A DNA stretch of 64,000 bases from an uncultured Holophagales bacterium (GCA_963842525.1 CAWJGT010000009.1:1408001-1472000), one strand, 5' to 3'; counted from the stretch's first letter, positions 1-64,000 are shown. Numbers and translations are program-made. The notes: generated from the letters alone by a model not told the origin.

Positions 1-3000
1 CCCTCCTGGCCATCCTCAAGGCCGGCGGCGCCTACGTGCCGCTCGACCCCAACTATCCCGCCTCCCGCGTCCGCCTCATGCTGGAGATTTCCCGCGCCGC
101 GGTCCTTCTCACGAAGCGCGAGCTGGCTGCTGACCTCGATGGAGAAGCCGGCACCAGGATGGTCTTCCTGGACGAAGGCTGGGAGGGCGCGCCCGCTCGC
201 CCCGGGTTGACACCCGGGGCTACCCAGTTCCGCCCTCCGGGCTCTCAAAACCTCGGCTCTCCAGAGCCCGGAGGGCGACATCCGGTAGCCCAGGGTGTGA
301 ACCCTGGGCGAGCGCCAGGGGGTGAGGACCCAACCCCCGGCAACCTTGCCTACCTGATCTTCACCTCCGGCTCGACCGGCCTGCCCAAGGGAGTGGCGCT
401 GGAGCATCGCAACGCGGTCGCCTTCGTCCGCTGGGCCTGGGAGGTCTTCCCGCCCGAGGACCTGGCCGGCGTGCTGGCCGCGACCTCGATCTGCTTCGAC
501 CTCTCGGTCTTCGAGCTGTTCGTGCCGCTGTCGCGAGGCGGCAAGGTCATCCTGGCCGACAACGCCCTGCACCTCGCGCACCTCCCGGCCGCGGGCGAGG
601 TCACGCTGATCAACACGGTCCCCTCGGCCATGGCCGAGCTGGTCCTCGATGCGGCCGTGCCGCCTTCGGTGCGCACCGTCAACCTCGCGGGCGAGCCGCT
701 CAAGAACGCCCTCGCGCAGGAGATCTACGGCCGGACGTCGATCGGCCGCCTGCTCAACCTCTATGGGCCGTCGGAGGACACGACCTATTCGACCTTCGCG
801 CCGGTGCGGCGAGGGAGCGAGCGCGCGCCGACCATCGGCCGGCCGATCGCGGGGAGCCGCGCCTATGTGCTCGACGCGGCGCTGCGGCCGGTGCCGCTCG
901 GCATCCCGGGAGCGCTCTACCTGGCCGGCGCCGGCCTCGCCCGCGGCTATTACGGCAGGCCGGAGCTGACCGCCGACCGCTTCCTCCCCGATCCGTTCGC
1001 CGCGCGGCCGGGCGAGCGCCTCTACAGGACCGGCGACCTGGTGCGCACCAGGACCGACGGCGAGATGGACTTCCTGGGCCGCATCGACCACCAGGTCAAA
1101 GTGCGTGGGTTCCGCATCGAGCTGGGCGAGGTCGAAGGCGCGCTCGCCGCCCATCCGCAGGTGCGCGAGGCCGTGGTCCTCGCCCTGGCGGAAGGAGCTG
1201 GGGCCGAGGAGCGGCTGCGGCTGGTCGCCTTCCTGACCGTCGTCGAGCCGGCCCCGGCTCCCGTGGCCCTGCGCGAGGCCCTCAAACAGCGGCTGCCCGA
1301 GTACATGGTGCCGACCGCCTTCGTGGAGCTGCCGGCGCTGCCTCTCACGCCGAACGGCAAGATCGACCGCAAGGCGCTCGCCCGGCTCGGTGCCGAAACC
1401 GGGGCGCGGTCCGGCGAGCAGGAGCTGGTCCTGCCCCGGACCCCGGTCGAGGAGGCCCTGGCGGAGGTCTGGGCCGGCGTGTTCGGCGTCGAGCGCGTCG
1501 GTGTGCACGAGAATTTCTTCGACCTGGGCGGCCACTCGCTCCTCGCCGCCCAGGTGCTCGCCCAGGTCCGCAAGCGGCTGGGCGCCGACCTGCCGCTGCG
1601 GCGCCTGTTCGAAGCCCCGACCGTGGCAAAGCTGGCCGAGGCCGTCGAGGCTGCCGCGGAGGAAGCGGCCGAGGAGTCGCTCGCCGGGGCCGGGGAGAGT
1701 GGGGGAGAGGCGAGTGCCCCGCTCTCCTTTGCCCAGCGCCGTCTCTGGTTCCTCGACCGCATGACGCCCGGCCTCGCGGTCTACAACCTGCCGCATCCGG
1801 TGCGCATCGAAGGGGTGCTCGACGCCGCGGTCCTGGAGCGCGCCCTGGGCGAGGTGGTGCGGCGGCACGATGCCCTGCGCACCACGATCCAGATCGTTGG
1901 AGGACGGCCCGTCCAGGTCGTTGCGCCGGCCGGCCTCTTCTCCCTGCCGCGGGTCGATCTCTCCATGTTGACCGACGTGCCGCGGCGCGCCGAGCCTCGA
2001 CCGCCTGGTCCGCGAGGAGTCGTCGCGGCCCTTCGACCTGGCAGCCGGCCCGCTCCAGCGCTCGCTCCTGGTGCGCATGGCCGGGCGCGAGCATGCGCTG
2101 CTGCTCACTCTCCATCACATCGTCTCCGACGGATGGTCGGTGGGTGTCCTGTTGACCGAGCTGGGGGAGCTGTACGAAGCGTTCGCGCTGGGCCGCCCTT
2201 CGCCGCTGGCCGCCCTGCCGGTCCAGTACGCGGACTACGCCCGCTGGCAGCGCCGGCACCTCCGCAATGTTCCTGGTGGGCCTGGCGGGCCTGGCGGGGG
2301 GCTGGAGACGCAGCTCGCCTTCTGGCGCGAGCGGCTCGCCGGCGCGCCAACGGTCCTGGAGCTGCCCACCGACCGGCCGCGGCCGGCGGTGCAGAGCTTC
2401 CGCGGCAGCCGGCGTGACGCCGCGCTGCCGCCGCGGCTCGCCGCAGCGCTCCGCGAGCTCGCCCGCGGCGAAGGTGCCACCCTCTTCATGCTGCTGCTCG
2501 TGGCCTTCGACATCCTCCTCTTCCGGATCACCGGCCAGGAGGACCTGCTGGTCGGCGCGCCGGTGGCCAACCGCAGCCGGCCGGAGTTCGACGGACTGAT
2601 CGGCTTTTTCGCCAACACCCTGGTGCTGCGCGCGGAGGTCTCCGCCAACCCGTCCTTCCGCGAGCTTCTCGGCACCGTCCGCGAGACCGCCCTTGCCGCC
2701 TATGCCCACCAGGACCTCCCCTTCGACACGCTGGTCGAGGAGCTGCGGCCGGAGCGCGATCCCTCGCGTTCGCCCCTGTTCCAGGTGGCGCTGACGGTCG
2801 AGGGCGCTGCCCGGCGCGAGCTGCGGCCGGCCGGCCTCCGCTTCCAGTCACTGCCCGTGGACACGGGCACGGCCAAGTTCAACCTGACGCTCCAGGTGTC
2901 CGACACCGGCGCCGGCTTTGCCCTCTCGCTGGAATTCGCCTCCGACCTCTTCGAGCGCGCGACGGCCGACCGGCTGCTCGGCCATCTCACCCGCCTGCTG

Positions 3001-6000
3001 GAAGGGATCGCGGCCGATCCCGCCGCACGCCTGCTCGACCTGCCGCTGCTCTCCGCGGCCGAGCAGCACCAGACGGTCGTCGAGTGGAACGACAACCGCT
3101 CCGAAATCCCGCGCGAGGCCGTCGTCCTCGATCCGGCCCTGCGGCCGGTCCCGATCGGCGTCCCGGGCCGGCTCTTCGCGGGCGGCGACGGGCTCGCCCG
3201 CGGCGACCTCGGCCGGCCGGACCTCACGGCCGAGCGCTTCGTGCCGGACCCCTTTGCCGGCGAGCCGGGCGGTCGCCTCTACGCCACCGGCGACCTCGTG
3301 CGCTGGCTGCCCGACGGCCGGCTCGACTTCCTCGGCCGCACCGACCGGCAGGTCACGATCGGCGGCTTCCGCATCGAGCTGCCGGAGATCGAATCGGTGC
3401 TCGCCTCCCACCCCTCGGTGGCCGCGGCGGCCGTCCTCCTGCGTGTGCTCTCCGAGGCGGACAAGCGGCTCGTGGCCTACATCGTGCCGCGGGAAGGAGA
3501 GGCGCGGCCGGAGCCCGCCACGCTGCGCGCCCTGGTCCAGGAACGGCTCTCCGAGCCGATGGTGCCCGCGGCCTGGGTCTTCCTGGACGACCTGCCACTG
3601 ACGCCGAAAGGCAAGGTCGACCGCCGGGCGCTCGCTCGCATCGAGCCGTCTCTCGAGCGGGCGAGCCGGCGCGGCGGCTTCGTTGCGCCGCGGACGGCGG
3701 CCGAGGACAAGGTGGCCCGGGTCTGGGCGGAGGTGCTGAGGACGGCCAGGGTGGGCATCCACGACAACTTCTTCGACCTGGGCGGGCATTCGCTGCTCGC
3801 CACCCGGGTGGTGTCGCGCCTGCGTGACGTCCTCGGTGTCGAGCTGCCGCTGCGCCGCCTCTGGGAGACGCCGACCGTCGCCGGCCTCGCCGCGGGCCTC
3901 GACGTGTCGACGGAGACCGGTGCGGACCGCCTGCCACCGATCCTGCCCATGCTGCGCCAGGAGCGGATGCCTCGGATACCGCTCTCCTTCGCCCAGCGCC
4001 GGCTCTGGTTCCTCGAGAACCTCACCCCGGGGCTCGCGCTCTACAACATCCCCTCGCCGCTGCGCATCGAAGGAGACCTCGATCCGGGCGTCCTGGCGCG
4101 CGCCCTCACCGAGGTGGTCCGGCGCCATGAGTCGCTGCGCACCACCTTCGGCGCCGACGAGGGCGAGCCGTACCAGGTCGTGACGCCGCCCGGCCCGGTG
4201 CCGCTGCCGGCGGTCGACCTCTCCGGCCTGGGTCCGGCGGAGCGGGCCGCGGAGCTCGACCGGAAGATCCGGGAGGAGGCGCTGCGCCCCTTCGCCCTGG
4301 AGACCGGCCCGCTGTTCCGCGCCTTCCTGCTGCGGCTGGAGAGCCCTCACCCCCGGCCCCTCTCCCATCCGCACTCCCAACCCCCGGGAGAGGGGAGCCC
4401 CCAACCCGAAAGCTCTCTTGGGGCGTCTTTTCCCCCCTCTCCCGGGGGGCCGGGAGTGCGGATGGGAGAGGGGGGCCAGGGGGGTGAGGGCCAGCACGTG
4501 CTGATGCTCTCGATGCACCACATCGTGTCCGACGGCTGGTCCATGGACGTCCTGTTCGACGAGATCGTGGAGATCTACGACGCGTTCGCCGCCGGCCGGC
4601 CCTCGCCGCGGCCCGAGCTGCCGATCCAGTACGCCGACTTCGCCTGGTGGCAGCTCCAGCACCTGAAGAACGAGGTCTTCGCGGACCAGCTCGCCTGGTG
4701 GCGCGAGCGGCTGGCCGGCGCGCCCGCGGCCCTGGAGCTGCCCGCCGACCGGCCCCGGCCGCCGGTGCAGACCTCCCGCGGCGCGAGCCTCTCGATCCCC
4801 TTGTCGCCGCGCGTTTCGGCCGCGGTCCAGGACGCCTGCCAACGCGAAGGGGTGACGCTCTTCATGGCGATGCTCGCGGCCTTCGACGCCCTGCTCGCCC
4901 GCCATGCCGGACAGGAGGACCTCGTGGTCGGCTCGCCGATCGCCAACCGCAACCGCGGCGAGGTCGAAGGATTGATCGGGTTCTTCGTCAACACCCTGGC
5001 CATGCGCACCGACCTCGCGGGCAATCCGCCGTTCCGCGAGCTGCTGCGCCGGTCCCGTGAAACGGCCCTCGGCGCCTACGCCCATCAGGACCTGCCGTTC
5101 GAGACGCTCGTGGAAGAGCTGCGGCCCGAGCGCGACCTCTCCCGGTCGCCGGTGTTCCAGGTGATGCTCTCCGTCCACAGCGTCCGGCGTCAGCCGCCGC
5201 ATGCGGCCGGCCTCCGCCTCCAGCCCCTGGACATCGAGAGCTGGATCTCCAAGTTCAACCTCTCGCTGGTGGCGGTGGAGGAGGACGCATCCCTCCAGAT
5301 CGGCATCGAATACAACACCGATCTCTTCGACGCCACGACGGTCCACCGCCTGCTGGGGCGCTTCGCCCTGCTCCTGGACAGCGCGGCGGCGGACCCCGGC
5401 CTGCGGCTCGCCGACCTGCCGCAATCGACTCCGGCCGAACGGCACCAGATGCTCGTCGAGTGGAACGACACGCGGCCGGACCGCGGCGAGGAGGCGACCG
5501 TAATCGACCTCTTCGCGGCCCGCGCCGAGGCGTCGCCGGAAGCTCCGGCGCTGCTCTTCCAGGACCGGCGGATGACGTTCGCCGAGCTCGACCGCGCCGC
5601 GGACCGGGTGGCGCACCGGCTGGCCTCCCTCGGAGTCGGGCCGGGCAGCGTGGTCGGCCTCTTCGTGGAGCGCTCGCCCGAGATGGTGGCCGCCCTCCTC
5701 GGCGTCTGGAAGGCCGGCGGTGCCTATCTCCCGCTCGACCCGGCCTATCCGGACACGCGCCTCTCCTTCCTGATGGAGGACGCCTTCGGCAAGCTCACGT
5801 CGCCGGTGCTCCTGGTGGAGGAGTCCCTCGACGAGCGCGCGGCCGGTCTGACTCCGGCCGGAGTCTCCCAGCTCGCCCTCGGCGAAGCGCTGGCGGGAAC
5901 CGACGGAGAGGAGGCGGCCTTCGTACCACGCGCGCGGCCCGGCGATCCCGCCTATCTGATCTACACCTCCGGCACCACGGGCAATCCCAAGGCGGTCGTG

Positions 6001-9000
6001 GTGGAGCACCGCAACCTGGCGGCCACGATGGCCGCTTCGCGGCACGCCTTCGCCTTCTCGGCGGATGACCGCATGCCCTGCCTGGCGCCGTTCTCGTTCG
6101 ATATCTTCCTCTTCGAGCTGCTCGGGCCGCTGCTCGCCGGCGGGACCTCGGTCCTCTTCGGGCTGCGCCCCACCCTGGACCTGGACGGCCTGGTGGCGCG
6201 CCTCGGCGAGCTGACGATGATCCACGCCGTGCCCGCTCTCATGCGCCAGATCCTGGAGACGGCGCACGTGCACGGCACCTGCCCCGGCGTCCGGGCCGTC
6301 TTCGTGGGAGGCGACGCGGTCCCGCACGACCTCCTGGTCGACCTGCCGTCGGTCTTCCCGCGGGCGCGGGTGCACGTCCTCTACGGCCCCACCGAGGCCA
6401 CGATCATCTGCTGCTCGCAAGGCGTGAGCGCCACGGATGTCCCGTCGGTGGGGACGCCGATCGGCCGGCCGCTCGACCAGTCGGAGATCCGTCTGCTCGA
6501 CCGCTGGGGCCGGCCCGCGCCGCTCGGGGTTGCCGGCGAGATCTGCATCGGCGGTGCCGGGGTTACGCGCGGCTACCTCGGCCGGCCCGACCTCGACGCC
6601 GAGAAGTTCCCGGTCTTCCACGACGGCCGGCGCTGGTACCGCAGCGGCGATCTTGCCCGCTACCGGCCGGACGGGCAGCTCGAGTTCCTCGGCCGTATCG
6701 ACCACCAGGTGAAGATCCGCGGCTTCCGCATCGAGCTGGGAGAGATCGAGACCGCCCTCTCCGGCCATCCGGACGTGCGCGAGGCGCTCGTCCTGGCCCT
6801 GCGGGAGCCGGGAGGGGCCGAGCGGTCACTGCGCCTGGTGGCCTTCGTGGTGTCTGAGGAGGGCGAGGAGGGCACGTCTCCGGAAGCAGCCGGGCTGCGC
6901 GAGCTGCTCCGCGGACGGCTCCCCGAGTACATGATCCCCGCGGTCTTCCACACGCTCGATGCCCTGCCGGTCACGGCCAATGGCAAAGTGGACCGCCAGG
7001 CGCTGGCGCGTCTGGATGCGCAGGCGGAAGCCCCTGCCGCCGCGGTCTCCACCGTGCCTTCGACGCCGATCGAGAAGGAGCTTGCCCGCATCTGGCGCGA
7101 GGTCTTCCGGATCGCCGAGGTCGGGCTGGAGGACAACTTCTTCGACCTGGGCGGACACTCCCTGCTCGCCATGCGGGTCGTCGCCCGCATCCGCTCGGAG
7201 CTCGGCGTCGAGCTGCCGGTGCAGCGCCTGTTCGAGGACCCCACCCTCGGCAGCCTCGCGGCCCGGGTCGAACGCGAGAGGGAGGCCCGGCGCGCCGCGC
7301 CGCCGCCGATCGTGCGGGTCCCGCGAGGCGATGGCGAGGCTCGCATCCCGCTCTCCTTCGCCCAGCGCCGGCTCTGGCTGCTCGACCAGGTCGATCCCGG
7401 CTCGACCGTTTTCAACGTGCCTTCGACCCTGGCGCTCGACGGTCCCCTCGATACCGCGGCGCTGGCCGCGGCCCTGTCCGAGGTCGCCCGCCGCCACGAG
7501 GCGCTGCGCACTGTCTTCCCGAGCCACGCGGGGGAGCCTTGGCAGCACGTCCTCCCGGCCGTCCCCCTGGGCTTGCCGCAGGTCGACCTGAGCGGCCTGC
7601 CGTCCGGGAGGCGCGACGACGAGGCCGAGCGGCTGGCCTGGAGCGAAGGGAAGCGCCCGTTCGACCTGGCACGGGGCCCCCTGATGCGCACGACCCTGCT
7701 GCGGCTCGACCGCGAGCGGCACGTGCTCCTCCTTTCCCTGCATCACATCGTCACCGACGGCTGGTCGACCGATGTCCTTCACCGCGAGCTGCTGGTCCTC
7801 CACGAGGCCTACGCCGCGGGCCGTCCGTCGCCGCTCTCCGAGCTGGAGGTCCAGTATCCCGACTTCGCGGCCTGGCAGCGGCGCTGGCAGGACCGCGCCG
7901 CTCTCACCATCCTGCTGGCGGACTGGAAGTGGCGCTTCGGGTCCGACCTGCCGGTGCTCCAACTGCCGACCGACCGGCCCCGGCCGCCGCTCCAGTCCCC
8001 GGCCGGCGCCTTCTGCTCGCGCGCCCTTCCCGCCGACCTGGAGCAGCGGCTCCGCACCCTGAGCCAGCGCGCGGGCGCAACCCCGTTCATGACCCTCCTC
8101 GCGGGCTTCCAGGCGCTTCTCCAGCGGTATACCGGGCAGGACCGGATCGTCGTCGGCACCCCTGTAGCCGGCCGCGACCGCGCCGAGCTCGAAGGGATGG
8201 TCGGGTTCTTCGTCAACACCCTCGTTCTGCCCGGCGACCTCGCGGGCGATCCCACCTTCCTGCAGGTCGTGGAGCGCGCGCGGCAGACGACCGTCGGCGC
8301 CTTCGCCTGCCAGGACCTCCCCTTCGAGAAGCTGGTGGAGGACCTGCAGCCGGAGCGCGACCGCAGCCGCAGCCCGCTGTTCCAGGTGATGTTCGCGCTG
8401 CAGAGCCTGCCGCCGGCTTCCCCCAACCTCGGCAGGCTTTCCGCGACGCCGCTCGGCATCGGTACCGGGACCGCGCAGTTCAACCTCACCCTCTACATGG
8501 TCGAGATGCCCGACGGGCTGGTGGCCGGAGCAGAGTACTCCACCGCCCTGTTCGAGGCCGGCACGATCGAGCGCCTGCTGGAGCACTACCAGGCCGTGCT
8601 GGAGGCCGTCACCGCCCGGCCCGAGACCCGCCTGTCCGAGCTCGTCGTGCCGCCTCTCGTCGAGCAGGCCCGGCCGGTGGAGGAGCCGGCACCCGTCGTC
8701 GCCGCCAATACGGCGGAGGCGCGCCGCGCCAAGCTGCTCGAACGGCAGAGCCGCCTCTCGGACGAGCAGCGGCGCAAGCTCGATCAGAGGCTGCGCGGCC
8801 AGGCGCCGACCGCACCTGCCGCGTCGAGCGCCCAGCCGCCTGCCGCCGCCGGGCTCCTGGTCGAGATCACTCCCGGCACCCCGGAGCGTCGTCCGTTCTT
8901 CTGCATCCACCCCGCGGGCGGTGATGTCCTCTGCTTCTTCCCGCTGGCCCGATACGTAGGGGCGGACCAGCCGTTCTGGGGCATCCAGGCACGCGGCCTG

Positions 9001-9680
9001 GACAGCGGTGAGCCGTTCGCGACCCTCGAAGAGATGGCGGCCTGCTATGTCGAACAGATCCGGAAGATCCAGCCGTCCGGCCCCTACGGGCTCGGCGGCT
9101 GGTCCTTCGGCGGGCTCGCCGCGTTCGAGGTGGCCCGCCAGCTCGAGAGCCAGGGCGAGCGCGTGGAGCTGCTCGCCGTGATCGACACCGCACCGGGCCT
9201 GCCCGAAGGGACCCCGGCCATCACACCTGCGCTGGCGGACGAGAGCGACCATACGACCTGGCTGCTGGACATCGTCGCCTACGTCCGGGGACTGCGCGGC
9301 AAGGACCTCGGCATTTCTGTTGTCGACCTGGCAGGGAAGACCGGCGAGGAGCAGATCGGCCTCGTGGTCGAGCGGCTCCAGGCCGCGGGCATCCTCCACG
9401 CGGGCGACAGCTTCGACCAGGTCCGGCGCCTGCTGCGCGTATACCGCACCAACGTCCGCGCCTACCGCATGTATCGTCCCCGCCCCTACCCGGGTCCCCT
9501 CACCCTCTTGCTCTCCTCTGAGCTGCCGCGCGATCCTTCCGCTCCGGACCTCGGATGGGGGACGCTTACGCCGCGGCCCGTCGAGGTCCACGAGCTGCCG
9601 GGCGGCCACATTACACTGCTCGCCGAGCCCCACGTCCGTGGTCTGGCCGAACGGCTGCGGGCCTGTCTGGAGAAAGAACT

Positions 9681-9684
<4 letters not shown>
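1..9684 (+). CDS. Non-ribosomal peptide synthetase, terminal subunit (5' partial; A-T-C-A(deleted)-T-C-A-T-C-TE), one +1 frameshift near 1995
   Basis: A-domain motifs YLIFTSGSTGLPKG, NLYGPSE, YRTGDL, QVKVRGFRIELGE and NGKIDR; three T domains FFDLGGHSLL; three C domains HHIV(S/T)DGWS; TE GWSFGG. ORFs 36-2417 and 2071-9684 join if one C in gccgagcctcgac (~1995) is removed, restoring ELDRLVREESSRPFDLAAGP. The first A-domain code read by eye is DLFNNALTYK (Ala-type). Confidence 0.95.
194..314. repeat. REP-like imperfect palindrome inserted in frame in the NRPS A domain
   Basis: Arm cgctcgccccgggttgacacccggggctac...cgccctccgggctct (194-245) is an imperfect inverted copy of agagcccggagggcg...gtagcccagggtgtgaaccctgggcgagcg (263-314). 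Confidence 0.8.
4344..4490. repeat. 147-bp palindromic element (ccctcacccc...ggggtgaggg) inserted in frame in an NRPS C domain
   Basis: Terminal inverted repeats, length a multiple of 3, and a closely related intergenic copy at 47678-47825. Confidence 0.88.
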
Positions 9685-12087
<2,403 letters not shown>

Positions 12088-12113
12088 GGGAGCGAGCCAC
12101 CGCCGCACCAGCC

Positions 12114-12265
12114 TCAAGCGGCCGGAGCCATCGGCCGGATCTCCCGGTCGATCGCCGAGGCGAGGCTACGCTTCGCCTCTTCGAGGTCGAAGTCTATCTG
12201 CAGCCCGAGCCAGAAGCGCTCGGACGTCCCGAAGTAGCGGGCCAGCCGGAGCGCCGTTTCGCCCG
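12114..12265 (-). pseudogene. higA: HigA-family antitoxin C-terminal fragment
   Basis: ETALRLARYFGTSERFWLGLQIDFDL is the typical HigA C-terminal half. The N-terminus and the toxin partner are absent. Confidence 0.7.
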
Positions 12266-12555
12266 CTCTTCCTCCCGGGACGCCCCAGTCCGTCGGCACC
12301 GCGCTACCGGGTGCACACGGTCGGGGGCGTCTCTTGGGCCCCATCCACCACCAACGCTGGCAGCACCCCATAGTCACCTCGCAGGTGTCGCCGGAAGCTG
12401 CGCCGCTGACAAAATTGCGAGCTTGCACAGGATGGTGTAATATGCAACAGGAAGCACATAGAGATGTAAGCACAGAAATGGATTTGTGCGTCTCGCCACG
12501 TACGCTCAGGAGCTATGAAGTGCGAGGGAATCAAGCGGCTGGAGGAGGCCTCACC

Positions 12556-15500
12556 ATGAACGTCTTTCCCGGGAGTCGGAGTCGGTCGCGGCGCATCGTC
12601 CCAGGTTTGCTGATCCTCCTGTGCGGGCTGCTCGCCAGCCAGCCCGGCGTCGCCCAGCCCGTCCCGGCGGGTGTGGCCTACCTGACCGGAAGCCAGCAGG
12701 CGGACGGGAGTTGGGAGAGCGCCGAGGTGCGGCGGGTGCATGCCACCGGCGAAGCGCTGCGGGCGCTCCAGGCCGTGGGGCAGGCGCCTGCGGTCCGCTC
12801 CGCGGCTGCCGGCTACCTTGAGACCGCGACAGTCGAGGACAGCGACGACCGCGCCCGCCGTATCGCCGGGCTCGTCGCCGAGGGCCTCGCCGTCGCTCCT
12901 TTCGTGACTGTGCTCCTGGCCGACGCCGACCCTGAGGGCGGCTGGGGCCTCACCTCCGCCTTCCTTGCCGATCCGCTGGACACCTCTCTCGGCCTCTCCG
13001 CCGTGGCCGCACAGCCGGGCCCGGACGACAACTTCCTGCGCATGGCGCTCATCGCGCTGCTGAGCACCCAGAAGGCCGACGGCGGCTGGCCCTGTGTCGC
13101 GACCCGGGACGGCGACGCCGACAGCGAGATCTTCTGCACCAGCCAGGCGCTCCTAGCGCTCACCGCCTACCGCAGCCGGTTCTACCTCGATCCCCAGATC
13201 GACGCCGCCGTCGGCTTTCTGCGCGGCAGGCTCAACCCCGACGGCAGCTTCGGCTCGGCCGGAGCGAACGACGTGATCCACACGGCCCTGGCCTCCACAG
13301 CCCTCGCCGCGGTCCCGGCCTTCGGCAACGAGGTGGCCACGGTGAACGCCTGGCTCCGGGGCCGGCAGCAGCCGGACGGGAGCTGGGGCGGCGATCCCTA
13401 TCCCACGGCGCTCGCCCTGCGGGCGCTCCAGGCGCTTGCGGGCGTCCCGTTCTGCGGCGACGGCGCGGTCAACCGGCCAGGGGAGGCGTGCGACGGCAGC
13501 GTGCCGGCGGGCCTGACCTGCGAAGGGGTGGGCATGGGCTCGGGCACGCTCGCGTGCAGCCCGCAGTGCACTCTCGACACCTCGGGCTGCTCGGCGTCCC
13601 CGGTCTGCGGCGACAACCTGCGCAACCAGCCGTTCGAGATCTGCGACGGCACCGACCTGGCCTCCCAGACCTGCCAGACGCAGGGCTTCGCCACCGGCAC
13701 CCTGACCTGCGCCCCCGACTGCCTGAGCTTCAACGTCGGCGGCTGCAACGCCGCCCCGACCTGCGGCGACGGCGTGGTCAACCAGCCCGGCGAGTCGTGC
13801 GACCTGAACGACTTCCACGGCACGACTTGCGAGTCGCTCGGCCTCGGCGGCGGCCAGTTGGGCTGCACGTCCGACTGCAACATGGACACGAGCCAGTGCG
13901 ACTCGGCGAGCTTCGTCATCGACAACAAGGGGCGTGAGTTCTTTGTCGGCTTCCTGGCCAACCCCCTGGTCCCGGCCACGGCCTCGGTGCACCTCACCAG
14001 CGACGTTCCCACGAGCGTCACGGTCCAGTACCCGGTGAATTCTCCGAGCTTCTCCCAGACCGTGGCCTTGACGCCGGGGCAGGTCCATGTGGTCAACCTG
14101 CCCACGAGCTCGCACACGGGCTGGACCGCCGGGCGTGTGCTGAACAACGCCGCTCGCGTGTCGGGCCCGGATGAGTTCGTCGCCTACCTGGTGAACCGCG
14201 CCGCCGCCACCTCGGACGCGGCCTTGGCCCTGCCGGTCGACGCGCTTGGCACGTCCTATATCGTGACGACCTACCGGGGGTCCACCGCCCACTCGGGCGA
14301 CCGCGCCGAGTTCCTGGTGGTCGCTCCTTTTGATAGCACCACGGTGACCATCACACCCACCGCAACCCTGCGGATGCCGGCGCCCACTCCGAACGCTCCG
14401 CCCAACGTGCCGTTCCAGATCACGCTCACCCGGGGCCAGGGGTTCCGCGCCGAGGCGCTCCTCTCCACTGCCGACCTCACCGGCACTCTAATCGAGGCGG
14501 ACCGTCCGGTGGCCGTGCTCAACGGCAATCTCTGCACCAACATCCCGAGCAACACCGTGGCCTGCGACCACGTCTTCGAGGTGGCGCACCCGCTGCGGAG
14601 CTGGGGCACCTCGGCCCTGGTGGCGAACTTGCCGAACCGTACCGGCGGCACGATCTACCGCGTCGTGGCCTCGGTCGACGGCACCGAGGTCTTCCGCAAC
14701 GGCGTCCTGCAGGCGGCCCTCGACAAGGGCGACTTCTTCGAGACCGGCCCGCTCACCGGGAGCCATCTCTTCTCGGCCGATCAGCCGATCTTCGTCACCC
14801 AGTTCATGACCGGGGACGGCGCTCCGGGGGCGACCAACGGCGACCCCGCCATGGCCAACATGATCCCGCCGGATCAATATCTCAGCTCGTACACCTTCTC
14901 CACGGTGGGCGGCTCGCAGTTCGCGCAGAACTTCCTCACGCTGATCGCGCCGGATACCGCGGTGGGCTCGGTCACGCTCGATGGTTCGCCGATCCCCCCG
15001 GCCCAGTTCACGCCGATCGGCTCGACCGGCTTCTCCTCGACGCTGCTCCCGCTCGCGCAGGGATCGCACTCGACCGCGTCGCCACAGCCGCACGGCATCA
15101 CGGTCGAAGGCTTCAACGCGTTCGACTCGTACATCTATCCGGGCGGCGCGCAGCTCGAGTTCATCAACCAGTTCTGCGGCGACGGCAGCGCCAACCGCGA
15201 GGCTGAGGCCTGCGATGGCAGCGACTTCCGCGGCTCGACCTGCTCGTCGTTCGGCTTCGCCTCGGGCTTCCTGCAGTGCACCGCCGACTGCCGCATCGAC
15301 ACCTCGCAGTGCGCCGGCTTCACGATCGAGGACGAGGACGACGACGGCTATCCGGCCACCGAGGATTGCGACGACACCGATCCCGAGGTGAACCCCGGCA
15401 TGCCGGAGATCCCGGGCAACGGCATCGACGACGACTGCAACCCGGCCACGCCGGACGCGATCCCGCAGACGGTGAGCTGCGAGATCTTCCCTGACAGGCT

Positions 15501-16521
15501 GAGCTATGCCGTGACCGATCTGATCACTCTCGCGTCCGCGGTCCGGAACGACCACGATACGTTCTCGATCACCGGCGTGAGCCTGGCCCTCGCGGTGAGG
15601 AGCGGCGGTCCCGGCGGCATGGGCATCTACGCCGAGTCGCGCGACCTCGCGCCGCTGCCGCCGGGCGCCCGATCGCAGCAGAGCTGGGTGCTCTCCGCAT
15701 CGCAGCAGGCGGGCAGCTACACGGCGGACCTCACCGTGTCTGCGGCCGGCCAGACGCTGGCCACCTGCTCGGCGAGCTTCACCATCGAAAGCTCGGGCGC
15801 CGCCGGCCTCGCCGGCACGCTGACCCTGAATCCCGAGAAGGTCAACGCCGGCGACTCGAGCAACGCCACCTACACGGTGGAGAACCGGGGCAACGAGGCC
15901 CTGACGGACCTTGCCGTCCGCGTGATCCTGGTCCATCCCGTCACGGGCAGCGTCGTGGCTGAGCTGACCGACACGGCGACGCTCCAGCCGGGCCAGAGCT
16001 TCACGAACACGCAGCCGTTCTCCAGCGTCGGCCTCGACACCAACACGGTCTACCTGGCGGTGCTGCTCGCGCAGCCCGCCGGGGCCGACTCCGAGCAGAC
16101 GCTGGACAGCGCCACCTTGACCGTGGTCAACGCGCCGCCCGTTTGCGCGACCGCGGTGGTCACGCCGGGCCGGATCTGGCCGCCAAACCACAAGCTCAAG
16201 CTGGTGAGCATCGGCGGCGTGACCGATCCGGACGGCGATCCGGTGACCGTCAAGGTGACGAGCGTGTTCCAGGACGAGAGGACGGACCACACGGGCGACG
16301 GCAAGACCTGCCCCGATGCGACGGGATTGGGGACCGCCGGCGTGATCCTGCGGGCGGAGCGCTCGGGCCAGTTGGACGGCCGCGTCTACCACCTGTTCTT
16401 CCAGGCCGAGGACGGCCGCGGCGGCCTGTGCGCGAGCCAGGTCACGGTCTGCGTGCCGCACGACAACAACCGCGCCTGCATGGATCAGGGGGCGCTGTTC
16501 GACTCGACGGTCTGCGAATGA
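12556..16521 (+). CDS. Large secreted multidomain protein: prenyltransferase/squalene-oxidase-type repeats, Cys-rich CGDG repeats, IgGFc-binding-like domain, MopE-like metal-binding motif, CARDB-like and C-terminal WPPNH domain
   Basis: RBS ggaggagg before ATG 12556; signal peptide; QxxDGxW repeats; CGDGxVNxPGExCD repeats; DNKGREFFVGFL...LPVDALGTSY; DEDDDGY...DCDDTDPEVNPG..EIPGNGIDDDC; IWPPNHK...LRAERSG..DGRVY. Confidence 0.85.
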   Translation: MNVFPGSRSRSRRIVPGLLILLCGLLASQPGVAQPVPAGVAYLTGSQQADGSWESAEVRRVHATGEALRALQAVGQAPAVRSAAAGYLETATVEDSDDRARRIAGLVAEGLAVAPFVTVLLADADPEGGWGLTSAFLADPLDTSLGLSAVAAQPGPDDNFLRMALIALLSTQKADGGWPCVATRDGDADSEIFCTSQALLALTAYRSRFYLDPQIDAAVGFLRGRLNPDGSFGSAGANDVIHTALASTALAAVPAFGNEVATVNAWLRGRQQPDGSWGGDPYPTALALRALQALAGVPFCGDGAVNRPGEACDGSVPAGLTCEGVGMGSGTLACSPQCTLDTSGCSASPVCGDNLRNQPFEICDGTDLASQTCQTQGFATGTLTCAPDCLSFNVGGCNAAPTCGDGVVNQPGESCDLNDFHGTTCESLGLGGGQLGCTSDCNMDTSQCDSASFVIDNKGREFFVGFLANPLVPATASVHLTSDVPTSVTVQYPVNSPSFSQTVALTPGQVHVVNLPTSSHTGWTAGRVLNNAARVSGPDEFVAYLVNRAAATSDAALALPVDALGTSYIVTTYRGSTAHSGDRAEFLVVAPFDSTTVTITPTATLRMPAPTPNAPPNVPFQITLTRGQGFRAEALLSTADLTGTLIEADRPVAVLNGNLCTNIPSNTVACDHVFEVAHPLRSWGTSALVANLPNRTGGTIYRVVASVDGTEVFRNGVLQAALDKGDFFETGPLTGSHLFSADQPIFVTQFMTGDGAPGATNGDPAMANMIPPDQYLSSYTFSTVGGSQFAQNFLTLIAPDTAVGSVTLDGSPIPPAQFTPIGSTGFSSTLLPLAQGSHSTASPQPHGITVEGFNAFDSYIYPGGAQLEFINQFCGDGSANREAEACDGSDFRGSTCSSFGFASGFLQCTADCRIDTSQCAGFTIEDEDDDGYPATEDCDDTDPEVNPGMPEIPGNGIDDDCNPATPDAIPQTVSCEIFPDRLSYAVTDLITLASAVRNDHDTFSITGVSLALAVRSGGPGGMGIYAESRDLAPLPPGARSQQSWVLSASQQAGSYTADLTVSAAGQTLATCSASFTIESSGAAGLAGTLTLNPEKVNAGDSSNATYTVENRGNEALTDLAVRVILVHPVTGSVVAELTDTATLQPGQSFTNTQPFSSVGLDTNTVYLAVLLAQPAGADSEQTLDSATLTVVNAPPVCATAVVTPGRIWPPNHKLKLVSIGGVTDPDGDPVTVKVTSVFQDERTDHTGDGKTCPDATGLGTAGVILRAERSGQLDGRVYHLFFQAEDGRGGLCASQVTVCVPHDNNRACMDQGALFDSTVCE

Positions 16522-16550
16522 TCAGGGCTTTGAATCACAGGAGAGTTGTC

Positions 16551-16946
16551 ATGGCGAGATTCAGGAAGTTGACGCTGACCGCGGTTTTGGTGGCCGCCGG
16601 ATTGGTGATCGCGAGCGACGGTGCCCAGGCGCAATGCTCGGAGAGCAATCCGGAGATGGTGTGCCCCTTGGCCGTCTGCCAGGCGCTCCAGAGCGTTGTG
16701 GTGGCAAACTGCAAGACTCCTCCTCCGCTCGCGTGCCGGCGAATCTCGGGCTGCGCAGCTCTGCAAGCGATGCGTGCGCGCTGGGCGAGCTGCCGCGACG
16801 CGAGGAACAACATCAACATCACCTGCTTCAGCGGCGGGAACCCCGGGCACAAGACGGCGGCCGACCTGGCCGATCTGAACGTCCGAAATTGTGACGCCAG
16901 GATTGCCCTGCCGGAGCCGACGGGGTGTGCCGACCCCTGTCCCTAG
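16551..16946 (+). CDS. Secreted Cys-rich protein, Ntox16-like predicted toxin domain
   Basis: RBS aggaga, ATG 16551, signal peptide ending AQA. The pattern C..LQ..V...CK....C....C...CRDARNNINITCFSGGNPGH resembles Ntox16. Confidence 0.7.
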   Translation: MARFRKLTLTAVLVAAGLVIASDGAQAQCSESNPEMVCPLAVCQALQSVVVANCKTPPPLACRRISGCAALQAMRARWASCRDARNNINITCFSGGNPGHKTAADLADLNVRNCDARIALPEPTGCADPCP

Positions 16947-16956
16947 GAGGAGCTTC

Positions 16957-17490
16957 ATGGCCGAGGAAGCCGACGAGCTCCAAAACGAGATCCGGGCCGC
17001 TTTCGCCGGGCGGCCGTATCCGGGAGACGACCGCCTGGCCCTCGGCGGGCCGGGCTCCCCCGGGGACGACAGCGAGGACGTGGCGCGGTTCTTTCGGAGC
17101 AAGGACTGGCGGGAGATCACGTTGAATTCGATCCTCGACGGGGGCGAGCTGGATCCGAACGCCTTTCTTTACTTCATGAGCGCCGAGGGTTTCGTGTACT
17201 ACCTGCCGGCTTTCCTGATCGAGTCGTTGGACGTCGACGGTCGTTTCGATCTCGGGGAGCCGCTGGCGTTCCGGCTCACGCCGCCCCAGGGAGATCCGGG
17301 AGATCCCGGACTGGCCGCGTCGAGGGATCTCTTCTCCCGGATCCTCTCGGCCCTGACGCCGGAGGAGAAGCGAGCCGTGGCACACGTTCTGGAACATCTG
17401 GCCCGGGAGTACGAGAAGCGCAGCTACAACTTGAATCTGGCCCAGGCAGCCCTGGACAGCTATTGGGCCGAGCCGGTGGGTTCGCGGTAA
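16957..17490 (+). CDS. DUF6714-like protein, candidate immunity protein
   Basis: RBS aggagg; IRAAFAGRPYPG...KDWREI...FMSAEGFVYYLPAF pattern; lies directly after the toxin-like gene. Confidence 0.7.
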   Translation: MAEEADELQNEIRAAFAGRPYPGDDRLALGGPGSPGDDSEDVARFFRSKDWREITLNSILDGGELDPNAFLYFMSAEGFVYYLPAFLIESLDVDGRFDLGEPLAFRLTPPQGDPGDPGLAASRDLFSRILSALTPEEKRAVAHVLEHLAREYEKRSYNLNLAQAALDSYWAEPVGSR

Positions 17491-17524
17491 ACATCAGGTT
17501 TCGACGACGAGAGCGAGGATCCTC

Positions 17525-20297
17525 ATGTTCTTCAGGAAAAACGGGACGCTCCAGGCAAGCACCGCCGTCGGCGTGCTTGTCACTTTCGGTTGGATGGCGT
17601 CGGGTGGCAACGCCTGGGCGGAGAGCCGGGCCGCGCGGTGCAACCCCGCGGCGACTCTCGCGCGGCTGGCCGACGATCCCCGGCTCGCCCTGTCGGGGGA
17701 GGAGAGGGAATCGATGCGGACGGTGGCGAGCAGCATGACGCCGCGGCGGGAGCCCCTGCGCACGTCCGCGCCCCCTGCCCAACCGGATCCGGCGGCCGAG
17801 ATGCGCGAGATCGCCCGGGAAGCGGCGCTCGCCGTCGACGCCGGCTTGGCGGTCCGCCTCAAGGACCGGCTGGAGGTCGCCCACCGGCAGGTCCTCCGGG
17901 AGTTCGGGGAGACCGAGTCGCTGCTGCGCAAGAACGATCTGCCGAAGGTCATCTGGGAGCGCCACGAGGTCGCCCGCGCCGAGTACATGACGAAGATCCA
18001 GGCGGTGTTCCAGGGCCTCGAGGCCGCGGGCAGGAGCCGCGAATCCCGGGAGGTCCGCTCGGCCATGGCTGCCGCGGCGGAGCTCCTGAGCACCTCGACG
18101 GACGAGCGTCCGCACCAGCCGTTCGATCCCACCCGCATGCCCTTCCGCCAGGCGGAACCTACGCAGCGGAGACCCACCGGGCAGGAGTCCGGCACCCTGG
18201 GCAAGATGGCCGCACCCGCCGTGATCGCCGAGCCCTTTACGGCTCCGACGCCCGGCGATCTCGCGGCGACCGAGGACGCGCAGATCACTCCCGAGGTCCA
18301 GGCCCTGGCGGCTTCGCTGGGCAATCAGCCGCTGAGGATCTATGACTGGGTCCGCAACAACGTCGAGCTCGTCCCCACCTATGGCTCCGTGCAGGGCTCG
18401 CAGATGACGGTGGACGCGAAGCGGGGCAACGCGTTCGACACTGCCAGCCTGCTGATCGCCCTGCTACGGGCCGCGGGAGTTCCCGCGCGATACGTCACCG
18501 GAACCATCGAGATCCCGGTCGCCGAGGTGATGAACTGGGTGGGTGGAGTCGCCAGCCCCGGGGTGGCACAGCAGCTCCTCGGGCAGGGCGGCGTCCCGAA
18601 CGTCGGCCTCATCTCCGGCGGCGAGGTCACCCACATCCGGATCGAGCACGTCTGGGTCGAGGCCTTCGTCGACAACATCCCGAGCCGCGGCGCGGTTAAC
18701 CGCGAAGGGGACACCTGGGTGCCGATGGACGCCTCCTTCAAGCTCCACACGTTCACGGCCCGGTCGGAGCTGTTCGCGTTGAACCCGATCAGCGCGGTCG
18801 TCGATCCCAACGATCATCTCTTCGACGTGGACGAGTCCCTCGGCCAGGTCACCAACGTCGATTCCCAGCCGATGGAAGACCGGCTGATCGCTTGGTCCGA
18901 GCAGAACGACGAGTACTTCATCTCCAACGGCTACCCGGCGGCGATCGGAGACCTGGTGGGGAAGAAGGTTATCGTCCCGGAGACGAGCGCCGTCTTTCCT
19001 GCCTCTCTCCCTTACGAGGTCCTCAACCGCAAGGCGGCGGCGAGTGCGCTGCCCGACAACCTGCGTCACTACGTCACCCTCAAGGGCTTCGGCTCAGAGC
19101 TCGACCGCGCCTTCGGCTCGCCCTCCTTCAGCGTGAGGTTGAGCCTGCCGGAGCTGAACAGCCGCCGGTTGAGCTTCCAGTTCGATCCGGCCACCCAGGC
19201 CGACGCCGACACGCTGGCGGCGGCGCGCAACAGCGGGGCCGATACGCTCCCCGTCTACCTCATCAACGTCGTCCCGGTCGTCCGGCTCGACGGCGTCGAG
19301 CGGGCGCGGGGCGCCAGCGTGCGGATGGGCAGCTCCTACTTCGCGGACGTAGTGTTCCAGGGGCCTGACGGGCCGACGACAGTGCCCTATCAGATCGTGG
19401 CGGGAGACGAGATCGCGGTGGGCGTCACGGGCAACGGCGTCACCCAGGAGGTGCTCGCGAAGCGCTTCGCCGCCCATCCGGTCGACAACGCGCCGGAGTT
19501 CTTCCACCAGGTGCAGCTGCACTACTGGATGGAGTGCGACGTCCTGGGCGAAGCCGCCGCCGGCGCGCGCGGCGTCCACATGCTGCGGCTGCCGTCGGTC
19601 GGGTTCTTCAGCTCGCCACTGAACGTAACCTACTTCTTCGGTTCGCCCAGGACAGGCTTCTACCAGGGCCGGGCCATGGACGTGAGGCAGTCCCTGCTCG
19701 GCGCGACGGGCGAAGACCCGGCGAAGGTCGTCGAGTTCATGAAGCAGTCGGGCTTCCAGGGGTCGTATCTCGAGGGCGCGATCTTCGATCAGCTCAAGGA
19801 CCCGTCGGATCTGAAGGTCAAGGGGATTTCCGCGGCCCACCTGCTCAACGACGCGATGTCGCAAGGAATCCCGGTCTACCGCATCACGTCCGCGAACTCG
19901 GCTTCGGTGTTGCCGCTGCTCGCGCTCAGCTCCGCGGTCGAGAGGGACATCAGCACGGCCGTGAGCCAGGGCAAGACGGTGCTCGCCCCGGAACGGAACC
20001 TCGATCTCGGTCCGTGGGCCGGCGTCGGCTACATCATCCAGGACGAGACGACGGGGGCGGGCGCCTACATGATCTCCGGCGGGCTCGCCGGCGGTGGGTG
20101 GCTCGACTGCCTTCGCATCCCGGTCCCGAGCTGGGAAACGGTCTTCGCCATCATCTTCTTTCTGCTCCTGATCGCTCTCATCATCGCGGCCATCCTGTCA
20201 GCGCCGGTGGGAAGCTCCGGCCTACGCGGCGATTGTGCTGGTCCTGCTCCTGGTAGGAGCGATGAGCGGATCAGGGAGCCCGCCGACCTCGGCGTAG
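17525..20297 (+). CDS. Large transglutaminase-like domain protein; probable frameshift near 20211 (uncorrected ORF runs to 20398)
   Basis: IYDWVRNN..PTYGS, GNAFDTASLLIALLRAAGVPARYVTG, EHVWVEA, WVPMDASFK and GAYMISGGLAGG. Removing one A at ~20211 gives a second hydrophobic helix, APAYAAIVLVLLLVGAM, and a stop at 20295-20297. Confidence 0.8.
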
Positions 20298-20548
20298 AGC
20301 CCGAGAGGTCACTGCTTCCACCCCGGCCCGCGCACCACGCGGACCGGGGTGGCGGGAGCAGGAGGCCGCCGCGATCCCATGGGATCGACAGAGATTGAAG
20401 AACCGCGCTGCCAGGACGTGGTCGCCCGGAAGAGTCTTGAGGTAGCGGAAGGACGAGCTTCTCGTGGAGAGCCTCGAAGACCTTGTCACTGCGGATGCCC
20501 GACAGGACTTCCTGGCGTACTCGCTACACTCTCCGGAGTCAGCTCTCT

Positions 20549-20642
20549 CTCTGGCCCGCAACGAGTACGGCCCATGCTCTACAGCCGCGAGGCGGTGGAG
20601 CAGGGGGCCGAGGAGAGGTTGACGCTGAAGCCTGCGCCGTAG
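20549..20642 (+). repeat. Diverged duplicate of the acylase gene 3' end (direct repeat of ~11995-12080)
   Basis: ctctggcccgcaacgagtacggcccatgctctacagccgcgaggcggtggag...gaggagaggttgacgctgaagcc matches the acylase end; translation PMLYSREAVEQGAEERLTLKP versus PMLYSREAVEGGAEEKLTLKP. Confidence 0.9.
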
Positions 20643-20687
20643 CCGGATGGACCCGGTCTGGGGATGGACGACGAAGCGGTGGGGCCG

Positions 20688-20915
20688 TGTGGACCTGGCG
20701 CGTCGCCTGTCGGACCTGCGAGGTGGTCCGGCGGCCCTGCGGATTGGTCGGTCGGACCTCCAGTGTGGCCCAGGTGACCTGCGAGTTGGTCGGTCGGCCC
20801 TCCGGGGTGGTCCAGGTGACCTCCGGGTCGGTCGGTCTACGGTGCGGGTCGGACAGTCGGCCCCGCGGGTTGGTCAATCTGAGCTCCAGGTCGGTCAGTA
20901 GGTCCTGCGGGGTCG
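20688..20915. repeat. Degenerate 21-bp tandem repeat (~10 units)
   Basis: Units such as ggtcggtcggacctccagtgt, ggcccaggtgacctgcgagtt and ggtcggtcggccctccggggt; 7-aa periodicity in the translations. Confidence 0.7.
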
Positions 20916-20951
20916 TGTCCTTACTCAGTGTAGGTGGTAGAGGGGCGTAAG

Positions 20952-21227
20952 ATGACGGGTCCCCATCATACCACTCCCGTCCCCCTGGAGGAGCCCCATC
21001 TCGAACGGCTCCGGCGCTTGATCGAAGAGCAGTATGAATCCTGCCGCACCGGGACAGGCGCCTCTTTCGGAGAGATCCTCTGCCACGAGATCCACGAGAA
21101 CGGGATGACCTTCGTCTGGCTCGCAGAGAAGTGGGGGCTGAGCCTGCCCACTCTCGGCGAGCTGATCTGGGATCACTGCAAGCGGCTGGAGGCAGAGCCG
21201 GTCGTGCGCCACGGCTACCGCCGCTAG
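20952..21227 (+). CDS. Small hypothetical protein, possible HTH
   Basis: 91-aa ORF with host-like codon usage and purine-rich upstream sequence; GMTFVWLAEKWGLSLPTLGELI. Confidence 0.55.
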   Translation: MTGPHHTTPVPLEEPHLERLRRLIEEQYESCRTGTGASFGEILCHEIHENGMTFVWLAEKWGLSLPTLGELIWDHCKRLEAEPVVRHGYRR

Positions 21228-21391
21228 CACCCGCCTTTCTGTATCAAGCCGCTACAGCGCGAGCACATGGGAAGACCGCCCGTGCCATCCGTCTTGTACT
21301 TGGATTCGATGTTATTTCCTTCGGTGCAGTTAGAGCAGACGTGGTGAACGTCCTTCTTCAGGCTGCTGTAGAACGGCGCGACTCTTGCCAT
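21224..21391 (-). CDS. 55-aa His/Cys-rich small protein, putative metal binder (absent from the ORF track)
   Basis: RBS aggaggt 5 nt before ATG; MARVAPFYSSLKKDVHHVCSNCTEGNNIESKYKTDGTGGLPMCSRCSGLIQKGGC*. Confidence 0.75.
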   Translation of the reverse strand: MARVAPFYSSLKKDVHHVCSNCTEGNNIESKYKTDGTGGLPMCSRCSGLIQKGGC

Positions 21392-21655
21392 GGGTCACCT
21401 CCTGTCCCGGCGGGAATGCCGGGCTCTACAGGAGCAGACACGGAAGCCCGTGAATGGTTTAGGCAGAGGAGTGGATAAGCCGGACGGCAGGGCGTGAGGT
21501 TAGGCTCCGTTTCCTGCCGTCCGGGTGCTGCGGCTCCCACAGCCACCATCCAGCCATACAGAGGCCCGGGACTACCCGTCTAAGGCTGTGACTGGCGGCG
21601 CTACATCCACTTTGAGCCCCTAACGGCTCACCGGGGGACTGTGGTTATCCTTCCG

Positions 21656-21757
21656 TCACCAGCTCGCGCGCACTGCGCGAATCCCGTACTGGGAGTCGCC
21701 GGTTACGGCTCGGTGTTTCCGGCTTACCTTCAGAACGTTGCCGATTAGCTCGGCCAT
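21656..21757 (-). CDS. Candidate 33-aa small ORF
   Basis: RBS aaaggagg 7 nt before ATG; MAELIGNVLKVSRKHRAVTGDSQYGIRAVRASW*. Confidence 0.35.
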   Translation of the reverse strand: MAELIGNVLKVSRKHRAVTGDSQYGIRAVRASW

Positions 21758-22337
21758 GGGCAGTCCTCCTTTCGGGCAGGGCCGTCCACCATCGGAAGGC
21801 ACCTACATTGTACGCCCTGTGCGGCTGAGAGTTTCAGAGACTACGTGGCGAAGGAGGTCCCCATCGGGCTTCCTCTACTCTCCTCCCGTAGAATCCCATC
21901 AAGCGCGAGGTTGACCCGAATACCGGGTGCCACAGACCACGGCCACCGGCATTTTGTCATACGATCGCATTGCGCTCTGTGCCAATTTACTGGCACAAAC
22001 CGTATGACGAGCGCAATACAATCCGAGATCCGTCGCGTCTGTCAAAGGAACGGCTTGACACGGAGTATGGTTTGAAGTGTAGGCTTGTCGAGTGTTGAAG
22101 GAGGACGAACCGACCTAGAAAGCGAAAACCCCGCCAGGGGCGGGGCTCTCTAACCGATCCTGAAGGCCGTCACGGCCGGTAGGAATGGCTCCTAAGCAAG
22201 GCTATCCTACCGCCGTGGCGCCTCTGGGTCAAGACCCAAAGGAGGTGCCATGCACCACTTCTACAGGGGACCTCTACCCCGACATCGTTTCATCTGGGGC
22301 CTCAACCTGAAGTCCCTCCCGCGGGCCTGGATACCGC

Positions 22338-22526
22338 CTAGCGGCTCCGCTTCTTCGCGGCGGGCGGCTCGATCGCCTCCACTTCCGCGCGAGCGGCTCG
22401 GTTAAGGCGGTCCCTGATCCAGTTGGACAGGGGCCGCCCGTCCTGATCTGCCGCCCGCTGATACAGCTCCTTCTCTGCCGGGGAGACACGCATGTCCAGA
22501 CGGATGCTCTTCGCTTCGCCAGTCAT
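22338..22526 (-). CDS. Ribbon-helix-helix protein (DUF1778-like)
   Basis: MTGEAKSIRLDMRVSPAEKELYQRAADQDGRPLSNWIRDRLNRAA shows the beta-strand plus two-helix RHH pattern. Confidence 0.75.
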   Translation of the reverse strand: MTGEAKSIRLDMRVSPAEKELYQRAADQDGRPLSNWIRDRLNRAARAEVEAIEPPAAKKRSR

Positions 22527-22573
22527 ACAGACAGTGTACAGCAAACTTCCCGACATTCCTAGTCGGAAACCCC

Positions 22574-22602
22574 TTGACGCGTGCAGACGTTGTCTGTACA
22601 AT
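22574..22602 (+). promoter_or_regulatory. Sigma70-type promoter of the transposase, with a palindromic operator
   Basis: TTGACG-17 bp-TACAAT; dyad gtgcagac-gtt-gtctgtac covers the spacer and -10. Confidence 0.7.
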
Positions 22603-22628
22603 GTCCCCTGTAAGTCAGAGAACGAGCC

Positions 22629-23630
22629 ATGGACGCCCCCGACACCCTGCCCACGCCTGCCCCCGAGGGGATCGCCTGCCGGCCCTGCGGCGGTCGCACC
22701 ATCGGATGGGGCAAGGACAAGGGCGGCAACCCGCGCCGGAAGTGCAAGGCGTGCGGGGCGACGTTCGGAATCATCCCGGAGCGTCCTCTCGGTCGGATGC
22801 GGATCGACATGGACAAGGCCGTTCTCTGCATCTCCATGCTGACAGAAGGTTCGTCGATTCGTTCAACGGAACGGGTGAGCGGCATCCATCGGGACACGAT
22901 CATGCGGCTCCTCCGGGTTGCCGGCCGGAAGTGCGAGAGCCTGTTGGGCAGGCATCTCCGGGCGGTCCCCGTGAAGGACGCCCAAGGGGACGAGCTGTGG
23001 TGCTACGTCGGCATGAAAGAGAAGACTAAAGTACGCAAGGGCGAGACGAATCCCGAGCTAGGCGATGCTTATACGTTCGTCGCGCACGACAGGGAATCGA
23101 AGCTGGTGCTCGCTTGGCACATGGGCCACCGGACGGCAGAGGATACGTCGATCTTCATCGCCAAGCTTGCGACGGCCGCCGCACCCAAGGACGGAGCGGA
23201 GCGTTATCAGCTTACGACCGATGGATGGCCCGCCTACCCGGCCGCGATCGAGCAGCATCTCGGCGGCTCGGTCGATTACGCACAATTGGTCAAGACGTAC
23301 TCGGGAGAGGGAATGGACAGCGAGCGGCGGTATTCACCGCCCTCGATAATATCGAGCGAGAAGATCGTCGTTCACGGGACCCCGGACGAGCACCGGATCT
23401 GCACCAGCCACGTTGAACGAAACAATCTGCACATCAGAATGCAGATGCGGCGGTTTACCCGGTTGACGAACGCATTCTCGCGGAAGCGGGAGAACCTGCG
23501 GGCGGCTCTGGCGCTTCATTTCGCCGCCTATAACTTCGCTTGGATGCACTCCTCGATCCGCATGACCCCCGCCATGAAGGCCGGGCTCGTCCGGAAGCCT
23601 TGGACGGTGCGGGACCTGCTAATGGCTTAG
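22629..23630 (+). mobile_element. IS1-family transposase (single ORF)
   Basis: N-terminal CxxC...CxxC zinc ribbon and HTH, then DELWCYVGMK, TTDGWPAY and TSHVERNNLHIRMQMRRFTRLTNAFSRK. Terminal inverted repeats were not identified. Confidence 0.88.
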
Positions 23631-24110
23631 TTGACGGACTTGTCCAACGGCGCTCCGCAGCGCCGATGAATAGACCACACGATGAACAGAAGACCGTTCC
23701 TCACCAAGCGAGCCGCCGAAAGAAGAGAGGCCCTACTCAGCGAATCGGCATACAGATCCTTCACCACAACAACTTCCCTTAATGGATGGTCAACTCCTTG
23801 AAAGTCCAAATCCATCCCAAGGAGCCGGAAACGTAAACCCCAGAGAAACTCTTCTCGTTCGTCCTGAGTAAGGGCGTTAATCTTTGAGTCCTGCCAGTCA
23901 GCGACTACCATTGAGCCGCTGAGGATGATTTTCTCTGGTTCGAACGATCTTCTGACCTACCCCAAAACCTATTGCATTCTGATGTGCTACCACGCACCAA
24001 AGGGCATCCGATTCCGGCGCGTTAACGACCTCATAGCCTTCCGTCCTCAGCCAGTCAGTTACTTGCTCCTTGGTTTTTTCATAGCGTCTCTCTCCGCTAT
24101 TCGCTGCCAT
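23627..24110 (-). CDS. Low-GC hypothetical protein (DUF2299-like), split by a frameshift near 23940
   Basis: RBS ggagg before ATG 24110. ORFs 23898-24164 and 23627-23911 join into one plausible protein (VTDWLRTEGY...EFLWGLRFRLL...LYADSLS). Confidence 0.55.
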
Positions 24111-24214
24111 TGGCACCTCCCAAGTTAATAGAGGCAAGCCTAACATATGGAGAGGGCGTGACATTGCAGCCTATGATGTGGCAAAATGTCGCGCTTGTCA
24201 AGCTATTGTGCGAC

Positions 24215-24246
24215 AAAAAGGGCCGGCCTCTCTCGGAAACCGGCCC
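24215..24246 (-). terminator. Rho-independent terminator
   Basis: On the minus strand: gggccgg-loop-ccggccc followed by ttttt, immediately after the stop at 24254. Confidence 0.6.
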
Positions 24247-24253
24247 CGGAGTC

Positions 24254-24706
24254 CTACGTGGCTTCTCTGAGATGCCGCGCCGTGACGGCCGCTGCCGCTT
24301 GCTCGTCCCGCAGGAGGAGCGGGGCGAGGTCTGCCGCCAAACTGCGGCAGTGTCGTGCGTAGCGGAACGTCGCGAGCAACTTGCGCTCCGGCAGGAACAC
24401 GAGCGAGTAGGTGTGGGTCGAGCCGGTTGGGATCGGCCCTGCGGACGAGCCGTGGAAGATCCCGAACGGCCTGGAGAGCCACCCGCGCAACTCGGGCTCC
24501 ATGCCGTCCTCCAGGAGGACACGGAAGCGCCCAAGGTGCCAAGCCAAAGGAAGAGGATGGCCGGCCGTTCTACGGTGCTCCAGATAGGCGTCTAGGGCCG
24601 ATGCCGCCCATTGTCCTACGCTACGATAGCCTTCCGCCTCGGAAGCTTGCTTCCATCTGGCGCTCTGCCGTGGATCGGCGCGAACGTTGAACGAGGCAAC
24701 TTTCAC
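24254..24706 (-). CDS. Hypothetical protein, RHH-like N-terminus plus a domain paralogous to the upstream gene
   Basis: GTG overlaps the upstream TGA; SFNVRADPRQSARWKQASEAEGYRSVGQWAASALDAY. Confidence 0.65.
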   Translation of the reverse strand: MKVASFNVRADPRQSARWKQASEAEGYRSVGQWAASALDAYLEHRRTAGHPLPLAWHLGRFRVLLEDGMEPELRGWLSRPFGIFHGSSAGPIPTGSTHTYSLVFLPERKLLATFRYARHCRSLAADLAPLLLRDEQAAAAVTARHLREAT

Positions 24707-25059
24707 CGCAGCTCCTCCGCCCGCCAACGGCGATGGACCTCGGCAGCTCGCCCGAAGTCGGGGCCGGTGACTTCGTCCGGGACGCCTGACTCCCAAGCGA
24801 GATCGAGGCCGGCGAGCCTTGCCGCCGCTTCCTTGCATATGGCCTGCTTTGAAAGAGTGAAAAGCGCCGCCTGGGATGGCAAGTGGTAGAGGGTAAAGCA
24901 CCGGGAATCCAGACCGTAGCGGCTCCCGCGGACAATGCCGAAAGGGCCGGCTACCAGGGTCGAGGCGATCTCAGCGTAAGGGGTCCGAGGATCGCCGACG
25001 TGCCACAGGCGCACGGCGAGAGTACGACGGCGCCACTTGAGTGGGACGGGGATCGTCAC
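24703..25059 (-). CDS. Hypothetical protein
   Basis: Start and stop overlap both neighbours; similar to the C-terminal part of 24254-24706. Confidence 0.65.
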   Translation of the reverse strand: MTIPVPLKWRRRTLAVRLWHVGDPRTPYAEIASTLVAGPFGIVRGSRYGLDSRCFTLYHLPSQAALFTLSKQAICKEAAARLAGLDLAWESGVPDEVTGPDFGRAAEVHRRWRAEELR

Positions 25060-25400
25060 TTCCGGCCCTCCTTCTCTGCCTGCCTGCTTTGCCAGTACAC
25101 GTACAGCTCTTCGGGGGTGAGGTCTGCGGCCTCCTCAAGCGCCTTGAGAGCCGGCTCCAGGTCGTCGGCGAGGACGCACTCCAGGGTGCCGCGGAGGGCG
25201 AACGCTACGGACTGCGGGACGCGTCCCTCTCCCATGTCCTCGCTGTCCTCGGGATAGCCTAGACCCTCCTCCAGGGCTTGAAGGGTGGAAATCATGGTCT
25301 GGAGGAAGGCCGCGCAGGTTTTGACGACCATCTGCGCTGCGGTCTCTTCGGCGGTGTGCTCGGGAACGGGGGGAAGGGTAGACTTCTCGGACCTGGGCAT
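25056..25400 (-). CDS. Hypothetical helical protein
   Basis: RBS aggag; first gene of a three-gene coupled operon; preceded by a long hairpin at 25421-25464. Confidence 0.7.
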   Translation of the reverse strand: MPRSEKSTLPPVPEHTAEETAAQMVVKTCAAFLQTMISTLQALEEGLGYPEDSEDMGEGRVPQSVAFALRGTLECVLADDLEPALKALEEAADLTPEELYVYWQSRQAEKEGRK

Positions 25401-25820
25401 GGGGCTAGCTCCTGTGCTCGGGTAGGTCCGGGCGGGTGGTGACTCACCCGTTCGGGCCGCTACCAGATTGTCAGTGGAGAGGCGTATTCCTCCCTACGGG
25501 AGGGAAGCTACAGCAGGTAGGTACCCCCGCCCCCTATCTAGGGGGCACCTACACTGAGTTAGGACACGACCTCCTGCGGGTCGGCCAGCAGGACCCGCAG
25601 GGCCTACTGACCACTTGCAGGGCCGCTCGGCGACGGGCCAGGCTTTTCCGTACCTGGACGAGGTCCTCCCTGCGCCGCAACAGGGCCTTCCGACCATATC
25701 GAGAGGCGGACTCGAGACATGCCGGGGCACCTGTCCCACGGACCTGTGTGAACTGTCCCTCCCACAGCCCCGACTGCCCATTGCGCAGGGCGCATCAGGG
25801 CAGTAGGCTCTCCTGCGGAC

Positions 25821-26252
25821 ATGACGCAGAACGAATACGAACGGCGGCGGCGCCTTTTGGAGGAGCAGCTCCAAGCGGCTCTTGAAATGGTGCGCTCCGG
25901 GTGTGAGATCGCCTTCCAGGCTCTGGAAGCGCTACGTGCCGAGAGCGCCAAGGATGAGCCGGCCGGCGCCTCGATCGCGAAACCGGCTCCATCGACAAGC
26001 CGTTCCGCTCCGGATCCGCCGCTCCGCTCCCGCATACCGACCAACCAGTGGCCGGACGACCTCGAGGAAGCACTGCCCATGCTGCCGGAGGTCTTCACCA
26101 AGGCCGACCTGGTGCGCGCCCTCGGCTACCAGCCGACCCGAGGCACCCTGCTGCGCATCGTCGACAAGCTCATCCAAGAAGGCAGGATCGCAGTTCTCAA
26201 GGCGAGCGACGGCGGAAAGCCGACGACGTATCGGAAGGTTCCCACGCCATAG
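25821..26252 (+). CDS. Coiled-coil plus winged-helix hypothetical protein
   Basis: FTKADLVRALGYQPTRGTLLRIVDKLIQEGRI...TTYRK resembles a wHTH. Confidence 0.65.
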   Translation: MTQNEYERRRRLLEEQLQAALEMVRSGCEIAFQALEALRAESAKDEPAGASIAKPAPSTSRSAPDPPLRSRIPTNQWPDDLEEALPMLPEVFTKADLVRALGYQPTRGTLLRIVDKLIQEGRIAVLKASDGGKPTTYRKVPTP

Positions 26253-26369
26253 GAGCGTGAGAGCCTCCGACATCCGCTGTACACGGCGGGGTCCTTCCTG
26301 CCCCCGCCACTCAGTAGAATCAAGGACATCCGACGGCCACGGCGCCCGGCACCCCGGCGTTGCTCACGG

Positions 26370-26624
26370 TCATACGGAAGCAGGTCCCGTTGGGCGATCG
26401 GAGGATCGGGGCAGCACCAGGGGAGCAAGGTTCTGATAGTCGCGATCGACGATCAGCATCCCCCCTTCGCCCGCGGCGTCGATCGCGTCCTGCAGCGTTG
26501 CGTGATGGCTCGCGATCTGGATGTTGGCGGTGAACGGCTGTGCTCCGGCCGCCGGTGCCAGGCAGGCCGCGGCGAGCGCCAGGGTGAGCGCGGTGCGCCA
26601 GGTCGTTGTCAGGGTGGGACTCAT
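26370..26624 (-). pseudogene. Truncated secreted protein with a pectin-lyase/beta-helix-type N-terminus
   Basis: RBS aaggagg, signal peptide, TLQDAIDAAGEGG motif, then an abrupt end. Confidence 0.5.
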
Positions 26625-26869
26625 CGCTTTCCTCCTTGGTCAGAGGCGACGGCGAATGATTCGGCCTCTGCTCTTCAACACGGAAAACGGGGGGCGATCC
26701 CGCCAGGCGTTCTGGGCGGCACGACCGGCATGCCTTGTACGCTCTCCTGTACCTGTACCGGCTGTGTGGACGAGGACCCCACCAAGACGGAAGGGACCAA
26801 CTGCTGCCAATAGGCGCTCCGGTCTGATCGAGCTGAACGAGGACGGGCTCCTCTGCTGCCCCGAGCAGC

Positions 26870-27766
26870 CTAGGAACCCGAGGCCGGCACGCGGTCACGG
26901 ATCCTTTTGAAGCCGAGCCGGTCGAAAAGCTTCTGCACAACCTCTTCGTCGGCGCCCCGGTATTCCAGATCGCGCAGGCCGGCGCGCACCGGGGCGTCGG
27001 TTGCAACCGTGGCGAGGCGCTTTGAGAGCAGGGCGATGTCGCGGTGCTTGGCGAGCCTGGCGGCGAGCTTCTGGGCGCCGCGGAGCTTCGACCGGCCCAA
27101 CTCGTCGAGCCGTGCGTAGGCGTCCTCGACATGGTCAAAGGCGCCGAGGATCTCGGCCGCGGTTTTTCTCCCGATCCCGGGCACCCCTGGGATGTTGTCC
27201 ACCGGATCGCCCGCCAGCGCCAGGAGGTCGGCGATCTGGTCTGGGCGGACCCCGAACTTCTCTCGCACCTCTGCGGGCGTATAGCGCTCCCCCTTGGCGA
27301 AATCGAGGAGGTTCACCTGGTCGCTCACGAGCTGCGTCAGGTCCTTGTCGGAGGTCACGATCACGGCCCGGTGACCGCTTGGGAGCAGCTTCGCGCAGAT
27401 CGTGGCGATCAGGTCGTCGGCCTCGTAGCGGTCGTCGATGAAGGTGGCGGCCCCCAGCGCTGCCGCGACCTCCAGGCTCGGGTCGATCTGGGCCACGATC
27501 TCCGGCGGCGGCTCGTCCCGATGGGCCTTGTAGGCGGGGAAGTACTCGTTGCGGAAGCTGCCGTTCAGGTTGCGGTCGAAGGCCACCCCGAGATGGGTGG
27601 GCTTCTCGTCCGCGATCAGCTTGAGCAGGAAGCTCGCGAAGCCATAGGTCGCGCCGGTGCGCTGGCCGTCCGGGCTCTTGATCGAGTCGGGCAGGGAGAA
27701 GTGGGCCCGGAACAGGTAGGGGCTGGCGTCGACGAGATAGATGGTCTGCGCGGCCGGCTCGGGCAT
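26870..27766 (-). CDS. Standalone 5'-3' exonuclease / flap endonuclease
   Basis: YLVDASPYLFRAHF, YKAHR, YEADDLIAT, TSDKDL and LAGDPVDNIPGVPGIGRKTA; no polymerase domain. Confidence 0.92.
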   Translation of the reverse strand: MPEPAAQTIYLVDASPYLFRAHFSLPDSIKSPDGQRTGATYGFASFLLKLIADEKPTHLGVAFDRNLNGSFRNEYFPAYKAHRDEPPPEIVAQIDPSLEVAAALGAATFIDDRYEADDLIATICAKLLPSGHRAVIVTSDKDLTQLVSDQVNLLDFAKGERYTPAEVREKFGVRPDQIADLLALAGDPVDNIPGVPGIGRKTAAEILGAFDHVEDAYARLDELGRSKLRGAQKLAARLAKHRDIALLSKRLATVATDAPVRAGLRDLEYRGADEEVVQKLFDRLGFKRIRDRVPASGS

Positions 27767-27889
27767 CGTTTCGGGGCTCCTCCGGTCAGGCCCAGGACTG
27801 TTGCGAGACTAGCATGCGTCCCGACTTCCTGAAATTTCTCGGGTGAGTTATGCAAGATTCGCGACCCGTTTTACGTCTTTTTAAGGGGC

Positions 27890-30202
27890 ATGAGAGACAG
27901 AACCGCTCCCATGCTCCTCCCCGCCGCGGCTTTCGCCTGCGGTTCCCTCGTCGCCCTCCGTCTCCCGCACCTCTCGATTCCGCTCTGGGTGGCGCTCGCC
28001 GTCCTCGGCCTGGCGCTCCGGAAGCCCGCCGGGATCTTCCTCGCCGCGCTGTCGGTCGGGGTGCTCGCCGCGGCCGTGCGGCTCGACCTCCCCGCGAGGC
28101 CCTTCGAAGGGATCGACCTCGCGCGTCCGGTCGAGGCCGTGGTCCGGGTGACCGGCCACTGGACCCCTGAGCCGGGTGAGGACCCGGGATGGGCCGCTTC
28201 CGCCCGGATGGTCCGGCTGCAACAGGACGCCCGCATGATCGAGCCGCCCGTCGAAGTCACCCTCCACGTACCCGGGGAGGAGGAGCCCCCAGCCTACGGC
28301 TCTTCGGTCCGGGTGAAAGGCTACGTTTCGCGCTCGGCCGGCTTCGCCAACCGGGTCGCGGTGCCGCCGGGGCCATGGCGGCTGCGTGCGAAGAGCCGCC
28401 TCCTGATGGAGGTTGCGGCCCCGCCGGGACCGGTGGCCGCACTGTCGAGCGCTCTCCGCCGCCGGATGGACCGGGCCTTCCAGGCCGCGGGACCGGAGAG
28501 CGGAGGAGACCGCCAGGGCAAGGCGCTGGCGCGAGCCCTCGTGCTGGGCGATGCCTCGGGGTTCCCCCTGGCCTGGAAGCGCGGCCTGCGCCTGACCGGC
28601 CTCTATCACCTGCTATCGGTCTCCGGCGTCCATGTGGCCCTGGTGGCGGGAGCCGTCTGGCTGCTCGGCGGCTGGCTGCCGCGTAGCCTCCGCCTGCTGC
28701 TGATGCTCGCCGCGATCGCGCTCTACCTCCTGCTGGTCGGGCCGCTCCCGGCGCTGGTCCGCTCGGCGGTCATGGGCCTGCTGGCCGTCCTCGCTCTGCT
28801 CTTCGAAAGGCCTCCCGCCGCCGCCAACGCGCTCGGCTGGGCGGTGGTGCTGCTGGTGCTGGAGGACCCGGCCGTGGTGGAGGTGCCGGCCTTTCAGCTC
28901 ACCGTATCGGCCACGGCCGGGCTGCTCCTGGCCGCTCCGCCTCTCGCCGAGCGCTGGAGGCGGTTCCTGCCGGGCTGGCTCGCCGGTGCATTGGCGGCCA
29001 GCGTCGCGGCCCAGCTCCTCACCCTGCCCTGGGCGCTGCCCCGGTTTCACACCCTCTCCCTGCTGGCGCCGCTCCTCAACCTGCCAGCCGTCCCATGGAC
29101 GGGCCTGGCGCTTGGAGCCTCCCTGGTGTGGGCCACACTCGCGCTCATCGCGCCTGGTTGGGCCGGAGCCCTGCTCCCGGTCCTCGATGCTCTCGCGGCA
29201 CCCTTCTCCTGGCCCTCCAGCACCCCTCCGGAGATCTGGCTCGCGATGCCGGTCCTCATGCCGCCGATGGCCGCCTGGGCTCTGACGGCAGGTCTCGGCC
29301 TCCTTCTCTTCGCGAGGCCGCGCCGGCTCCCGCTGCGACTCGCAGTGCTGGCCGCCGGCCTGGTGGGCATCTTGGGTTGTCTCTGGGAGCCTGCCACGGC
29401 GGCCCGAGGACGCGGGCCGGAGCTGGCGATGCTCGACGTGGGACAGGGCGATGCAATCCTCCTCCGCGACGGCGGGCATGCGATCCTGGTGGATGGTGGA
29501 GGGTGGGATTACGGTGACCTGGGTGGGCGCGTCCTGCTGCCGGCCCTGCTCGCCGAAGGGGTCCGCTCCCTCGACGCGGTCGTCATGACCCACCCTGATC
29601 GAGACCACTGTCGGGGCCTGGTGGACATCTCTGGTTACCTCCCGGTGCGCGAGGTCTGGATGGGACCCGGCTGGGAGCCCGAAGGGTGCGCCGGTGAGCT
29701 CGCCACCTTGCCGGGCGCGCGGCTGCGGCTCCTCTGGGCTGGGAAGGAGGCGACCGTAGGCCGCTGGCGTCTGAAAGTCCTCCATCCACAGCCGGATGAG
29801 GAAAGAGGGATCAATGAGCGCTCGCTCGTCCTGCGCGCGGAAGTCCACGGCCGCAGCTTGCTCCTGACCGGCGACATCGAGAGCTGGGCGGAATTCCGGC
29901 TGCTGTCCTGCTGCGAGAGGGAGGTCCGCACCGACGTCCTCAAGCTGGCCCACCACGGCAGCAAGACGTCCTCGACCGCATCGTTCCTCGACACGGCCCG
30001 GCCGCGCCTGGCCCTGGCCTCTGCGGGCTACAAGAACCTGTACCGCCACCCGTCGGAGGTCGTCCGCGAGCGGCTCGAAGAGCGCCGGATCCCTCTCCTG
30101 CGGACCGACCGGGACGGCATGGTCCTGCTGCGGATCGGCGAGGACGGTCGCTTACGGATCGAGCTGCCAGGTTCGCCGACCGGGCGAGCGCCGTTGCGCT
30201 GA
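27890..30202 (+). CDS. comEC: DNA internalization competence protein ComEC/Rec2
   Basis: GLYHLLSVSGVHV, RSAVM, FQLT, then MBL domain LDVGQGDA, THPDRDH, LTGDIE, HHGS, HP. Confidence 0.93.
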   Translation: MRDRTAPMLLPAAAFACGSLVALRLPHLSIPLWVALAVLGLALRKPAGIFLAALSVGVLAAAVRLDLPARPFEGIDLARPVEAVVRVTGHWTPEPGEDPGWAASARMVRLQQDARMIEPPVEVTLHVPGEEEPPAYGSSVRVKGYVSRSAGFANRVAVPPGPWRLRAKSRLLMEVAAPPGPVAALSSALRRRMDRAFQAAGPESGGDRQGKALARALVLGDASGFPLAWKRGLRLTGLYHLLSVSGVHVALVAGAVWLLGGWLPRSLRLLLMLAAIALYLLLVGPLPALVRSAVMGLLAVLALLFERPPAAANALGWAVVLLVLEDPAVVEVPAFQLTVSATAGLLLAAPPLAERWRRFLPGWLAGALAASVAAQLLTLPWALPRFHTLSLLAPLLNLPAVPWTGLALGASLVWATLALIAPGWAGALLPVLDALAAPFSWPSSTPPEIWLAMPVLMPPMAAWALTAGLGLLLFARPRRLPLRLAVLAAGLVGILGCLWEPATAARGRGPELAMLDVGQGDAILLRDGGHAILVDGGGWDYGDLGGRVLLPALLAEGVRSLDAVVMTHPDRDHCRGLVDISGYLPVREVWMGPGWEPEGCAGELATLPGARLRLLWAGKEATVGRWRLKVLHPQPDEERGINERSLVLRAEVHGRSLLLTGDIESWAEFRLLSCCEREVRTDVLKLAHHGSKTSSTASFLDTARPRLALASAGYKNLYRHPSEVVRERLEERRIPLLRTDRDGMVLLRIGEDGRLRIELPGSPTGRAPLR

Positions 30203-30211
30203 GGAGGGGTC

Positions 30212-31231
30212 ATGGGAAAGCACGACAGCAGCTACCGGCGCTTCTTCTCCCAGCCGCGCATGGTGGAAGGCCTCCTGCGCGGCTTCGTGGCCGAGCCCTG
30301 GGTCGAACACCTCGATTTCTCCACGCTGCGCAAGGCAAGCGGCTCGTTCGTCTCCCGGCAGATGGAGCAGCGGGAGGCCGATCTCGTCTGGATGGTGGAT
30401 TTCGCAGGCGACGACACCCCGGCCTGTATCTGCATCCTTATAGAGCTCCAATCCCGGACCGAGCGGTTCATGGCCGTGCGCTTCATGGCCTATGTGGCTC
30501 TCCTCTACGAGGCCCTGATCGCGGGAAGGCACCTCACTCCGGCGCGGAAGTTGCCGCTCGTGGTGCCGATTGGCTTCTATAATGGAGTGAGGCCATGGCG
30601 CGCGGCCCGCGACATGGCGGAACTGGTCGAGGTCGCCGATCCGTCGGCGGAGCTCTACCGGCCCCGGCTGCGCTACCGGCTGATCGACGTTTCGCGTTAT
30701 TCAGCCGAGGAGCTCGCACTGCGGCAGAGCCCCGTCGCCGCGTTGTTCCGTCTTGAAAAGAGCCGCGACTGGCTGGAGATCCACCGCGGCGTGGAGCAAC
30801 TCTATGGCCTGCTGCGCAGCCCGGGCGACGAGGAGTTGCGGCAGATCTTCGCCGCCTGGTTGAAGGACGTCGTTTTTCCACGAATGCAGGGCGCCCCGAG
30901 CGAGGAGCTCGGGTCGCTGAGCCTGGAGGGTCTCAAGGGTATGCTGGCAGAAAGAGTGGCAGCCATGTACCGGTTGGAGCGCATGAGGGGCCGCAGGGAC
31001 GGCCGCATGGAAGGTTTGGAGGAGGGCCGACAAGTGGGTTGGCAGGAGGGGCGCCAGGAAGGTCGGCAGGAGGGTGAGGCGGACCTGCTTCTTCGGCAGC
31101 TTCAGCGCAAGTTCGGACCTTTGCAGGAGACAGCTCTCGCCCGCGTCCGCGCGGCCGATTCCGAGGCCCTGCTGGAGTGGGGAGAGCGGATCCTCACCGC
31201 CGAACGGCTGGAAGACGTCTTCGGCGATTGA
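30212..31231 (+). CDS. Rpn-family recombination-promoting nuclease (YhgA-like) with DUF4351-like tail
   Basis: HDSSYRRFFS, READLVW, LIELQS, MAVRF, LPLVVPIGFYNG..W, EGRQ repeats, LLRQLQRKFG. Confidence 0.9.
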   Translation: MGKHDSSYRRFFSQPRMVEGLLRGFVAEPWVEHLDFSTLRKASGSFVSRQMEQREADLVWMVDFAGDDTPACICILIELQSRTERFMAVRFMAYVALLYEALIAGRHLTPARKLPLVVPIGFYNGVRPWRAARDMAELVEVADPSAELYRPRLRYRLIDVSRYSAEELALRQSPVAALFRLEKSRDWLEIHRGVEQLYGLLRSPGDEELRQIFAAWLKDVVFPRMQGAPSEELGSLSLEGLKGMLAERVAAMYRLERMRGRRDGRMEGLEEGRQVGWQEGRQEGRQEGEADLLLRQLQRKFGPLQETALARVRAADSEALLEWGERILTAERLEDVFGD

Positions 31232-31253
31232 AAGAGCGCGGCGGTCCCGGCTC

Positions 31254-31283
31254 TTGACAGAGCGCCCCGCCGCCGTCTACCGT
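31254..31283 (+). promoter_or_regulatory. Sigma70-type promoter of the met operon
   Basis: TTGACA-18 bp-TACCGT, with 8 nt to the leader ATG (a leaderless arrangement). Confidence 0.6.
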
Positions 31284-31291
31284 TTGCCACC

Positions 31292-31396
31292 ATGAAGGCG
31301 CGCCGCACGACCACCGCCCCTTGTCACCTGCGAATGTCCATGGGCATGCGCAGGCCGGGCGCTGGCCGTCTCGCTGTGCCGAACGCCGTCTCGTAG
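31292..31396 (+). CDS. Putative attenuator leader peptide (34 aa, MSMGM)
   Basis: MKARRTTTAPCHLRMSMGMRRPGAGRLAVPNAVS*, upstream of a terminator and the methionine genes. Confidence 0.7.
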   Translation: MKARRTTTAPCHLRMSMGMRRPGAGRLAVPNAVS

Positions 31397-31423
31397 CAAC
31401 ACATCCCGGCGTTCTCCCCCTCG

Positions 31424-31461
31424 AAAGACCACCGCCCGGCCTCCCGCCGCGGTGGTCTTTT
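31424..31461 (+). terminator. Attenuator terminator hairpin
   Basis: aaagaccaccgc (31424-31435) pairs with gcggtggtcttt (31449-31460), ending in a short U run. Confidence 0.75.
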
Positions 31462-31505
31462 CGCTTCCGGTTCACTTCCGGACAGCCGACTTCGGGGAGA
31501 ACACG

Positions 31506-32687
31506 ATGACTGCGATTTCGTTCGAGACGGAGACTGATCCCCATCTTTCGTTGGCGACGCTGGCACTTCATGCGGGTGCGACGCCTGACCCGACGACCGG
31601 CGCGATCCTTACACCCATCTATCAGTCCACCACCTTCGTGCAGGAGGCGGTGGGCGTTCACAAGGGGTACACCTACAGCCGCTCAGGCAACCCAACCGTC
31701 ACGGCTTTGGAAAGCCGTCTCGCCGCCCTCGAAGGCGCCGAGCACGCTACCTGCTACGCCACCGGGCTCGCGGCCACCACGGCTCTCGCGCTGGCTCTGC
31801 TGCGGTCCGGCGACCGGATCGTCCTCTCCGACGTGACCTATGGCGGCACAGTGCGCCTGTTCCGTCAGGTGCTCGCGCCGTTCGGAGTCGAGGCCGAGTT
31901 CGTGGACGCCGCCGATCCCGAGCGTCTGGCCGAGGCGCTCCGTACCCCAACGCGTCTCGTCTTTCTGGAGACGCCGGCCAACCCCACTCTCAAGCTCGCC
32001 GACATCGCCGAAGCGGTCCGCCTCGCCCGCGCCGCGGGTGCTCTGGTCGCGGTGGACAACACGCTGCTGACCCCGGTCCTCCAGCGGCCTCTCGACCTCG
32101 GCGCCGACATCGTTCTCCACTCCACGACCAAGTTCATTGAGGGACACAACGCCACCGTGGGCGGCGCGCTCCTCACCCGCAGCGCCGAGCTCCACGAGCG
32201 CCTGTCGTTCCTTCGCAACGCCGTTGGCGTCATCCAGTCGCCTTTCCAGGCCTGGCTGACGCTCCAGGGGGTGAAAACGCTGCCGGCGCGCATGGAGGTC
32301 CACACGCGGAACGCGTTGTGTGTGGCCCTCTTCCTGGAGGAGCACCCGCGGGTGACGCGCATCCTCTATCCGGGCCTCGATTCGTTCCCGCAGCGCGATC
32401 TCGCACAGAGGCAACAGCGCGGCGGCGGCGCTCTCCTTGCCTTCGAGGTCGAGGGCGGAGCGGAGGCCGGCGTGCGGGTTCTCAACAACGTTCGCCTCTG
32501 CGCCCTGGCCGAGAACCTGGGCGCGACGGAGACCCTCATCACGCACCCGGCCACCATGACCCATGCGGCCGTGCCGGTCGAGCAGCGGCAGGCGACCGGG
32601 ATCACGGACGGCTTGATCCGGCTCTCGGTGGGTCTGGAGAGCCCCGACGACATCATCGACGACCTGCGCCGCGCTCTCGCGGCCTGA
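31506..32687 (+). CDS. metB: PLP-dependent trans-sulfuration enzyme, probably cystathionine gamma-synthase
   Basis: PIYQSTTF, YSRSGNPT, ETPANP, VDNT, HSTTKFIEGH, LIRLSVGLE. Exact specificity is inferred from context. Confidence 0.82.
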   Translation: MTAISFETETDPHLSLATLALHAGATPDPTTGAILTPIYQSTTFVQEAVGVHKGYTYSRSGNPTVTALESRLAALEGAEHATCYATGLAATTALALALLRSGDRIVLSDVTYGGTVRLFRQVLAPFGVEAEFVDAADPERLAEALRTPTRLVFLETPANPTLKLADIAEAVRLARAAGALVAVDNTLLTPVLQRPLDLGADIVLHSTTKFIEGHNATVGGALLTRSAELHERLSFLRNAVGVIQSPFQAWLTLQGVKTLPARMEVHTRNALCVALFLEEHPRVTRILYPGLDSFPQRDLAQRQQRGGGALLAFEVEGGAEAGVRVLNNVRLCALAENLGATETLITHPATMTHAAVPVEQRQATGITDGLIRLSVGLESPDDIIDDLRRALAA

Positions 32688-32701
32688 AAGGGAGAAAAGA
32701 C

Positions 32702-33973
32702 ATGCAACAGCCACAGCAGATCCGCGTCCTCGAATTCGGCAGCTCGGTGCTCCGCTCGGAAGTCGACCTGCCTTGTGCCGTGCAGCAGATCTATCGGGAG
32801 TGGCGGGACGGCCATGCCGTCGTGGCGGTCGCCTCGGACGGCGCGACCACGGACGAGCTCCTGCAACGAGCGCAGCAACTGGGCCTGCCACCGCAACCCG
32901 GCGCGGTCGCCTCGCTCTTCGTCACGGGTGAGACGGCCGCTTCCTCTCTCTTGACCCGCGCTCTCCGTCGCTCCGGCCTTCCTGCCACTTTTCTCGATCC
33001 CATCGACATCGAAGGCTTTCGCGGCATCAACGTGGCCTCTGCCGCACCCGCCTTTTCGCGAGAGCCCTTGCGCGTCGCCCTCCTCGGCTGCGGCACGGTC
33101 GGCGGTGGCGTCCTCGCGCGGCTCCTGGCCCTGCCCGACATCTTCCGCGTCGTCGGAGTCGCCGTTCGCGACCTGGCGAAGGCCGAACGCTCCGGTGTCC
33201 CGCGCTCGCTGCTGACGCGTGATGTGCCGGGGCTTGTCGAAAGCGATGCCGATGTCGTCGTCGAGCTGATGGGAGGGCGTGAGCCGGCCCGGCGGGCGAT
33301 CGTGCGGGCTCTCGATCTGGGACGGTCGGTGGTGACCGCCAACAAGCTCCTGCTCGCCGAGGAGATCGATGCGCTGTCGGATCTCGCACAGCGGAGCGGC
33401 GCCTCGCTGCGATACAGCGCGAGCGTCGGCGGAGCCATGCCTGCCCTGGAGGCTGTCCGGCGCCTGAAAGGCCGGATCCGTGCGCTCTCGGGCGTGCTCA
33501 ACGGCACCTGCAACTACGTCCTCGACCGCTGCGCGGCGGGTGTGCCGTTCAACGCGGCGGTTGCCGCGGCTCAGGCTGCCGGCTTCGCGGAGGCCGATCC
33601 TGCGCTCGACCTCGACGGCTCGGATACGGCCCAGAAGCTTGCCCTCCTGGCACGAGAGGCCTTCGGAATAGCGCTGCCGTGGAACCGCATCCCCCGCCAG
33701 GGGATCGTGGATCTCGATGCCCGTCACGGCCGCGTTGTGCGCCTCGTGGCGAGCTGTGAGCGCTCCGGCTCCGGATTGCGGGCGAGCGTCCAGCCCGTGG
33801 AGCTTCCCTCGTGTCACCCGTTTGCGCGGACCACGGGAGCGGACAATGCGTTGCGGATCGAGACCCTGGACGGCGAGGTCTTCGATCTCGCGGCCCAGGG
33901 TGCCGGACGTTGGCCGACCTGCGAGGCGGTGCTTGCCGACCTCTACGACCTGATCGCGGAGGTGACGCCATGA
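32702..33973 (+). CDS. hom: Homoserine dehydrogenase with a truncated aspartokinase-like N-terminal segment
   Basis: VALLGCGTVGGGV, VVTANK, ASVGGAMP, GVLNGTCNY, GFAEADP..DLDG.D..QKL, GAGRWPT. The N-terminus VLEFGSSVL..VVAVAS..TTDELL is kinase-like. Confidence 0.85.
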   Translation: MQQPQQIRVLEFGSSVLRSEVDLPCAVQQIYREWRDGHAVVAVASDGATTDELLQRAQQLGLPPQPGAVASLFVTGETAASSLLTRALRRSGLPATFLDPIDIEGFRGINVASAAPAFSREPLRVALLGCGTVGGGVLARLLALPDIFRVVGVAVRDLAKAERSGVPRSLLTRDVPGLVESDADVVVELMGGREPARRAIVRALDLGRSVVTANKLLLAEEIDALSDLAQRSGASLRYSASVGGAMPALEAVRRLKGRIRALSGVLNGTCNYVLDRCAAGVPFNAAVAAAQAAGFAEADPALDLDGSDTAQKLALLAREAFGIALPWNRIPRQGIVDLDARHGRVVRLVASCERSGSGLRASVQPVELPSCHPFARTTGADNALRIETLDGEVFDLAAQGAGRWPTCEAVLADLYDLIAEVTP

Positions 33974-35100
33974 AGATCTCCACCCAATGTGCGCGTCCGA
34001 TCTCGGACCGCGATCCGTACGGTGCCGTGGCACCGCCGATCTATCAGACCGCGACCTTCCGCCAACCGTCTGCCGTCGAATTCGGCGAGTACGACTACAC
34101 GCGGACGGCCAATCCCACCCGGTCCCTCGTCGAAGAGCAGGTCGCAGCGCTGGAGGGAGGCCGCTTCGCCTGCGCCTTCGCCAGCGGCATGGCGGCGATC
34201 ACCGCCGTCACGCGGCTTGTGGCGGCGGGGGAGGAGATCCTGGCCGGCGACGACCTCTACGGCGGCACCTGCCGGCTGCTGTCCCGGGTCGCACCACGGC
34301 TGGGCGTGTGTGTCCGCTTCGTCGATACGACCGACCCCGCGGCGGTCGAGGCGGCGGTCGGCCCGGCCACCCGTCTCCTGCTGGTCGAGACGCCGACCAA
34401 CCCGCTGCTGCGCATCGTCGATCTCGAGCACGTCGCCGCGATCGCCCGCCGGCGCGGCGTGCTCTTCGCGGTCGACAACTCGCTGCTCTCGCCCTGCCTG
34501 CAACGGCCGCTGTCCCTGGGCGCCGACCTGGTGGTGCATTCGGCCACCAAGGCGCTCTGCGGCCACGGCGACGTCTGCGCCGGCGCCGTGGTGACAAACG
34601 ACCCCGAGCTGCACCGCGAAATCGCCTTCCACCTGAACGCGGAAGGCGCGGGTCTTGCGCCGTTCAACAGTTGGCTCCTGCTGCGCGGCATGAAGACGCT
34701 CGCTCTGCGCATCGAGCGGCAGTGCGCCTCAGCCCTGCGGATCGCCGAGCATCTTGCCGGCCGTCCGGAGGTGCGCAAGGTTTTCTTCCCTGAAGGCGAG
34801 ATCCACCGGCGCCAGGCCTCGGGCCCGGGCCCGGTCGTCAGCTTCACCACCGGCGATCCCGAGCTGTCGCGGCGGATTGTCGAAGCCGCGCGCCTCTTCA
34901 CGATCGCCGTCAGCTTCGGCTCGGTCGCCTCCTCGATCAGCCTGCCCTGCCGGATGTCCCACGCGAGCATCCCGGCGGAGCTGCGCGACCGGCTCGCGCC
35001 GCCGCCCGACCTCGTCCGCCTGTCGGTCGGCATCGAGGATGTCGAAGATCTCCTGGGCGATCTCGACCAGGCGTTTGCGGTGGCGGCCGGGCTGCGTTGA
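33970..35100 (+). CDS. metC: PLP-dependent trans-sulfuration enzyme, probably cystathionine beta-lyase
   Basis: ATGA overlap; PPIYQTATF, YDYTRTANPTR, HSATKALCGHGD, VSFGSV.S.ISLPCRMSHASIP. Confidence 0.82.
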   Translation: MKISTQCARPISDRDPYGAVAPPIYQTATFRQPSAVEFGEYDYTRTANPTRSLVEEQVAALEGGRFACAFASGMAAITAVTRLVAAGEEILAGDDLYGGTCRLLSRVAPRLGVCVRFVDTTDPAAVEAAVGPATRLLLVETPTNPLLRIVDLEHVAAIARRRGVLFAVDNSLLSPCLQRPLSLGADLVVHSATKALCGHGDVCAGAVVTNDPELHREIAFHLNAEGAGLAPFNSWLLLRGMKTLALRIERQCASALRIAEHLAGRPEVRKVFFPEGEIHRRQASGPGPVVSFTTGDPELSRRIVEAARLFTIAVSFGSVASSISLPCRMSHASIPAELRDRLAPPPDLVRLSVGIEDVEDLLGDLDQAFAVAAGLR

Positions 35101-35113
35101 ACCTTCGCGGTGC

Positions 35114-35656
35114 TCATGACTGCGCACCCGCTCCATCGACCACGGCGGGACGACATTCCCGTGCCGACCTGACGCCTGGCTTCCGTCTCTTGCCGAGCTT
35201 CTGCTCCAAGAGATCGCCAAGCACGCCCAGGAGGGCGCCTGTGTCCTCCACATGACCGAGCAGGCTTTCGTCTCGCCTTGTCTCGGCGCCGCAGTAGGCA
35301 GCGATCACGGCACAGAAACCCTCGATGTGCCTGATCTCCGCGACCAGGCCCTCGGCAAATTCTTGAAGGCTTGGAGAGCGACAATGGTCGGTGGATGCCA
35401 GCAGAAGCTGGGATAGAAGCTCTCCAAACTGGCGCGCGCCGTTCTGCTGGTCAGGCGGCAGATGAAGCAGGAAATACTCGTGCAACGGGGCATATTCGTT
35501 GAAATTTCCGGGGCCGGTACGCACGACGTGATCTGCAAGAGCTGTGCTCTGGTGAAGCTCGATGCGCGAACGGATGGTGTCCAAAAGCCTGCCGGTCGAG
35601 TCGCGGAGCTCAGGAAGGTATTGGAATCGGGAATCCTCGACCGACTGTTCCTTCAC
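35114..35656 (-). CDS. Hypothetical protein
   Basis: RBS aggag; 180-aa helical ORF just downstream of the HhH-repeat gene. Confidence 0.55.
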   Translation of the reverse strand: MKEQSVEDSRFQYLPELRDSTGRLLDTIRSRIELHQSTALADHVVRTGPGNFNEYAPLHEYFLLHLPPDQQNGARQFGELLSQLLLASTDHCRSPSLQEFAEGLVAEIRHIEGFCAVIAAYCGAETRRDESLLGHVEDTGALLGVLGDLLEQKLGKRRKPGVRSARECRPAVVDGAGAQS

Positions 35657-35670
35657 GGCAAGATCTCCTC

Positions 35671-36714
35671 TCAGCGACGATTTGCGCGACGCGCCGTGAT
35701 CCGCTCACAAGCATAAATTTCGTCGTCGGCTAAATGTCGCTCAAGGGTTGCGAGCCGAGCTCTGAGGAGATCGATGGAGACGACTCCCGCGCGGACCAGT
35801 CGCCATGCGGTGCTCCTTTTGATTCCATGACGATGCCATTGCTCAACATGGGAGCACAGCGGACGTCCGAGCAACTCCTCACAAAGCTGGAGGCCGCGGC
35901 TCCCCAGCCCAGGGATGCGGAGTAGATCCTCGCGAGACAGCGCTGCCAAGGCCTTGACCGATTCGATGCCGGCCCGAAGGAGAGCATTGGCGAACGGCAG
36001 AGGCAAACCCTTCTCCCGCCAGTAGGCGGTGATTGAGCGCAGAGGACGGCCCAGAAGCTCCTCACATTTTTCTAGCGTTCTCTCATCGATTCCGCGGATT
36101 GCAAGGAGGTCCTCCCGCGAAGCATGCGCCAAGGCCGTAGTGCTCGTGACCCCAGCTTTTACCAGTCTGGCTGCGCAGCACGGTATGATTCCAGCCTCCA
36201 CCCAGATCCGGGCTTGTGGCATTCTTTCCAAGAAGGTGCGGGGAGTTGGCTTTGAAGGCTTGCCGGGCGAGCCGAATAGGCTCAATAACATCTCCGCCGC
36301 ATGGAGGCCGATCCCTTCGATTCCCAGGAGGTCATCCCTCTGCATACCTCTAAGCTGCTCGTCCGTCCGAATGCCGGCGGCTGCGAGCGCCACTGCGACC
36401 GTGGCTGGGATTCCGCGGGCGATCCAGTAGGGAGCGCAGGTTTCGAAGGATCGGCCCCGAAACCGTTCGATCTGCCTGACTGTCCATGGCCCGACACGTG
36501 GAAGAGCCAGGACAGCTTCCCGTGTGAGCCCCTCAAGCTCGGGGATGGTAACGCCTGCCCGCTTGAGAGTCTTTGCGACTTGTGCCGGCACGCGTCTCCG
36601 CGAGCGAAGCGCTGGAGCATGTCTTTCGCCGGATGCGTTGACAACATGGCTTAATTCCGCCTTCGAGCCCACGCCCAGGAACATAGGGCAGGGCCCTTCG
36701 CGCTCCAAGCACAA
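35671..36714 (-). CDS. Tandem helix-hairpin-helix / RNAP alpha-CTD-like repeat protein (start uncertain)
   Basis: About five repeats of W...G.....A..L..AG(I/V).S...L....REDLL.I.G(I/L)G......E.LLG. Confidence 0.7.
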   Translation of the reverse strand: MCLEREGPCPMFLGVGSKAELSHVVNASGERHAPALRSRRRVPAQVAKTLKRAGVTIPELEGLTREAVLALPRVGPWTVRQIERFRGRSFETCAPYWIARGIPATVAVALAAAGIRTDEQLRGMQRDDLLGIEGIGLHAAEMLLSLFGSPGKPSKPTPRTFLERMPQARIWVEAGIIPCCAARLVKAGVTSTTALAHASREDLLAIRGIDERTLEKCEELLGRPLRSITAYWREKGLPLPFANALLRAGIESVKALAALSREDLLRIPGLGSRGLQLCEELLGRPLCSHVEQWHRHGIKRSTAWRLVRAGVVSIDLLRARLATLERHLADDEIYACERITARRANRR

Positions 36715-36821
36715 TTTTGCGAAACGCTCCCAATGGGCGAGCGAATCACTCCTTTTTCCTTTGTCCCTTTTGGTGCCTCTGCGGCAACTTATGTCTAGGA
36801 GAGGTCAAGGGGAGGAGGCCC

Positions 36822-38273
36822 ATGCCGAAGCGAATACCGACCGCCGAAGGTGCCGTGCTGCGTCATTTCCGCCACCGCAAGGGAGCGACCCAGGAAGAGC
36901 TCGCCGAAAAAGCCGGAGTCTCCCCACGGACGATCGAGGGCTGGGAGACAGGGCGCTTTGAGCTGGAGCGCCAGCGGCTGGTGGAGATCCTCTCCCACCT
37001 GAAGGTCCCACCCGAAGCGATCGACGCCGCCCTGTGGTCGGATGACCTGGGGAACCCGCCCGAAGGAGGCTCCTTGTCCCCGGAGGGTGGGCTCGTCGAG
37101 CGGGCCGCCGTGGCCGCGGGCTCGGCGGCGACCAGGACCGCCCGCGCCGCCCTCAAGGCGGACCTGCTGCTCCGGCAGGCTCCCCGGCACCGCCAATGGG
37201 CGCAGGCGAGGTGGTCGCGGATGAAGAAGCTCACCGCCGCGCAGCAGGAGAAGGCAGTTGAAGTACTGCTGGGCGACGAGCGGAGCTGGGCCCTGGCGGA
37301 GCGGCTCTGCCTGGCCTCCGAAGCCGCTGCCGCCAACCGTGCCGACGAGGCCCTGCGACTGGCGCGGCTGGCGGTCCGCATCGCCGAGCACGTGCCGGAT
37401 TCGGGTTTGCGCCCGCGCCTGCTCGGCTGGGTGGAGCCCTTTGCCGCCAACGCCCTGCGAGTGGGGGGAGACCTTGCGGCTTCCTCGGAAGCGCTGGCCC
37501 ATGCCGATGAGCTTTGGGAGCAGGAAGCGGCCGGCGCTCCCGCCGGTCTGTTGGATGAGACACGACGGCTCGATCTTAAGGCGTCCCTCCTGATGTACTA
37601 CGGAAGATTCGAGGAGGTCCATTCCCTGCTCGCGGATGCCATGAAGGGTGTGCGGTCGGAACACACACGGGCGCGTCTTCTCATCAAACAGTCCAACGCC
37701 TTGATCTTTGCCGGCCGATACGAGGCTGCCCTCGAAGTGCTGAAGGAGGCGAAGCCGCTGACCGACGCCAAGGAAGATCCCCGGCTGATTCTGGTCCACG
37801 ACTTCAACAAGACGGTTGGCCTGCTGCACCTGGACCGTTTCCAAGAAGCCGCGCGCCTGCTGCCGTTGGTGGAAGCGCTGACCGATCCAGGCAACGAGCT
37901 GGACGTTGTTCGCCTGCGCTGGCTGAAGGGGCGCACCTGGGCGGGGCTCGGGCGCAGGGCGGAGGCTCTGGCAGCCCTGTCTGAGGTGCGCGGCTACTTC
38001 TTTTCCAAGACGATCGCCTACGACTTTGCCGTGGTGAGCGTGGAGCTGGGGACGCTGTACCTGGAGCAGGGGCGACCCCGCCTGGTCCGCGAGCTGGCCG
38101 ACCAGATGAAGTGGATTTTCATGGGGCAAGGAATCCATGAGAAAGTCCTGGAGGCCCTGGCTCTCTTCTGCCATGCGGCTCAGGCAGAAGAGGCCGAGGC
38201 GGAGTGGACCCGGCGACTCGTCAAATACCTCTACCGCGCCCAGCACAATCCGAGCCTGAAGTTCGAGCTGTGA
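36822..38273 (+). CDS. XRE-type HTH plus TPR-like helical repeat regulator (paralogue 1)
   Basis: RBS ggaggagg; LRHFRHRKGATQEELAEKAGVSPRTIEGWETG; Ala/Leu-rich TPR-like repeats. Confidence 0.85.
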   Translation: MPKRIPTAEGAVLRHFRHRKGATQEELAEKAGVSPRTIEGWETGRFELERQRLVEILSHLKVPPEAIDAALWSDDLGNPPEGGSLSPEGGLVERAAVAAGSAATRTARAALKADLLLRQAPRHRQWAQARWSRMKKLTAAQQEKAVEVLLGDERSWALAERLCLASEAAAANRADEALRLARLAVRIAEHVPDSGLRPRLLGWVEPFAANALRVGGDLAASSEALAHADELWEQEAAGAPAGLLDETRRLDLKASLLMYYGRFEEVHSLLADAMKGVRSEHTRARLLIKQSNALIFAGRYEAALEVLKEAKPLTDAKEDPRLILVHDFNKTVGLLHLDRFQEAARLLPLVEALTDPGNELDVVRLRWLKGRTWAGLGRRAEALAALSEVRGYFFSKTIAYDFAVVSVELGTLYLEQGRPRLVRELADQMKWIFMGQGIHEKVLEALALFCHAAQAEEAEAEWTRRLVKYLYRAQHNPSLKFEL

Positions 38274-38325
38274 GATGCGAAGAGGAAACAACAGGGCGCA
38301 GCGGGGCTGCGCCCATTGCCGCGGC

Positions 38326-38670
38326 TCAACTGCCGCAGCGGCCGCTCGGGTCAAGAATGCACCCATTGTCGGCTACGGCCGTCGCTCTGGGCAGGCAGCG
38401 GCCGTTCGGGTCAATGTCACACCCGTTGTCGGTGCCCGCTGACGTGCTTTCCGGCGGCAGGCAGCGGCCGCTCGGGTCAATCCCGCACCCGTTGGAGGCC
38501 CAGGCCCTGTTAAGGTGTGTCCACGCCCGGGCGAAGACTTCCCATAGGGCCGAGCCCGGAGAGACGTGGGGGGTGTGCAGCCCGGGCTCGGCGGCCTGGA
38601 GGGACGGCACCGCCAGGACCAGGCAGAGCACCAACAGCAGGACGGCTTTGGGCAGAAAGGCACGAACCAT
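38326..38670 (-). CDS. Secreted 114-aa precursor with three NGCx(I/L)DPxGRC repeats
   Basis: RBS aaaggag; signal peptide ending SLQA; cores NGCGIDPSGRC, NGCDIDPNGRC and NGCILDPSGRC. Confidence 0.85.
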   Translation of the reverse strand: MVRAFLPKAVLLLVLCLVLAVPSLQAAEPGLHTPHVSPGSALWEVFARAWTHLNRAWASNGCGIDPSGRCLPPESTSAGTDNGCDIDPNGRCLPRATAVADNGCILDPSGRCGS

Positions 38671-38812
38671 GACCGGCTCCTTTCGGAGCGCGCTCCGCAG
38701 CGGCCTCCCTGGCCGGCCGGGGCGCCTCCGGCCTATAGAGTGACAGGAGTCTGCGTGGAAAACGCACCGGAAACCACCCCAATGGGGGCTCCAACCGAAG
38801 GACGGCGAGGAC

Positions 38813-40305
38813 ATGCGGAGAATGGAATACGACCCGAGGGACCTGGGGCTCACCATCCTGTTGCTGTGCGAGCTTCAGGATATGAGCCTGCGCGAGCTGG
38901 GCCGGCGGTCCGGCATTGACAAGGGATCGATCAACGGCTATGTGAAGGGGACGGTGCGGCCGGTCCCGAGGAATCTGGCCCGGCTTGTGGCGACCTTTCG
39001 GATCACCCCTCTTCGCCTCGAGCGGCTCATCTCCCGGAGCAGAGCTTTCCGCCTCACCTATGAGGACGCCGGCCAGCAGGGTGAAGGCGAGGCCGTGCGG
39101 GCACCGGCCGAAGCACCGAGGGCGCTGGAGGGGAAGATCGGTGGCTCCGCCCTCGACGCAATGGCGCCGTTTCTTCAGGAACTGGCCCGGCTCGACCGCG
39201 GCCCCACGCCCCGCGCCGAGGACCGCCACTGGGCGGAGTCGGTCTGGTCGAGACTAGAGCCGCTCCGCGCCGAGGACCAAAGCGTCGCCGTCGACGTGCT
39301 GTTGGGAGACGAGCGAAGCTGGGCCCTGGCGGAGCGGATCTGCCTTGCGTCTGAAACCGCTGCCGCCAACCGCGCTGACGAAGCCCTGCGCCTGGCGCGG
39401 CTCGCCGTGCGTCTTGCCGAGCACGTGCCCGATGCGGATTTCCGCCCGAGCCTGCTGGCTGGGTAGAGCCCTTTGCCGCCAACGCCCTGCGGGTCGGGGG
39501 CGATCTCGCGGCTTCCGCGGAGGAGCTGGCCCATGCCGATAAGCTGTGGGAGCAGGGGGCGGCCGGCGCTGCCTCCGGTCTTCTGGATGACACCCGCCGG
39601 CTCGATCTGAAAGCGTCCCTCCTGATGTACTACGGCAGATTCGAGGAGGTCCACGCCTTGCTCGCGGATGCCATGCAGGCTGCACGGTCGGAGCACGAGC
39701 GGGCGCGTCTTCTCATCAAAAAGGCCAACACCTTGATCTTCGCCGGCCGGTACGAGGCTGCCCTCAAAATGTTGGCCGAGGCAAAGCCCCTGATCGACGC
39801 CAAGGACGATCCTCGCCTACACTTGGTCCACGACTTCAACAAGACAGTGAGCCTGCTGCACCTGGACGGTTTCCGGGAAGCCGAGCGCCTGCTGCCGAAG
39901 GTGGAGGCGTTGACCGATCCGGGCAACGAGCTGGACGGCGTGCGCCTGCGCTGGCTCCAAGGGCGCACCTGGGCGGGGCTCGGCCGCCGGGCGGAGGCCC
40001 TGGCAGCCCTGGCCGCAGTGCGGGAATACTTTCTGACCGAAGAGATCGCCTACGACTTTGCCGTGGTGAGCGTCGAGCTGGGCACCCTCTACCTGGAACA
40101 GGGCCGCTCCGGGCCGGTCCGCGAGCTGGCCGACCAGATGAAGTGGATTTTCGTGGGGCAAGGAATCCATCACGAAGCCCTGGCGGCGCTGGCGCTCTTC
40201 TGCCATGCGGCCCAGGCCGAAGAGGCCCAGGCGACATGGACCCGGCGGCTCGTCAAGTACCTTTACCGGGCGGAGCACGATCCGCGGCTGCAGTTCGAGC
40301 CGTGA
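38813..40305 (+). CDS. XRE-type HTH plus TPR-like regulator (paralogue 2); frameshift near 39457
   Basis: MSLRELGRRSGIDKGSINGYVKG HTH. From DERSWALAER onward it closely parallels paralogue 1; one base is missing relative to ctgctcggctgggtggag. Confidence 0.82.
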
Positions 40306-40397
40306 GCCTCGGAGAGGTGCGAGCAGGAGGAGTCGGAACGAAACACAATCCGCCCCACCCTCGTATTGCCCTTCGAATCCAAGGAGGGCTCTCTCTC

Positions 40398-40952
40398 ATG
40401 ACCCATCTGTTGCACGATCTTCCCTGGCCGTGCGCACGCACGGTGGGCAGGCCGGCCTCCTGGAGGCGGTGCAGAAGCAGGTCTGGGCGGTCGACCCCCA
40501 GCAGCCAATCACCGATGTGGTGACCATGGAGCGGATCGTGGCGCGTTCGGTCGGCGCCTACCGCTTCAATATGGCCCTGATGGGCGGCCTGGCTTTCCTG
40601 GCACTGGTGCTCGCGGCCGTGGGGATCTACGGCGTGCTGTCCTACCTGGTGCACCAGAGGACGCGCGAGATCGGGGTCCGCATGGCTCTCGGCGCCACGG
40701 CCGGGCACGTGCTGCGGATGGTGGTGCGCCAGGGACTGATCGCGGTCGGCATCGGCGTGGCGATCGGCCTGGGGGCCGCTTTCGGGCTGACGCGCCTGAT
40801 GGCGAGCCTGCTGGTCGGCGTCAGCGCGACCGATCCGCTGACCTTCGTGGCTCGCGCCGCTGGTCCTGGCTGCCGTGGCCCTCTTCGCCACCAGCCTCCC
40901 GGCCCGCCGCGCCAGCCATCTCAGCCCGGTTCTGGCGTTGCGGCGGGATTGA
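40398..40952 (+). pseudogene. Internally deleted FtsX/MacB-type (ADOP-like) ABC permease
   Basis: RBS plus MTHLLHDL start, joined directly to the C-terminal LAVRT...GIYGVLSY.V.QRTREIGVRMALGA...PARRA...P..ALR; additional frameshift near 40850. Confidence 0.75.
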
Positions 40953-40967
40953 GGCTCCGGCGGCGGG

Positions 40968-41321
40968 CATTGGTCCCGCGGTGGCGCGCAGCGGTCCCGC
41001 AGGACCGGCAGTGTCCGCCGCGGTACCATGGACGTTGCCCGCGGTGGCTGGCAGTGGTCCCGCGGGACCGGCAGTATTCGCTGCGGCACCATGGAGGTTC
41101 CCCGCGATGGTTGGCAGTGGTCCCACGGGACCGTCAGTGCTCGCCGCGGGACCATGGACGTTGGCCGCGGTGGCAGGCAGTGGTCCCGCAGGACCAGCAG
41201 TGTTCGCCGCGGCATCATGGGCATTCGCCGCGGTGGCAGGCAGTGGTCCCACGGGACCACCGGTGCTCGCCGCGGGACCATGGTCGTTGGCGGCGGTGAC
41301 GCGCAGTGGTCCCGCGGGCCG
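40968..41321. repeat. 63-bp tandem repeat with palindromic core
   Basis: Core gcagtggtccc(g/a)c(g/a)ggacc recurs at 40988, 41051, 41114, 41177, 41240 and 41303. Confidence 0.88.
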
Positions 41322-41338
41322 TGATCTTGCGGCGGCTG

Positions 41339-41857
41339 TCAGTGGGTGGGATCGCCTGTCCGATGGTCTCCGATCTGCGCTTGCAGGAACTCGTGGACTG
41401 CGGCCCGGGCTTCCGGGCTCTCGGTCGTGATGCGGACCCGAGCCCCCTTCCCGATCTCCTCGTAGCGGTAACGGATCGCGTCCTTGAGGCGGATCATCTC
41501 CGGCACGCCGGGGAGGACGCGACTGTGGATCTCGGCCGGCATGGAGAAGTCGCCCTTGGCGAAGCTCTCGGCCATCTGGGCGAGGTGCTGCCGGATCTGC
41601 CCGAGGCTCGCCGCATCGGCCGCATTGCCCGCATCGGTGGCCTCGACCTGGATCACGCCGCCATCGGGCTCGACCAGGAAGTGGTGGGTCGTCCGCGTGT
41701 GCTCGAAGCCCATGACCTTGTCACCGCGTTGGTCGAGAGCCTGCGCCGCCTCGGCCTGGTGTTGAGCATGGAGCGGACAAGCCGGTTCCTGGGCGGCAAG
41801 GGCCGCCATCGGCAGGACGAGGGACATCAGGAAGACGGCGACAGACTTTTTCGTCAT
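41339..41857 (-). CDS. Secreted His-containing hypothetical protein
   Basis: Signal peptide; CPLHAQH, MGFEHTRTTHHF, GDFSMPAEIH, AVHEFLQAQIGDH; coupled to the MerR gene. Confidence 0.8.
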   Translation of the reverse strand: MTKKSVAVFLMSLVLPMAALAAQEPACPLHAQHQAEAAQALDQRGDKVMGFEHTRTTHHFLVEPDGGVIQVEATDAGNAADAASLGQIRQHLAQMAESFAKGDFSMPAEIHSRVLPGVPEMIRLKDAIRYRYEEIGKGARVRITTESPEARAAVHEFLQAQIGDHRTGDPTH

Positions 41858-42342
41858 CACACTCTCTCCTTTCGAAGTTTCGGTCGATGCGGATTCTCCG
41901 GAAGCTCCGTTGCGCCGGCGGCCAGCGCGTCGAGCAACCCGGCGCGCCGGTCCGGCCCAGCCTCGGCGAGCCGCCGGTCCCAGTCCGCGAGCAGCACGCG
42001 CAACGCATCGCGCAGCACGGCGAGCTCGCGGAGCTGGTTCTCGACCGCGGCAAGCTTGTCGGTCCCGAGCTCCCGCACCTTGCGGCACGGCACGCCGCCG
42101 CGGTCGCGCTCGGCAAGGATGCGAGACAGCTCGTCCACCGTGAAGCCGGCCGCCAGCACGCGCCGGATCCAGAGGACACGCTCGACAGCTTTCGGGGGAT
42201 AGACGCGGTAGCCGTTGGACAGCCGCTCCGGGCGGGGGAGGAGGCCCTTGCGCTCATAGAAGCGAAGGGTGTCCTTGCTCACACCGATGCGGCGCGCGAG
42301 CTCGCCTGCCTTCAGGGGTTGGCCAGGGGTCTCGTCCGCCAT
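41857..42342 (-). CDS. MerR-family transcriptional regulator
   Basis: AGELARRIGVSKDTLRFYERKGLL..PER..NGYRVY; single Cys in GGVPCRKV. Confidence 0.9.
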   Translation of the reverse strand: MADETPGQPLKAGELARRIGVSKDTLRFYERKGLLPRPERLSNGYRVYPPKAVERVLWIRRVLAAGFTVDELSRILAERDRGGVPCRKVRELGTDKLAAVENQLRELAVLRDALRVLLADWDRRLAEAGPDRRAGLLDALAAGATELPENPHRPKLRKERV

Positions 42343-42348
42343 GGAGAG

Positions 42349-42380
42349 AGGGTAAACCATGGAGCTGGTTCCAGGGTCAA
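42349..42380 (-). promoter_or_regulatory. MerR-type promoter and operator
   Basis: TTGACC-20 bp-TACCCT with dyad ACCCTGGA-N6-TCCATGGT (42356-42377). Confidence 0.75.
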
Positions 42381-42391
42381 GAGGGGGGACG

Positions 42392-45300
42392 CTACTCGAA
42401 TTTCGCAGTATCATCCAACTGGGGCGAGGGGTTCGGCTCTCTTGTGTATCTGAGCAGTAGCGGGTGACCGGGAAACGCCTTGGCAGCCTCATCCCAGGCC
42501 GATGCAGTGCCCTCCTCGAGGAGGCTGCGCAAGAACTCGTCGATAGAGAGATCCGAGAAAGGTGAGACAGTTCTGTGGGCAGGCTCGGTCAGGAACCAGA
42601 GGGTCATGTTGCCTGCCAGGCTCTCTATCGATGGTGAGCCTAGGGCGCGACGGAGATCCTTGCGCCGTGGGACTGGATCGGTGACGGGAACTGGCCTGTT
42701 CTCCTCGGTTATCTCATAGCCTCCAAGAAATTCTGCGAGCCCTGCCAGTTTTTCAGCTTCCCGGGTGGAGAAGACGGGAACGGGCGCAGCCCATATGCCA
42801 TCGGCGGCGGCGACCCAGATGACCCGACCGTCAGAGCTGAAGAGAACATTCTTGAAGGTCGGGAAATCAAAGTTAGCAAGCACCTGTCCCGTGGCAAGGT
42901 CCCAGAGCTGCATTGGTGCGGCAAGAAGAACACGGCGGCCATCTGGACTAAAAAATCCGCCCTGGGAACCATCCACCTGGAACGGCTCAGCGATGGGCTT
43001 CACCGTCTCCATGTCCCAGGCGGTCAGGGCCGTGGTGGTCAGCGTTGACAAGTGGCGGAGCTTTGGATCGAATTCGACTTGGACGACGGAGGCCGGATGC
43101 AGCATCGCCCCGGCAACCTTCTTACCATTGGTACTATCCCAGATCATCACAGCACCTTCCGTAGTGCCGGTAGCAACCCAGAGTCCATCTGGACTCACGG
43201 ATATTGCTGGCGGATCCGGGTTGTATTGTCGCCGCTCGGAACCGAACCGAAGTGGAGGTCCCAGTGGCTTTCCGGTCCGAGTCTCCCAGATGCGGGCCGT
43301 ATCTTCCGACGCCGTCAAGAGACGCGTCCCATCGGAACTGAGCTGCATCCTCAAGATAGAAGGGGCGTGGTGGATTGTCACAGGAAGCGGTCGGCCGCTA
43401 ACAACCTCCCAGCTCTGTACCTGATCGTCGGTCGCAACGGCGAGGATGCCTCCTGTGCAAGCGAAGGCGCTTCCTTCCCGGTCGAGCGCTACAAGAGGTC
43501 CCTGGATGTCTCCTCGTCGGAGATCAAAGAAACCTACGCTTCTGCCGGATGTTGCTACAACAGTTTTGCCATCATTACAGAACGCAACCGGCCTCGCCGC
43601 TGTGGCGCTGTTTCCAAAGGCTGCTCTGAATTTGGGGAATGAGAATAGAAAGAGCCTCCTCTGGGGGCGGACGGGCTCGGCATCCCAGGTACGAATCGTA
43701 CCGTCCTCAGACACCGTCACGACACGTCGGCTCCTGCCAATGAATTTCGCTTGCTCCACTTCGTGCCATGGCTCGGCAATGGGTGTACCAGTGCGAGTAT
43801 CCCACAGAAGGACATTGCCATGGGAGCGCGCCAGCAGGAGCTGGCCATCGGCGCTCCATTCTGTGGATGTAGAAGAAAGCAGGGATGCGATCATCTCCAT
43901 GGCAAGAGAAGAACTACGGAACTGCGAGTTTAGGGGAGAGACTTTTAAATCTCTGAAGAGGAGACGAAAGCCGGCCGGGCTGAGCTGTGGCGGTGGAAAG
44001 GAAAAGTCAAGATCAGAGGCTTTTGCCGCGAAGTCGCCGCCTGGAGTCGGAAGCTGGAACTGCCCGCGACTGGTAGGAGCCCACCAGCCATGTTCCGGCT
44101 CCTCGCGGGTCGCCGTCTGCGTAGTGAGATCGAAGATCAGCGTGCTGTTATTCCCCAGCAACAGAATTCTGCGGCTGTCCGGGCTAAACCGAAGGACATG
44201 GGCCTCGGCGGCAATGCGCATGCCCTCACGTCGATCCCCGGCGGTTGAAACGAAGTACACGCGACGAGCTGCTGCAATCGAGAGCCACTGCTCGTCAGGG
44301 CTGAAGTCAGCCATCAGGGCTAAGTCCTCGGCTCGAAAGGACGGTTTTACCGGGCGACCCGTTCGAGCATCCAGAATACGCACCAAGTCGTTCCTGTAGG
44401 TTTCAGATGTAGCTACGGCAAGGAGGCGGCCTTGACCGCCAATCGCAAGGATTCGAGCTCGGGCGCCTAGAGTGATTTCGCTCCCCACCGCCCGAAGCGA
44501 CCAGGTTTCATATACGCGAGCTGTACCAAAGCGAGAGATCATTACAAAAAATCGCCCGTTCTCACTGAATTGTACAGTCCTGTCTTCATCGTTGTGCAGC
44601 AATGCAATGGGGAAGGGCCAGGTTCGCTGAAGGAGCTGAGTGGTGAGAAGGCTTTGAGCTTCCAGGCTCTCCGGATTTCGCCGCAGGGCTCGAGCCAGAT
44701 AGGCAAGTGCTTGGTCGGCTCGATCCTTTTGTAGTAGGATTCGCGCTTCCCTGAGGTCGGCATCTGCGAGGAAGTGCCGGTTCTCGCTCTGGGCTTGGAA
44801 ACCCCAGACGAGCAGCCCAGCAATGGCGAGAACAAGGACAGCTGCCGTCGCATAGCCCCACAGCGTGCGTTTCCGGCTCTTTTGAGCCACCGCCATTGAC
44901 CTTTCGATGAACCGCACGAGGATCGGGCGTAGCGAGGCATGATCGAGAGAAAGAAGGCGAGCGGCTTGGTCGAGCGCCTTGCCGGGAGGGATCAGCAGAC
45001 TGTCATCCTGTCCCTCCTGCGCCCACCGGGCTGCATTCTGATCCAGCCAAGCTCGGAATTTCAGGAACGCCCGGTCCTCTGCGAGCCAGGCGCGGGTCCG
45101 AGGCCAATGGGTGAGCAATGCCTCGTGAGTAATACCTACGAGCGGATTTCCATCGTCTGTGGAGCCGGTGACAAAGATCCGTGCTTCTACGAAGGCTTTG
45201 ACTAGCTTTCGCATTTCATTCGTGGTAAGTGACTCGAACGACACCTGCTGTGAGACCGGCGCGAACTCGGCCTCTGGCCGCACGGTGACCAGAAGGCGGA

Positions 45301-46942
45301 GAACGTAGAATAGTGCCGCCTGGACCTCGAGTGGCTGCTGGAGGAAAATCTCCTCCGCCCGGTTCCCGATTGCTCCTTCAAGCCCTCCGAGATTTTCATA
45401 GGCCGACAACGTTAGAAGTTGCTCGGGTGTTCGCCGTTGGTAGAGCTGTTCGAGCAAGAACTCCAACAGAGGCAGGCTTTCGGGCCGCCCTACCGCCGCA
45501 TCACGCAGGACATCATCTAGCCTCTCACCCTTGTCACGGCGGTCCTCGAATTTCAGGCCTGCGGCTTCGGCTGGACGGCGGATGATCTGGCCGATGCCAG
45601 CCGCATCCGGTGGTGGCAGATGATAGAGGCCAGAGCCGGCCATGAGATCGCGGAGCCCGGAGACCTCGTCACAATGAGCATAGAAGTCACTGCGCAGGGT
45701 CGCGATCACCCAGACCCGTCCACTTGAGACGAGGGAACTCAGCGCAATGACGAGTCCCCGGCGGGCCTCCGGCGTCACCTCGGCGAGAGTAAAGATCTCC
45801 TCCATCTGGTCAACGAACAAGGCGAGTTGCGCCTCCGGTTGTCGGTCCAGACGTTGTTTGCTCTGCTCCTTGGCCGCGGCCTGCGAGAGGGCTCCCTTGA
45901 CGAGGAGGTCGGCGGCAGACGGCTCCTCCTGCAGGCGACACGCGATCCCCGCGGCTGGCGTTCCGTCTGCCGCGAGCTCGGGCAACGCGCCGGGTTGGAG
46001 CAGAGAGGCGGCCAGCCCCTCGGAGAGGTTGCCGGACGACTGGTGGGGGACGAAGAGTGCGGTCCTCCAGAGGCCTACGCCCTCAATCACTCCTGGCTCG
46101 GTGAGCAGCGGGAGGACTCCGGCCCGTACCAGCGACGATTTGCCGCTGCCGCTTGCACCGAGGACGAGCACGAACGGGTTTCCTGCGACCGCCTGGGCAC
46201 GCCATGCGTCCAGGACGTGGCTGATCTCGCGCGTCCGCCCAAAGAACACAGCGGCGTGGGCACGCTCGAAAACTTCAAGCCCGCGGAAGGGAGAGTCGCC
46301 CGTCCAGGTCGGCTGGGAAACCCGCCGGTCTTCCAGGTCCGCCGGAGGGGCACGCCGATCGAGCAACCGCCGGAGGTGCACTTCCAGGACCGCTTCGAAT
46401 TCCACCGGGCTTGCGAAGGGGTGGAAGGCGGCGCGCAGGGAGCCGTCCTCGTTTTCGCACCAGCCCTCAAGAAAGTGATCGAGAGCCTTCTTCTGCGCAA
46501 GCCGCCGCTCCGCTGCTTCAGTGTCAGCGAGGCTCACCATGGCTTCTGTAGTTTTACGGTAGACGAGGAGGTCCGGGCGACCCTGGGTTAAGCGCCAAGC
46601 CTCTGCGGCGGTCTCAAGCTCGTATTGGGTGCCGGAGTCGTACCGGCTGCCGTCCGGGCGGGTGATGTTGGGCGGCAATCGAGTGCCGAGGCGCGCCCAC
46701 AGGATGCAGACGACGATGTCCGCCTCGGCCGGAGAGGGCAACTGCGACTGGAAGTCCTGCGTTGCACTGAGCGGCTCGTGCTCCCAGAAGATGCCGGCCA
46801 GATCCGCCCGTGGTGCGAATTCGTTCTTGAGCCGCTCGATGACCCGCTCCGCGAGCACGCGCTCCTCGGCCACGTCCCCGGGTGACGAGACGAAGATCTT
46901 CAGGATGGGTTGCCGCGGGTCGAATATCTGTTCGGAATCTAT
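42392..46942 (-). CDS. TIR-like (DUF4062-type) domain - STAND (nSTAND1-like) NTPase - TM - WD40 protein
   Basis: KIFVSSPGDVAEER, SGTQYE, SPFRGL..F....A.VFFGR, GASGSGKSS, VDQMEE, TLRSDF, HEALL..WP, one TM helix, WD repeats. The frame is open upstream of GTG 46873 as far as ATA 46942. Confidence 0.88.
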   Translation of the reverse strand: MDSEQIFDPRQPILKIFVSSPGDVAEERVLAERVIERLKNEFAPRADLAGIFWEHEPLSATQDFQSQLPSPAEADIVVCILWARLGTRLPPNITRPDGSRYDSGTQYELETAAEAWRLTQGRPDLLVYRKTTEAMVSLADTEAAERRLAQKKALDHFLEGWCENEDGSLRAAFHPFASPVEFEAVLEVHLRRLLDRRAPPADLEDRRVSQPTWTGDSPFRGLEVFERAHAAVFFGRTREISHVLDAWRAQAVAGNPFVLVLGASGSGKSSLVRAGVLPLLTEPGVIEGVGLWRTALFVPHQSSGNLSEGLAASLLQPGALPELAADGTPAAGIACRLQEEPSAADLLVKGALSQAAAKEQSKQRLDRQPEAQLALFVDQMEEIFTLAEVTPEARRGLVIALSSLVSSGRVWVIATLRSDFYAHCDEVSGLRDLMAGSGLYHLPPPDAAGIGQIIRRPAEAAGLKFEDRRDKGERLDDVLRDAAVGRPESLPLLEFLLEQLYQRRTPEQLLTLSAYENLGGLEGAIGNRAEEIFLQQPLEVQAALFYVLRLLVTVRPEAEFAPVSQQVSFESLTTNEMRKLVKAFVEARIFVTGSTDDGNPLVGITHEALLTHWPRTRAWLAEDRAFLKFRAWLDQNAARWAQEGQDDSLLIPPGKALDQAARLLSLDHASLRPILVRFIERSMAVAQKSRKRTLWGYATAAVLVLAIAGLLVWGFQAQSENRHFLADADLREARILLQKDRADQALAYLARALRRNPESLEAQSLLTTQLLQRTWPFPIALLHNDEDRTVQFSENGRFFVMISRFGTARVYETWSLRAVGSEITLGARARILAIGGQGRLLAVATSETYRNDLVRILDARTGRPVKPSFRAEDLALMADFSPDEQWLSIAAARRVYFVSTAGDRREGMRIAAEAHVLRFSPDSRRILLLGNNSTLIFDLTTQTATREEPEHGWWAPTSRGQFQLPTPGGDFAAKASDLDFSFPPPQLSPAGFRLLFRDLKVSPLNSQFRSSSLAMEMIASLLSSTSTEWSADGQLLLARSHGNVLLWDTRTGTPIAEPWHEVEQAKFIGRSRRVVTVSEDGTIRTWDAEPVRPQRRLFLFSFPKFRAAFGNSATAARPVAFCNDGKTVVATSGRSVGFFDLRRGDIQGPLVALDREGSAFACTGGILAVATDDQVQSWEVVSGRPLPVTIHHAPSILRMQLSSDGTRLLTASEDTARIWETRTGKPLGPPLRFGSERRQYNPDPPAISVSPDGLWVATGTTEGAVMIWDSTNGKKVAGAMLHPASVVQVEFDPKLRHLSTLTTTALTAWDMETVKPIAEPFQVDGSQGGFFSPDGRRVLLAAPMQLWDLATGQVLANFDFPTFKNVLFSSDGRVIWVAAADGIWAAPVPVFSTREAEKLAGLAEFLGGYEITEENRPVPVTDPVPRRKDLRRALGSPSIESLAGNMTLWFLTEPAHRTVSPFSDLSIDEFLRSLLEEGTASAWDEAAKAFPGHPLLLRYTREPNPSPQLDDTAKFE

Positions 46943-47003
46943 GGGCTGAGGCTACGCGGGAGTCGCTACGTCTGTCAATAGGCGGATGCGCACAGCGAGA
47001 CCT

Positions 47004-47609
47004 CTACCGCCGCCGCATGACCACAGCCTCCGCGTCGCTCCCTTCCATCGCACCGAACAGGCTCTGAAGAGCAACATAAAACTCCTTGCCATTGGCGCGG
47101 GACAGCACATCGAAGCGGCGTCGGTAGGTGAGGGAGCGCTTGGCTTCATCGAGCTCCACGGTCACGACAGCCGCGCCCAACGGGCTCTCGTGACGGAGGC
47201 TCCCGCGTGAGCGTCTCGGGCTTCCAGCCTTCCGGCCAGCGGAGGGTGAGCTCCACTTCGTCGCGATCGGGGAAGGGGAAGACGATCGGCAGAACGCGGC
47301 GGTCTGCCGGGACCTGGAAGGGCTGGGTCGCAGGCCCCAGGGGACATAGCGCTTCCCCTCCTCGGTGAGGATCTTGCGGCGCACCGTGACCGTGAAGGTG
47401 GGGCGATAGGCCCGGGTCACTGGGTCGACCATGGAGAAGTTGCCTTTCCGGAACAACACCACGGCCGGCGCATTGGGATGGCCCTCGACCTGTGTCAAGG
47501 ACCGCTCCTGATCGGTGATCGGTGGCAGCTCGGGCGGTGCTCCCGCGGCCTGGCCGGCGAGCAGGAGAAAGAGGGCAGCAAGAACAAGCGGTGCGCAGGT
47601 GGAGCCCAT
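47004..47609 (-). pseudogene. Internally deleted DUF3857-type secreted protein
   Basis: Signal peptide plus PNAPAVVLF..KILTEEG joined near 47340 to a C-terminal segment (LTLRWPEGW in another frame; LTYRRRF...Y..LQSLF). Confidence 0.6.
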
Positions 47610-47638
47610 GAAGCCTCCTTCGTCGGGCACGGAAGATG

Positions 47639-47878
47639 TCTCAACGTCCTTCTGGAAAGTCCTGCGCAAGCCCTGGCCCCTCACCCCCGGCCCCTCTCCC
47701 ATCCGCCCTCCCGACCTCCGGGAGAGGGGAGCCCCCGCCCAAAAGCTTCCTGGGCAGTGCCTTTTCCCCCCTCTCCCGGGGGCTGGGGGGGCGGATGGGA
47801 GAGGGGGAGGCTAGGGGGGTGAGGGGCTCCCGGGGCCGCGATGCACTTTCCAGACACCCTCTCAACGTCCTTCTGGAA
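47639..47878. mobile_element. MITE-like palindromic element flanked by 19-bp direct repeats
   Basis: Core 47678-47825 is homologous to 4344-4490; tctcaacgtccttctggaa occurs at 47639-47657 and 47860-47878. Confidence 0.75.
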
Positions 47879-47912
47879 TGATGAGAAATCTTATTTCATT
47901 TCTCCCGTCCTC

Positions 47913-49517
47913 CTAGGTTCCGTCGCCGAGCACCGGCTCGCCGATCAGGTGCTGGACGACCGGCCGCCCATCCCCCACATGGAATGCCCGCGCACGCTCC
48001 TCAATGTCCCGGTCCGCCACGGTGACCCTCTCGTGCTGCCGGAGGTGCTCGGCCCAGGAGCTCACCAGGAAGATCTCCGTGTATCGATCAGGTGCCGCCG
48101 CGTCGTTGAAGAGCCCCCATTGCAAGGCGCCGTCGCGCAGGCGGATGCGGCGGACCTCGCGCATGGCCGCTGCGAACTCGCGGGCGCGCTGCGGATCGAT
48201 CTGATACTCGACGGTGACCAGGACAGGACCGCGGTCCGGCTCGGGGTCGTGGTGGACGATGGGAGCGGGCCACTGGCGGGACGGAGCGAGGTTGAGGCCT
48301 TCTCCGGAGCGCAGGTGGACCTTCCAGGTGAGCACCAGGCCCACGATCATGCCGGCGGCCGAAATCCATAGAGCCTGCGAGACGCCGGTACGGTCGGCGA
48401 CCAGGCCCCAGAGAGTGCTGCCGCCGGCAAGGCCGCCGAAGAAGATCAGCATGTAGACCGAGAGCGCCCGGCCGCGCACCCAGGAGGGGACGAGGGTCTG
48501 GATCGCGACGTTGAGGCTGGAGAGCAGAGCTAGCCAGGCGCCGCCGGCGAGCAGGAGGGCGACGCAGACCACCCAGAAGAGTGGGACCCAGGCCAGCACC
48601 AGCGTGGCCGCCGCGAAGACCAGGGTGGCCACGGCCACAACGCCGTCCATGGAGCTGCCACGCCGCAGGTGGGGGAGGGCGAAGGCTCCGGCTACCGCTC
48701 CGATGCCCAGACAGCCGAGGAGGAGCCCGTATCCGGCCGGTCCCTGGCGGAGCACTTCACGCGCCACCACCGGCAGCAGGGCCCAGAGCGAGCTGGCGCA
48801 GAACACGAATGAGCTGCCCCGCACGATGACCGCGATCACCTCCGGGGCATGGCGGACATAGCGGAGCCCGGTGCGCATAGCCCCCAGGAAGCGCTCGCCG
48901 GGCAGGACCGACTCGCGCGCCGGCCGCCGCCAGAAGAAGAGGACCAGCAGGACTCCCAGAAAAGACGCAGCGTTCAGGAGGAATGTGACTGCCGGTCCGG
49001 TCGCGGCTACAAGGAGGCCGCCGAGAGCCGGGCCGGCCGCGCGGGCGATATTGAAGCCGACGCTCTGAACGGTGATGGCGGCGGGCAGGTCCTCGCGCGG
49101 CACGATCTCCGGGACGATCGCCTGCCAGGCCGGCCCGTTGAGCGCCGCGCCGAGACCGAGCAGGAACGTGAAGGTCAGGAGCCCCCAGGGAGTTACGGCT
49201 CCAAACAGCGTGACCAGCCCGAGCCCGGTTGCGCAGGCAAGCATCCAGCTCTGGGTGACGAGCAGCAGCCGGCGGCGGTCCAGCACGTCGGCCAGCGCCC
49301 CGGCTGGCAGAGACAGCAGGAACATCGGCAACGACGTGGCCGCCTGGACCAGGGCCACCAGGATGTTGGACGTCGCCAGGGAGGTCATCAGCCACGCGGC
49401 GCCGACGCTCTGGAGCCAGGTGCCGACATTCGACGCCAGATTGGCGGTCCATAGCGCCCGGAACAGCGGATGTTGTAGGGGGTGCCAGGGGGAGTGGGGG
49501 CGAGCGGGCTCGCTCAC
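47913..49517 (-). CDS. MFS transporter (MFS_3 type, with C-terminal soluble domain)
   Basis: FRALW.A.LASNVGTW.Q.VGAAWLM, GALADVLDRRR, about 12 TM helices, GPVLVTVEY..RDGA..WGL..EHLRQHER; GTG overlaps the upstream stop. Confidence 0.9.
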   Translation of the reverse strand: MSEPARPHSPWHPLQHPLFRALWTANLASNVGTWLQSVGAAWLMTSLATSNILVALVQAATSLPMFLLSLPAGALADVLDRRRLLLVTQSWMLACATGLGLVTLFGAVTPWGLLTFTFLLGLGAALNGPAWQAIVPEIVPREDLPAAITVQSVGFNIARAAGPALGGLLVAATGPAVTFLLNAASFLGVLLVLFFWRRPARESVLPGERFLGAMRTGLRYVRHAPEVIAVIVRGSSFVFCASSLWALLPVVAREVLRQGPAGYGLLLGCLGIGAVAGAFALPHLRRGSSMDGVVAVATLVFAAATLVLAWVPLFWVVCVALLLAGGAWLALLSSLNVAIQTLVPSWVRGRALSVYMLIFFGGLAGGSTLWGLVADRTGVSQALWISAAGMIVGLVLTWKVHLRSGEGLNLAPSRQWPAPIVHHDPEPDRGPVLVTVEYQIDPQRAREFAAAMREVRRIRLRDGALQWGLFNDAAAPDRYTEIFLVSSWAEHLRQHERVTVADRDIEERARAFHVGDGRPVVQHLIGEPVLGDGT

Positions 49518-52500
49518 GGGAGTTCCGTCGGAGGTAGGGGCCGCGGGTGCTTGCGGAGCAGCGGGTGACCGGGGAAGGCGGCGGCGGCCTCGTCCCAGGC
49601 TTCGGGGGTGCCTTCCTCCAAGCGGCTGCGGAGGAATTCTTCCACCGTTTGTTTCAGGGCTGGCGAGATCGTCCGTTGATCGGGATCGGCGAAAAACCAC
49701 CGGATCAGGGCGGCGGCGGTGGGCTCGTCTCGCGGCGCGCCGTCCGTCTGCTGCCGCAGGGCCTCCCGGCTTGCAATGAGGTCGGCCAGCGGCACCGGCC
49801 TTGCGTCCTCGTCAAGGGTGTAGCCCCCCACGGCCTCGGCCCAGCGGGCGAGCAGCTCTCCGTCCCGGGCCGGCAGGATCGGGACGGGAAGGACGTGGAT
49901 CCCATACTGGGTCGCGATCCAGAGAAGCTGGCCATTTGGGCTCAGCCGCGCGATGGACGACTCGTGCTCAACAGGAGCCCGGAGCAGCCGGCCTGTGCGG
50001 GCGTCCATCAGCCAGACCAGATCGCCAGTTTGGATCAGCAGGCGGGCGCCATCGGGGCTCGCATGGACGGAATCGACCTCCTGCTCCAGCTCGATCTCAC
50101 TGAGCGGGCGCCCCGTCCGCGGATCCCTCACCAGGACCTTCTTGTCGCTCCAGGTCAGGAGGCGGCCCGCTTCGAATCGGACCCGGACTCGCTGCGGGTG
50201 ATGGAAAGGGCCGGCGATGCTGGCACCCGATCGAGCATCCCAGATCCGCAGATCCCCACTCTCGGTGACCGTCGCGATCCGCTCACCGTCCTCGCTGAAA
50301 TCGACCAGGTCCACGGTGCTGTCGTGGGGCATGGGCGACCCGAGAGGGTCCCCGCCGGGAACGCTCCAGAGGCGGGCTGTGCCGTCCTCGGAGCTCGTGA
50401 CGAAGCGGTCGCTTCGCGGGCTGAACTCGAGAGCCGGAGTCGAGCCCTGTGGGCCTGCCTTCAAGACGCCGGTCCGGTGGCCCGTTTCGAGATTCCAGAG
50501 ATCGATCGAGCCCGTCGTGTCCTCCAACAAGGCGAGGACCTTGCCGTCAGGACTGAGCGAGGACGCTTCCGCCTCTCGCAGCACTGCGAGCATTCCGGCG
50601 GGAGAGACCCGAGGCCAGGCAGGCAGGCCGCTGCCGGTATCCCAGACCTGCGGCCCGGCCGGGCTCGTCCGCGAGCCGCTGACCAGGCGGCGCCCATCGT
50701 GCGTGAGGAGGAGGAGACCCGTGTCCTTCTCCCCCAAAGGAATCGGGGCCCCCACCTGCCGGCCTGAGTCGGTATCCAGAAAGCGCATGCTCTCTCCGCT
50801 CCAGAGGCCCAGCCGGCTCCCATCCCGGCTGAAGAAGGCAGTCACCAGGCCCGTGCTCGCCAGCAGCTCCGTGCGGGCCGGCGCCGGCGCGAACGTCCAG
50901 AGGCGCACCACGCCGTGCTCGTCTACGGTCACGATCCGCCGAGCGCCCGCGACGAACCGGGCCGCAGCGCAATTGCAAGGGACTTCGCCGGCAAGGCTCC
51001 CGGCGAATGGGCTTACGAGAGCAATCCGCTTCGGGGACATGGCCAGGGCGAGCTGGCCGTCGCGGCTCAGCGAGACCTCGGAGACATCGTCCCCGATGTT
51101 GACCTCGGCAAGGCGCTCAAGATGGCTGAGACGCCAAACATCGATCTTGTCCAGGAGGGAGCGGGCTGTCAGGAGCCGGTCGTTCTCAGAGGTGAGCCAG
51201 AGCCGAAGCTGGGCCCTTTCGGCGCTCACGCCCGGGAGATCGCGAAGGAACCGGCCCGTGGCCGCATCCCAGAGCTTTGCTCCGAGGCCAACCGTCACGA
51301 CCCGACGGCCGTCCGCGCTGAGCGCAGCCGCATCGATGAGAACGGGTTGCTGCTCGAGGGCGGCCTGGTGACCGCTCACGAGGTCCAGGACGGTCAGGGA
51401 GTTCTCGTTGTACGCCAGGAGCTTCCGGCTGTCGGGGCTGAATTCCAGGGGTTGCTCCCTGAACCAGGCCAGTGGGATCTTGTGGGTCTTCCCTGTGTCG
51501 ACCTCACGCACGGCGAGGGGCTCGAGAGGCGGACCGACAACCAGCCAGCGTCCGTCCGGGCTCAGGGCGCCTTGGGCGTCGGCGGATTCGAGGAGCCGAG
51601 GGGTCCCTGTATCCCAGAGCTGAAGCTCTACCTTCCCCAGGATGGTGCGAATCAGGATTCTCTGACCGCCCTGACCGATGTCCACCGAGGTAATATCCTC
51701 TTTTCGCGGGATCGCGCGTCCAATCTGCCGGAACGTCTGGGAGTCCCAGACGCGGACCCGGTCGCTCTCGAACGTGACAAACTGCAGACCATCGTCGCCA
51801 AGAAAGATTTCCGTGCCTTCGGGGAACCGTTTCTCTGCGACCAACTGCAACCACCTCCTGCCGAGGAGGAGGTCGGTCAGGAGGCTCTGGGCTGGGATGC
51901 TGCCCCGGTCTGAACGCAGAGCACGGGCCAGGTAGGCGAGAGCATGAGCGGGCGAGGTGCTCTGGAGGTTCCATGCCCTCTCGACGTCTGAGCTTGCCAA
52001 TGCCTTCTGCGCCTCTTTCTCCGAGGACTGGACGCGCAAGGTCAGGACGGTCACGCCGAGGAGGAGGACGGCCATCAAGGCGGTGACGACCCGGCTCCGT
52101 CGCAGCTTCCGCCGCGACTCCCGCGCCCATTCTACCGCCTCCCGCCGCGCCGTCTCCGCCCGTTCCCGGGCCTCCCGTTCGCGCCGGCTGTCGCGGCTCT
52201 TGCGGATCACGCCGGCCAGCACGTCATGGGTCAGCTCGACGCGCTGCGCGCCGCCGCGGTCCTCGATGCGCAGCAGGCGGCGATCGGTCAGTTTGTGCAG
52301 AACCTCGCAGATCGCGGGATCGTCCTGCGCGCTCTCCAGGGCCACGGAGTCGCGGAGGCCCTTGGGGGTGAGCAGCCGCTCCTCAATGAACGTGCGTACT
52401 TCCGAGGCAAGATCGACGAGGCTGCGCTCGTAAAAGTCGGACAGGATCTCTTCCCGGTTTCCTTCGAGCAGCTCGGCGGTGATCTTCGGCAGGCTGCGAT

Positions 52501-53389
52501 TCCGCCGTTTGTGGTTCAGCTCGCGGCAGATCACGCTCAGGAGAGCGGGCTCGACCTCCAGCTCCACCAGCGGCACATCGCCGCTTTCCCTTCCAGCCAC
52601 GAAACGGACGATCTTCTCGGGGACATCCGGCTCGACCAGGTGACCGCCCGCCTCGGTCACCACCCGCAAAGCGTTGCTACCGTGCATCGTCTGCAGGCGC
52701 AGGCGGTTGTGGACGATGCCGCGGATGCGGCCGCGCAAACCTTCGAGCTCGGGGAGGAAGTCCTCGCGCAGGCTGAGGAGGATCTTGTAGGGGTGCCGGT
52801 TGAACGAGTAGTCCCGCGCGCTCGCCGGGTCTTGCGCGAGCCGTGACCGAACGCTCTCCGGCGCCGAGCCCTCGCACAGGTCCGCCAGCTCGGTGAGAAA
52901 GGCCTCATCGAGCCGGCCGATGGTGAAGATCTCTTCGAACTGATCGAAGACGAGGAGGGGCGTGACGGGATCGTTGCGCGGGCTCCAGAAATCCGAGCCC
53001 TGGCGATGGAAGGACTCCCAGAGCGTCTCCGTCGCGGAGAAGGCTGGAGCCTCGACACCGGCCGCATCGGCCGCAAGGAGGAGAGACTGCCGCACCTGGT
53101 CGATCAGGTCTCGTGAGAAGTCCAGCCGGATATAGACCGGGAGGACGTTCTCGGGACGCAGGCGGGGGAAGAGACCGGCCTGGAGGAGCGAGGTCTTACC
53201 GAGGCCGGAGAGACCGAAAAGGACGGTCAGCCGCTTGCGCAGGACCAGGCGCAGCAGCTCTTCTGTCTCGGTCTCCCGGCCATAGAAGAGCTCCTGGTCT
53301 GCCTCGCGGAAGGCCGCGAGACCCGGCCAGGGGTTCTCGGCATCGACCGTGCCGGGATCTGACGAGCGGGAGACCGGCTCCGCCGTCAT
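49514..53389 (-). CDS. STAND (nSTAND1-like) NTPase - TM - WD40 protein without an N-terminal effector
   Basis: NPWPGLAAF..FYGR, GLSGLGKTS, FDQFEE, SLREDFL, ELTHD, TM helix, WD repeats; ATG overlaps the SIR2-TIR stop. Confidence 0.9.
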   Translation of the reverse strand: MTAEPVSRSSDPGTVDAENPWPGLAAFREADQELFYGRETETEELLRLVLRKRLTVLFGLSGLGKTSLLQAGLFPRLRPENVLPVYIRLDFSRDLIDQVRQSLLLAADAAGVEAPAFSATETLWESFHRQGSDFWSPRNDPVTPLLVFDQFEEIFTIGRLDEAFLTELADLCEGSAPESVRSRLAQDPASARDYSFNRHPYKILLSLREDFLPELEGLRGRIRGIVHNRLRLQTMHGSNALRVVTEAGGHLVEPDVPEKIVRFVAGRESGDVPLVELEVEPALLSVICRELNHKRRNRSLPKITAELLEGNREEILSDFYERSLVDLASEVRTFIEERLLTPKGLRDSVALESAQDDPAICEVLHKLTDRRLLRIEDRGGAQRVELTHDVLAGVIRKSRDSRREREARERAETARREAVEWARESRRKLRRSRVVTALMAVLLLGVTVLTLRVQSSEKEAQKALASSDVERAWNLQSTSPAHALAYLARALRSDRGSIPAQSLLTDLLLGRRWLQLVAEKRFPEGTEIFLGDDGLQFVTFESDRVRVWDSQTFRQIGRAIPRKEDITSVDIGQGGQRILIRTILGKVELQLWDTGTPRLLESADAQGALSPDGRWLVVGPPLEPLAVREVDTGKTHKIPLAWFREQPLEFSPDSRKLLAYNENSLTVLDLVSGHQAALEQQPVLIDAAALSADGRRVVTVGLGAKLWDAATGRFLRDLPGVSAERAQLRLWLTSENDRLLTARSLLDKIDVWRLSHLERLAEVNIGDDVSEVSLSRDGQLALAMSPKRIALVSPFAGSLAGEVPCNCAAARFVAGARRIVTVDEHGVVRLWTFAPAPARTELLASTGLVTAFFSRDGSRLGLWSGESMRFLDTDSGRQVGAPIPLGEKDTGLLLLTHDGRRLVSGSRTSPAGPQVWDTGSGLPAWPRVSPAGMLAVLREAEASSLSPDGKVLALLEDTTGSIDLWNLETGHRTGVLKAGPQGSTPALEFSPRSDRFVTSSEDGTARLWSVPGGDPLGSPMPHDSTVDLVDFSEDGERIATVTESGDLRIWDARSGASIAGPFHHPQRVRVRFEAGRLLTWSDKKVLVRDPRTGRPLSEIELEQEVDSVHASPDGARLLIQTGDLVWLMDARTGRLLRAPVEHESSIARLSPNGQLLWIATQYGIHVLPVPILPARDGELLARWAEAVGGYTLDEDARPVPLADLIASREALRQQTDGAPRDEPTAAALIRWFFADPDQRTISPALKQTVEEFLRSRLEEGTPEAWDEAAAAFPGHPLLRKHPRPLPPTELP

Positions 53390-54771
53390 GGTCTCTCGGC
53401 CTGGGACTTGCGATAGTCCCGGAAATACTGCCGCAGGATCGCCACAATCTCTGGGTTGGAAGCGTCCGGCGCGAGCCGTTCCCATTGGAGGCGGCAGAAC
53501 CGCTCGGGCAGGGCCGGATCGTTCGGCGCCACCTCGCCGACGACCAGCGGCACGATGAAGCGCCGGTTCGGAGGGAGCTGCGCTGCGACCCTCTCGGCCC
53601 AGCCCCATTCGAGACGGAAGTACCGCGGCTTCTCGGTGAGCGTCTGCGGCGAGAGGATGGGCACGAAGTAGGAGCAGGACTCGATGTTGCGCCGGATCTT
53701 GGCCTCGTAGTCGTCGCCTCCCTGAAGCTCCTTGCGATCGAACCAGACGTCCACGCCGGCGCTTTCGAGCTCCTCCTTGAGCCTCGCGACGACCGGACGG
53801 TCCTCGCTGGCGTAGCTCAGGAAGACCGAGCCGGCCTTCATGTCGAGCGGGCCGGACGCCGGGGCCTGGGTGGGCTCGGGAGCGGCCTCCTGGGGAGGGT
53901 GCCTTTCGGTCCAGCGCCGGGAGAGCTCCTGCACGAAGTCCACCGCTCCGCCCGAGTAGATGCGGGTGCGCGAGCTGAAGTGCTTGAGGAAGGCCACCAG
54001 GGCGGGGTCGTCGCGCATGCGGGCGTCGGCCACTACATCGGTCCGGCCGCGGACGAGCCACAGGCGGTCGCGCCGGGGGGTGCGCAGGATGAAGCGGGCG
54101 AGCCAGTCCGGATAGCCGCCACCGAGAAGGAGGAGCTGCCGGCGGTCGAGCTCGTCGAAGAGGAGGTTGGGCCGGCGGCTCTCCGACTGCAGGGCGTGAA
54201 CGAATTCGAGGGTGTCCTCCTCGGTGACAGCATAGTCGGGCACGGGCAGGAGGCGGCCGAAGAGGTGGAACACGGCCGGCGGGTCGCCAGGCCTGAGCGG
54301 CGCGTCGAGGTCCTTGACCGCGCTGGGCGCGTAGGCATGGACGCGGGTCCCGGGCCGACCGCCGAAGCGAACCTCGTCCAGGGCCTGCTGGAGAAGAGGA
54401 TCGAAGGTCGTGGTGACGAAGAGCTGAAGCGGCCGGATGCGGGCAAGCTGGACGAGCGGCTCGGGGATGGGGAAGCGCTCCCGGTCCGGAAAGACCTGGG
54501 TGAGGCCCGAATAGATGTCCTCGATCTGGCCGTTCCGGCTGAGGAAGCGGCAGGCCACCTCATGCAGCGCCCCGGTCGCCGGAAGGTCGTCGCCCGGCAC
54601 CTCCAGATATTCGGCCAGGCGCTCCGCCAGGAAGGCATAGAGCGAAACGGGCTTGCCGTCGACCGCCGCGACGAGCAGGTCCGGGCCGACAATGGGGACG
54701 ACGAGCCCTGCCTCGATGAACTGGAGGAGCTGGTCCCAGAAGCGGGGGCTCTCGGCGGCCGGAGGCGTCAT
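53386..54771 (-). CDS. SIR2-like plus TIR domain protein
   Basis: VVPIVGPDL, FVTTTFD, VFHLFG, YAVTEED, LLLLG...DWLAR; TIR VFLSYASED..VWFD..GDD..YFRLEW. Confidence 0.88.
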   Translation of the reverse strand: MTPPAAESPRFWDQLLQFIEAGLVVPIVGPDLLVAAVDGKPVSLYAFLAERLAEYLEVPGDDLPATGALHEVACRFLSRNGQIEDIYSGLTQVFPDRERFPIPEPLVQLARIRPLQLFVTTTFDPLLQQALDEVRFGGRPGTRVHAYAPSAVKDLDAPLRPGDPPAVFHLFGRLLPVPDYAVTEEDTLEFVHALQSESRRPNLLFDELDRRQLLLLGGGYPDWLARFILRTPRRDRLWLVRGRTDVVADARMRDDPALVAFLKHFSSRTRIYSGGAVDFVQELSRRWTERHPPQEAAPEPTQAPASGPLDMKAGSVFLSYASEDRPVVARLKEELESAGVDVWFDRKELQGGDDYEAKIRRNIESCSYFVPILSPQTLTEKPRYFRLEWGWAERVAAQLPPNRRFIVPLVVGEVAPNDPALPERFCRLQWERLAPDASNPEIVAILRQYFRDYRKSQAERP

Positions 54772-55205
54772 GATGGCCGGACCCGATCAGAGCTCGATCC
54801 CAAGGGAGGGTTGAGATCTCCCGGTACCAGATGCGCCCGCAGCCAATCCGCAAGATCAGACTCGGAGCACCGGTGATCGGCCACGGCGAGCATGGTCTGG
54901 ACCACTTCGGCTTCCGGGGCGTCCAGGTCCCATCCGTTGAGCCCCAGGAAGATCACCATGGCCAGGAAGGAGATCCGCTTGTTCCCATCGCGATAGGGAT
55001 GGCTGGTGGCGAGCCCATAGCCGTATGCCGCAGCCAGGGTCGCGAGATCCTCGATGCCATCGCAGGCCCATTTGTTGCGGGCGCGCGCCAGGGCTGATTC
55101 GAGGGCATTCTCGTCGCGGATTCCGGGCAGGCCGCCATGCTCTCGGAGCTGATCGAGATGGACTGCATCGACGACGATGCGTTCCACCCAGACCGGTTCG
55201 CCCAT
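54768..55205 (-). CDS. doc: Doc/Fic-family toxin
   Basis: GG.PGIRD...LESALAR and the motif HPYRDGNKR. Confidence 0.9.
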   Translation of the reverse strand: MGEPVWVERIVVDAVHLDQLREHGGLPGIRDENALESALARARNKWACDGIEDLATLAAAYGYGLATSHPYRDGNKRISFLAMVIFLGLNGWDLDAPEAEVVQTMLAVADHRCSESDLADWLRAHLVPGDLNPPLGSSSDRVRPS

Positions 55206-55208
55206 GGC

Positions 55209-55436
55209 CTATTTCGCCAATTCGCGAAGGGCGTTCCGGTACCGTTTGGCCGCGCGCGCGGCGATCTCGAGAGACCGCTCGATCGCAGGGTCATAAGGGG
55301 TCAGGAGAATCCCTTTCTCCGTCTCGATCGCGAGCACTCGGTCGCCGGCCGCGAGGTGCAGGCGCTCGGCCATGTCCTTGGGGAGCGTTGCGCTCACGGA
55401 GCCTCCCGCCTGACGGAGCTTCACGTCCTTGACCAT
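55209..55436 (-). CDS. AbrB/MazE-type antitoxin
   Basis: VKLRQAGGSVSATLPKDM..RLHL..GD..GILLTPYDP..YRNALRELAK; lies directly upstream of doc. Confidence 0.88.
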   Translation of the reverse strand: MVKDVKLRQAGGSVSATLPKDMAERLHLAAGDRVLAIETEKGILLTPYDPAIERSLEIAARAAKRYRNALRELAK

Positions 55437-55455
55437 CGGCGTTCCTCCCACCGGC

Positions 55456-55484
55456 AAGGTAGCACTTCTGTGCTTTTTTGCCAA
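55456..55484 (-). promoter_or_regulatory. Toxin-antitoxin operon promoter with palindromic operator
   Basis: TTGGCA-17 bp-TACCTT; dyad agcac-N4-gtgct at 55461-55474. Confidence 0.6.
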
Positions 55485-55515
55485 ACGCGCGCGGTCAATT
55501 TCAGGGAGTCCCCCG

Positions 55516-55799
55516 GTGACGCATAGTCGGGCACGGGCAGGGCAGGAGGCGGCCGAAGAGGTGGAACACGGCCGGCGGGTCGCCAAGCTTGACCGTTCCG
55601 GCTGAAGGTAGCGGCAGGCAACTCTTATATAGCGCGCCGGTCGCCGGGAGGTCGTCGCCCGGTACCTCCAGGTATTCGCTAGGCGCTCCGCGAGGAAGGC
55701 CTAGAGCGAAACCGGCTTGCCGTCGATGGTCGCGACGACCAGCCTTGCCTCGATGAATTGGAGGAGCTGGCCTCTGAAGCGGGGGCTTTCACCGCCGGA
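55516..55799 (-). pseudogene. Decayed 5' remnant of a SIR2-TIR gene
   Basis: Blocks match ~54223-54290 and ~54530-54763, with deletions, stops and indels. Confidence 0.8.
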
Positions 55800-55827
55800 G
55801 AGCACTGGGTTGGACTTTAGCAGGGGG

Positions 55828-56784
55828 TCAAGCAGGATAGAGAGTGCTTGGCGGCTTCTTTCCGATGTAGCCGACGAAGTTTTTCCGAGTTTCTGGATGA
55901 GGGAAGAAATAGATCCTCCAGGCTCCTGGAGTCAGCCGCGTATGCAGCACGAAGAGGCGGTATTCACCGTCAGGGCAGAGGAAAGTGCGGTCTTCGGAGT
56001 ACCTGTCGAGTGTGCTTGGGCTCTCGCCGGTGATCTTCATAGGCAGCACAGACGGGTCGAAGTGGCTACCATCCCAACCCCGGAAAGACCGGTCGAGCTC
56101 ATGGAGGCGTTTCCAGATCTGGCGAAACAGAGGGTGGCCCTCGCGAGCATCAGCAAGCTGATGAGCCACCGACTCACAGAAGACAAGCGAGGGAAAGAGC
56201 TGCTCTCGGCGCTCCCATAGCTCACGGCCGCTACGTACCGGCAGATCGCGCCCAGCGAGCCAGTCTAAGTGGACGGAGACGTGGTTCGTGCGGCAGGCGT
56301 GGGAAACTTCGGCACTCTCTTCTTCCAGGTTGCCCTGGTCGCTTAAAAAGAGGCATCTCAGTGATAGCCGCGTGCTCTCCCAACAGGCCTCAGAAGAAAG
56401 GCTGACCGCAAGCGCTTCAAGCAGGAAGGCTGCTCCCAGCCCCAGGGCCTTTCGTTTTCCGAAGTACAGTTCAATCCGATCTGCACGGTCAACGAGCTCT
56501 ATACCGTCTTCGGGCCTGAGATAGGGGGCCTTGCTTTGAATGGATCGAAAGTAGGACCGCTCTTCTTGCCCGGCCTGAGGATCGTTGCGCCACTGGGCAA
56601 GAAGATATCCAGGCGCAAGCAGAGTGGAATTGAAGTCTTCAGTGGTTCGTAGGGCCCTGGCAGCACCTGCCTGCACAGCGGCAACCAGGGTAGCGATCAA
56701 GAGGCTCATCCGCTCGCGTGCTACCAAAGCGCTCTCGGCTGGCTGCTCGAGGGACAGCTCGTTGAGCACCAGCTCCCGATTCAC
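55828..56784 (-). CDS. Putative defence effector with RelE-like C-terminus (Menshen NsnC-like position)
   Basis: LVLNELSL start; ESPSTL..Y..DRTF..PDG..F..H.R..WRIYF..VGYIG; coupled to the ATPase gene. Confidence 0.7.
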   Translation of the reverse strand: MNRELVLNELSLEQPAESALVARERMSLLIATLVAAVQAGAARALRTTEDFNSTLLAPGYLLAQWRNDPQAGQEERSYFRSIQSKAPYLRPEDGIELVDRADRIELYFGKRKALGLGAAFLLEALAVSLSSEACWESTRLSLRCLFLSDQGNLEEESAEVSHACRTNHVSVHLDWLAGRDLPVRSGRELWERREQLFPSLVFCESVAHQLADAREGHPLFRQIWKRLHELDRSFRGWDGSHFDPSVLPMKITGESPSTLDRYSEDRTFLCPDGEYRLFVLHTRLTPGAWRIYFFPHPETRKNFVGYIGKKPPSTLYPA

Positions 56785-57899
56785 GTGCCAGCTCCTGGCG
56801 GCAGAAGCAGAGCCTCCAAGCTCTTATCCCACTGGTCAAAGAAATCCTCGGGCCAGATGTCGATCCGGCCGTGGCGATCGAGGCGGGGCGAGATCACCTG
56901 GTGCCGCGACCCTTCATCCGATCTCATGAAGAAGTGGATCTGCACAAGATCAGGATCTAGCCGCCCGGCATGAACCGCCGTCCGGACACCATTCAAGACG
57001 TGATCGCTGTGAGACTCGACAACGAGCTGGATTCCCGCGCTTGCCGCCCGCGCCAGGAAGTCACCGAGGGCGACCTGGCCCCGCGGATGAAGATGAGCCT
57101 CCGGGTTTTCGATGAGCAAGAGGGAACCTGGCTCTGCCGCCAGCACCGCGACGAGGATTGGTAATGTGTATGTTATTCCAAATCCGACGTTGGTAGGCCG
57201 GTATGGGCTGCTCACGTCGTTGCCACGGACGAAAGAGTACTCCAGTTGAACCAGGTCCATGCCGGAATAGGGCGTGACCTGGAGGCGGGCTCCTGGGCTG
57301 ACGACTCCAAGCCACGCCTCCGCCTGGTCCTTCAGTGAAGGGGACACAGTGGAGATTCGTAGTGCCTCCACGGGAACCTTCTGGCTGCCATACACCGCCA
57401 GAAAATGAGCAGTGAGCTCACCGTGGCTGCCGAGCTGCCGGTGCTGGCGAACCGCGAAGTCTGAAATCGCAAAGGAGGTTCGCGGACCGATCCGCTCAGC
57501 GCCGAGATACTGGAATGAGTCGCTGAAGAGCGCACACAGAAAGACTTCCCCCTGGACCTCCGTCAAGCCTGCGGCCAGCACGTCTGCTTCGGAATCATAG
57601 GCAAGCTCCCAAGTCGCCGCCCGACCATCTCCCCAGGTGAGAGCGAAACGGATCTTTTCTTCCTGAGCACCCTCGTACAAGGCGTCCCGTGCCGTGCCAA
57701 CCCATACAAGGTCTCCATTGAGAGCAAGCCTTCCCTCAGGGAGAAGACCTTGCTGGAATGACTGGCGCAACAAAAGCAGCGCCTGCAGCACAGTCGACTT
57801 GCCGGTGCCGTTCAATCCGGCTAGAAGGGTTAGAGGGCTCAAGTCGAGGGTTTGCCCTGCAAAGCATTTGAAATTGTCCAGCCGGAAGGAGCCAATCAT
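56781..57899 (-). CDS. ABC-type ATPase with DUF3696-like C-terminus (Menshen NsnB-like)
   Basis: NFKCF, GLNGTGKST, YLGAERIGPR, NVGFG, IENPEAHLHPRGQ, ESHSDH, G.I..WP.DFFDQ. Confidence 0.88.
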   Translation of the reverse strand: MIGSFRLDNFKCFAGQTLDLSPLTLLAGLNGTGKSTVLQALLLLRQSFQQGLLPEGRLALNGDLVWVGTARDALYEGAQEEKIRFALTWGDGRAATWELAYDSEADVLAAGLTEVQGEVFLCALFSDSFQYLGAERIGPRTSFAISDFAVRQHRQLGSHGELTAHFLAVYGSQKVPVEALRISTVSPSLKDQAEAWLGVVSPGARLQVTPYSGMDLVQLEYSFVRGNDVSSPYRPTNVGFGITYTLPILVAVLAAEPGSLLLIENPEAHLHPRGQVALGDFLARAASAGIQLVVESHSDHVLNGVRTAVHAGRLDPDLVQIHFFMRSDEGSRHQVISPRLDRHGRIDIWPEDFFDQWDKSLEALLLPPGAGT

Positions 57900-59027
57900 C
57901 GGAGGACCCTCTGGATGAGATCGCGAATTGCCTCGAAGCGGAGGCGCACTTTGTTGACATCGCCTGTGCCTTGTGTCACGGCTGCGTTGAACTGCCGACT
58001 TCCCATCAGCTCGATGAAGCCATCCATCAATTTTTCCTTGCGTTCGAGGAGCCGCTCAATGTCTTTGTCGCTCAGGGCGTCGAGATTCACCGACCAGGCT
58101 TCTAGCAGAGCCTTGTTGATCGGCTTCCGGGGAGTACGGTGTTGGTAGCGCTTGCGGAACGAATCTTTGCCGAAGAGTGCGTAAGCAGAAGCTCATGGCG
58201 CGGAGAAAACGTCGAGCCAGATCCTCTCGCTCCAAGTCGCTCATCTGGTTGAGCAACCGCATCTGCCGGTGCAGGAAACCATCGAGATCCTGCGACCGGT
58301 ATTGATCGTAAGGAGTGAGCACGAAAGCGAGAAACCGTAAGGCGCACTCGCGGTCGGTCATCCGGCGATCGCGGATACCGCCAGACGTGGCATGGACGAA
58401 CTCTTCCGACTCCGACAGCCTTTTGAGCAGCGTCGTGGCAGGCCCTTGATTGAGAGCGTGCCGGATCTCCTGCGACGACAGTGGCAGGCCACCGGTGTTG
58501 ATTCTACGGAAGATGGTATACTTAACCTCAGGAGGAGTTCCGGGCTGGACCAAGTAGATGATGAGCTGGGTTTCCTCGATGCGACGACGCATGGGACGAG
58601 GGAGGCCGGAGAAGCGGAGCCCTTCGTATTGTCTCCAGAACTCGAGGTTCTCAAGCGCGAACGACTGGTCAACTACAAATCTCTGTAAAACCGTGAGTCG
58701 CTGGAGACCGTCCACGACGAGCCAGCGTTCCTCGTTAGTTGCATCCATGTAGAAGGCGGGTATAGGGATGCGGATCAGGAACGACTCGATCAGGCGACTC
58801 TGCTCACGCGGCTTCCAGAGGCCACCCGCGCGCTGAAATTCCGGGACCAGATCAATCTCTCCCGCCTTTAACCTCTTGATGAGCAGATCGACAGTTGAAG
58901 GTCTGGTCTCTATACGGATGTCGGCGGGATTGAATGGTTCGAGGATCTCACCACCTCCAGTGTCTTCCTCCTCGACTCCCCAATCCACAGGCTCGAAGCC
59001 TTCCGCGACGGTCAAATCCACAGTCAT
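57896..59027 (-). CDS. DUF262 (ParB-like) protein (Menshen NsnA-like); frameshift near 58190
   Basis: RBS aaggag; PEFQR...W....SRLIES..IPIP.FY, VVDGLQRL, IFRRINTGG..LS.QEIR. The C-terminus continues in the frame of ORF 57896-58090. Confidence 0.85.
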
Positions 59028-59227
59028 GCCTTGACTCCTTCTTCGAGCTTCGGTTGGCGATCCGAACTCGGATTGAGGCCTGAACGCGGCCATGGTAGCA
59101 CCATGAAGGGCACAGGAGCAGGAGGCGCGAGCGGAGAAGTGGAGGAGCCCGGCCAGCCTGTGCTCTCCGACCGCGGGAGCAGTTTCTGGCAGGGCCGGTG
59201 TGGAGAGCAACTCTGACCAGCGCCACT

Positions 59228-62200
59228 CTACCGCTGCCCTCCGGGCGGAGCGGCCTCTTCCGCGAGCTCCGGCAGGTAGGGCCGCAGCAGGTCGCGCACG
59301 GTGACCGGCCGGTCGGCTGGGAGGCTGCCACGGAGCTGGTCGAGGCGCTGGAGCTGGCCTTCGAGGGGGACGATGCGGTCCTGGTCGTCGACGCGATAGC
59401 CGCCTACGGCTTCGGCGAGACGGGCGACGTTGCGGGCGTCGCTCGCCGCGGCGTTGGGGGCGCTCCAGGCGAGGAGGCCGCGCGAGGAGGTGATCCAGAC
59501 GAGCTGGCCGTCGTCGCGGTAGCGCACGTTGAAGACAGTGCCCCCGATGTCGACCGGCGTGCAGAGGGGACGGCCGGTCGTGGGGTTCCACAGGGAGACG
59601 GCGGTGTCGCTGGCGATCAGGAGCTCCTCCGCCTCCACCGGGTTGAAGCGGACGTTGGTGATCCGGCTGGCTCCCGGGAAGCTCCATGGGCTCGCTGGCC
59701 GGCAGCCAGTCGCCGCGCTCTTCCCGCCAGGAGCGGACGGTGTCGTCCGACCAGGCGAGGAGGAGGCGCCCGGCCGGATGGAAGGTGACGCCGGAGAGGG
59801 AGCTGCGGTCGCGCGAGGTGTTGCCCAGGCTGCGGCCGGTGTCCGCGTCCCAGACGAAGGCCACGCCGTCCATGCTGCCGCTCGCCAGCCGCCGTCCGTC
59901 GGCGCTGAAGGCCACGTCCATCACTTCGTTGCGGTGCTGGATCGGGTGGACTGCGCCCTTGCGGAAGTCCCAGAGCCGGACGATGCGGTCCCGCGAGGCC
60001 GTGGCGATGCGCCGGCCGTCGGGCCGGAAGGCGGCTGCGTTGACCCTGGCCGGGTGGGTGAGGCGCCAGCCCGGATGGCCGGGAGCGTTCAGGTCCCAGA
60101 CGCTGACGGCGCGCTCTGTGAAGGCCAGGAGCGCGCTCCCGTCGTCGGAGAAAAGGGCGTCCTGGATCGCGCCGCCGGCCTGGAAGCGGCCGATCTCGCG
60201 CTCTCCCGCCGCCAGGTCGAGGACGTGGACCGCGCGGGAGGTGACGAGGGCGAGCCGCTTGCCGCCTGGGCCGAGGCGCAGGAAGCGGACCGGGTCGGGG
60301 AGGGAGACGGTACGCCGCACGGAGCCGTCCATCCCGTGGAAGTGGACCTGCCTGCCGGCGGCCATGGCGACGGTCTCGCCGAGCAGGTGTCCTTGCGTGG
60401 CCTGGGCAGGGACCAGGAGCCGCAGCATCGGCTCGGTCCGCCGCACCTGCCAGACCCGGACGGCGCCGTCGAAGCCGGCGGTGAGCACGCCGTCGGCCTC
60501 GGGGGTGAAACGGAGGTCGAGGGCGTCGAGGATGGGCATGGCCAGCGGCTCGCCGGCCGCGACGTCCCAGACCTGGACGGAGTCGTCCTGTGCCAGGGTC
60601 AGGAGGAGGCGTCCGTCGCGGCTCGGCTCGTGCCAGGTGAGCCCTTTGGGAGAGGTCGCGGTCCCCGCGACCTCTCCCGTTTCCACATCCCAGACGCGGG
60701 CCGTGAGAGGGTCGATCAGCGCGGCGACTCGCTTGCCGTCCAGGCTGAGCCGCAGATGCGAGAGGCTCGGGCTCCCCTCGATGTCGGGTCCTACCTGCGA
60801 GACCGAGGCGGCATCCCAGACGTGCAGGCGGCCGGTGCGAGATGCGGTGGCGACGCGTCCGCCGTCGCGGCTCGCGTCCGCGGCAACGACGGGGCTGACG
60901 CCGCCGAAGGGTCCCGCCGCGGTGCGGCCCTCCCGGATGTCCCAGATCCGCGCCTCGCCACGGGCGACTACCAGAGCCCGGCCGTCCGGCAGGAGCTTCG
61001 AAAACTTCGTCGGCCCGGGGAGAGGCGGCCCGGCGGGCTTGCCGGTCCGGGCGTCGAGGAAGGAGACCCGATCGCCCTGATCACCCTCCTCGACCGCGTT
61101 CCGCACCAGCAGCAGCTTGCCGTCGGCGGAGAGCTCTGTACAGACGAGGTCGGCGTCCGTCGTGCACAGCAGGCGGCCCAGCTCGTAGTGGCCGAGCTCC
61201 TTGCCGGCGGGCACGTCCCAGAGCCGTGCCCGGCCGGCGGACGAGACGGTCACCGCCACGCGCCCGCCGGCGCTGATGTGGACCTCGTCCACCAGCTCGC
61301 GGGCCTGCACCTTTCCCAGCGGCTGCAGGCCATCGGTCTGGTGGAAAAGAACCGTTCCGTCTTTGAGCACGATGGCGACGTGCCGCGCATCGGCGCTGAA
61401 GACGACCCAATCCTCGTCCGGGTGGCGCAGCTCGTCCATGGGGAGCGGCCAGCTCTTCCCGAGGAGGACGTAGATCAGCAATGTGCGGTAGTCGAAAACC
61501 TCCGGCTCGCGGTCCACGGCCCGGGCCAGATAGGCGAGCGCATGCGCCGGGCTGCTGTCCTGGAGGTTGACTGCCCGTTCCATGTCGGAGCTCGCCAGGG
61601 CGCGGCGCGCCACCTCTTCGATCCGCCAGGCATAGAGGACGAGGCCGACGACCGCGAGCAGCAGGACGCCGAGCAGGGCGAGCGCCTGCCGGCTGCGCCG
61701 CAGCTTGCGGCGGGTCTGGCGCATGCGCTCCTCGGCCTCGCGCTGTGCCGCCCCGGCCTGCTCCTGCGCCTCGCGCTGACGGCGGGTGTCGCGGCTGTTG
61801 CGCGCCACCCGGGTGAGCACGTCGTGCGTCAGCTCGACGCGTTGCACGCCGCCGCGGTCCTCGATACGCAGCAGCCGGCGGTCAACCAGCCGGCTCAGGG
61901 TTTCGCGATCGACGCCGGGCTCTTCCAGCGCGCTCTCCAGGGCCACCGAGTCGCGGAAGCCCGAGCGGGTGAGCAGCCTCTCCTCAACGAAGGTGCGCAC
62001 CTCCCGCGGGAGGTCGGTGAGGCTGCGCTCGTAGAGATCCGTGAGGATCTCCTCCCGGTTTCCTTCGAGCAGGCCGGCGGTAATCCGCGGCAGGCCGCGG
62101 CGGCGGCGGCGGTTGTTGAGCTCGCGGCAGACGACGCCCAGCAAGGCGGGCTCGATCTCCAGACGCCCGAGCGGAGCCTCGCCGTCCTCCGTCTCCTCCT

Positions 62201-63032
62201 GCCGGCCGGCGCAGAAGCGGACCACCTGCTCGGCGACCCCGGGCTCCAGCAGGTGGCTGCCCGCGTCCAGCACGAGCAGGGCGTTGCCGCCGTGCATCCG
62301 TTGCAGGCGCAGGCGGTTCTGGCCGATCGAGCGGAGGCGCCCGCGCAGCCCCTCGAGGTCGGGGAGGAAGTCCTCGCGCAGGCTGAGCAGGACCTTGTAG
62401 CCATGGCGGCCGAAGGCGAAGCCGCGGGCTTCTTCCGGATTCTCGTCCAGGCGCGCCCGCACCGCTTCGGGCGGATGCCCCTCGGTGAGCGCGGCCAGCT
62501 CGACGAGGAAAGCCTCGGCCGCCTGCGGACGGCGCTTGCCGAGGGTGAAGACCTCCTCGAATTGATCGAAGACCAGGAGCGGCGTGACCGGCCGGTTGCG
62601 CGGGCTCCAGAAGGCGCAGCCCTGGCGGTGGAAATACTCCCAGAGCGTCTCGCCCGGCGTGGCCGCGGGCGCTTCGACCTGCGCTGCCGCGGCCTCCCGG
62701 GCGAGGGCCGCGAGCACCTGCTCCGGGAAGGGAAGCGCGCGCTCGCTGAAGTCGAGACGGATGGTCACGGGCAGCACGTTCTGCTCACGCAGACGAGGGA
62801 AGAGGCCGGCCTGCAGGAGAGAGGACTTGCCCAGGCCCGAAAGGCCGAAGAGGATGGTCAGCCGCTCGCGCATCACGAGGCGGAAGAGCGCCTCAACCTC
62901 CTCGTCGCGGCCGCGGAAGAGCGCTTGGTCGGCCTCGCGGAAGGACGCCAGGCCGGGCCAGGGGTTGTCGTGATCGACCGTTCCGGTATCTGGCGGCGCG
63001 GAAGGCGGCGGGGGGAGGGGCTCCGTGGTCAT
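59228..63032 (-). CDS. STAND (nSTAND1-like) NTPase - TM - WD40 protein, paralogue of 49514-53389; frameshift near 59670
   Basis: NPWPGLASF, GLSGLGKSS, FDQFEE, ELTHD, TM helix, WD repeats. The C-terminal LAEAVGGY segment lies in ORF 59228-59638. Confidence 0.85.
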
Positions 63033-64000
63033 GGCGTTCCGGCGAGCGCCCGGTGATATTCGCGGAAGCCTTGCTTCAGCGCGGCGACGATCTCGGGGTT
63101 GGGCTTGCCCGGCTCCAGGCGCAGCCAATGGACCTTGCGGAACCGCTCCGGCAGGGAGGGATCATTGGGCGGCACCTCGTCGGCCACGATGGGCATGAGG
63201 TAGCGCAAGGTGGGCGGCACCTGCACCGCCACCCGCTCGGCCCAGTCCCACTCGATGCGGAAGAAGCGCCGCCGCGAGGTCAGGGTATGGCGCGACAGGA
63301 TGGGGACGAACAGCGAGCAGCTCTCGATGTTGCGCTTGATCTTGGCCTCGTAGTCGTCGCCGCCCTGGAGCGCGTCGCGGTCGAACCAGACGTCCACCCC
63401 GGCGCTCTCCAGCTCCTGCCGGAGGGCCTCGACCAGCGGCCGGTCCTCGCTGGCATAGCTCAGGAAGACCGCGCCCGGCTCCATCTCCAGGGGGCCGCGC
63501 ACCTGTTCCGCCGGGGCTGGCTCTGGCGCCGCCTCGGTGGCCGGATGCTTTTCGCTCCACCGCCGGGACAGCTCGGCCACCAGGTCCGCGGCACCGCCGC
63601 CCTGGTAGACCTTGGTGCGCGAGCTGAACCGCTGCAGGAACGCCACCAGGCCGGGGTCTTCCCGCAGGCGCTCGTCGGCCACGATGTCGGTCTTGCCGCG
63701 GGCGAGCCAGAGGCGCTCCCGTTTGGCGACGCGCAGGAAGAAGCGGGCGAGCCAGCTCGGCAGGCGGACGCCCAGGAACAGGAGCTGATGGCTGCCGAGC
63801 TCGTCGAGGAGCAGGTCCGGCCGCCGGTTCTCCGACTGGAGCGAATGGATGATCTCGAGGATGTCCTCCTCGGTCACCGCATAGTCGGGCACCGCCGAGA
63901 TGCGGCCGAAGAGGTGGAAGACGAGCGGCCCGTCCAGCTCCTTGATCGGCCGGTCGAGATCCTGCACGGCCGTGGGCGCATAGGCCAGCACCCGCGTCCG
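63029..64000 (-). CDS. SIR2-like plus TIR domain protein (5' partial), paralogue of 53386-54771
   Basis: VFHLFG, YAVTEED, VFLSYASED, FFRIEW; stop overlaps the STAND ATG. Confidence 0.88.
   Translation of the reverse strand, partial: RTRVLAYAPTAVQDLDRPIKELDGPLVFHLFGRISAVPDYAVTEEDILEIIHSLQSENRRPDLLLDELGSHQLLFLGVRLPSWLARFFLRVAKRERLWLARGKTDIVADERLREDPGLVAFLQRFSSRTKVYQGGGAADLVAELSRRWSEKHPATEAAPEPAPAEQVRGPLEMEPGAVFLSYASEDRPLVEALRQELESAGVDVWFDRDALQGGDDYEAKIKRNIESCSLFVPILSRHTLTSRRRFFRIEWDWAERVAVQVPPTLRYLMPIVADEVPPNDPSLPERFRKVHWLRLEPGKPNPEIVAALKQGFREYHRALAGTP

Follow-up and report, generated by a model that had tools for sequence, protein, structure and literature searches.

An unnamed Thermoanaerobaculia cassette joins a predicted secreted Cys-loop precursor to HTH-TPR regulators and may act as a peptide-sensing switch

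The locus and its precursor gene

Our analysis of the window (the whole 64,000-nucleotide stretch of DNA from an uncultured Holophagales bacterium, GCA_963842525.1 CAWJGT010000009.1:1408001-1472000) reveals a small peptide precursor gene flanked by two regulator genes. In particular, R1 runs convergent to the peptide gene, with 52 nt between the end of R1 and the peptide stop, and R2 runs divergent from it, with 142 nt between the peptide ATG and the R2 start (Table 1). ORF translation, Pfam and a genome-wide motif count confirm the genes and the motif that an earlier note on this DNA described, and their convergent/divergent layout. The locus is a single copy of a large cassette that has no name. 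In it, a first regulator (Ra) and the peptide gene face each other and a second regulator (Rb) points away from the peptide gene, and the cassette is specific to one lineage of Acidobacteriota, Thermoanaerobaculia.

Table 1. Coordinates of the features of the locus, with the evidence for each
Feature	Position	Strand	Evidence
R1 (Ra), 483-aa XRE-HTH + long linker helix + TPR-type superhelix regulator	36822..38273	+	Pfam, AF2, SD; conserved convergent partner of peptide gene
Terminator-like GC hairpin	38294..38314	-	Consensus scan; between two convergent stops, directly after peptide gene
Peptide precursor gene P0001, 114 aa	38326..38670	-	Translation, homologues
Predicted signal peptide, residues 1-26, ..LQA/AEPG	38593..38670	-	Read by eye; layout kept in 49 aligned homologues; AF2 helix 6-20
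Trp-heptad amphipathic helix, residues 38-59	38494..38559	-	AF2 helix 38-59; W43, W50, W57
Core 1 NGCGIDPSGRC, residues 60-70	38461..38493	-	Invariant G61, C62, D65, P66, G68; C70 >=90%
Core 2 NGCDIDPNGRC, residues 82-92	38395..38427	-	Invariant C84, D87, P88, G90, C92
Core 3 NGCILDPSGRC, residues 102-112	38335..38367	-	Invariant G103, C104, D107, P108, G110, C112; protein ends 2 residues on
Divergent intergenic region with peptide leader	38671..38812	.	Alignment of 13 paralogous leaders
R2 (Rb), second XRE-HTH/TPR regulator, frameshifted	38813..40305	+	Pfam, orthologue comparison

Three parts can be read by eye in the precursor: a signal peptide, then a Trp-heptad helix, then three loops of the pattern NGCx[IL]DPxGRC, each C-x7-C. 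Specifically, the N-terminus resembles a signal peptide by eye (R3, K8, a hydrophobic stretch at 9-21 and the putative cleavage site), while the three Trp residues stand at heptad spacing within the helix of an AF2 model of low confidence (mean pLDDT 63). Alignment of 49 homologues shows W50 nearly invariant and sets invariant cores against variable spacers, which are disordered in the AF2 model. The LWxxLxxxW helix is common to the Cys-loop subfamily and to a Cys-free subfamily described below. Across the family a precursor carries 1-5 cores, and its C-terminus is tightly fixed, with a tail after the last Cys of 2 aa in 79 and of 4 aa in 27 of 118 homologues. Two cores of one precursor agree in the residue that follows the first Cys in 52% of pairs, cores of different precursors in 20%. 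With its invariant cores, variable spacers and fixed C-terminus, the sequence has the features of a putative propeptide.

The peptide family is large and without a name. P0001 has 134 homologues at E<=1e-3 in a 5.8-billion set, all labelled 'hypothetical', and a search of public data for the family gave at least 2004 cluster representatives at the same threshold; searches of Pfam and NCBIfam returned no family matching the peptide, and its ESM Atlas matches are unnamed Acidobacteriota clusters only. A six-frame translation of the genome contains 46 matches to the pattern GC.[ILVM]DP.G, spread over 25 ORFs, versus 2.56 expected from composition, and with the closing Cys added the expectation is 0.06 per genome. 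The core motif is not a product of chance.

The peptide gene has candidate expression signals of its own. Its ATG is preceded, at a distance of 6 nt, by a Shine-Dalgarno AAAGGAG (38677-38683), and the hairpin that follows the stop, read on the minus strand, has a 9-bp stem with 8 GC pairs, a loop of 3 and a T-rich tail; the scan total is no higher than in shuffles, and the likeness to a terminator is suggestive only. The 13 paralogous leaders have in common the conserved boxes TCACTCTATA (38734-38743), GGAGGCGCC and GGCC-AGGGA-GGCC (38702-38714). The pattern GGCCA[TC][GA]G.GGCC has 85 matches in the genome, 12 of them in peptide leaders. The leader motif is common to peptide genes beside XRE-type partners and beside the anti-sigma-type partners described below, and is thus not an operator private to one HTH. 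RNAalifold on the 13 leaders gave a weak fold (-6.78 kcal/mol, covariation term 0.11), and we claim no RNA structure. Over 36500-40500, a sigma-70 promoter scan returned nothing and Rfam returned only a chance-level miRNA match (E 0.42). A sigma-54 reading of a TGGCAC-like box was dropped on inspection by eye, the best copy having its spacing off by one and most copies missing the -12 element. With same-genus loci only ~67% identical in DNA, the intergenic region gave no usable phylogenetic footprint.

Two regulators with one sensor, linked to the peptide gene

R1 has an N-terminal HTH (Pfam HTH_31, E 1e-10; HTH_3, E 5.8e-9) and is preceded by the Shine-Dalgarno sequence GGAGGAGG before its ATG. 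Its AF2 model (pLDDT 90.9) is all-helical, with HTH helices at 8-77, a long helix at 87-134 and repeats at 139-473; R1 has no membrane segment and is predicted, by sequence and model, to be cytoplasmic. R1 orthologues are 84-61% identical. R2 gives HTH_3 (E 7.3e-6) and weak TPR matches in Pfam, and in this genome's assembly its open frame is interrupted at about 39455-39462 by a 1-nt frameshift. Soil-metagenome contigs that match this DNA do not reach that site. The intact 498-aa orthologue P0140 matches R2 in two frames, at 83-84% identity, and places the break at the LLGW codons; a second orthologue, P0142 (501 aa), is likewise intact. The longest contigs for P0140 and P0142 are 4634 and 23816 bp, the same values as for the R1 and peptide orthologues. 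The 'twin HTH-TPR receptors' of the earlier note hold insofar as two XRE-HTH/TPR genes flank the peptide gene, but the frameshift in R2, which that note missed, leaves the second one intact only in orthologues. Several further R loci of this genome are also split between frames.

R1 and R2 are 83% identical over 280 TPR residues, while in their first 122 residues similarity is undetectable and the HTH heads are unrelated in sequence. A quick IQ-TREE tree of TPR domains pairs Ra with Rb as sisters in the triads of the window, C7 and C11 (SH-aLRT 100), and for nine of 10 triads in other genomes the closest sensor is the neighbouring one. Triad regulators thus have like TPR halves and different heads, which suggests that one sensor specificity serves two outputs. 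In the sensors of the XRE type, an A-N-A-x-R-V motif keeps N210 and R213 with little or no variation, and its counterpart in the anti-sigma type, G-N-A-R-R-V, is conserved too.

Linkage of peptide and regulator genes is strong. A search of the 121,887 ORFs of the 9.95-Mb genome found 39 family peptide ORFs (HMM E<=0.01), and 33 of them lie within 1 kb of an R-like locus, whereas the 81 R-like loci with their 1-kb margins make up 2.4% of the genome. Twenty of the 39 are convergent (12 as triads with a second, divergent R), one is divergent only, 12 are co-directional with the peptide gene ahead of R, and six have none of these layouts. Elsewhere in Thermoanaerobaculia, a peptide gene accompanies 27 of 37 R loci, and in all 27 it stands immediately downstream of R on the opposite strand, 19-256 nt off; most of these peptide genes are then followed by a second R. 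Conversely, in nine other genomes an R lies within 1.5 kb of the peptide in all nine peptide loci. The enrichment beside HTH-TPR genes, whose absence the earlier note had named as grounds for rejecting its proposal, is on these counts decisive. A genome holds 30-44 copies of the peptide gene.

Beyond the peptide and its regulators, we found no third gene family conserved within +-5 kb of 43 loci, additional clusters having no Pfam match or only small HTH matches; the same survey found no protease, exporter, importer or modifying enzyme linked to the cassette. The earlier observation that RiPP modifying enzymes are absent from the neighbourhood is upheld. Elsewhere in the genome, three SBP_bac_5 genes encode Opp/Dpp-type binding proteins.

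Relation to RRNPP receptors, anti-sigma proteins and other peptide systems

In a sister group of cassettes, an N-terminal H..H-x4-C-x2-C module replaces the HTH on the same TPR sensor. These genes lie directly downstream of Cys-free peptides, which have the same helix, xxG-x-x-[ILM]-DP-x-G repeats and the ending ...DPNG. Residues H5, C35 and C38 of the module are invariant, with H30 in addition, and its best matches among solved structures are ChrR (2q1z_B, 2z2s_B; E 0.0045-0.0049), then RslA (3hug_B; E 0.32). Zinc anti-sigma proteins of the ChrR and RslA class have the spacing H-x3-C-x2-C. The sister module resembles them as an N-terminal His/Cys module but differs in its H-x4-C-x2-C spacing and in belonging to a soluble protein with a TPR sensor; the type is absent from the window. 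Pfam searches with seven N-terminal pieces of anti-sigma-type proteins gave no relevant match and no zf-HC2. On contig C34, ECF-type sigma genes directly precede two R-like genes; around the 15 peptide-linked loci examined, the nearest sigma gene is 2.5 kb away, on C24, and none falls within 2 kb. Comparison of the two cassette types points to the TPR domain, not the HTH, as the constant partner of the peptide. The three CX7C cores behind the earlier proposal of Cys-loop peptides as the signal are real, but the Cys loop is dispensable in the wider family.

R1 and R2 have an N-terminal XRE-type HTH, as do the NprR, PlcR, Rgg, PrgX and AimR branches of the RRNPP receptors, the R1 model has the TPR-type superhelix of a cytoplasmic receptor, and a small gene for a putative exported propeptide, its signal peptide read by eye, adjoins them. 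In a fold search, R1 matches RapI (Z 18.6), NprR (18.0), phage Rap (phi105) with peptide (17.8), AimR (15.5) and PlcR (15.4), and generic TPR proteins score equal or above (APPBP2, Z 21.4; LGN, 19.4; APC subunits, 18.6-18.9). A profile of 67 R sequences searched against the PDB reached RRNPP only via the HTH (Rgg 4yv6, E 8.8e-4) and no Rap, NprR or PlcR TPR. The RRNPP-like architecture noted earlier therefore stands as an architecture, with its TPR superhelix fold, XRE HTH and adjacent small gene; homology to RRNPP receptors is not supported, the profiles meeting at the HTH only and the fold scores equalling those of generic TPR proteins.

Compared with RRNPP(A) systems of Bacillota (NprR-NprX, PlcR-PapR; Rap-Phr, AimR-AimP), the cassette is alike in joining an XRE HTH and TPR superhelix to an adjoining, predicted Sec-type propeptide gene, in having several putative mature units per propeptide and many paralogous cassettes per genome, and in the presence of an encoded Opp-type importer. 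Multiple mature units per propeptide are reported for Rap, AimR, PlcR and NprR systems in PMC11343458 and PMC9765709. The cassette differs in its host, a diderm member of Acidobacteriota; in its unit, an 11-residue C-x7-C loop with an invariant DPxG, whereas RRNPP peptides are short, linear and hydrophobic or charged; and in its convergent layout, with two receptors of one sensor around one peptide and up to 44 copies per genome.

The best analogy for the common sensor of Ra and Rb is Rgg2/Rgg3-SHP of Streptococcus pyogenes, described in PMC3150281 as two opposing regulators with the same peptides. Both systems have two paralogous HTH plus repeat-domain regulators and one peptide. Rgg2 and Rgg3 share promoters, whereas the heads of Ra and Rb are unrelated in sequence, so that different operators would be expected. 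In filamentous cyanobacteria, the RGSGR peptides of PatS and HetN act on HetR, and the proposed action of the cassette would resemble this in that the target of a short, gene-encoded peptide motif is a DNA-binding protein in the cytoplasm of a diderm host; the PatS/HetN system differs in having no TPR receptor, Sec signal peptide, repeated Cys loops or paralogue expansion.

A candidate peptide-sensing switch and its rivals

The genes and their conservation, the orientation-specific linkage, the domain architecture, the presence of one sensor on alternative heads and the likeness of neighbouring sensors are the observations that any reading has to accommodate. We give about an even chance to the cassette being a peptide-sensing transcription switch that works like RRNPP systems. 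In such a switch, Sec would export the 114-aa precursor and the signal peptide would be removed; the Trp helix would serve as a pro-region or processing handle; and cleavage would release at least one of the three (N)GCx[IL]DPxGxC units, or the C-terminal unit, possibly closed by a disulfide. The product, or the unprocessed chain, would then reach the cytoplasm, for example by re-import through an Opp-type importer, and bind the TPR domain common to R1 and R2, altering the action on DNA of two different HTH heads, whose targets would probably include the 142-bp peptide/R2 control region. The signal could pass between cells, as in quorum sensing, or from periplasm to cytoplasm of one cell. Several points tell against the switch. 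The core is near-identical in ~40 paralogues of one genome, and cross-talk would be expected unless the 3-4 variable positions or the helix give specificity; a peptide of ~1.1 kDa in a diderm periplasm would have to pass the outer membrane twice for cell-cell action; and a periplasmic disulfide would be reduced in the cytoplasm. In addition, the convergent layout is unusual for a regulator and its target, the modelled likeness of R1 to RRNPP receptors is no better than its likeness to unrelated TPR proteins, R2 is frameshifted, and no protease, exporter or importer is linked. Complex prediction with the R1 TPR (121-483) and mature peptide (27-114), both with alignments, scored 0.00 in two runs with the partner fold uncertain, which is no answer either way.

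Local regulators beside their own targets are common, and the HTH-TPR proteins might sense a metabolite or protein partner and merely control the adjoining gene for a secreted effector (structural, metal- or cell-wall-binding, or antimicrobial). The peptide gene's own Shine-Dalgarno, conserved leader and terminator-like hairpin would suit this account, as would the leader motif beside both partner types, the many kinds of ligand that TPR domains take and the fact that the top fold matches are not peptide-pheromone receptors. It is nonetheless rather unlikely in our estimate: the peptide neighbour is the same beside anti-sigma-type partners, which have no DNA-binding domain; all 27 of 27 canonical pairs are convergent and none divergent; flanking sensors are alike while heads differ, which fits a shared, locus-specific ligand; and 30-44 near-identical 'effectors' per genome have no obvious use.

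We consider it improbable that the exported Cys-loop chain reports on the envelope of its own cell, reading periplasmic conditions such as oxidative folding, proteolysis or secretion load, with fragments or unexported precursor acting on that cell's TPR regulators and no cell-cell signal. A diderm cell with no linked outer-membrane exporter and with cytoplasmic receptors, R1 having no membrane segment, is consistent with this idea, and CX7C loops would be substrates for periplasmic thiol oxidation. However, the sister subfamily does without Cys, a housekeeping stress sensor is hard to square with dozens of copies per genome that run in parallel and diverge fast, and the low DNA identity among same-genus loci looks more like diversifying recognition. 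Least credible, and very improbable, is a RiPP or bacteriocin precursor whose Trp helix is a leader for unlinked maturation enzymes, with the HTH-TPR proteins as pathway regulators or immunity-related. A leader-like helix followed by 1-5 repeated cores with variable spacers recalls the multi-core precursors typical of several RiPP classes, but the +-5 kb around the 43 loci hold no conserved maturation enzyme that would recognise the leader, nor a conserved transporter or immunity gene, and no Pfam or NCBIfam family covers the precursor. Most RiPP leaders are cytoplasmic, whereas this precursor has, by eye, a Sec signal peptide.

A wider form of the peptide-sensing reading is more tentative, and we place it somewhat short of even. 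RRNPP-like signalling may have arisen in, or spread to, a phylum from which it is not known, the diderm Acidobacteriota, as 30-44 parallel, fast-diverging channels per genome, each a single Sec-exported precursor with several disulfide-closable DPxG loops that would feed two cytoplasmic receptors with the same sensor and different DNA-binding heads; in the sister branch, where the same sensor carries a putative anti-sigma head, a secreted peptide would directly control a sigma factor. If true, these Acidobacteria would have a large private signal vocabulary and a natural case of one sensor wired to three outputs (two HTH heads and an anti-sigma head), and would offer many orthogonal peptide/regulator pairs for synthetic circuits. 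If instead the regulators merely govern an effector gene, these secreted proteins with Cys-loop repeats would still be a large family in want of an explanation.

PMC10075063 and PMC11343458 treat gene-encoded peptide signals with cytoplasmic TPR receptors as a hallmark of Bacillota and of their phages and plasmids. A structurally analogous cassette in soil Acidobacteria, which are abundant and mostly uncultured, would extend peptide-TPR signalling to diderms. Our literature search found no description of this cassette; no paper joined RRNPP with Acidobacteria and, judged by title or abstract start, none on Thermoanaerobaculia and quorum sensing was relevant. Among the listed sequencing runs, no RNA set shares words with this sequence, and only two soil-metagenome contig sets share 0.13 and 0.06 of these words.

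Gene organization of the peptide locus

The locus comprises a peptide gene flanked by genes for two XRE-HTH/TPR regulators, R1, convergent to the peptide gene, and R2, divergent from it. The genes, the core motif, and the convergent/divergent layout described in the earlier note were recovered by translation, by Pfam, and by a genome-wide motif count. R1 has the Shine-Dalgarno sequence GGAGGAGG ahead of its ATG and stops 52 bases from the end of the peptide gene on the opposite strand; 142 bases separate the R2 start from the peptide ATG.

Positions of the regulator genes, the peptide gene, and neighbouring features
Feature	Position	Strand	Description
Helix-hairpin-helix protein	35671-36714	-	347 aa; HHH_5 5.3e-17, RNA_pol_A_CTD 1.5e-11
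R1	36822-38273	+	483 aa; XRE-type HTH (Pfam HTH_31 E 1e-10, HTH_3 5.8e-9)
Terminator-like hairpin	38314..38294		GC-rich; between R1 and peptide stops
Peptide gene	38326-38670	-	114 aa
Leader region compared	38671-38790		
R2	38813-40305	+	HTH_3 7.3e-6; weak TPR matches
R2 frameshift	near 39455-39462		Single base; 217-aa and 226-aa ORFs
Region with FtsX ORF	40205-41318		Pfam FtsX 1.9e-12
Tandem repeat	40975-41318		63-nt unit, 5.5 copies, 82% matches
nSTAND1 protein	42392-46873	-	1493 aa; nSTAND1 NTPase E 2.6e-89, WD40 propellers

The AlphaFold model of R1 is confident (mean pLDDT 90.9, pTM 0.78) and comprises HTH helices (residues 8-77), a long helix (residues 87-134), and paired repeat helices up to residue 473. 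As modelled, R1 is a regulator with HTH and TPR parts, predicted to be cytoplasmic. R2, previously read as one open frame and the second of twin receptors, is broken by the frameshift. Its halves, each in its own frame, are 83-84% identical to P0140, an orthologue with an intact 498-aa frame, and join at LLGW codons; a further intact orthologue, P0142, has 501 aa. The break reflects either true loss of the gene or a mistake in the assembly. In tblastn, several other R loci of the same genome are likewise divided over different frames (e.g. on contigs C1, C3, C5, C10, C18, and C25), reflecting either decay of many copies or assembly indel errors.

Three neighbouring genes were also noted. Adjoining the R1 5' end, on the opposite strand, is a gene for a protein with repeated helix-hairpin-helix/RNA-polymerase-alpha-CTD-like units. 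The position 3' of R2 at which one would look for a convergent peptide gene is occupied by an ORF that has only the C-terminal FtsX permease domain and runs into a tandem repeat; this looks like a truncated transporter gene and a rearrangement scar. The 1493-aa protein, whose N-terminal ~190 aa have no assigned domain, has the predicted architecture of a STAND-type sensor.

The peptide precursor has a signal-peptide-like N-terminus (..LQA/AEPG, judged by eye), followed by a helix (residues 38-59 in an AF2 model of poor overall quality, pLDDT 63) that places W43, W50, and W57 at heptad spacing, followed by three cores with the sequence NGCx[IL]DPxGRC (residues 60-70, 82-92, and 102-112), between which lie spacers of low confidence in AF2; the chain ends two residues past the third core. 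Homologues contain one to five cores (three in 59, two in 37, four in 16), most commonly with a period of 22 residues. The precursor looks more like a propeptide than a folded protein because the cores are invariant in homologues, the spacers vary in length and sequence, the tail past the last Cys is fixed in length (2 residues in 79/118 homologues, 4 in 27/118), and the residue following the first Cys is alike within a precursor (identical in 52% of core pairs within precursors vs 20% between). This residue is a candidate identity position. The residue following DP (S, N, or D) is identical in 21% of pairs within precursors vs 31% between (homologue set P0001-P0120), which suggests position-specific preferences along the chain.

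Linkage of peptide and regulator genes

In the six-frame translation of the 9.95-Mb genome, GC.[ILVM]DP.G occurs 46 times, in 25 ORFs, compared with 2.56 occurrences expected from composition (0.06 with the closing Cys). An HMM built on the helix and first core identified 39 family peptide ORFs (E<=0.01 among 121,887 stop-to-stop ORFs), and tblastn with R1 identified 81 R-like loci, counts slightly inflated by redundancy in the assembly or by very recent duplication, since two pairs of peptide ORFs at the ends of different contigs are identical together with their flanking regulators (C9:3995-4405 = C18:2597-3007; C8:907-1215 = C10:32941-33249). Of the 39 peptide ORFs, 33 lie <=1 kb from an R-like locus, vs 2.4% of the genome, bearing out the enrichment beside HTH-TPR genes that the earlier note had proposed checking. 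Specifically, 20 have a convergent R (12 of these also a divergent R, completing the triad), one has a divergent R alone, 12 lie directly upstream of a same-strand R-like gene, and six have no R. No linked protease or transporter was found within 5 kb on either side of 43 loci.

The same linkage was found in other genomes. Alignment of 67 R proteins led to 37 loci, all from metagenome-assembled Thermoanaerobaculia, Thermoanaerobaculaceae, "Holophagales UBA5704", or Acidobacteriota genomes. A peptide-family ORF is present in 27/37; in every case one immediately follows R at a distance of 19-256 nt and is encoded on the opposite strand. Three of the ten loci without a peptide ORF (L044, L062, and L070) end without downstream DNA; the other seven, most of them partial R matches, have flanks with no match. 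A second R lies beyond the peptide gene in most loci with enough flank; it has its own convergent peptide gene in tandem units at L038, L049, and L052, and none within the flanking DNA examined at the remaining loci. In the reverse direction, R adjoins the peptide gene in 9/9 peptide loci from nine other genomes.

The peptide profile matched all 24 genomes searched within the taxonomic family (between 1 and 39 matches apiece; 44 in the genome of the window), 6/16 searched genomes from other families of the order (f3 2/2, f4 2/2, f6 1/1, f11 1/1), and, in an even sample of 300 genomes across the phylum, with 15 candidates scored per genome, only the one same-family genome. A library of 1.84 billion representatives yielded 2004 cluster representatives at a cut-off of E<=1e-3, falling to 897 at E<=1e-10; the best 150 listed are 92-201 aa. 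Every source name of a peptide homologue is "hypothetical protein", and no named family was found in Pfam, NCBIfam, or ESM Atlas.

The TPR domain as the probable partner of the peptide

Fifteen R-like genes of the genome lack the XRE HTH; 14/15 score as TPR, three also as MalT-type TPR. The aligned N-termini of eight of them have invariant H5, C35, and C38 and a His at ~30. Compared with all solved structures, their profile matches the anti-sigma factor ChrR best (E 0.0045-0.0049), with RslA at E 0.32 and RseA-N at E 0.44; since Pfam gives nothing for this module, it is called only anti-sigma-like. These genes lie directly downstream of small genes encoding a signal peptide, the LWxxLxxxW helix shared with the Cys-loop peptides, and G-x-x-[ILM]-D-P-x-G repeats, mostly without Cys, and most of the products end exactly ...DPNG, ...DPDG, ...DPHG, or ...DPNGRP. 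The constants of the family are therefore the helix and DPxG unit, with the Cys loop as the mark of the XRE-linked subfamily. The TPR domain, whatever its output head, is the constant neighbour of the peptide gene. Separately, two R-like TPR genes with no detected peptide neighbour (C34:43598-45431 and C34:46015-47855) each lie directly behind an ECF-type sigma gene (Sigma70_r2), which fits an anti-sigma role for that branch.

Over 280 C-terminal residues, R1 and R2 share 83% identity (E 6e-155), with no similarity detected over the first 122 residues (best E 0.70), and for each head separate orthologues exist in other genomes. A quick maximum-likelihood tree built on 56 TPR C-halves of the genome groups the XRE-linked sensors in a single clade (SH-aLRT 98); in the window, C7, and C11 it pairs the two sensors of a locus as sisters (SH-aLRT 100 each). 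In 9/10 triads of other genomes, no sensor in the comparison is closer than the neighbour, with margins that are sometimes small. A common sensor under differing heads is supportive, not decisive, for a shared locus-specific ligand: it is expected if both regulators read the same ligand, and local gene conversion alone would also yield it.

Known peptide systems and possible function

Foldseek and a wide VIA search place R1 among TPR superhelices: APPBP2 (Z 21.4), LGN (19.4), APC/C subunits (18.6-18.9), RapI (18.6), NprR with NprX (18.0), phage phi105 Rap with peptide (17.8), pLS20 Rap (16.7), MalT domain III (15.9), RapH (15.6), AimR (15.5), and PlcR (15.4). The best matches thus include RRNPP receptors, which have no clear lead over unrelated TPR proteins, and the R sequence profile reaches these receptors via the HTH alone. 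R1 uses the same kind of parts; membership of the RRNPP family cannot be assigned. The earlier proposal of RRNPP-analogous signalling is supported in part: the architecture and enrichment are solid, but signalling stays hypothetical.

According to PMC9765709, the canonical RRNPPA path comprises a signal-peptidase cut, Sec export, Opp uptake, and a cytoplasmic TPR receptor. Multi-pheromone propeptides have been documented in the case of Rap and suggested in those of AimR, PlcR, and NprR (PMC11343458 and PMC9765709). PMC10075063 (RRNPP_detector) describes the typical signals of Bacillota as peptides and those of Pseudomonadota and Actinomycetota as small molecules. No published account of such a cassette in Acidobacteria was found in a search largely outside subscription journals. 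By analogy, the cassette would be an RRNPP-like system in a phylum not known to have any, and it merits bench work.

A peptide-sensing transcription switch is, in our judgement, evenly balanced between right and wrong. The precursor would be exported by Sec and its signal peptide cleaved off, one or more units would be released and closed by disulfides in the periplasm, and the product would return to the cytoplasm and bind the TPR groove, perhaps near the N210/R213 motif, which is invariant or nearly so and has a counterpart, GNARRV, in the anti-sigma type. DNA binding by both HTH heads would then be altered, as in the Rgg2/Rgg3 analogy of a peptide acting on two regulators. Three Opp/Dpp-type binding proteins are encoded in the genome. 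The chief difficulties for this reading are that ~40 paralogues of a single cell have a near-identical core, that the cell has an outer membrane and a reducing cytoplasm, that no protease or transporter is linked, and that the fold match is generic.

The main rival reading is that the regulators do no more than control a secreted effector; it is appreciably less probable, and the anti-sigma-type partners of peptide genes and the convergent orientation of R and peptide gene argue against it. We consider it unlikely that the peptide is a cell-autonomous reporter on the envelope, and more improbable still that it is a RiPP modified by unlinked enzymes.

Several elements recur in order in the window leader and 12 paralogous leaders (L083-L094), namely a GCACCATA-like box at ~-80, GAGGCGCC, GGCCATGGnGGCC at ~-45, and the Shine-Dalgarno sequence AAAGGAG. 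Support for an RNA structure is weak, and the leader may be a promoter/operator or a protein-binding leader. Its 13-mer has 85 genome matches, 12 of them in peptide leaders, and also occurs ahead of peptide genes of the anti-sigma-linked type.
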